Shown: positions 1-32,000, counted from the stretch's first letter. The stretch is DNA of 32,000 nt from an archaeon (GCA_024275415.1 JAJRZD010000043.1:122579-154578), one strand, 5' to 3'. Notes: generated by a model not told the origin, from the letters alone. Numbers and translations: made by a program.

Positions 1-1610
1 GGTTCCACCGGAATTGCTGGCGCCGGGAGTCGGAACACTGAACGTGACCCATGTAGAACCTCCGTCAGTCTGGCGACCATAACTCGTATCATCAGCGGAG
101 CTGCTGTACGTATAGCTATCCAACACTGTTGTGCCATCAGGCTTGATGAAATTGACCGTGTCACCAGCGTTGTTTAGTGCGATGCCAGTAGTACTCTGGT
201 AGAAGACGATGAACCCGTATGCAGGTATCGTCGTTCCAGCTGGGATAGTGTATGCGCCTGTCCCTCCAGTGGTGATGTCATCAAGTATGTAGCCTGAGAT
301 GTCAACAGTGACACCTGACGGGTTATAGAGCTCAATCCACTCTTCGCTATAGAGCGATAGCGGGTCAGGGAGGAACTCGTTCAGCACGACTAGGTCAGCA
401 AGATTTGAACTGCCTCCGTTGGACTCGCCAGGAGTGGGAGTGTTGAATGTTATCCAATTCGCTGCGCCATCCGTTTCTCTGCCATAGCTGACATCATCAG
501 TAGAGCTGGAATAGGAGTAGCTATCCAGTACCGTTGTCCCATCAGGCTTCAGGAAGTTCACTGTGTCGCCTGCATTGTTCAATGCGATACCAGTAGTACT
601 CTGGTAGAAGACTATGAACCCATAGGCGGGCACTGTCGTTCCAGCAGGGATGGTATAGGCACCAGTCCCTCCAGATGTGATGTCATCAAGCACATAGCCA
701 GACAAATCGACTGCCGTATCAGAGGGGTTGTACAGTTCAATCCATTCTTCTGTGTACAACGATAGCGGGTCGGGTAGGAATTCGTTCAAGACCACAACGT
801 CAGCAGTAGCACCTGGAGGTGTATTGGACTCGCCAGGGGTAGGAGTGTCGAAGGTGATCCAGTTCGCACCGCCATCTGTTTCTCGACCATAGCTAACATC
901 ATCAGCAGAGCTGGAATAGGAATAGCTGTCTAGAACTGTTGTGCCATCAGGCTGGATGAAGTTGACTGTATCCCCTGCATTGTTCAGTGCAATGCCTGTT
1001 GTGCTCTGATAGAACACGATGAATCCGTTGGCTGGGATTGTTGTACCGGCTGGGATAGTATAGGCACCAGTCCCTCCAGTGGTGATGTCATCGAGTACGT
1101 AACCCGACACATCGACTGACACATCCGAAGGATTGTACAGTTCAATCCACTCCTCTGTGTACAGCGATAGCGGGTCGGGGAGGAACTCGTTCAACACGAC
1201 CAGATCAGCAAGGTTCGATGTACCTCCATTAGACGCACCCGGAGTCGGGGTATCAAAGGTCACCCATGTGGATCCCCCATCAACCTCTCTGCCATGGCTT
1301 ACATCGTTCGCCGATGATGAGTACGAGTAACTGTCAACGACTGTTGCGCCATCGGGCTTCAGTAGATTGACATCATCGCCAGCGTTGTTCAGCGTGATGC
1401 CTGTTGTACTCTGGTAGAAGACCATGAAACCACGTGCAGGGATCACTGTTCCCGCTGGTATCGTGTACGGACTTGTCCCTCCACCAATCAGGTCATCAAG
1501 GACGTAGCCTGAGAGGTCTGCATCGACATCTTGAGGGTTATAGAGCTCAATCCACTCCTCAGTATAAACAACATCGGGGTCTGGAAGGAACTCGTTGATT
1601 ACTACAAGAT
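1..1610 (-). repeat. Four intragenic tandem lamin-tail-domain repeats, 405-nt (135-aa) period
   Basis: The NEF anchor (GAA on + strand) recurs at 1588, 1183, 778 and 373, exactly 405 nt apart. Each unit runs NEFLPDP...WIELYNP...TLNNAGD/ALNNAGD...PTPGxSN. Confidence 0.95.
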
Positions 1611-3135
1611 CTGCACTGCCGCCACCACCGCCGCCAGCATCAGTAGTCGCCACAGCTGGGTCAGATTTGAGTCCTTCATTTAGACTCGTGTCCACCGCCG
1701 AAACCTCATAGGTGTACTGTGTACTCGCAGCCAATCCCGTATCACTATAAGATGTACCATACACCTGTGCTATCTGTGCCCCGTCTCGATAGATGCGATA
1801 GAACGAAAGATCAGGCTCAGAGTTAGGACTCCATGAGAGGTCTATCTGGGACGAGCTGGCGGGTGTTGCGCTCAGTCCTGTGACCTTTGCTGGAGGAATG
1901 GTGTCCGAGGGCTGGGTCGAGTTCCACGCAATGAACACATCCACAGAGTAGTGGTCAGAACCGGTGTCAGCAGTAGGAGTGTCACCGGTGGTGGAATTGA
2001 TGAGCTTGCCATTGAAGAACGAGTTCACCACGATATAGTCAATCCTTGAAGTGTAGGTCGGGTTCTGATGACCATATGTATAGCCGGGAATTGTCGGGTT
2101 CAAACTTCTGAACACATCAGTGAATGTATGTACCTTGGAAGAGTACTGACCATAGGTAGGGTCTCCTGGATAGAGCTTCATTGTCATAGGGCCATAGCCC
2201 AAATCACCCAGAGGTGCAAGATCACCAGTGTCATCGGGTGAGAATGAGTTAAGGTCACCCATGTACATGATCGGCACATTGCCCAAGTTGTCCATGTAAT
2301 TGATGATGCCTTCTGTTTCCCTTTCTCGTCTCCACTCATTAGTGGCTCCAGATATTGCCTTGAGATGCGCCCCGATGATATGGACAGTAGTTCCATCTAT
2401 ATCAACCGCTGCATCGATGAAATCATGGGTAACATCGTAGTCGCTATTGTCATCCAATGGAACCAATGGGATTTGTGTGAACTGGATGATGGGGAATCTG
2501 CTGAGGATGGCAGCTCCACTTGTCGAATAGGTTATCCCTTGGGCGCAATAGCCCGTGTAGGGAGCCTCATTCACGAAATACGCATTGAATTCATCAATGA
2601 CCGAGTTCAGAATAAGGTCGTTGTTGTCATCCCATGTACCCGTTTCGATTGCGACAAGGATGTCGGGGTTCTCCTCCTTCACGACCTGTTTCCAGTCAGC
2701 ATTGGCTCCACCAGCTTCGATATTATAGGTCATGACCTTGAAGGCACTAGTCGTGGTCGCCGCACGCGATCCCGCACTGTTGTCCACGGTCACACTGATG
2801 GTATCCTCTCCCCAATTCTTTGCCTTGTCCTTTGCACGACAGGTTATGCTATACGTCCCATCATTCTCTAACATCGTGTCCCATTGATACGTGCTCTGGG
2901 TATCAACGAGTACCGAGTCGATATAGATCTCGTAGGCGGTTATAGGACTATCATCCGTTGCATCGAACGAAATTGTGACAGTACCAGAAACCGTAGCCCC
3001 AGCAGCGGGACTTGTTATATTTATCACTGGTGCAGTGGTATCCTTTGGAGGCTTTGCAGCCAGCAATGGTGTCATGACCAGTGATAGGAGCATAGTACCT
3101 AAAATGACGATTACTACAAATCGAATTTTCCGCAA
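1..3135 (-). CDS. Secreted multidomain EEP (exonuclease/endonuclease/phosphatase) family enzyme: signal peptide, Ig-like, EEP, FN3, at least 4 lamin-tail domains; C-terminus runs off the window
   Basis: Translated by hand; open from TTG at 3135 (AGGAGA upstream) to base 1 and absent from the ORF track. Hydrophobic leader RKIRFVVIVILGTMLLSLVMTPLLA. Ig-like DTTAPVINITSP...WGEDTISVTVDN (~3040-2785). EEP motifs VMTYNI, IETG, GAHLK, GDLNS, RIDYI, SDHY (~2755-1925). FN3 PPAKVTGLSATP...YTYEVSAVD (~1915-1640). LTD motif VLNEFLPDP...EEWIELYNP. Confidence 0.9.
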   Translation of the reverse strand, partial: MRKIRFVVIVILGTMLLSLVMTPLLAAKPPKDTTAPVINITSPAAGATVSGTVTISFDATDDSPITAYEIYIDSVLVDTQSTYQWDTMLENDGTYSITCRAKDKAKNWGEDTISVTVDNSAGSRAATTTSAFKVMTYNIEAGGANADWKQVVKEENPDILVAIETGTWDDNNDLILNSVIDEFNAYFVNEAPYTGYCAQGITYSTSGAAILSRFPIIQFTQIPLVPLDDNSDYDVTHDFIDAAVDIDGTTVHIIGAHLKAISGATNEWRRERETEGIINYMDNLGNVPIMYMGDLNSFSPDDTGDLAPLGDLGYGPMTMKLYPGDPTYGQYSSKVHTFTDVFRSLNPTIPGYTYGHQNPTYTSRIDYIVVNSFFNGKLINSTTGDTPTADTGSDHYSVDVFIAWNSTQPSDTIPPAKVTGLSATPASSSQIDLSWSPNSEPDLSFYRIYRDGAQIAQVYGTSYSDTGLAASTQYTYEVSAVDTSLNEGLKSDPAVATTDAGGGGGGSADLVVINEFLPDPDVVYTEEWIELYNPQDVDADLSGYVLDDLIGGGTSPYTIPAGTVIPARGFMVFYQSTTGITLNNAGDDVNLLKPDGATVVDSYSYSSSANDVSHGREVDGGSTWVTFDTPTPGASNGGTSNLADLVVLNEFLPDPLSLYTEEWIELYNPSDVSVDVSGYVLDDITTGGTGAYTIPAGTTIPANGFIVFYQSTTGIALNNAGDTVNFIQPDGTTVLDSYSYSSSADDVSYGRETDGGANWITFDTPTPGESNTPPGATADVVVLNEFLPDPLSLYTEEWIELYNPSDTAVDLSGYVLDDITSGGTGAYTIPAGTTVPAYGFIVFYQSTTGIALNNAGDTVNFLKPDGTTVLDSYSYSSSTDDVSYGRETDGAANWITFNTPTPGESNGGSSNLADLVVLNEFLPDPLSLYSEEWIELYNPSGVTVDISGYILDDITTGGTGAYTIPAGTTIPAYGFIVFYQSTTGIALNNAGDTVNFIKPDGTTVLDSYTYSSSADDTSYGRQTDGGSTWVTFSVPTPGASNSGGT

Positions 3136-3202
3136 ACCACGCGCTCTCCTGTGGGGCTCCAATACGACATAGTAGTAATAAGAGTTTTGAGCAGGACGAA
3201 TC

Positions 3203-3248
3203 ATTGCCACACTTCCAAATATTACCCAGTTGTGGTACTTGTGGCAAT
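3203..3248. promoter_or_regulatory. 9-bp inverted repeat in the divergent nuclease/pncB intergenic region
   Basis: ATTGCCACA (3203-3211) and TGTGGCAAT (3240-3248), 28-nt spacer. Function unknown. Confidence 0.3.
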
Positions 3249-3307
3249 CCTGTCAGGTTTCACATTGTTTTTGAATGTCTAGTCCTTGACAATGACGGGT
3301 AATAGAC

Positions 3308-4525
3308 TTGCGAAGATGGCGAATTGCTACTGAAGATGAGATTAAACAAGGCCGGACAACAGACATCTACTTTGAACGGACTCTGGAGGTTCTAAGGGCA
3401 GAAGGTGTGAACCCACTCGTCCATATCGAGGCGACTGTTTCGGGCATCCCGGCGGGGATGGACTGGGGTGTCATTGCTGGGGTGAATGACATACTACGCC
3501 TGTTTGAAGGGACAGCTGTAGACATCTATGGTCTTGAAGAGGGGACAGTGTTCTACCCTCGGGATGGGAAAGGAGTCCGTACCCCTGTCCTGGCCATCGA
3601 GGGCCCATACCAAGAGTTTGCTACTCTTGAAACCCCGTTGCTCGGCTTCCTGTGTCATACTTCAGGAATGGTTTCTAGGACCGCCCATATCCGTGTAGCG
3701 TGTGGTGACAAGGCACTGCTCTCATTCGGGGCACGAAGAACCCATCCGGCTATAACTCCTCAAGTGGAATATGCAGCTTTCATCGGAGGTTGTGATGGCG
3801 TGTCTTGTGTTCTCGGTGCAGAGATGTTGGGCATTCAGGCATCCGGAACAATGCCCCATGCTCTCATCATCGCTTTTCAGGATCATGTAAGAGCATGGCA
3901 GGCTTATGATTCTCATATGCCCAAGGATATTGCTAGGATTGCCCTGACAGATACCTATCTAGATGAGGTGTACGAGTCACTATTGGCCGCCGATAACGTC
4001 AAACAACTTGAAGGTGTTCGCCTCGATACCACGAGCAGCCGCCGGGGAAACTTCAAGGACATCATCCGAGAAGTTAGATGGGAACTCGACATCCGCGGAC
4101 ACAAAGATGTGAAGATATTCATTAGTGGTGGTCTAGACATCGAGTCTATCAACGAACTGCGAATCCCAGAGGTGGACGGCTTCGGGGTCGGTGGTGCAAT
4201 CAGCAATTCGCCATCCATCGATTTCGCAATGGACATTGTATCGATCAAGAAAGACGGTGTCTGGGAGCCCTCTGCGAAACGTGGGAAGTTCTCGGGCAGA
4301 AAGACAGCGTGGCAGTGCAAGGGATGCCTGTCCATGGCTACGACACTACTTGATTCTGAGCCTCCACTATGTGAGGTCTGTGGCAAACCGATGCAACCAG
4401 CCACCAAGAAACTGATGGAAGGCGGTCAGATATTGGACGCCCCCAAGAACCCGACGGAGATCAGAAACCATGTGCTGAAACAGCTCGACATTTTGAAACG
4501 ACGTGAGGAGGCAAGTACAAAATGA
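3308..4525 (+). CDS. pncB: Nicotinate phosphoribosyltransferase (archaeal type)
   Basis: TTDIYF, SFGARR, GTMPH (phospho-His), DTY, VRLDT, ISGG, FGVG motifs; TTG start. Confidence 0.93.
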   Translation: MRRWRIATEDEIKQGRTTDIYFERTLEVLRAEGVNPLVHIEATVSGIPAGMDWGVIAGVNDILRLFEGTAVDIYGLEEGTVFYPRDGKGVRTPVLAIEGPYQEFATLETPLLGFLCHTSGMVSRTAHIRVACGDKALLSFGARRTHPAITPQVEYAAFIGGCDGVSCVLGAEMLGIQASGTMPHALIIAFQDHVRAWQAYDSHMPKDIARIALTDTYLDEVYESLLAADNVKQLEGVRLDTTSSRRGNFKDIIREVRWELDIRGHKDVKIFISGGLDIESINELRIPEVDGFGVGGAISNSPSIDFAMDIVSIKKDGVWEPSAKRGKFSGRKTAWQCKGCLSMATTLLDSEPPLCEVCGKPMQPATKKLMEGGQILDAPKNPTEIRNHVLKQLDILKRREEASTK

Positions 4526-5073
4526 CTGACACGGCAATCCTAGTGATTGACATGCTGAATGACTTCGTACATGACGGTGGTTCACTTGTTGTACCAAAGG
4601 CAAAAGACCTCATCCCGAATCAAAGACAAATTCTTGAATTTGCACGGGAGAGAGATATGCTCATTGTATATCTCACGGACAGCCACCTCCCCGACGACCC
4701 AGAGTTCGAGATGTGGCCTACCCATGCGGTGCAGGGAACCGATGGTGCACGAGTCATCGATGAGCTATCCCCTCAAGAAGGTGACCGCGTCATTCCAAAA
4801 CGAAAGTATTCAGGGTTCTATGAAACAGATCTTGACAGTACATTGAGGGAGAAGCATATCGAGCGTGTGATTCTCATTGGCGTTCTTACCGATATCTGTG
4901 TGATGTATACATCTGCTGATGCATCCGCGAGAGGATATCAAGTCTACATAGTTGATGATGCAACTGGAAGCTCATCCGAGAAAAACCACAAGTTCGCAAT
5001 CGAACACATCAAGTCCGTACATGGAGCGGTCGTGCTTTCCACTCCTGAACTAATCACGATGCTTGAATCATAG
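4522..5073 (+). CDS. pncA: Nicotinamidase / isochorismatase-family cysteine hydrolase
   Basis: IDMLNDF, DSH...DPEF..WPTH, KRKYSGF, GVLTDICV triad motifs; ATGA overlap with pncB. Confidence 0.88.
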   Translation: MTDTAILVIDMLNDFVHDGGSLVVPKAKDLIPNQRQILEFARERDMLIVYLTDSHLPDDPEFEMWPTHAVQGTDGARVIDELSPQEGDRVIPKRKYSGFYETDLDSTLREKHIERVILIGVLTDICVMYTSADASARGYQVYIVDDATGSSSEKNHKFAIEHIKSVHGAVVLSTPELITMLES

Positions 5074-5337
5074 GTTCTCAGAGAAGGAAGTCCTCTCATC
5101 GCTTCGGTACACTTTCCAATAGTATCCTACATATGCGAGGTAGACAAGTGAGAACGCCATTGCTGCCAGAGCAGTATGAAGAGGTTCGAACTGGATGAAA
5201 CCGTAATATGCAAGAAGATATGCAACAGTCGGTGTAAGAACGAATGTGATAATCGCGTATTGCGGGAACGTATAGAATGGTCTGGTTCGTGGCTGGTATC
5301 TCTTTTCTTGTTGCTCGTTAGACATTACAATCATCAA
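5068..5337 (-). CDS. Small membrane protein with about two TM segments (start may be ATG 5325)
   Basis: Charged N-terminus followed by two hydrophobic stretches; converges on the pncA stop. Confidence 0.6.
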   Translation of the reverse strand: MMIVMSNEQQEKRYQPRTRPFYTFPQYAIITFVLTPTVAYLLAYYGFIQFEPLHTALAAMAFSLVYLAYVGYYWKVYRSDERTSFSENL

Positions 5338-5468
5338 TCTATTGGTGTGATGTGCCTTTAGCCTATGGATAGTGACATACTGGTTCGAAAAACCAGCAAT
5401 ATACGCACCCGGATAGAAAGTCTGAACTGCTCGTCTATCTGGTTTGAGCTAAAATACGATCCATGATA

Positions 5469-5602
5469 CGAAACATCGACAATTTATCCGCTCAAGAAGG
5501 TGACTGCGCCATCCCAAAGCAAAAGTGCTCTGGATTCCAGTGGGCTAGCATCGGACATGCTCCAATGGAGGGACATATCGAGGGAATGCTCCTCACCGGT
5601 GA
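5469..5602 (+). pseudogene. Degenerate internal fragment of pncA
   Basis: Gap-free alignment to 4749-4882 (offset 720 nt): RNIDNLSAQEGDCAIPKQKCSGF...HIEGMLLTG vs RVIDELSPQEGDRVIPKRKYSGF...HIERVILIG, 22 of 44 aa identical by my count. Confidence 0.75.
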
Positions 5603-5891
5603 AGGATTCGGTAATCCTGCGAGTAAGAGCATTAGTAACTGCCTGCAACCGTTTATTGTAAGTTGTACAATCCTGGACACCAGAGTGTTGTACTCCCAGA
5701 GAACGGTACTGGGTGGACTCTGTGAGATCCTACGTGTGTCATGGATGGTCTCACTGAGTATGTCTCGTCAAAACTATACAAACACCCACAACAAGATGAC
5801 CATGATCGTCTAGGTATTATACAGCTGTTGTCAACCCATAAATGAACATTAAATACATCTCACGTCATAATGGACAATGGTTGGTGATACA

Positions 5892-6515
5892 ATGAACCCC
5901 AATGACAGGACGAATAATAGAAGCCTCAAGATTGAGGCATTTCGTTGTCCCAATTGTGGAGCACCCTTGAAAAGCAGGTATCTCACGAATTGCCCAAACT
6001 GTGGGGTAGAGCTTAGAATTGAGGAGGAATCAGACATTGTTATGGAAGTTGATGTGTTAGACTCGGGCATCTTCGACCCCGAGAATGTATGGTTACTCAC
6101 TGATATTGTGGCAAAAGCCAACTTTAGGTTTGAAGGTAAATTGCGAGAGTTGGAGCAAGATGTGCGGTTCAATGTAATGAGGGGACGACCGTGGAAGAAC
6201 GAGGATATTGAATACATGAAGGAAATAAAGCGATTGCTAGACGCTGGAGTCATAAGACGAACAACAAGTTATTGGTTTGGTAGCCCGTTTCCAACAATCT
6301 TCAAGGCAATCAAGGACGGGTTAATGACAGTTGGAGGAAAGAAGTACAAGTTCAAAGATGGAGATGAAATCGTGTGGCAATGTCAGATGAGCCGTGAAGC
6401 GCAAGGGCTAGATGGCCCAGTATTCATCGGTAGACTGTCTCCTAGGGCTATGGCTCATCTATGTAAACAGATGGAAAGCTCGATGAAAGCTGCTGGCAGA
6501 CTTATGGAGATGTGA
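5892..6515 (+). CDS. Hypothetical protein with N-terminal double-CPNC zinc ribbon; paralogue of 6512..7015
   Basis: CPNC-x11-CPNC, then the shared domain. GGTGA RBS precedes ATG 5892 (track start 5877). Confidence 0.8.
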   Translation: MNPNDRTNNRSLKIEAFRCPNCGAPLKSRYLTNCPNCGVELRIEEESDIVMEVDVLDSGIFDPENVWLLTDIVAKANFRFEGKLRELEQDVRFNVMRGRPWKNEDIEYMKEIKRLLDAGVIRRTTSYWFGSPFPTIFKAIKDGLMTVGGKKYKFKDGDEIVWQCQMSREAQGLDGPVFIGRLSPRAMAHLCKQMESSMKAAGRLMEM

Positions 6516-7015
6516 GTAGAATGTTTAGAAGATTAAGAGGCATCACTGGAGACGATGATGAAGTCGAACAGGTCGTAGATGTTTCAAACCTTGATCCTAA
6601 TGATGTGCTATTGTTTAGCGACCCACAAGCTGTTGAAAAGTACAGGCGAGAGGGACGACTTGATGAATTGAAACATGATATACAATACAGTGTCATGCGT
6701 GGGAAACCATGGCTTCAGGAAGAATTGGAATACAAGGCAGAGATATTGCGTTTGTTGGAGGAGGGTATTATAGTGCCAAAGGGAGCCTGGTGGTGGTCAT
6801 CACCGCATCCCCCTGTATATCGTTCACAAAAAAAGGGTCGCATCCGTATTGGCGGAAAAGTGTACAAATTTGGGAAAAACTATGACATTACGTTTCAATG
6901 TCAGATGGAACGGGAATCTCGGGGTCTTACTGCACCTCTACTGATTGGGAGGTTCAATCCCACCAACAAGACCGAACTCTGCGGGAAAATGAGTGGTTCT
7001 ATGAAAGGGATGTGA
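6512..7015 (+). CDS. Hypothetical protein, tandem paralogue of 5892..6515 without the zinc ribbon
   Basis: Shares VMRGxPW, RLLxxG, SPxP, GGKxYKF, QCQMxRE, IGR, LCxxM; GTGA start/stop overlap. Confidence 0.8.
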   Translation: MSRMFRRLRGITGDDDEVEQVVDVSNLDPNDVLLFSDPQAVEKYRREGRLDELKHDIQYSVMRGKPWLQEELEYKAEILRLLEEGIIVPKGAWWWSSPHPPVYRSQKKGRIRIGGKVYKFGKNYDITFQCQMERESRGLTAPLLIGRFNPTNKTELCGKMSGSMKGM

Positions 7016-7158
7016 AGCGTAAAGAATTCGTAGACATTTGGCATCAGGGCAATGTAAATCAACAATAGATACACTCCGCTTGAGAGCGTGAGTTGTTCAT
7101 CTGTCGAGTATAATCTAAAATATGGTCGCCGAGCATAGTGTATTGAGTTGAAGATAAA

Positions 7159-8634
7159 TTGTTGGGATTTGCTCTCCTCGTTTTGCACGTAGTGATATAC
7201 TCATCATTGGGGATTGCGTTCTATGCGCTGAGAAGTCGCCTATCGCTCATTCCATTCTATCTATTCCTTGGCACATTGCAGGTCTATGTTTCACTGATGA
7301 GCAGCTTCTATGTCATAGATATCGGGTTCGGGATCCAAGTCGGGGGAGGCAACATCGTCTATTCAGCAGTTATCTGGTCAGTAATGCTGTTCTATATCAT
7401 GGAGCGAGATACAGACCTGACAAAGATGGTGATATACAGTCTTACAGCAATCCAGATCATATTCATACTTGTTTATCCTATGTTTTATCTGGCAATAGAA
7501 AGCGATGAAATTATCAATCCGTTGCTGGTTCCTAGTGAGATCTTTCAGACTAGTTTTGGGATATTCGTCGTAGGCAATCTATTGGCCCTGTTGGAGCTGA
7601 TAGCAATGGTCTTTGTGTTGCAACGATTGTCTCAGAAATACCCACGTATACCTCCGGTAATTCTTGTTATCCTGACATACATCATGACTCTGCTAGCCGA
7701 TGGCGTTCTATTTCCCCTGTTCGCCTTTCCGATCACTCAGTCGATTTCTGTGGTGCAAGGCATCTCATCAGTTCTCAACAAGCTGGTTCTCGGTGTCCTG
7801 TTCAGCCTGATGATGTTCATAGCGATACAAATTCTGGGCCCGAAGTTTGCCACGCCATTTACTGGGGCGAAAGGTTCTATATCTGAAATCTTCAGGCTCC
7901 CAAAAAGAGATGTCATTGCAGCTCTCCATAAAGCTGAAGAGAATCGTAGGATGATACGTCTGCTGATGAGCTTGCTTGGCCACGACCTGTCCAACTACAA
8001 TCAAAGCCTCCTTCTCTATTTAGGCATGATTGAGAAAGCGAATTTAGGGCTAGATGAGGAAACCCTCGCGATGATACACAACAGCAAACAGATGGTCTGG
8101 GAGTCTACCAACCTTGTCAACAATATCCTAAGCCTAAACAAGGTACAGGATGCGATACTTGTCCCCGAACCAGTCGATGTGTCCCAACTATTCGATAAGG
8201 CACTGGAACGAACAAAGAAAGCATATGCTTACAAGAACATCATAATTCATGGACGAGAACATCTTCAGGATGTTTATGCTTTGGCACATCCGCTTCTCTC
8301 TGATGTGTTCTACAATGTACTCTCCAACGCCATCAAGCATAACCATCCTAATATGACAGAAATCACCATCGACCTTATTGTTCAAGAGAAGGGCAGGTAC
8401 TGGATAATTGGGCTTGCTGATAATGGGCCTGGGATACCAGATTCGATGAAGACGACCATCTTTGAACTGCAAAACGCAGGGAAACAGCAGGGGCTTGGGC
8501 TGTCCCTTGTCAAGACGATTCTCCAGAAGATACGCTCAGACATTTGGGTTGAGAACCGACCTGAAAGCCCAGAGGATCATACTACAGGAGCGGTGTTCTA
8601 TATCAAAATGCCAAAGTCCTCGCGCAGGATTTGA
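7159..8634 (+). CDS. Membrane sensor histidine kinase with multi-TM N-terminal input domain
   Basis: H-box LLGHDLSN, N-box VLSNAIKH, G1 DNGPGIPD, G2 GLGLSLVK; about 7 TM helices in the first ~225 aa. Confidence 0.9.
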   Translation: MLGFALLVLHVVIYSSLGIAFYALRSRLSLIPFYLFLGTLQVYVSLMSSFYVIDIGFGIQVGGGNIVYSAVIWSVMLFYIMERDTDLTKMVIYSLTAIQIIFILVYPMFYLAIESDEIINPLLVPSEIFQTSFGIFVVGNLLALLELIAMVFVLQRLSQKYPRIPPVILVILTYIMTLLADGVLFPLFAFPITQSISVVQGISSVLNKLVLGVLFSLMMFIAIQILGPKFATPFTGAKGSISEIFRLPKRDVIAALHKAEENRRMIRLLMSLLGHDLSNYNQSLLLYLGMIEKANLGLDEETLAMIHNSKQMVWESTNLVNNILSLNKVQDAILVPEPVDVSQLFDKALERTKKAYAYKNIIIHGREHLQDVYALAHPLLSDVFYNVLSNAIKHNHPNMTEITIDLIVQEKGRYWIIGLADNGPGIPDSMKTTIFELQNAGKQQGLGLSLVKTILQKIRSDIWVENRPESPEDHTTGAVFYIKMPKSSRRI

Positions 8635-8641
8635 ATGCGTG

Positions 8642-9484
8642 TCAGACTTGTGTCGGCTCATCAATCCCAAAGCAGTCCCTGACAAGTCCGAACAACCGTT
8701 GCCCGAACCGAGCAGCAGGACCACCATCCACCACATCATGGTCGAACATCATCGTCACTGGGAGCATCTCACGAATCGCGATCCTGTCATCAACAACTCC
8801 AGGTTTCTTACTTATCCCACCGAGAATGAACGCTAATGGATAGATACCAACCGAGATGCCCCAGCCTGCTAGATCCATATACATCCCCACTGAGCTTACC
8901 AACACTGTTCCCATGTGTTTCTTCACAAAGAAGGGATTCCTGAATTGACGATAGACAAATTTCCTTATGAACCGTGGGAGGCGGGGGAATATCTTTGCAA
9001 GTCGGGCGGTACGGCTCCCAGACCCCTCACCAAGCTGCTCCCATGAATCACGGACTTCCTGCGACTGCGCCTGCCGGATTTCCTCCGTGATCTCCAGAAG
9101 GCTCTTGGACTGGGCCTTTCGTATGATCAGGGGCTTCGGAAGAGTCTGGTCTTTGTATTTGGTTTCCACGAGGACTGCAACATCGACATCATTGAACAAC
9201 ACCAACTTTTTCCGACCTTTTCGCATCCCGTGCATAATGGGGAATTCACTTGCCGCCTTAGCAATGCATTTGGTTATCCAGCCAGTAAAAGAAAGTTTGA
9301 CACCAGACTCGGATTTCTTTCGGATGCGATTCCGTGCATCCGTCACATCCACCTCGGTTAGCCCCGCGACATAATGTTTTTTCATGCCAATGTCAAAAAC
9401 CTCTGCCTCAATCACGCGTTCCTTTGGGAAAGGCAACTCCTGAAACTCGCCGATGTAGTCTTTCAAATCTCCGACCTCTAGCAA
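8642..9484 (-). CDS. Stand-alone 2-oxoacid dehydrogenase E2-like acyltransferase catalytic domain (start may be TTG 9466)
   Basis: DHDVVDGGPAARF (HxxxDG), VDVAVLVE, GTVLVSSVG. No lipoyl or E3-binding domain. Confidence 0.85.
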   Translation of the reverse strand: MLEVGDLKDYIGEFQELPFPKERVIEAEVFDIGMKKHYVAGLTEVDVTDARNRIRKKSESGVKLSFTGWITKCIAKAASEFPIMHGMRKGRKKLVLFNDVDVAVLVETKYKDQTLPKPLIIRKAQSKSLLEITEEIRQAQSQEVRDSWEQLGEGSGSRTARLAKIFPRLPRFIRKFVYRQFRNPFFVKKHMGTVLVSSVGMYMDLAGWGISVGIYPLAFILGGISKKPGVVDDRIAIREMLPVTMMFDHDVVDGGPAARFGQRLFGLVRDCFGIDEPTQV

Positions 9485-9614
9485 AATCGTAAGCGGTCAG
9501 ATAGATACTGACTATATAACTCTGGCTCAACACGCGAGATGTTGTACTGATATTATTTGGATGTGTCCGTTCATCGGCATCCCAAGTGAGGTCTGCAGTT
9601 TTTCTTTGCGATGC

Positions 9615-11375
9615 TCAGACTCCTTGTCCTATTCGAATTCGATGTAGGATCAAGAACACTATGAGAGAGATTCCCACAAGCTGGACAATTGAGTTCCACA
9701 ACAAAAGCAACGCGAGCTGTTGATCAGTAGTGCCCAGTACGTCATCGGGCAATAGATTTGTGGTACTTGGTAAAGTGTCGGGTGATTGCCATATGAAGGT
9801 CTGTGGCACATAGCGCTCGATGAAGTCCAAGAGGGCATCTGTATTGATTATGGGAAACCTGTCACTGTTCGAGGCATCAATGAAATACTCGTCATCTCCA
9901 ATAAGATCATTGTCCGTATCGGTTCCATCATAGTTGCTCCAATAGTTGCCGAAGGAGCCATTATCCCAGTGGACGAAGCTCGATATTGTAAATACTGGAT
10001 AGGCAATGCTGCTGCAAAACCCGTTAAGATAGATTGTACCTCCACGGGTATCCTTAATCAAGATATCATTGAACCTCGACTCGTTCAAGATAGTGCCGAC
10101 TATCTTAATGTCCTCCCCTCCTACCACTCTCAAGCCAATCCCGTCTGAAGATGTGATGTTGTTCATAAGCAACGTGACATCATGGCTTCTATCGATTATG
10201 GACACGCCATCCTGAGTGCTATTTGTGATGTCATTCTCTGTGATGTACATGTTGTAGCTTGAACTAATGACTATCCCGTTTGTCGCACCACCGATTATGT
10301 TCCCAGTGATGTTCGAATCATGAGAGAACTCGTAAATATGTATGCCGTTATCTGCTTGGTCATTGATCTGATTATTATTAATTGTTGACTGGCTTATTCT
10401 CCGAAAAAGAAATCCTGAACCCCCAGTCCCAAGGATGGTATTGTTAGACACAGTGGCTCTAGAACCGACTTCAAGATTCACTCCATTTTGACCGATTTGC
10501 ATGAGACGGTTAGAATCGATATGGGCATCACCCGAGTCCGCAAGGTCAATCCCCGAATATGTCGTATCCACAATCGTATTGTTCTTGATCAATGCGAATT
10601 TTGAGTCAGAGCCAAAAATCCCACAATACCCAGTATTGCGAATTTTGTTCCCTATTATGTGGGTGTTTGTATCTTTACCCAGATTGATGCCCTCCCATCC
10701 ACTTTTTGAGATTTCGTTCCCCTTGATAAGGACGTTCTCAGCCGAATCAACATTGATGATATCCCCACCAAAGTCAGTGATGATGCTATTCTCGATTATC
10801 GCATTGTCAGAGCGGATGGTGATTCCTCCGTAGTCTTTCTGCCCGGAGCCAACCAGTTCGCTCTCTGAGATAATGAGCTTCGAGTCCGGCTCGGATCTGA
10901 TTGACCAGGTATTGTTAGACAAGGGATAGATCTTGCTGTCCCGAATCGTTAGATTGCTATTCTCTGCTACATCAAGGAAAGTATCATCATTGTCAATAAT
11001 CAATGTCGAATTAATAACAACTAGTACTCCCCCACTCTCGATGCGTACTGAGCCTGTGACAAACACGGTCTTGTCGACGATGACTTGGAGGTCTGTGATT
11101 GTGCCCTCTAAGTAATCAGATGTCCTGAGAATGGGTGTGTTGTCTTGATGGTGTTCGTTCCATCGTTGAATCTGGGTGGAATTGATTGTCAGAGTCGATG
11201 CTGGCTCAGATGTGTGTCGGTGAGCTGGAAACACTCCACTTAGAAGAAATAGTACTGCAAATAGCACACGCCACCTCTTCCATCGATTATGCAAAGCAAT
11301 CAACCACTTATCAACATACATCGAACTCGTAGAAAAGGATAACTCCTTCCAAAATCCCGAATATGGAATCTCCAT
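9615..11375 (-). CDS. Right-handed beta-helix (NosD/CASH-like) surface protein with C-terminal membrane anchor
   Basis: Repeated IxxNxI...GI units; GNYWSNYDGTDTDNDLIGD C-terminal motif; N-terminal hydrophobic leader and C-terminal TM. Start uncertain. Confidence 0.85.
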   Translation of the reverse strand: MEIPYSGFWKELSFSTSSMYVDKWLIALHNRWKRWRVLFAVLFLLSGVFPAHRHTSEPASTLTINSTQIQRWNEHHQDNTPILRTSDYLEGTITDLQVIVDKTVFVTGSVRIESGGVLVVINSTLIIDNDDTFLDVAENSNLTIRDSKIYPLSNNTWSIRSEPDSKLIISESELVGSGQKDYGGITIRSDNAIIENSIITDFGGDIINVDSAENVLIKGNEISKSGWEGINLGKDTNTHIIGNKIRNTGYCGIFGSDSKFALIKNNTIVDTTYSGIDLADSGDAHIDSNRLMQIGQNGVNLEVGSRATVSNNTILGTGGSGFLFRRISQSTINNNQINDQADNGIHIYEFSHDSNITGNIIGGATNGIVISSSYNMYITENDITNSTQDGVSIIDRSHDVTLLMNNITSSDGIGLRVVGGEDIKIVGTILNESRFNDILIKDTRGGTIYLNGFCSSIAYPVFTISSFVHWDNGSFGNYWSNYDGTDTDNDLIGDDEYFIDASNSDRFPIINTDALLDFIERYVPQTFIWQSPDTLPSTTNLLPDDVLGTTDQQLALLLLWNSIVQLVGISLIVFLILHRIRIGQGV

Positions 11376-11447
11376 TCGTTGTTATTGATTTAAAGTTAGA
11401 ATAACGCTCGGAAATGATTGAACAAGACAGTATAACCCATGTATAAA

Positions 11448-11477
11448 GCGAGAAAAAAGACCTATCCTTTTTCTCGC
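11448..11477. promoter_or_regulatory. 10-bp inverted repeat next to a TATA-like sequence in a divergent intergenic region
   Basis: GCGAGAAAAA-AGACCTATCC-TTTTTCTCGC, directly after GTATAAA (11441-11447). Confidence 0.4.
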
Positions 11478-11605
11478 ATATAGTTATAGATACGGTTCGA
11501 CAGAACCGGGGTGGATAGAAGTCGGGGGGAGACCTTCTTCTGTCCTCCCTAGCGGGCGGTTGCCCATCTAGCATTTAGCTCGTCAGCCGTAGGAAGGTCG
11601 TACAA

Positions 11606-12010
11606 ATGCTCCAGTTGAAGAAAAGCCTAGGGAATGTGCCTAGAGATCAAGGCGTACTCGATGATTTAGAATGGAATCTCGATTCAAAAAGTATCAAGCG
11701 TGCAATCACTATATCATGCTCACTCATCTTAGCTCTGCTTAAGGATATGCAGGCGAGAACTCCTTCACGGAAGAAACTGTTTCAAGAGTTGGGATGGAGA
11801 AACAAATACAATATTCATCTCTTAAGTGGCATCTCTCAAAAAATCATCTATCATGAATATGGCATAATTGAACGACTTGTGGATTTAGGGATTATCAAAA
11901 GAAAAAAAGCCCCTACAAAATGGGGTATGCAAAAATACCACTATCGGATTGCAGATGCTTTCGTCAAAGATTTACTAGATCGCAGGGATTTATCGGGTCT
12001 GGTTATTTAA
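11606..12010 (+). CDS. Basic winged-helix-like protein; paralogue of 11990..12574
   Basis: AGGAAGG RBS; GIIERLVDLGIIKRKKAPTKWGMQKYHYR resembles a recognition helix plus wing. Confidence 0.65.
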   Translation: MLQLKKSLGNVPRDQGVLDDLEWNLDSKSIKRAITISCSLILALLKDMQARTPSRKKLFQELGWRNKYNIHLLSGISQKIIYHEYGIIERLVDLGIIKRKKAPTKWGMQKYHYRIADAFVKDLLDRRDLSGLVI

Positions 12011-12574
12011 TGCATGAAACATGGACTTTACCAAGGGATGAGAGATATTCGCACGATATTGCAGGAATTCACGCCCCCACGGTTTCGGATTAGTACGCTC
12101 TTGAATCAATTCCAGTTTGATCAGTCTTTCGATAATCCCATTCTTTCCATATATTCGCCGGTTTGAAAGACTTGTGCGACGTGCAATCCGGTTTCTGTTT
12201 CTCCATCCTCCATCTCCTTCTAGTTCAACAATCCCATTCGTGATGGATGATGCAAGCCCATCTTCTTCAAGACACGAAAGCAGTATCTCAAGCACTAGAT
12301 ACTCGTCGTGCAGAAGGAAGGTCGCAAGGAGGGTCTTGTATTCATCAGGCGCCCAGTCCTTCAAAAGGAGAAAGAAACCTTCTAAATCACGAGGCATCTG
12401 TGTCCGATAATCATCATTCGCCTTTGCGAGATCAGTATAGCGAACTAAGTAAACGAGCAATATGATGAAACAAATCGTCACGATTGTGCTAACTATTGAG
12501 AGAAGAACTATGGGAGATATAGATTGAAAACGAGGTAGTATCCCTGCGCCATTAGTTGGTTCTAACCAAGTCAT
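11990..12574 (-). CDS. Membrane-anchored winged-helix-like protein
   Basis: One N-terminal TM (IVLLSIVSTIVTICFIILLVYLV); C-terminal GIIERLIKLELIQERTNPKPWGREFLQYR. Confidence 0.7.
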   Translation of the reverse strand: MTWLEPTNGAGILPRFQSISPIVLLSIVSTIVTICFIILLVYLVRYTDLAKANDDYRTQMPRDLEGFFLLLKDWAPDEYKTLLATFLLHDEYLVLEILLSCLEEDGLASSITNGIVELEGDGGWRNRNRIARRTSLSNRRIYGKNGIIERLIKLELIQERTNPKPWGREFLQYRANISHPLVKSMFHALNNQTR

Positions 12575-12716
12575 TCCTGATTCATGCCTCTCAGGGACTT
12601 CTTTCTAAGCCACTCATTGACCTGAGTTAATGACAATCCTCTATATCAGATTAGTGGAAATCTATTTCCTTTTCTTCCTCACCATTGTGAATCAATAATG
12701 CCATCTCTGGGGAGGT

Positions 12717-14204
12717 ATGTTCTTGAAAGAGCATTTCGCGTTTGACCGTTTATGGAGGTCAATGACAATAGAGAAAATGTCCAATCCTTTTTTTAGCACG
12801 ACCGAAGCACCTCGGATACACAAAATCCTTGCCAGAATCAGGGACTCTCAACCCGTTAATGACTTCATGGTTTTCACGCTCTTTGATTACGCGATGGACT
12901 ACAAAAAGAGAGGCTCTTTCTTGGCTGCAATGACTATTCTTTACGAGCTTCTTTCAATCATACCAATACCGTATGTAGTCGCAGAGTTCTATACTATCAT
13001 GTACATGTATTCGGTCAGTAGAGGGAATGCTAACCTTGTGGAGAGAGTATGCAGTGCTTTGGAAACGGACTTGAAAACCATGCAAAAGCCTGAACTTTTC
13101 AGATGTAAGGCTTCGATCCTTGTTGACCACGGAAAATATGATGAAGCCATCGAGGTGCTGCAGCAATCCCTGAAGTTGCACCCTCATGATGCATCGACCA
13201 CGCGATTACTCGCATCTGTGTTCAATCGACTCCATAGGAATGAAGAAGCACTTGTCGTGCTCGACCAATACATCAAGAGAAAGAAGAAAGACCCTAAGGC
13301 GCTCGAGTTGAAAGGGTCGATTCTAAGTGAAATCGGGAAGTTCAAAGACGCCAAGAAATGCTTCGAAAAAGCCTCGAAGATAGACAAGTCTGAGATAAGA
13401 TACCGGCTTATGATTGCAGCGATGTACTCTAAAATGCGTGACATGCCAAAGGCGAGAAGCATCATCAATAACCTCCTCGAATATATGAAGGGGACAGGAT
13501 CCACATGGCGAAACATGGGCGTATTTTACTCCAATCACAGGTTTCTAGACCTTGCTGAGTATTGTTTCGAGAAGGCGGTATTACTGAGTCCCAAAGAACC
13601 CGAGTACGTTCGAGACCTGACAATTGTATATCGGAAAAAAGGAGAACTGGAGAAAGCTATCAAATTTGTACGATCCAAGCTTAGATTCCACAAGGGCTCA
13701 GATAGGGTACTTCGAGTGCTTGCTGATATGTACCTTGAGGATGGTCAGTTTGACAAGGCAGAGCAATATGCATGTGAGGCACTCGAGGTCAAACCCGACG
13801 ATGCATGGTTGTTCGTGATGCTAGGGGACATTCTTCTCCACAAGAAGGACGAAGCAGGCTCGGAACGTGCATTCGATAAAGCAGTCGAGCTTTCTAGGCA
13901 GCATCCCAATATTCGTGTCAAAATCAGCATGATGTATTGGAAACACCTTGATATCAAAAGAGCCGAACGAATACTAGAGGAAGTCCTCGATGAGCATCCC
14001 ACTCACAGGCTCGCGATGGCGTGTATGAGATTCGTCAAGGAAGCTTCTTCCATGAAGGTTTCTATGCAGAAGCTGTATAAACAACTGGAGCCACAGATAC
14101 TGGCATTGGCATCAGGAGAGTTGCCTCCGAAAAAGGATGGCTACCGGCTCCATGTGAACATCTTTGATGCTTTAGCCGACGACCAAGAGGACTCTCTACC
14201 CTAA
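12717..14204 (+). CDS. Tetratricopeptide repeat protein
   Basis: Multiple TPR-like units (GKYDEAIEVLQQSLKLHP, GKFKDAKKCFEKASKID, GQFDKAEQYACEALEVKP); GGAGGT RBS. Confidence 0.9.
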   Translation: MFLKEHFAFDRLWRSMTIEKMSNPFFSTTEAPRIHKILARIRDSQPVNDFMVFTLFDYAMDYKKRGSFLAAMTILYELLSIIPIPYVVAEFYTIMYMYSVSRGNANLVERVCSALETDLKTMQKPELFRCKASILVDHGKYDEAIEVLQQSLKLHPHDASTTRLLASVFNRLHRNEEALVVLDQYIKRKKKDPKALELKGSILSEIGKFKDAKKCFEKASKIDKSEIRYRLMIAAMYSKMRDMPKARSIINNLLEYMKGTGSTWRNMGVFYSNHRFLDLAEYCFEKAVLLSPKEPEYVRDLTIVYRKKGELEKAIKFVRSKLRFHKGSDRVLRVLADMYLEDGQFDKAEQYACEALEVKPDDAWLFVMLGDILLHKKDEAGSERAFDKAVELSRQHPNIRVKISMMYWKHLDIKRAERILEEVLDEHPTHRLAMACMRFVKEASSMKVSMQKLYKQLEPQILALASGELPPKKDGYRLHVNIFDALADDQEDSLP

Positions 14205-14389
14205 TCAAAGCTGGGTCATTTTCTGAGTGACATGGTAAAACTGATGGGAGAAATTGATCCATTATCTATACAGCATGTCCTGGTCATCTGGCTCAAAACA
14301 AGCTTTTGCCTTCTAAATGTCCCATACACCAATCCATTGTCAGTGGATGCCGACGTAGGAGAATCAAAGAGATCCTACTGTGTCATACC

Positions 14390-14980
14390 ATGAAGGTTTC
14401 ACTATTCGGAATGCATGCAGTGGGAAAGACGACAATCGCGAAGATGGTTCTTAGGGAAACACTACCATTGGTGCATATTCCCACTATCGGTGTGGAAATA
14501 CGGAAGGTTCCTCAAGGATTCCTAGGGCAAAGCAAGGGCATCCTAATCTGGGACATTGGAGGCCAATTGAAATTCAAGAGCCTGTGGCCTCGATACCTCA
14601 AGGGATCTCAACTCGTACTGGCTGTTACCGATAGCTCTCTTGAAACAGTCCTCTGGACAAGAAAGATGTTACCAGAACTTCGTAAATGGTCTGACAACGC
14701 TACGATTCTAGGCATTGCCAATAAGCAGGACTTGCCCAAAGCACTGACGCGAGGGCGGGTTGAATCAATCCTTGGGATACAGACGCTTGGTATCACTGCG
14801 CTGGATGTAGGAAGTAACGAACATGATATTTTTCGCAGGAAGATTATTCGAAGCCTTGGAATTGCCTATGAGCACCTATCACATGTTGATGGACTTATTA
14901 GCACGTTCCGAGAGAACACCTATCATGGACACTCACATGATAAAAGCGATAGTATTCGATATGGGAGGCACACTCTATGA
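14390..14980 (+). CDS. Arf-like small GTPase
   Basis: G1 GMHAVGKT, G2 PTIG, G3 WDIGGQ, LWPRY, G4 NKQD. ATG 14390 preferred over track start 14306. Confidence 0.85.
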   Translation: MKVSLFGMHAVGKTTIAKMVLRETLPLVHIPTIGVEIRKVPQGFLGQSKGILIWDIGGQLKFKSLWPRYLKGSQLVLAVTDSSLETVLWTRKMLPELRKWSDNATILGIANKQDLPKALTRGRVESILGIQTLGITALDVGSNEHDIFRRKIIRSLGIAYEHLSHVDGLISTFRENTYHGHSHDKSDSIRYGRHTL

Positions 14981-15677
14981 CACGCCTCGTGAGATTGTCA
15001 ATATGACTCGCTTCATCCTTAGCGAGCTCGGACTAGACCAATTCAGTGACTTGTCAGATTCCCAGATTCTACAGATTACAAAACGGATTGACAACATGTT
15101 TGACAGTCGTCTTGAGAGAAACAATGCAGACCCATACTGGCTACCGTCCTTCGATGACTCTGTCGAGTATGACAAGCTTATCTTGGAAAAGCTTGGGGTC
15201 GAGGGCGATCTTGTCAGAATGGCGACGAGAGCACATCAGGCATGGGAAAAGGCATACAGTGAAACGAAGCCGAACTTCATTGAATCATGCAGGACACACC
15301 TTGAAACACTTCACCAGCGTGGGTATCGTCTGGGGATTGCATCGAATAGACGGAATGACCCGATACCACACTTGGAGTCTGCTGGTATCCGACACCTCTT
15401 TGATGTTATCGAGTATTCCTGCGTACCCGGGTACAGAAAGCCCTCTCCGTTCATGCTTCTTCAGGCTGCAGCGAAACTGGGAGTCAATCCCAGAAGATGC
15501 GCGTATGTGGGCGACAAGGTAGAATATGATGTGGTCGCTGCCAAGAGAGCAGAATTCCTCCCAATCCTAATCATCTGGTGTGATCCAAAAGAGAGAATGA
15601 ATGTCTTAGATGATGTGGTCGTCATTGAACACATCAACAAGATGATTGAGATGTTCAGGGGCGCAGGAGTTCACTAG
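14937..15677 (+). CDS. HAD-superfamily hydrolase
   Basis: Motif I IVFDMGGTL, II ASN, III KP, IV VGDKVEYD. Start placed at MIKAIVFD. Confidence 0.9.
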   Translation: MIKAIVFDMGGTLYDTPREIVNMTRFILSELGLDQFSDLSDSQILQITKRIDNMFDSRLERNNADPYWLPSFDDSVEYDKLILEKLGVEGDLVRMATRAHQAWEKAYSETKPNFIESCRTHLETLHQRGYRLGIASNRRNDPIPHLESAGIRHLFDVIEYSCVPGYRKPSPFMLLQAAAKLGVNPRRCAYVGDKVEYDVVAAKRAEFLPILIIWCDPKERMNVLDDVVVIEHINKMIEMFRGAGVH

Positions 15678-15864
15678 AGGCTTACACAAACATTCTCTAG
15701 CATGGTCGATCTTTCTGCATAACGCTCTATCATTCAGAGAAGAACGTTGACTCGACGACTATGATTTCATAATTATCGCCCGTGATGTTAATCTTCTCTG
15801 GGAATAGTCTAGTATCGCTTTCTATGATAGCATTACCTGAAATAGATTGATGATATAGGAAAAA

Positions 15865-16191
15865 TTGCTGAAACTATTATGTCATCTACTGGGTGTTTCT
15901 GTCCTAATTAGGTTGTTTCAGAAACCGAGAGGAAACAAGAATGCTCAGCAACGAGGAGCCTGCCATGACTGTAATTTCATATCACGAAATACTGACTGGA
16001 ATATCAATTCCTTAGACATCATGATAGGAGGAATCGCCCTGTCAAATAGCGTATTGGAAATTGCGTCTAGAGATGCCAATTTCGTAGAAATAGTGAAAGT
16101 ATCTGACTTTGGAGGTAATCAACTACTAAGCAACAACGACATCATAGTAGAGAGGAATACCAGCGAAGAACCAACAAGTGGTGATACATGA
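15865..16191 (+). CDS. Possible hypothetical protein or degenerate region
   Basis: Longest ORF in an AT-rich ~500-bp gap; no recognisable motif. Confidence 0.25.
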   Translation: MLKLLCHLLGVSVLIRLFQKPRGNKNAQQRGACHDCNFISRNTDWNINSLDIMIGGIALSNSVLEIASRDANFVEIVKVSDFGGNQLLSNNDIIVERNTSEEPTSGDT

Positions 16192-16232
16192 AAAAATGAT
16201 GGTGGCCCCTCATCGAATGCCTTGCAGGGGCC
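16190..16232 (-). terminator. Hairpin plus T-tract downstream of rubredoxin
   Basis: GGCCCCT...AGGGGCC 7-bp stem (16204-16232), followed on the - strand by TTTTTT (16196-16191). Confidence 0.45.
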
Positions 16233-16245
16233 GACTCTGATTGTT

Positions 16246-16407
16246 CTATTCGAGCTTTTCGAAGTCCTCTTTCGAAGCCCCACACATCGGACAGACCCAA
16301 TCATCGGGCAGATCCTCGAACTTGGTGCCGGCAGCAATCCCACCATCGGGATCGCCAACATCCTCGTCATAGACCCAGCCACAGACAAGACATTCCCATT
16401 TTGCCAT
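16246..16407 (-). CDS. rub: Rubredoxin (53 aa), missing from the ORF track
   Basis: [53 protein letters not shown]; two CxxCG motifs; GGAGA RBS. Confidence 0.97.
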
Positions 16408-16565
16408 CTGTCTATCTCCAGTTTCATTTTGCTATTCTTGTGAACGAACCGTAATCATCCACCTTCTAGCGGTTATAATCACAGTGATAAAAGCCTTCGG
16501 TTGCATTCAAAGAAAAGGCGCATGCCCTCAGATCATCAATGATCCGACAGGGCATGCTTTGCGCC

Positions 16566-17792
16566 TTAGATGTCGTCCTCTTCAGGTTCCGGTACTTCAT
16601 CTATCTCGATTGGTTCATCTGGAGGCATGTCTGCTTCAATGGGCTCCTCGATTGTTTCTGGCTCATCAGGTTCTTGTTTCTCTTCTAAAGGTGCATCATC
16701 CAAGACCACTGGGGTGTCCGCGGTCATTTCAGGAGCTTCGGACATCTTACGATAGCACATAACAAAGCGAATCTCAACTGCAAGGGCGATGAATGGGAAT
16801 ATCCAGAGCTTGATGATGTCACTTACAGGGGCTATGTCAGTGGGTGAGTGACCTGCATTGGCAAGGAGAATTGTAAACATAACATCCACGAAGACATAGC
16901 ATGAAGCAAGGAAGAACGTAAATGTCGCAGCAAGTTCTTTGGAGAGTTTGAACCGTGATTCCGTTTCTGCTCTACTTGCGAGGGTTCTGCCTACACCACT
17001 CATGGTGTAGAGGAGAAAGAATACGGTCACAGCCACTCCGACGATGTCTATCCCAAGGTCTGCCCCCTTCAGGACGTTGTAGATGAAATATCCGGAATAC
17101 AGAGAGATGAAAAGTCCCAGCAATGCTAGATTGTCTGCACCCTCCCTGTTCCTCTCTGATGTGACGAGTATCCCATTGATGAAGTTGAAGATTGATGCAA
17201 TAAGGATACCGACAAGTGCGCCTCCAATGGCAAGCGGTGGCGCTTGGAAAGGATACAAGATGAAATAGGTCACGATAGCAGCACCAATAATGATGACATA
17301 GTTGAAGATGTTGGCTATTCCAAAGAACACGGTCATGGCCTTCGACCGATGTTCGTGATCAATCGAAGTTGCGAAGCCGAGGCTCGTCTGTGTTGAGAAA
17401 TAACCCTGGAATCCAATCCAGACAAAGAAGCCAGCGAATGTTATCACAAGAAGGAGGATCCCTGCAAATACGAGTGTGATAATGTATAGGATCAAACTGA
17501 CAATGAACATTATCACAGTCAACATGCCTGACCTAGCATATGACTCCTCGCTGGCAACGAAATGCTGTAAACCTAACAGTGACAGGATTGTAACGATCAT
17601 CCAGAAGAACGGAAACAAGGCAGCCAATGCAAGTGCAGCATTCGCACCTGCTGGAAATGTTGCCACAACTCTTTCCAATATGTACGCAAGTGTAGCGTCG
17701 ATAAAGAATATTAACGTCAACCATTTCAATCGTTTCGAGGCAAAGAAGAGTTTCAGTCCTTCAATGAACCTAGTTAATACTGGAATCTCCAT
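16566..17792 (-). CDS. Polytopic membrane protein (~10 TM) with acidic Pro/Glu-rich C-terminal tail
   Basis: Repeated hydrophobic segments; tail EEKQEPDEPETIEEPIEADMPPDEPIEIDEVPEPEEDDI. Confidence 0.8.
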   Translation of the reverse strand: MEIPVLTRFIEGLKLFFASKRLKWLTLIFFIDATLAYILERVVATFPAGANAALALAALFPFFWMIVTILSLLGLQHFVASEESYARSGMLTVIMFIVSLILYIITLVFAGILLLVITFAGFFVWIGFQGYFSTQTSLGFATSIDHEHRSKAMTVFFGIANIFNYVIIIGAAIVTYFILYPFQAPPLAIGGALVGILIASIFNFINGILVTSERNREGADNLALLGLFISLYSGYFIYNVLKGADLGIDIVGVAVTVFFLLYTMSGVGRTLASRAETESRFKLSKELAATFTFFLASCYVFVDVMFTILLANAGHSPTDIAPVSDIIKLWIFPFIALAVEIRFVMCYRKMSEAPEMTADTPVVLDDAPLEEKQEPDEPETIEEPIEADMPPDEPIEIDEVPEPEEDDI

Positions 17793-17837
17793 GGCGGTTT
17801 TCCCCTGAGAATACTACAGATACCTGTGTACATTCAG

Positions 17838-18311
17838 CTATTTATGCTTGAGTACATGAAGGATTTCTTCTTCGAGGGTTTCTTTGACAGCGGGCTTTTC
17901 GATGATAAACGCCACCTGCTCTCCTGAATTCTTGTCGAAGAACACGAAGTAGGGGATTGCAGGCACTTCCCACTCGTTGGTTTCTGGAGGAGAGGGAGGC
18001 ACGGCCCATTTCACATCAGGATCCAACGGTGCGGTCTTGATTGTCCCGAAGACCAGCACATCGAGGTTGATTTTTTCCTCAAGATGTTTCATGACCGGCA
18101 TGGCATCCTTGCAGTCCCCACACCATGCAGCGCTGAACACGACCACACACAGATCCTTAGTGATAGTAGCGAGTTCGTCGAGAACCTCTTGCTTTGGCGA
18201 GTACTCCTCGTAGAGCTCATCGAGGATATCACGATCCTTTTCAGACATGCTCTCAAAATAGCCTTTCACATCAGTAGCTCTGCTCCTGATATCGTCAAGG
18301 TCAGCCTTCAT
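17838..18311 (-). CDS. Thioredoxin-family protein
   Basis: AAWCGDCK active site; cis-Pro motif VPAIPYFVF. Confidence 0.88.
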   Translation of the reverse strand: MKADLDDIRSRATDVKGYFESMSEKDRDILDELYEEYSPKQEVLDELATITKDLCVVVFSAAWCGDCKDAMPVMKHLEEKINLDVLVFGTIKTAPLDPDVKWAVPPSPPETNEWEVPAIPYFVFFDKNSGEQVAFIIEKPAVKETLEEEILHVLKHK

Positions 18312-18410
18312 GGTACTTGTTCGATGGTGAATCCCACTTAAGATTTTGCAAGTGGCTTTTGTGAGGACATAGCACGAACGCTCTTATGTGACGATAGCAC
18401 CTGAGAAACG

Positions 18411-18968
18411 TTGGTGTGTATCTTGTCCACGGAGGTATACAAGGCAATCGTGATAGGCCCTAGGAATGTAGGGAAGAGTTCCCTAGTACGGAGGTATCTG
18501 GATGACATCTTCCTTGAGAAGTACACTGCAACTGTCGGTGTGGACTTGCGAGCTGCGAACATGGATTTTCCTGATGGCACAGTCACATTGACCATCGTTG
18601 ATCTGGGTGGGCAAGAGTCGTTTGACCTGCTACGCTCCCGATTCTATCAAGGGGCTCATTATGTGATGCTCGTCTATGACATCACAGAGCGTGAAACATT
18701 CGATCAGATAATCGATTGGTACGAAAATCTTTCCCTGAGTTTTTGCGAGAACGAAGGTAACATGTTGAACGGGGCCTTGGTGGCAAACAAGTGCGACCTC
18801 ATCGGCAACCATGAGGTCGAGGTTTCTGAAGGCAAGCAGCTCGCACAAGTCCTTTGCCTCGACTTTTACAAGACAAGTGCAAAAACTGGAGAGAATGTAG
18901 GCGAACTCTTCGTCAATGCTGCCATTAAGAGCAGGATGACATTCCGTCAGGCTCAGCATATGAGATAG
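18411..18968 (+). CDS. Rab-like small GTPase
   Basis: GPRNVGKS, TVGVD, DLGGQE, FYQGA, LVYDIT, NKCD, SAK; no C-terminal Cys prenylation motif. Confidence 0.92.
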   Translation: MVCILSTEVYKAIVIGPRNVGKSSLVRRYLDDIFLEKYTATVGVDLRAANMDFPDGTVTLTIVDLGGQESFDLLRSRFYQGAHYVMLVYDITERETFDQIIDWYENLSLSFCENEGNMLNGALVANKCDLIGNHEVEVSEGKQLAQVLCLDFYKTSAKTGENVGELFVNAAIKSRMTFRQAQHMR

Positions 18969-18971
18969 GAC

Positions 18972-18998
18972 GCTCAGGAATCCCACTGACACCTGAGC
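18972..18998. terminator. Hairpin between convergent Rab-like and pmbA genes
   Basis: GCTCAGG...CCTGAGC 7-bp inverted repeat in the 42-bp gap. Confidence 0.3.
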
Positions 18999-19010
18999 AT
19001 CACCACACTA

Positions 19011-20390
19011 CTACTGGGTCGCTGCGGTTATCCTGCAATCCCGAATCCGAATCGATGGGATGAACGTTGGAGTGGGGACTTCCCACCAGTAGATTTGTCG
19101 TCTGTCATCCCCAACGGCATCGATGTTAGCAAACATCCGCATCGTGTTGTCGCTGATACGCACGTTCTTGATGGGTTTCATCTCGCCCTTGTCTATCAAG
19201 AACATGGCATCTCTAGGGATCGTCGAGAACTCCCCAGTCTGGTAGTTCTGGAATCGTGTATACCAGTTGCTTGTCACATAGATGGTGGGTTTCGGGTTCT
19301 CAAACAGTTCTTCTACCGAGTGGTTTCCGTTGTCAAAGACGAGGTTCGATGTGTTAGGAAGCAACATCTTGAGACCCTGACCAAGCCCTAGCATCGCAGA
19401 ACTCCCTGTGGAAGAGGTTTCGTACATCTTTGCAGTGGTGGTGTTGTGGACGAACGACCTCAGCACTCCATCTTTCACTATCTCGGTCTGTTGAGTGGGA
19501 GTGCCCTCGAAATCGAATGCCCTGCATGCCAACCCGTTGGGAATCCATGGGTTATCCGTCACAGTCACAAAGTCGGGTGCTATCTGTTCGCCCATCTTAT
19601 CGCCTAAAGGTGAGAAGCCTATCAGTACCATGAACGGATTAGCCGCATCGGGAATCCCACCCAAGACGTTAGCCCCTACTGTCGGGCTGAGTATCAGGTC
19701 ATAAACCCCAGGCTCTCCTTGAACAGCACCAATCGCCTCTTTTGACAGGCCTCCCGCCTTTGCACCAGCCGCAATGATGCCTTTCTCCGCTTGAGTCGGC
19801 ATTGTCCCACATTCAAGCCCCTGCCCTGAATGATCGAGTTCGTCTTGGAACGCACGGATATTGATATCAAAGGATGTCATCTTGCTCGACCCCTCGGGGC
19901 CATAGCTCGACTTGAGAAAGGTGAACTTCTTCGAGAACATCAATGCTCCAGCGACCCGTTTTGCTCCTTCAGAGATTGCTGCATCTATCGCAGAGTTCAC
20001 GAACTCTGGAGCCATCTCTGTGAAGTCGTCGATTCGTGGGTCATAGGCACCTTTCAGGTCGCGGTACTTGTGGACATTCTCCTCAACACCTGCAAAGAAC
20101 ATCGACTCGGGTAATCGTGTTGCGAACGCAATCGTGTCATCCACTGCTTTCCGTGCCGCATCCTCGGAAGTCACAGATCGCTCACTGTAACCCACTCGCG
20201 TTCCTTCTACAACCACGAAAGTTTCGAGTTTGAGCTCTTCCCATCTTTTCCCAATGTCGATGGAGTTCTGGCTGAACCGGATCTGTGAACCAGATGAAAT
20301 CATTCCGCGTGCTATGATACCTTCAATCTTGTCCCGAGCGTGTTCCACTGCTATATCAACATAGGTCTTCAAGTCATCGTATTCTGACAT
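19011..20390 (-). CDS. pmbA: TldE/PmbA family protein
   Basis: FDFEGTPTQ, VKDGVL, GEFSTIPR, PIKNVRIS; start MSEYDDLK at 20390 overlaps the tldD TGA by 1 nt. Confidence 0.88.
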   Translation of the reverse strand: MSEYDDLKTYVDIAVEHARDKIEGIIARGMISSGSQIRFSQNSIDIGKRWEELKLETFVVVEGTRVGYSERSVTSEDAARKAVDDTIAFATRLPESMFFAGVEENVHKYRDLKGAYDPRIDDFTEMAPEFVNSAIDAAISEGAKRVAGALMFSKKFTFLKSSYGPEGSSKMTSFDINIRAFQDELDHSGQGLECGTMPTQAEKGIIAAGAKAGGLSKEAIGAVQGEPGVYDLILSPTVGANVLGGIPDAANPFMVLIGFSPLGDKMGEQIAPDFVTVTDNPWIPNGLACRAFDFEGTPTQQTEIVKDGVLRSFVHNTTTAKMYETSSTGSSAMLGLGQGLKMLLPNTSNLVFDNGNHSVEELFENPKPTIYVTSNWYTRFQNYQTGEFSTIPRDAMFLIDKGEMKPIKNVRISDNTMRMFANIDAVGDDRRQIYWWEVPTPTFIPSIRIRDCRITAATQ

Positions 20391-21820
20391 CAGCCAACAC
20401 CTCCAAGTCGGATGCCTCTGAACCGTATATCTCCGCCTCCTGCATACACCGGCACACCCTGCATGGGGTCGCTCTTGCCACATGTCCCTGGAAAGTCAAA
20501 GCGCAACTCTTTAGACACTGCATCTACCGAGCTTAGCAATCCAACACTCGTGGTTTCAAGCACGGGACGTTTGACCATTGTGTCTGTCAGTTCCCCATTG
20601 CGTATCAGGTACGCCTCCACTCCAGAGTACTTCGATTGGTATCGGCGGTCGTCTATGTTCCATTCGGCGAAGGTACGCATAAACACGCCTAATTTTACAT
20701 CCTCAAGGAGTTCCTCAAAAGAGTGGTTGCCGGGCTCGAAGTAGGTATTCGCCATCCTGATAATTGGCTCACGGTTATAGGCAACTGATCTGGCTGCAGC
20801 GTTAGAGCCAAACCCGAACTTGGTGCCAAACTCCCTGTTTAGGAGTGGCTCGTTGATGACACCGTTCTTGATGAGGACACGCTTTCGAGCCTTCACGCCC
20901 TCGTCATCATAGAGATAGAACCCACCGGTATTGGGGATGGTAGGATCCTCGCACACGGTCACCGCATCTGAACCGACTCGTGATTTTCCGAAGTCGAGGT
21001 CTCGCCAGAAGCTCTCACCAGCCTGAGCCCCTTCTCTGCCCATGATCCTGTCCCCCTCGGATGGGTGTCCGACATTTTCATGGGCGATGATACCAGCGAC
21101 TTCTGGACCCACGATCATGTCGATGGGCTGATCCATCAGTTCGGCGACTTTTTGAGCGTTATCAGCGGCTTTCTGGAGGCGTTGTGCTTCATCAGCAAGC
21201 CCCTCAATGACCTTTCCATCCTTAATGCGTTCCCATCCGCCACATTGGGTCATATCTAACATTCGTTGGGCATCCCCTGTCTTTCCTTTGGCGGTAAGAA
21301 GGCAAAAAATGCTGATGTACGAAGTGAAACCTTCTATCTGGGTGCCCTCGCTCGTCACGAGATATTTCGCTGTTTCAAAGGGATTAAGCATCATTGTGTA
21401 CTGGGCAAGACCACTCATTTGCCTATTCATCTCATCTGCCGTTTCCATCATTGTATCGATGTCAACATCACTGATACGCTCCTTAATATCGACACTCCAT
21501 TTGGCCTGATTGGAAACTGGTTCGCCCAAGTCAATCCGTTCTTTCCTGTGTGCGCCCTTGGCCATCTTATAGGCGGCCGTGATGGCATCAGTTGCCACAG
21601 TCTTGTCTAACCGGTCAAACGACGCAAACCCCATGTTTCCATTTACAAGGATTCGAACACCAATCCCGACTGAGGGTGCGATTCCACCGGATACTGGAGC
21701 ACCGTTCCTATAGGCAAATCCTCGTCCTGTCCCATGAACAAATCGGGCTTCAACATAGTCCCCGCCGAGGTCACGGCCGAACTCGACGCAGAACTCTGCA
21801 AGATCCTTTCCATCTTTCAC
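20390..21820 (-). CDS. tldD: TldD family metalloprotease
   Basis: HENVGH zinc motif, YDDEGV, PIIRMANT, CGK near C-terminus. Confidence 0.92.
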   Translation of the reverse strand: MKDGKDLAEFCVEFGRDLGGDYVEARFVHGTGRGFAYRNGAPVSGGIAPSVGIGVRILVNGNMGFASFDRLDKTVATDAITAAYKMAKGAHRKERIDLGEPVSNQAKWSVDIKERISDVDIDTMMETADEMNRQMSGLAQYTMMLNPFETAKYLVTSEGTQIEGFTSYISIFCLLTAKGKTGDAQRMLDMTQCGGWERIKDGKVIEGLADEAQRLQKAADNAQKVAELMDQPIDMIVGPEVAGIIAHENVGHPSEGDRIMGREGAQAGESFWRDLDFGKSRVGSDAVTVCEDPTIPNTGGFYLYDDEGVKARKRVLIKNGVINEPLLNREFGTKFGFGSNAAARSVAYNREPIIRMANTYFEPGNHSFEELLEDVKLGVFMRTFAEWNIDDRRYQSKYSGVEAYLIRNGELTDTMVKRPVLETTSVGLLSSVDAVSKELRFDFPGTCGKSDPMQGVPVYAGGGDIRFRGIRLGGVG

Positions 21821-21965
21821 TTCAATGACCTTCTTCCTGTCGATGTCGGTTTACCAGATAAAGCATACGAAAAACGCTATCATGTCCGAATCCTTATTTA
21901 GATAGAAACTGGCGTGAGCGCGTGTGTATCCACAAGGGGTTGTCTGTTTGTCCTTGGTAGATGAA

Positions 21966-23276
21966 ATGACGAAAAAGAAATGGGTTTCTCTTGGCACATT
22001 CCTCATCATTGACGGATTACAAATCCTGTTCGTTTCGTTCATCACTCTGGACGAGTCGACCCCGTGGATCATTGGCTTTGACCCGTCGAGGAGCAATCCG
22101 CTGACTTCGCTGACGTTGTTTGTTGGGATTACTATCGCTCAGTTATCCTTGTTGTACTACGTTTCACTGCGAACGATATCGGGAGCTAATATGCAACGGA
22201 TCTTCCCGAACTACGATGACTCGGGTCTTTGGCGCTGCAAGTATCTAAAGGACGACCTTGTACGATGGTCGATGGAGATTGCTGACAAGTCGAGTGTGAA
22301 GATAGACCGAATCCTCGTGATGCAGTCACCTCTTCCAAACGCATTCACTTTCAGTCTTCCGCTCATAGGTTCGGTTCTCGTTATCTACAGCAATATCATG
22401 GATCTTCTCAACGAGAACGAGGTTAAGGCAATCATCGCCCATGAAATCGGACACATCAAGAACAAAGACTCGCTAACATCGATATTCTCGCAGATGCCGG
22501 CATTCTTCATCGATGTCATCTATATTTACATCTATGCACGGCTTGGTCTGGGTATTGCCACAGCACTACTGGTCAACTTCGACATCATCACAGCAACAAT
22601 CCGCATACTCGTCCTCATTGGATTCTTCATCCTATCAAGAGTCATGGTTTTCCTCACTCGTCTCTTAGTGCAAAGTGCAGTCAGAAAAGCAGAGATGCTT
22701 GCAGACCATCACGCTGCCGTTATTATCGGCTTGGAATCGAGCATGAATGCATTGATTCGCCTTGGACAGCGAGTGGAAGCTGTCACTGCACTTGTCGACA
22801 CAATTCGGTGGCTGGAATCGCTTAATCCCGAGCGGGTCACTCCTGTGACACAGGAGGAGCTAGGAAGGATGATTCTTTCATTTCCTCTGGATGGCATAGA
22901 TGAGAAGAATGCCGAACAGATGGCCCCATGGGTTTTTCTCTACACCAAGTTGAAGCATCTCAGAGAGGTATATGGTGTTGAGCTTACAGATGAGCAGATA
23001 ACAGAAGCCATAACACCAGCAGTCCGCTCGTTGTCACAACAGCGATCAGAAAACAAGACTGACGAGAGCGCTAGGAGAGTTGTTGACTGGCGGACTGCCG
23101 ATGTTGACGGGGATGACCGTCTGTCCCCAGATGAGTTGTCCAGTCTGATTACAATGCTACGCGCAAATCCAACAAAGCTGATGTTTGACAGCGAAGTAGG
23201 CAAGAAACTGCTCCTGCTTGATCATCCTGATTTCAGGAGCCGTATCCTATTCATTGCTGATACTTTTGGCATGTAA
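21966..23276 (+). CDS. M48 (HtpX/Ste24-like) membrane zinc protease with an inserted EF-hand-like loop
   Basis: PNAF, AHEIGH, EMLADH, terminal HPDFRSRI; DVDGDDRLSPDE at 23100-23135. ATG 21966 preferred over track start 21924. Confidence 0.88.
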   Translation: MTKKKWVSLGTFLIIDGLQILFVSFITLDESTPWIIGFDPSRSNPLTSLTLFVGITIAQLSLLYYVSLRTISGANMQRIFPNYDDSGLWRCKYLKDDLVRWSMEIADKSSVKIDRILVMQSPLPNAFTFSLPLIGSVLVIYSNIMDLLNENEVKAIIAHEIGHIKNKDSLTSIFSQMPAFFIDVIYIYIYARLGLGIATALLVNFDIITATIRILVLIGFFILSRVMVFLTRLLVQSAVRKAEMLADHHAAVIIGLESSMNALIRLGQRVEAVTALVDTIRWLESLNPERVTPVTQEELGRMILSFPLDGIDEKNAEQMAPWVFLYTKLKHLREVYGVELTDEQITEAITPAVRSLSQQRSENKTDESARRVVDWRTADVDGDDRLSPDELSSLITMLRANPTKLMFDSEVGKKLLLLDHPDFRSRILFIADTFGM

Positions 23277-23289
23277 ATACGTGAAGAAA

Positions 23290-24738
23290 TCACCCCAATG
23301 CTGCTGGGTCGGATTCGTGATTCTGATTCCTTGTATAGTTGACTTCCACTGGGTTCAGCCCTCGAAGCGCTGAAACACCTGCTGCGATCACGACGACCAT
23401 ACACGTAGAATAGATTGCAATGCGGTATGCACCAGAATACGCGGCGAAGAACACAGGGCCGGCTGTCGCACCGCTGGGGTTCAAGAGTACAAAGAAGAGT
23501 GAGAATATAGAAGTCGCAAGAGCAGTGGCGATGCTAAAACCAGTAGTCCTAGCGATATTAGTCAGAGCACTCACGACGCCCATGTACTCGTGTGGTGCAG
23601 AGGTCATGATAAAGTTCCCATTTGCGACAGAGAACAGAGAGAGACCGCTCCCCATGACCACAATGCCAAGAAGGATTAACGGGACATCAGGGATCACTGT
23701 GGCGATGAAAACGAGCCCCGCAGTTTCAATCAAGAGACCTGCTGTTGTCAGTACCCTACCATTCACGCGCTCGGAGAAATACCCTGCGATAGGACCAGTA
23801 ACTGAGATAGTGATAGGTTGTGTGATTAAGACGATACCTGTTAGAGACTGGGAAAAGCCTAATGCCTCTTGCAAGAAGAAGGGTAGGAGGAACGTCACAG
23901 GTATCATCCCAAAATATGCAAGGATGGCAGAGAAGATGCTAGTACTGATCCTTTTGTCAGCTAGCACCTTTGTGGGAATGATAGGGCTGATGAACGTACG
24001 TTCTCGCTGGATGAACCCGATGAACAGTACCAGAGTACTACCTAACATCACAATGATCATCATTGGCTCTAGAGTTGCCAGGACTGATATCGTATAGACG
24101 AACATGAACAAGGACGAGAAAAAGAGGACAGCCCCTACCGTATCGAACTTGGTCTCATGAATCTTCTCCGTGTGTGGCACAAGCTTTGACACAGCGATGA
24201 ATCCGATAGCCCCGATAGGTAGGTTCACCAAGAAGATACTTTCCCATCCGTAGAACTCGCTGAGAACGCCCCCTAGTACTGGGCCAATAGCCAACGCTGC
24301 AGCTAGGACAACAGAGTTGATCCCGATTGCCCGTCCTCTATTCTCTGGGGTCGTGAAATATGTCACAAGGGCAAGCCCGTTTGCAGTCATCATAGCGGAG
24401 CCGATTCCCTGAAAGATTCTAGACGCTATGAGGATGAAAAGGGTAGGTGACAGAGCACAGAACAGAGACCCTAGGACGAAGATGACCATGCCTGTCTGGA
24501 ATACTCTTGTCTTCCCGAAACGGTCTCCGAATTTCCCCATCAATGGCATCATTGAGGTCAGGACGAGCAGGTAGACGATTACCACCCATTGAATAGACTC
24601 GATGTCCACCGAGAGAGCATTTGCTATCGTGACCAGTGAAACGTTGACTATGGAGCCATCAAGAGCACTAAGGAATATACCGAAGCTGGTGCCAAGGATG
24701 ATGGACACCCAGCTTGGTAATCGATGTGACTCGCTCAT
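23290..24738 (-). CDS. MFS transporter, DHA2 (EmrB/QacA-like) family
   Basis: LDGSIVNVSL, GKFGDRFGK, RIFQGIG, GPVLGG; about 14 TM. Confidence 0.92.
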   Translation of the reverse strand: MSESHRLPSWVSIILGTSFGIFLSALDGSIVNVSLVTIANALSVDIESIQWVVIVYLLVLTSMMPLMGKFGDRFGKTRVFQTGMVIFVLGSLFCALSPTLFILIASRIFQGIGSAMMTANGLALVTYFTTPENRGRAIGINSVVLAAALAIGPVLGGVLSEFYGWESIFLVNLPIGAIGFIAVSKLVPHTEKIHETKFDTVGAVLFFSSLFMFVYTISVLATLEPMMIIVMLGSTLVLFIGFIQRERTFISPIIPTKVLADKRISTSIFSAILAYFGMIPVTFLLPFFLQEALGFSQSLTGIVLITQPITISVTGPIAGYFSERVNGRVLTTAGLLIETAGLVFIATVIPDVPLILLGIVVMGSGLSLFSVANGNFIMTSAPHEYMGVVSALTNIARTTGFSIATALATSIFSLFFVLLNPSGATAGPVFFAAYSGAYRIAIYSTCMVVVIAAGVSALRGLNPVEVNYTRNQNHESDPAALG

Positions 24739-24871
24739 GTCATGACCTCATTGATTCAGTACATGCTGCAACTTTCATCGCAGACTTAAGCTTTGGGCTA
24801 AGGGACTGGATAGATTGTGAACGAGTTAAAACAAGACTTGTTGTCAACAGATCCACACTCTCTCCATCACG

Positions 24872-25054
24872 ATGTGGATTGCAGACCTAATGCCTTCGGA
24901 CTTCCAGAGAATCAATGACCTCCCGGATATAGTTAAGGAGATTGATGACATTCTAGATGGTATAGACTACTGCCAAACTCGCATATATCCTCGAACTGTA
25001 TACCTCGACTATCTCAGCGATGCTTGGTACCTATGGTATGGAAGACTCCGGTAA
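24872..25054 (+). CDS. Possible small hypothetical protein
   Basis: 60-aa ORF in the gap between MFS and fdhD; no motif. Confidence 0.25.
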   Translation: MWIADLMPSDFQRINDLPDIVKEIDDILDGIDYCQTRIYPRTVYLDYLSDAWYLWYGRLR

Positions 25055-25123
25055 GAAAGAAAGCAAATAGCAACGCCGACCGAACAGATGATGTTTTATC
25101 AAGCCTCTGCTATGGTGTTCCCT

Positions 25124-25870
25124 ATGAAGGGAACAAGGCAGGGACACTTTCTTCGTTTCGTGAACGGCGAATTCATCGAAATGAAAGAAACGGTCGCATC
25201 AGAGGGTTTACTGGAACTATGGATCGAGGATATGCAGATTGCTCGCTTCACCTGTAGCCCTGATATGAAACCAGAACTCGCGCTTGGATTCCTAATCACG
25301 TCAGGGTTGCTGTTCCCAACCGAAGATTGTGAGCTGGATATTGTTGATGAACGGACAATGGTTCTGAGAACCGAGGCGAAGACAAGGCTAGTCCAGAGAT
25401 TCTTACAAACACAGGTGGAGCCAATCCTTCCTGTAATGAAAAACGATCCCTATGAGATAGTGATTCCAGTCGCGGATGTCAAGTCACTTGCGAAAGATCT
25501 TGTCGGATCTCAGAATCTATATCCCGCCACAAGTGGAGCCCATGGTGCTCTGATTCATGATACTACTAGTGGAGAGCATATCATTGCTGAGGACATCGGC
25601 CGACTCAATGCTGTTGACAAGGTTATTGGTGCAGGGATAAGGAAGGGATATGACTTCTCAAAAGCGCTGTGCATCGTCACAGGGAAGTTAACCTCTGAAC
25701 TGGTTTCGAAAGTTATCAATGCCAGAATCCCCTTTTTAGGGTCTCTCACGGTCGCGACCGACCTTGGAATCCATTTAGCAATGAACTCGCATCAAACTCT
25801 AGCGGGTCGTCTTCGGGATGAACAGTTCTGGTTGTATTGCAAAGGTCATGCAACGCTTGTGCCAGAGTGA
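25124..25870 (+). CDS. fdhD: FdhD/NarQ family protein, atypical (no CxxC loop)
   Basis: CSPDMKPELALGFL, SGAHGA, EDIGRLNAVDKVIG, GKLTSELVSK. ATG 25124 has a GGTG RBS (track start 25088). Confidence 0.8.
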   Translation: MKGTRQGHFLRFVNGEFIEMKETVASEGLLELWIEDMQIARFTCSPDMKPELALGFLITSGLLFPTEDCELDIVDERTMVLRTEAKTRLVQRFLQTQVEPILPVMKNDPYEIVIPVADVKSLAKDLVGSQNLYPATSGAHGALIHDTTSGEHIIAEDIGRLNAVDKVIGAGIRKGYDFSKALCIVTGKLTSELVSKVINARIPFLGSLTVATDLGIHLAMNSHQTLAGRLRDEQFWLYCKGHATLVPE

Positions 25871-25873
25871 CTA

Positions 25874-28852
25874 TTATTCGAAAGTTTCAGCGATGCTGAA
25901 AAGAACCGTATCCGTTCCCTCTATCCGTGACAGTTCAAGATCCACTAGGATGTCCTTGCCATAGGCAGTCCGTAGTATCCATTCTAATCGTTGAGGATTC
26001 CCATCAAGGGCCTTCGAGATACAATCTTTCATCTTGCTTTTCGAGCTTGAACCATCTGGCTGTTTTCTTGGCGCTTTGCTCCAAGCACGGAGTCTTACAA
26101 GCTCGTCTAATTCCATGCCTAAGACTGACAAAAGTGCATCATTTGCAAATTCGAACTTGTCATCCCTAATCACAGCCATGCCATTCTTGGCAGCCTTCAT
26201 CATCGCCATAAGCTTTCGTATCTTTTCGTCTTTGAGAGCGGCGACTGCCTTTTCGCCTGTAATATCAATGAGAATAGACAGGATGGCGGGCTCTCCTTGA
26301 TAGATAATCTTTTGAGGTGCATCTCGGATCCAGACAACTTTCTTGTCTTTACCTATAATTCGATATTCGAATGATGGATGATATTCTCCGACTTCACCTT
26401 CAAGAATCACCTTGACTTTTTCCTCGACCATTGCGAGATCCTCTGGATGGAAAAGCGCATTGACCTGTTTGGACGAGAATGATTCCATCTCCTTGGCACT
26501 GAACCCCATTGTCTTCTGTACCGCCTGGTTCATGTAGACGATTTGAAGAGGTGGGTATCGAGTGATCGCAATCCCGAGGTTTGACCTCTCGACAAGCATC
26601 CGGTACCTTTCCTCACTTTCACGAAGTGCTTCTTCCGCTTGCTTTCGTTCAGTTATATCCACTCCAGAGCTGATGAGACCTATGATCTCCTTGTTCTCAT
26701 CATACAACAGGTTCGCCCGCCACGCGACCAATCGCTTATTGCCCTTACGGGTAATGACAGCACGCTCACTGTAGTCAATATAGTCTGGGTCACCCTTCAT
26801 AAGATCCGAGAACAGTTGTTTCACTTCATCACGCTCATCTTCGGGAACAAACTCGAACCATGATGTCCCTACAACATCCTCATCAACAGGTATCTCGAGA
26901 ACATGACGACCAACTCGATTAAGGAGCGATATGTTACCTTCGCGGTCTAGCACGAGGAAGATATTACCTGCCATTTTGAGATACATTCGAGCAAGGTCGC
27001 GTTGGGCTCTGAGTGCCCTCTCTGCCTCCACTCGCTCGGTGATGTCGCGAAAGAGAAATTGGAATCCTGTGTGCTCGCTGTTCTTTCTAAGAGCTGTACC
27101 AGTAGCATGAAAATAGAAGACACTCCTGTCCTTCCTCTGCCCCCGTGCTTCTAACCCCTGGTATCTTTCCTCCGACCCGAGTACGTTTGCCTCGAATGTG
27201 TTGATGACCCAGAGCCGATCGTCTGGGTGAATCAGCTCGTTTATGTTCATGCCTACCATGTCAGAGGGATCATAACCGAACATCTCTCCAGCAATCGGGT
27301 TGCAGAACAATATCTTCCCCTCTTTGTCAGTCATAAATACCGCATCTGGGATATTCTCGAAAAGAGTCCTGTAGCGTATCTCACTCTGTTTCAATGCCTG
27401 TTCGGCGTTGTGTTGGTCAGTGATATCTACTTCAAGTACCTGAATGGCGGGATGCCCCTCATACTCGATGACCCGTGCATAGGAGTCAACCCATCTGACC
27501 TCACCATCCGGTCGGATGTATCTGAAGCGGAGCGCCGGAAGCTGTCCCGTTTCTATCTTTTCAAATTCGATCCGTCGCTTCAGATTATCCAAGTCGTCAG
27601 GATGGAAAACTTGCTTGAACCCATCAGAATTCATAGCAATGAGTTCTCCAATTTCTCTCCCAACAATCTTTGCATACGCCGGGTTTGCAAAGATGACTCT
27701 CCCGTCTTGTAGGATTGCGATGCCTTGCACAGAATCGTTCACTAAGCGTTGGTACTGCTCTTCACTTTGACCAAGTGCCTCAAGAGTCAGCTTTTCCCAA
27801 CTAATATCCCGGACTATACCTGCTGCACGGACAGGATTATTTTTGGAATCAAACTCCACAAAACTTCCCCGGTCTATCACCCACTTGTAGTCGCCATTCT
27901 TTGTAAGCAGACGGTATTCAGCAGAGTAGAAAGGGGTCTGTCCCGTCAGGTGTTCGTACCACTTTATCCTTATCAACTCAACATCATCAGGATGAACTAA
28001 CTTGCGCCAATCGGAAGCAAAGGCTTCCATCTCATCTAACGTGTATCCAAGGAGTTTTGCATATCTTTCGGTGAACACCATTCTTGCATCCTTCTGATAC
28101 CACTCCCAAGGCGCAAGATCAGCACCTTTCAGTGCCAAATCCAATATCTCTTGGCTTCTCTTGAGAGCTTCCTGAGCCTTTCTAGTCCCAGTAATATCCC
28201 TCACGACCGCGATGATACTCTCACCGTCATCATGCAAGCTCATGGTGATTGAGAACCAGTGTCGCATGCCATCAATGTCTAGCTCGTATTCGAATGCATC
28301 TGGAACACCACTTTCCTTGACTTTCTGTGCAAGATCAACAGCACGCGCGTTCACTTCAGCAGGGAGCACCTTGTCCTCTGACAACCCGAGTGGGATCTCA
28401 ATGGCAGTAGGAACAAAGAACCTCGCTGCCGTGCGAAAGTACATTCCCCGCACGCGTTTGCTAGAATCCTTCTCTGTTGGTGGGGGATATTGCTCGACAA
28501 GTCCCTGATCCCTAAGCTTGTGAAGGTGGTAATAGCAATTATAACTGGTGAGCCCCAATTCCGGATTCGAATTGCCAACAGCGTCGACAATCTCTTGTAC
28601 GCTCATCCAGTAACGAATAACAGGTTTTCTGACAGTCACTTCTTCTATTACCTCAGTGCCATCTTCGAGGTTTCTCTTTGTCCTACGCACCTCGGTTTCA
28701 AAATCCTCCACCCCCTTGTCCAGTGCACGGATAACTTCTCTACGAATAGGATCATACAGGGACTGTCGTTGCTCATCTGAATCAAGCATCATGAAATCTC
28801 TACGCAGAGTGTCAGGAAAGTTAGGATGCCCCTTTGTTTCGCTCATGGACAT
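25874..28852 (-). CDS. Sensor protein: N-terminal wHTH (ArsR/HTH_20-like with insertion) plus about 6 complete and 1 partial PAS domains; no kinase
   Basis: LYDPIRREVIRAL...MSVQEIV...YYHLHKLRDQGLVE; repeated HPDD and R/VDIT PAS/PAC motifs to the C-terminus; no H-box or HATPase motifs. Confidence 0.9.
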   Translation of the reverse strand: MSMSETKGHPNFPDTLRRDFMMLDSDEQRQSLYDPIRREVIRALDKGVEDFETEVRRTKRNLEDGTEVIEEVTVRKPVIRYWMSVQEIVDAVGNSNPELGLTSYNCYYHLHKLRDQGLVEQYPPPTEKDSSKRVRGMYFRTAARFFVPTAIEIPLGLSEDKVLPAEVNARAVDLAQKVKESGVPDAFEYELDIDGMRHWFSITMSLHDDGESIIAVVRDITGTRKAQEALKRSQEILDLALKGADLAPWEWYQKDARMVFTERYAKLLGYTLDEMEAFASDWRKLVHPDDVELIRIKWYEHLTGQTPFYSAEYRLLTKNGDYKWVIDRGSFVEFDSKNNPVRAAGIVRDISWEKLTLEALGQSEEQYQRLVNDSVQGIAILQDGRVIFANPAYAKIVGREIGELIAMNSDGFKQVFHPDDLDNLKRRIEFEKIETGQLPALRFRYIRPDGEVRWVDSYARVIEYEGHPAIQVLEVDITDQHNAEQALKQSEIRYRTLFENIPDAVFMTDKEGKILFCNPIAGEMFGYDPSDMVGMNINELIHPDDRLWVINTFEANVLGSEERYQGLEARGQRKDRSVFYFHATGTALRKNSEHTGFQFLFRDITERVEAERALRAQRDLARMYLKMAGNIFLVLDREGNISLLNRVGRHVLEIPVDEDVVGTSWFEFVPEDERDEVKQLFSDLMKGDPDYIDYSERAVITRKGNKRLVAWRANLLYDENKEIIGLISSGVDITERKQAEEALRESEERYRMLVERSNLGIAITRYPPLQIVYMNQAVQKTMGFSAKEMESFSSKQVNALFHPEDLAMVEEKVKVILEGEVGEYHPSFEYRIIGKDKKVVWIRDAPQKIIYQGEPAILSILIDITGEKAVAALKDEKIRKLMAMMKAAKNGMAVIRDDKFEFANDALLSVLGMELDELVRLRAWSKAPRKQPDGSSSKSKMKDCISKALDGNPQRLEWILRTAYGKDILVDLELSRIEGTDTVLFSIAETFE

Positions 28853-29060
28853 GAACTCCTTGTTCTAACACGATTCCTATAGTACTTCTGAACCATGCCT
28901 ATATATTTGTATCGTTTCCAATAAGGATTTCGGATAATTTATGACATTTAAAATGATAATAATTGTTATTAAAAAATAACCAAATAAGATAGGGTACTAC
29001 TGAATAATATTTAAATACAATAGCAGGTTAGTTAACACACGTCTAAAAAGCACAGGTTTA
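28853..29060. promoter_or_regulatory. AT-rich divergent promoter region with clustered palindromes
   Basis: CATTT-A-AAATG (28945-28955), AATAA-TTG-TTATT (28958-28970), GTTATT-AAAA-AATAAC (28965-28980), TATTTAAATA (29008-29017). Confidence 0.6.
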
Positions 29061-29906
29061 GTGCTTGGACCAAGACGGGGTGCAATTGACATTATGATCG
29101 ATGTAGAAGAATCAACTAGTCTAACTCCTGAAGAAGCAGGCCGCAGACTGATTCTGAAACTAGAGGATAGTGAACAAGAGAGCACCCTTTATCATCCGAT
29201 TAGAAGGAAGATAATTGAAGTCCTATCGTCAGGCATTCTTGACTTTCAGGTTTCAACTGACCTGCGAGAAGACATCCTTGATGATGGAACGGCAATATCC
29301 CATATGGTGAGTACACGAACCCCCTTCCAGAGATACTGGATGACAGTGGCAGAGATACTGGATGCGATTGAAAGATCACATCCAAAGATCAAAGTCACAA
29401 AACATCGATGCTATTATCATTTGGACAAGCTTATGGCTTTAGGTTTGGTAGAGCAGTATCCGCCAGTATCATCAAACAAGGATGGGAATAGACAGAGGGT
29501 TCGCGGAAGGAGTTTCCGTACGACAGCACGGTTCTTTATTTCCGGACTGAGAGGAATGTCATCTCAGCTATCCGAAAGAATTCTAAATATCCTTGACAAC
29601 TGCTGGGGATTTGATACCACCAGATTGGAACGCAGTCGTCTAAGAGAGTTGTTACATTCTCTGGATGAAACGATAGTTTCAATGATGGGGTGTATTGCTT
29701 CTAATATGAAAGGGTCTTCGACAGAGTATATGTTGATACCGCTTGTTCTAGAGCAGCTTGCATTACTCCTCTTATCAGATGACGAGAGATTCATTGCACT
29801 GCAAAGAGAAGCAAAAAGGATTCTTGCATCGAACGGGCAACTACTTGGTACAAACACAATCGAAACAGTGCTTCATGACAACGACGAATCGTTAGGAGGC
29901 TCGTAA
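29061..29906 (+). CDS. wHTH protein paralogous to the N-terminus of the PAS sensor, with helical C-terminal region (start may be ATG 29094)
   Basis: LYHPIRRKIIEVL...RYWMTVAEIL...CYYHLDKLMALGLVEQYPP...RVRGRSFRTTARFF. Confidence 0.85.
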   Translation: MLGPRRGAIDIMIDVEESTSLTPEEAGRRLILKLEDSEQESTLYHPIRRKIIEVLSSGILDFQVSTDLREDILDDGTAISHMVSTRTPFQRYWMTVAEILDAIERSHPKIKVTKHRCYYHLDKLMALGLVEQYPPVSSNKDGNRQRVRGRSFRTTARFFISGLRGMSSQLSERILNILDNCWGFDTTRLERSRLRELLHSLDETIVSMMGCIASNMKGSSTEYMLIPLVLEQLALLLLSDDERFIALQREAKRILASNGQLLGTNTIETVLHDNDESLGGS

Positions 29907-29907
29907 A

Positions 29908-30468
29908 ATTAAATCTGTAAGCTCAAAGGTCCCAGTATACAAAATAACCCTTCTTGGGGAAGGAGGCGTTGGAAAGACTTCCATCGCTCTTAGGTATACA
30001 GAGGACAGGTTCGATGAGAACATGAGAATAACAATAGGTGTCAATTTCGCAACAAAGAAGCTTGAGGCGAATGGTATGCCTTTGACAATGATGATCTGGG
30101 ACCTTGGTGGCCAACCACGGTTTCGAGATGTTGTCGGCGACTATTTCGTAGGCACAAAGCTTGCGATTGTGACATATGATGCGACCAGGCCATTTTCTTT
30201 GGAACGGTTGCATGATTGGATAGACCGACTGAAACAAAATGCACCCGATGCGGAATTGCTGTTCGTTGGGAACAAGATAGACGAACGGGATGAAGGAACC
30301 GGTGTTTCTCTATCTCAGGGTCAGGAATTTGCGAAACAGTATCACGCAGAGTGTGTTGAGGTTTCAGCAAAGACTGGTGAAGGGATAGAGGAGATGTTCG
30401 AGCTTGCAGCAAGGATTCTGCTCAATAAACTTGAGGGGAATCCTAACCCTGTTGCAACCATAGCGTAG
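29908..30468 (+). CDS. Rab-like small GTPase; N-terminus extends upstream of track ORF 30022, proposed ATT start
   Basis: The frame upstream of 30022 encodes YKITLLGEGGVGKTS (G1); then TIGVNF, WDLGGQ, NKID, SAK. Identity is firm, the start position is tentative. Confidence 0.85.
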   Translation: MKSVSSKVPVYKITLLGEGGVGKTSIALRYTEDRFDENMRITIGVNFATKKLEANGMPLTMMIWDLGGQPRFRDVVGDYFVGTKLAIVTYDATRPFSLERLHDWIDRLKQNAPDAELLFVGNKIDERDEGTGVSLSQGQEFAKQYHAECVEVSAKTGEGIEEMFELAARILLNKLEGNPNPVATIA

Positions 30469-30480
30469 GGGACAAATCAT

Positions 30481-30735
30481 ATGGTAAGAAAAAAATTGAA
30501 GCCCTTCGCGTGCCCCGTCTGTGGAGATGGGAGTCTCGTAGAAGTTGAAATTGAAGAAGAGGTCATCACAGAGGCAAAACGAATTCCAGCGATGATGACC
30601 ACGAGGTGTGCCAAAAAACACACCCTTGTTCTTTTCGTAGATGCCAATTTTCAGATCCGCGATGTCGAAGTCGCAGTACAGGCTCGCGAAAAGGACGTGA
30701 TTGATAAAACAAAGGATTGGTTTGACACACTTTGA
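30481..30735 (+). CDS. Small zinc-ribbon-like protein
   Basis: CPVC...CAKKH putative metal ligands; 12 nt after the GTPase stop. Confidence 0.75.
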   Translation: MVRKKLKPFACPVCGDGSLVEVEIEEEVITEAKRIPAMMTTRCAKKHTLVLFVDANFQIRDVEVAVQAREKDVIDKTKDWFDTL

Positions 30736-30773
30736 TAGATATTGAAAATGGTTATACAGGAAGTGTTTGAGAA

Positions 30774-31220
30774 ATGTACGGAATTATGCTTGTAAATCAT
30801 GCTGGCGAAACTGTCGCCTCTGTGGGATGGAATCATCTTGAAGGAGACGTTTCATTGTTTGGTGGATTTGTATCTGCGATCCAGATGTTCATCAAACGAG
30901 CATCAGGTGGAACTGAGATGAACGAAATGGTATTTGGAAACCTGAAGCTCCTGATTGGAAATTCAAATGGTTATCACATAGTAACACTCCACGATGCTGA
31001 GGATACATCGGCAATTGATTCAAATCGTCAGGTTGTCGAACTGATAAAGGATAACGAGTCCGAGCCCATGAACGAAGGAGTTCTCGGTCTCATCCAAGAG
31101 ATGGTGACATTGAAAGGCGAACTCAGCAAAGAAGCGGAGCAGAGCATGAAGAACTGGACACAGTCACAGCTAGGAAAGGCTAAGAAATCTGCTAGTGACT
31201 GGGGGAAATCTGTATTCTAG
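30774..31220 (+). CDS. Longin-like domain protein
   Basis: beta-beta-alpha pattern YGIMLVNHAGETV...SLFGGFVSAIQMF, then hairpin EMVFGNLKLLIG; resembles Asgard longin/profilin-like folds. Confidence 0.65.
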   Translation: MYGIMLVNHAGETVASVGWNHLEGDVSLFGGFVSAIQMFIKRASGGTEMNEMVFGNLKLLIGNSNGYHIVTLHDAEDTSAIDSNRQVVELIKDNESEPMNEGVLGLIQEMVTLKGELSKEAEQSMKNWTQSQLGKAKKSASDWGKSVF

Positions 31221-31232
31221 GTGGTGTTATCT

Positions 31233-32000
31233 ATGGCATTGTACGATACGACGCAGTTATACGTGGGACTGATAACAATAGTGGCTGCTCTGACAGTCAT
31301 CTGGTATAGCAAAAATAGGTCGGCAGGTCTTGATGCAGAGTCTAGAAAGGCTTTCAGACCGCTATACCTCATTGCGATAGGCACCCTAGTCTATGGAATT
31401 GGAGCCATTGGAACATCCGTTGAGCATTGGACTGGAATATATCTGCTTCTTGGTGCATATTATTTCTACTACATCTTATTGACCTTTGAGGTCATAATTG
31501 TAAGTTCAGCCGCAGCAATGATCCTGGACTCAAAGAAACTATATGCAGCACCTATCGTGATATTGAGCCTATCGGTGGTCTTTTTCAACCTCACATTGCT
31601 CTTTCCTAGTCAAGCAGACCTTATCTTTATCATAGGAGGGATTGTGGTTCCAGTGGGACTCCTACTTTTTGTCGGGGCAATCCTCCTTTACATCGCTAAA
31701 GAAACTAAACGGAGCACCAGTGCCGCTCTGGCATTTATGCTAGCTCTTCAGATGTTCGATTTGCCATTCTTGTACACAGAATTTGTGAGTGGACCATTAG
31801 TGATTGCATTGCTGTTCATAGTATTGATGGGACCCGCAATGGTTGCGTTTGCTTTTCTGAAACCAGACCAAAAAATCACCTTAGAACTAATAGGATATGG
31901 GTCTAGCTTCGCCGGTCCTGCTTTGATACTTGTCAGCCTTCAAGAGGCTGCACTGTTTACGACCATTGATGTGGCGATAATTGCGATGTCTAGCGCCTTC
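31233..32000 (+). CDS. Polytopic membrane protein, C-terminus runs off the window
   Basis: Open from ATG 31233 (MALYDTTQLYVGLITIVAALTVIWY...) with repeated hydrophobic segments; absent from the ORF track. Confidence 0.8.
   Translation, partial: MALYDTTQLYVGLITIVAALTVIWYSKNRSAGLDAESRKAFRPLYLIAIGTLVYGIGAIGTSVEHWTGIYLLLGAYYFYYILLTFEVIIVSSAAAMILDSKKLYAAPIVILSLSVVFFNLTLLFPSQADLIFIIGGIVVPVGLLLFVGAILLYIAKETKRSTSAALAFMLALQMFDLPFLYTEFVSGPLVIALLFIVLMGPAMVAFAFLKPDQKITLELIGYGSSFAGPALILVSLQEAALFTTIDVAIIAMSSAF

Follow-up and report, generated by a model that had tools for sequence, protein, structure and literature searches.

A divergent pair of paralogous winged-helix proteins, one fused to a PAS array, as a probable regulator of a small-GTPase operon in Candidatus Thorarchaeota

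Organisation of the locus

The DNA analysed here (hereafter referred to as the window) is a stretch of 32,000 nucleotides from an archaeal genome (GCA_024275415.1, JAJRZD010000043.1:122579-154578). It contains two head-to-head genes encoding proteins with related winged helix-turn-helix (wHTH) domains, the shorter of which is the first gene of an operon with a small GTPase. The features of the two genes are as follows.

25874..28852, minus strand: long gene, 992 aa; ArsR-like wHTH with a beta-hairpin insert, linker helix, partial PAS and six complete PAS domains (open reading frame, Pfam, NCBIfam, PAS repeat HMM, AF2)
28403..28795, minus strand: wHTH domain of the long protein, residues 20-150 (identity to the short protein, profile, PH1932 alignment)
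28613-28711, minus strand: hairpin insert of the long protein, about residues 48-80 (PH1932 alignment, AF2 strands)
28187..28300, minus strand: partial PAS of the long protein, residues about 185-222; three strands, then a long helix into PAS1
25877..28183, minus strand: six-PAS array, residues 224-992 (repeat HMM, identity matrix, translation), with complete domains at residues 224-353, 356-479, 481-606, 608-735, 737-867 and 867-992 (repeat HMM)
29094..29906, plus strand: short gene, 270 aa from ATG 29094; an alternative GTG at 29061 gives 281 aa (open reading frame; database call P0003, 270 aa)

Both open reading frames are present as given in a preliminary description of the locus, the long one with 992 aa at 25874-28852 on the minus strand and the short one ending at 29906 on the plus strand. 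For the short gene, a start at GTG 29061 is less likely than ATG 29094, since positions 29061-29093 are conserved as nucleotides in relatives with a differing reading frame. ATG 29094 is thus the most likely start and the intergenic region therefore spans 28853-29093.

The shared winged-helix domain

The wHTH domains of the two proteins share 46% identity over 145 aa (E 3e-41, BLASTP with the N-terminal regions). The motifs quoted earlier were found in both translations, namely LYDPIRREVIRAL and LYHPIRRKIIEVL, LEDGT and LDDGT, and RYWMSVQEI and RYWMTVAEI in the two proteins respectively, together with CYYHL.KL...GLVEQYPP and RVRG..FRT.ARFF, which are common to both. The HTH_20 scores of the long (25.8 bits) and the short protein (18.3 bits) lie just under the Pfam cut-off of 27, and orthologues and paralogues with the same domain score 28.8, 29.6, 29.3 and 35.9 bits. 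Helices, a recognition helix and a two-stranded wing are present in both AF2 models (pLDDT 83 for long-protein residues 20-359), as expected of the wHTH fold, and the best PDB fold matches are the ArsR-type protein PH1932 and PadR-type wHTHs. The ArsR-like character proposed for both proteins is consistent with these sub-threshold HTH_20 matches and with PH1932 as the nearest relative by profile and by fold.

PH1932 of Pyrococcus horikoshii (PDB 1ULY / 2CWE), an archaeal ArsR-type wHTH, is the best solved match by profile (E 1.2e-5) as well as by fold (Foldseek E 8e-4). It has in common with the pair the motifs of the N-terminal helix, the recognition helix and the wing (RRxIL..L, YHHL.KL..GLV, YY.RTA..F) and, like the short protein, carries an extra C-terminal domain behind the wHTH. 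Unlike the pair, it has about 10 residues where the Thorarchaeota family has about 50 profile positions, lacks the long beta hairpin and, unlike the long protein, is not fused to PAS. In the alignment with 1ULY, profile positions 2-27 pair with residues 6-31, and 79-130 with 42-87; the insert is real because 51 profile positions face about 10 PH1932 residues. AF2 models it in both proteins as a long beta hairpin of roughly 30 aa (strands E29-42 and E48-61 in the long protein, counted from residue 20), which bears out the insertion first noticed in the motifs.

The long and short forms differ consistently in the residues next to the recognition helix, with N before CYYHL and H or R after it in the long forms, and Q or R before and D, Q or E after it in the short forms, a pattern that fits related but non-identical sites. 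In the short protein, the putative recognition helix and wing are the best-conserved parts, with C-Y-Y-H, R137, R142 and A145 invariant in the alignment. Its tail, previously described as short and helical, is modelled by AF2 as four helices (pLDDT 70).

This tail is homologous in the alignment to that of paralogues resembling the TRASH/YHS archaeal metal-responsive regulators. These same-genus paralogues of about 300-316 aa share both the wHTH and the helical tail with the short protein and carry a C-terminal CCG..CxxCG..FCxxxC with sub-threshold YHS, zf-FCS and TRASH matches, whereas the short protein stops before the Cys motif and has none of its cysteines; the CxxC...FCxxxC motif is missing from the short protein and all its orthologues. 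The possibility that the short protein is a degraded TRASH regulator was rejected, as the tree places its wHTH with the PAS-fused rather than the TRASH forms, and it thus represents a distinct lineage.

The PAS array and the absence of a kinase

The partial PAS domain matches only the last half of PAS_4 (positions 50-109 of 110, E 0.033). Its strands (E166-174, E177-187 and E194-200 in the AF2 model) hold a near-invariant WFSxTMSLHDDGESI motif with invariant columns in two alignments. The six complete domains are mutually 14-35% identical in the identity matrix, and the HP(D/E)D motif is present in PAS1, 2, 3 and 5. The repeat HMM and the half match to PAS_4 thus agree with the earlier count of six complete and one partial domain.

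The Pfam search returned PAS families and the sub-threshold HTH_20 only for the long protein, and no HisKA, HATPase_c, GGDEF or REC, in keeping with the previous reading that it ends without a kinase, cyclase or receiver. The 11 syntenic orthologues (617-992 aa, 3-6 PAS) likewise consist of wHTH and PAS only, as in one-component regulators, and the HisKA/DHp and HATPase_c domains of a two-component histidine kinase are missing from all of them. A C-terminal kinase in the orthologues, which had been named as evidence that the long protein is truncated, was found in none of the 11. The idea of a truncated kinase was accordingly rejected, since the syntenic orthologues never carry one. Two non-syntenic paralogues, P0030 and P0027, end in HATPase_c, and the same N-terminal domain is therefore also found on proteins that may have an output other than DNA binding.

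Conservation and descent of the pair

The gene order was examined in the 10 loci with enough contig to be informative, 8 of which belong to the 86 Thorarchaeota species genomes surveyed. All 10 have the long wHTH-PAS gene on the minus strand facing, on the plus strand, the short wHTH gene, the GTPase, genes for proteins of 84 aa and 148 aa and that for a membrane protein of about 460 aa; further database gene tables agree with this six-gene layout. The long gene adjoins every orthologue of the short partner, so that the paired divergent occurrence, proposed earlier as a test, is upheld. The outer flanks change between loci, with FdhD in the window and an aminotransferase or other genes elsewhere. 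The distribution of the pair is patchy (8/86 species genomes, 4 genera).

In the domain tree, all short partners group together (99/96) inside a clade that they share with the PAS-fused forms (100/99), and the branching of the long subtree is congruent with that of the short one. Unpaired wHTH-PAS paralogues occur at other loci (L198, L199, P0030 and P0027). On balance, we favour the view that the two proteins are a paralogous ArsR-type winged-helix regulator pair, co-inherited vertically and in Candidatus Thorarchaeota only, with the long protein as a one-component PAS sensor and the short protein as its operon-heading partner.

The GTPase operon

The short gene is the first gene of the operon in all the informative loci, and is followed by four genes in the window.

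29908..30468, plus strand: Ras/Rab/Arf-like small GTPase, operon gene 2 (stop-to-stop frame; Ras match positions 1-159 of 162)
30481..30735, plus strand: 84-aa protein with N-terminal CPVCG, operon gene 3 (open reading frame; kept in 10/10 loci)
30774..31220, plus strand: 148-aa Asgard-specific protein, operon gene 4 (open reading frame; multi-copy family in Thorarchaeota)
31221..32000, plus strand: multi-pass membrane protein, operon gene 5, about 460 aa in relatives and cut by the window end (open reading frame; kept in 10/10 loci)

The likely start codon of the GTPase is ATT 29908, separated by 1 nt from the stop of the short gene: its frame has no ATG, GTG or TTG ahead of the P-loop, and the ATT aligns with the ATG of the related locus L045. 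This spacing, together with the absence of a terminator-like site between the two genes in a scan of the plus strand, points to tight coupling. The 84-aa protein may be Zn-ribbon-like, as suggested by the weak evidence of a sub-threshold Zn_ribbon_Elf1 match. Neither the 148-aa protein nor the membrane protein has a Pfam match; for the former, the nearest named Atlas cluster is Roadblock/LAMTOR2 (score 0.91), which gives a lead towards a roadblock/longin-like fold.

In other Thorarchaeota, the GTPase cassette is also found with no wHTH pair, and one pair-bearing genome has a second copy of the cassette. The pair therefore looks like an added regulator and the short protein is no core subunit of the cassette. 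The operon is the likely regulated target of the pair, and this link, which the preliminary description did not draw, is the main reason for interest in the pair.

The divergent intergenic region

The region between the two start codons contains the following elements.

28853..29093, no strand: divergent intergenic region, 241 nt, AT-rich, with both promoters (sequence; alignment with three related loci)
29010..29017, plus strand: TATA-like box TTTAAATA of the short gene and operon, kept in all relatives examined (alignments)
29038..29082, plus strand: conserved 45-nt block that begins at about the expected transcript start; candidate operator or leader element

By its sequence, TTTAAATA is a putative TATA box. 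The 45-nt block includes an inverted repeat, AAGCAC-N7-GTGCTT (29048-29066), and a Shine-Dalgarno-like GGGGTG (29077-29082). It is nearly invariant in the window and the loci L045, L042 and L202, despite identities of only 44-59% between the flanking proteins and a reading frame that is not maintained. The other clade has, 8-12 nt after the TATA-like box, a palindrome TATTGCAAY-NN-GTTRCAATA (10-2-10) that is degenerate in the window clade. Its core occurs once per genome, at the short-gene promoter, in 5/5 genomes, with one extra site in the genome G011. Such a near single-copy operator-like core gives no sign of a dispersed regulon.

The conserved block of the window clade could also be a 5'-leader RNA element rather than an operator. 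Folding of the leader (29036-29100) gives a hairpin with a z-score of only -1.25, and thus no thermodynamic support for a structured RNA in this interval. For the small leader hairpin of the other clade, a comparison of five sequences gives one compensatory change and several G-U changes, which are too few to decide. An Rfam scan of 28700-29300 returned chance-level matches only, a BLAST search with the promoter region in 81 family genomes gave noise only, and the 94 matches of a metagenome-wide pattern scan for the window-clade element, none of them with the flanking motif, were all judged to be due to chance. In its own genome, AAGCAC-N7-GTGCTT is found at the intergenic site and in one further copy (contig C1), which was rejected as a regulon member, since its position is within a coding frame and about one match was to be expected by chance.

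Comparison with known systems

PAS domains joined to HTH domains are known from one-component regulators such as PpsR/CrtJ, the LOV-HTH protein EL222 and the haloarchaeal Bat. The likeness to the long protein lies in PAS as a cytoplasmic module for input and oligomerisation. One-component systems, in the definition of Ulrich, Koonin and Zhulin (2005) as relayed in PMC10468136, have a sensor and a DNA-binding output on one polypeptide and no phosphotransfer domains. The long protein differs from the PAS-HTH examples in that its DNA-binding domain is N-terminal, ArsR-like and provided with an insert, its PAS array (six and a partial) is unusually long, a sensor-less paralogue is always divergently encoded and the likely target is a small-GTPase operon. 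The kinase-less native form, the conserved divergent pairing and the ArsR-like wHTH of the preliminary description are thus retained, but its claim of an undescribed system is not, as a DNA-binding domain with PAS sensors and no phosphotransfer is the ordinary definition of a one-component system. We read the pair as a lineage-specific one-component regulator with a paralogue, and as a variation on an already known kind of system.

The long protein also resembles the eukaryotic bHLH-PAS factors (AHR-ARNT, HIF-ARNT, CLOCK-BMAL1) in having an N-terminal DNA-binding domain followed by PAS. The bHLH-PAS factors work as dimers of paralogues. Fold matches of the model of the long N-terminal region include tandem-PAS and bHLH-PAS structures, and the HP(D/E)D motif has been reported for bHLH-PAS and its bacterial cluster 8 (PMC10468136). 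However, the DNA-binding domain is a winged helix instead of a bHLH and the partner here lacks PAS; the resemblance would concern working logic only, and not common descent. With the archaeal multi-PAS histidine kinases, the long protein shares an array of diverged PAS domains, and P0030 and P0027 share its N-terminal wHTH and end in HATPase_c, whereas the long protein and all its syntenic orthologues are without HisKA or HATPase_c.

Proposed mechanism and alternative explanations

Judged from sequence and gene order, the divergent pair is probably a dedicated transcriptional switch of the small-GTPase operon in this Asgard lineage. The anatomy, the homology, the synteny, the lack of a kinase and the conserved cis elements are shown directly, and the scheme that follows adds by inference that the proteins bind DNA, which genes they target and in which direction they regulate them. 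The long protein would be a cytoplasmic one-component sensor-regulator with its output through the N-terminal DNA-binding wHTH, and the linker helix, the partial PAS and the 3-6 PAS domains (six here) would serve signal input and oligomerisation free of phosphotransfer. The short protein would use the same DNA-binding domain, with the helical tail probably for dimerisation. A dimer on an inverted-repeat operator is characteristic of ArsR/SmtB-type proteins, and the palindromic or conserved promoter elements and the weak support for an inter-paralogue complex would be indirect signs of such binding. Both proteins may bind the conserved sites in the 241 nt between their genes. The short protein would autoregulate its operon by binding at the transcription start or shortly downstream of it, and the long protein would couple expression of the operon, and its own, to whatever the PAS domains sense.

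The first reading of the locus went further and proposed that the long and short proteins heterodimerise or compete for the same operators, their ratio setting the output of a phosphorylation-free two-gene switch. The DNA-binding domains are indeed paralogous with a common CYYHL recognition-helix core and the pair is strictly co-inherited, and complex prediction with long residues 20-215 and the short protein lends weak support to a heterodimer (0.35 against 0.03 for the best control, with at least 98% of contacts agreeing between runs and a partner pLDDT of at least 74). In the calibration, 58 of 80 solved complexes passed the mark, as did 2 of 110 mismatched pairs, and values at 0.60 or under comprised 7 of the 80 solved complexes plus both passing mismatches; by the tool's own rating, a pass at 0.35 is wrong more often than not if the guess was not already a likely one, and paralogues of a dimeric fold can pass through likeness alone. 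Moreover, the recognition-helix flanks fit related rather than identical sites, and the regions behind the wHTH, where the dimer contacts are expected, are non-homologous (PAS array against helical tail). Thus, we consider direct interplay of this kind rather unlikely, yet better placed than the two explanations below.

Winged-helix domains also serve in protein-protein contacts, and the short protein might accordingly be a co-translated, protein-binding adaptor or regulator of the GTPase machine, with only the long protein binding DNA. Its invariable position at the head of the operon, 1 nt from the GTPase in the window, and its weak HTH_20 score are consistent with such a role. However, the occurrence of the cassette without any wHTH gene, or as a second copy, the concentration of conservation in the putative recognition helix and wing, and a conserved palindrome or block at the short gene's own promoter, which is the usual arrangement of an autoregulated repressor, make this improbable. 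Similarly, little probability is given to the adjacency being a mere tandem inverted duplication, in which the long protein regulates unrelated distant genes, the short protein regulates its own operon only, and the two have no interplay. The unpaired wHTH-PAS paralogues and the extra palindrome site in G011 would fit this, but all 10 informative loci, from four genera, keep the pairing with variable outer flanks on both sides, the long and short subtrees agree in their branching and the operator-like core is essentially single-copy per genome.

Implications for Asgard small GTPases

Asgard archaea encode many eukaryote-like small GTPases. To our knowledge, almost nothing is known on when or why they are used. 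A structural study (PMC10933270) found that the GTPases of the Asgard archaeon MK-D1 generally lie outside operons with candidate regulators, and suggested that specific transcription factors are possibly involved. The GTPase of the window has three partner proteins in a conserved operon, a compact promoter that holds conserved sites and a putative, dedicated regulator pair that includes a sensor. The locus thus offers a concrete, testable handle, including the pairing of one GTPase with its likely partners. It is a tentative suggestion that the pair constitutes the first transcriptional input that can be defined for an Asgard small-GTPase module, in which a dimer or competitor pair of paralogues, in the manner of bHLH-PAS, would time a Rab-like GTPase, possibly a roadblock/longin-like partner, and a membrane protein in Thorarchaeota. 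If the reading as regulators fails, the pair still represents an uncharacterised winged-helix family with an unusual hairpin insert, found in Thorarchaeota only. The inserted-wHTH family is small: a profile search of 1.84 billion proteins gave 58 representative clusters at E<1e-10.

Domain organisation of the divergent pair

The gene for a winged helix-turn-helix (wHTH) protein with an array of PAS domains and that for its wHTH-only paralogue (hereafter referred to as the long and the short gene, and together as the pair) point outward from an AT-rich spacer, as indicated by ORF calling.

Genes of the pair (positions are those of the whole stretch)
25874-28852, minus strand: long gene, ORF of 992 aa
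29061 (GTG; 281 aa) or 29094 (ATG; 270 aa) to 29906, plus strand: short gene, ORF

The N-terminal regions of the two proteins share 46% identity over 145 residues (E 3e-41), and each of the wHTH motifs quoted as common to both in the preliminary description is present in both. Searches against Pfam and NCBIfam matched the long protein to PAS families and, below threshold, to HTH_20, and to nothing else, and the short protein to HTH_20 and HTH_5, both below threshold. HisKA, HATPase_c, GGDEF, EAL and receiver domains were found in neither protein by these searches, in agreement with the earlier observation that the long protein ends with no kinase, cyclase or receiver. A repeat model built from the long protein's own sequence delineates six complete PAS domains (residues 224-353, 356-479, 481-606, 608-735, 737-867 and 867-992), and residues ~185-222 match the last half of the PAS fold only, in agreement with the earlier count of about six complete and one partial domain. 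Pairwise identity among the six is just 14-35% and the repeats are therefore old. The HP(D/E)D motif occurs in PAS1, 2, 3 and 5 (HPDD thrice and HPED once); in a published survey it is common to bHLH-PAS domains and a largely unstudied cluster of bacterial PAS domains (PMC10468136).

Past the wing, the short protein is modelled by AlphaFold2 as four helices, and the long protein continues through a linker helix, three strands bearing the near-invariant motif WFSxTMSLHDDGESI, and a long helix into PAS1. This three-strand partial PAS (TMSLHDDGES near-invariant) is the best-conserved stretch of the long protein apart from the wHTH; residues ~185-360 are encoded at 27776-28300 of the window.

All 11 syntenic orthologues of the long protein (617-992 aa, with three to six PAS domains) end after a PAS domain and none carries a kinase, which rules out a truncated kinase in the window. 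HATPase_c was found only at the end of two distant PAS-fused members, P0030 (1004 aa; L200:5174-8188) and P0027 (835 aa; L201:4013-6520), which combine a hairpin-bearing wHTH, PAS and a histidine-kinase ATPase domain. They adjoin HATPase_c, response-regulator and 427-aa genes, in two-component gene neighbourhoods elsewhere than the locus of the pair. A winged helix N-terminal on a kinase is, to our knowledge, unusual. The wHTH-PAS family as a whole, judging from these sequences, can carry a kinase.

The inserted wHTH domain and its phylogeny

Among solved structures, the closest match to a profile of 46 wHTH domain sequences is PH1932 of Pyrococcus horikoshii (PDB 1ULY / 2CWE; E 1.2e-5), an archaeal ArsR-type winged helix. 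It lacks most of the insert, with ~10 residues against ~50 profile positions: profile positions 2-27 correspond to its residues 6-31, and positions 79-130 to residues 42-87. The alignment thus confirms that ~30-40 residues are inserted relative to PH1932, close to the ~33 aa reported earlier for both proteins, and AlphaFold2 (pLDDT 70 for the short and 83 for the long protein) models the insert in both as a long hairpin of two strands that separates the first helix from the helix-turn-helix. Foldseek with the short protein again placed PH1932 at the top, with winged helices of the PadR and Fur types next.

The domain was found in 23 of 24 further genomes from the same family as the window and in none of the 16 genomes searched from other families of the phylum. 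When 1.84 billion representative proteins were searched exhaustively with the profile, only 58 clusters scored E<1e-10 and 24 scored E<1e-30. As judged by these searches, the inserted-wHTH family is small and lineage-restricted.

Branches of the inserted-wHTH family
Branch 1: distantly related proteins (245-290 aa), encoded by almost all genomes of the window's family
Branch 2: proteins of ~300-316 aa that share the helical tail of the short protein and carry a TRASH/YHS-like cysteine motif (Pfam support sub-threshold only)
Branch 3: PAS-fused forms
Branch 4: short partners

In the domain tree the short partners are monophyletic (99/96) and nested with all PAS-fused forms in a 100/99 clade, and the long and short subtrees branch in the same order. 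The pattern fits a single old duplication followed by joint inheritance of the two genes.

The branch 2 paralogues (L035:3006-3941, L036:855-1787, L037:4397-5347, L038:6293-7201, L039:6335-7264, L040:5369-6286 and L041:2455-3360) are encoded in the same genus as the window and in a neighbouring one (genome G013). Their wHTH is followed by a helical tail like that of the short protein, with an invariant L-S-D motif, and by a C-terminal cysteine motif, CCG..CxxCG..GK..FCxxxC, with sub-threshold matches to YHS, zf-FCS and TRASH; they are possibly metal-sensing relatives. The paralogue query used found no such copy in the window's own genome (93% complete).

Conservation of the locus and the GTPase cassette

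Four genes follow the short gene on the same strand and encode a Ras/Rab/Arf-like GTPase, proteins of 84-90 aa and 147-163 aa, and a membrane protein of ~460 aa (hereafter the GTPase cassette). This layout, with the divergent long gene, is kept in all ten loci having enough contig (the window, genomes G014, G070, G095, G048, G077 and G083, and three metagenome contigs) and the gene tables of further contigs agree with it; the divergent pairing noticed in the window is thus conserved, and the long gene lies beside every short-partner orthologue. The pair was seen in eight of the 86 species genomes of the family, across four genera, in a survey of species-representative genomes, many of them incomplete, and a few metagenome contigs. 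The outer flanks vary: the window has FdhD, whereas other loci have an aminotransferase or different genes.

Cassettes of these four genes that lack a wHTH gene altogether occur in G075, in G051 and, as an additional copy, in G048, and the pair therefore appears to have been added to one form of a cassette that is itself more widely distributed. The pair-less cassettes (L230, G075:C1; L231, G048:C13; L232, G051:C2) encode a GTPase, proteins of ~90 and ~150 aa and a ~480-aa membrane protein; G048 has both versions. Matches to the family of the window's 148-aa protein number one to three in each of 60 of the 86 Thorarchaeota genomes.

At 29893-30024 of the window, the GTPase frame has no ATG, GTG or TTG before the P-loop. 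An in-frame ATT at 29908, after a GGAGG (29895-29899), corresponds in the alignment to the ATG start codon of the L045 orthologue, and the frame read from it gives a Ras-family match over its full length. Two more window ORFs, 14258-14980 and 18405-18968, match the operon GTPase (E 2e-8 and 2e-19, respectively), which makes the region rich in small GTPases.

Conserved elements of the promoter region

Elements upstream of the short gene
29010-29017: TATA-like box TTTAAATA; a TATA-like box is common to all loci examined
29038-29082: conserved 45-nt block of the window's clade (aligned window, L045, L042 and L202)
29048-29066: inverted repeat AAGCAC-N7-GTGCTT, within the block
Within 29038-29082: SD-like GGGGTG

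The 45-nt block sits about where transcription is expected to start. It is almost invariant, even though the neighbouring proteins share only 44-59% identity and the frame read through it is not preserved; since it is conserved without frame and contains the SD-like sequence, the start of the short gene is placed at ATG 29094. The other clade has instead a 10-2-10 palindrome, TATTGCAAY-NN-GTTRCAATA, 8-12 nt past the TATA-like box. In all five of the five genomes searched, the core of this palindrome occurs once, at the promoter of the short gene, apart from a single further site in G011. Archaeal repressors usually sit at a palindrome that overlaps the start of transcription. The block and the palindrome are candidate binding sites for the pair. 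The block could be a leader RNA element instead of an operator; its predicted fold shows no exceptional stability (z -1.25) and Rfam gave nothing at it.

A small hairpin, ACRCTTG-loop-CAAGYGT, with one compensatory and several G-U changes, lies in the short gene's leader in the second clade, after the palindrome and before the SD-like GGAGTGAT (L046:2640-2685, L032:8921-8966, L193:7204-7248 and L194:5959-6005). The true start in this clade is probably the conserved GTG/ATG a few nucleotides past the SD and not the called upstream TTG.

Probable function of the pair

It is proposed that the long protein would be a one-component sensor-regulator, with the short protein as a second regulator heading the operon; both would act on the 241-nt divergent promoter region, and production of the GTPase cassette would depend on the signals that the PAS array detects. 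Of this scheme, the domain anatomy, the synteny and the conserved sites are established, and DNA binding, targets and sign of regulation are putative components. Such coupling of the cassette to PAS signals through two regulators on a shared promoter region is considered reasonably probable. The preliminary description went further, to a phosphorylation-free switch in which the sensor-bearing and sensor-less proteins compete or heterodimerise on shared operators, a possible refinement of the same mechanism. Long-protein residues 20-215 and the short protein, with alignments for both in one prediction, scored 0.35 against 0.03 for the best control, with contacts agreeing by at least 98% between runs and a partner pLDDT of at least 74. 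Of 80 solved complexes used for calibration, 58 attain the mark passed here, as do 2 of 110 mismatched pairs; the range at or below 0.60 holds only seven of the 80 and both passing mismatches. The heterodimer modelling thus gives weak support to a long:short complex, but the pass may reflect likeness only, the two chains being paralogous and their fold dimeric. The long and short proteins, moreover, differ consistently in the residues on either side of the recognition helix, which fits recognition of related but not identical sites and speaks against the switch, and the refinement is regarded as doubtful. That the pair is an addition to the cassette favours a regulatory function over a place for the short protein among the core subunits; its service as an adaptor rather than a regulator is improbable, as the cassette occurs without it. 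A purely historical adjacency of the two genes also seems a poor explanation, each of these two readings being less likely than the switch.

A DNA-binding domain fused to PAS sensors, with phosphotransfer absent, is by definition a one-component system. The earlier suggestion of an undescribed system therefore does not extend to the sensor fusion itself. A literature search found no description of the module, the wHTH-PAS/wHTH pair with a GTPase operon. Compared with usual one-component systems, the long protein is unusual in its ArsR-type domain with a hairpin insert and in the placement of this domain N-terminal to a long PAS array, and the locus in its constant sensor-less paralogue and in a GTPase operon as the likely target. 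The domain order recalls bHLH-PAS factors, which are among the fold matches of the long protein, with common descent unsupported. Archaeal PAS proteins are mostly kinases, and PAS transcription factors are commoner in eukaryotes (PMC10468136). In MK-D1, according to a structural study of Asgard GTPases, these generally lie outside operons with roadblock or longin genes, and the study suggests a possible use of specific transcription factors (PMC10933270).
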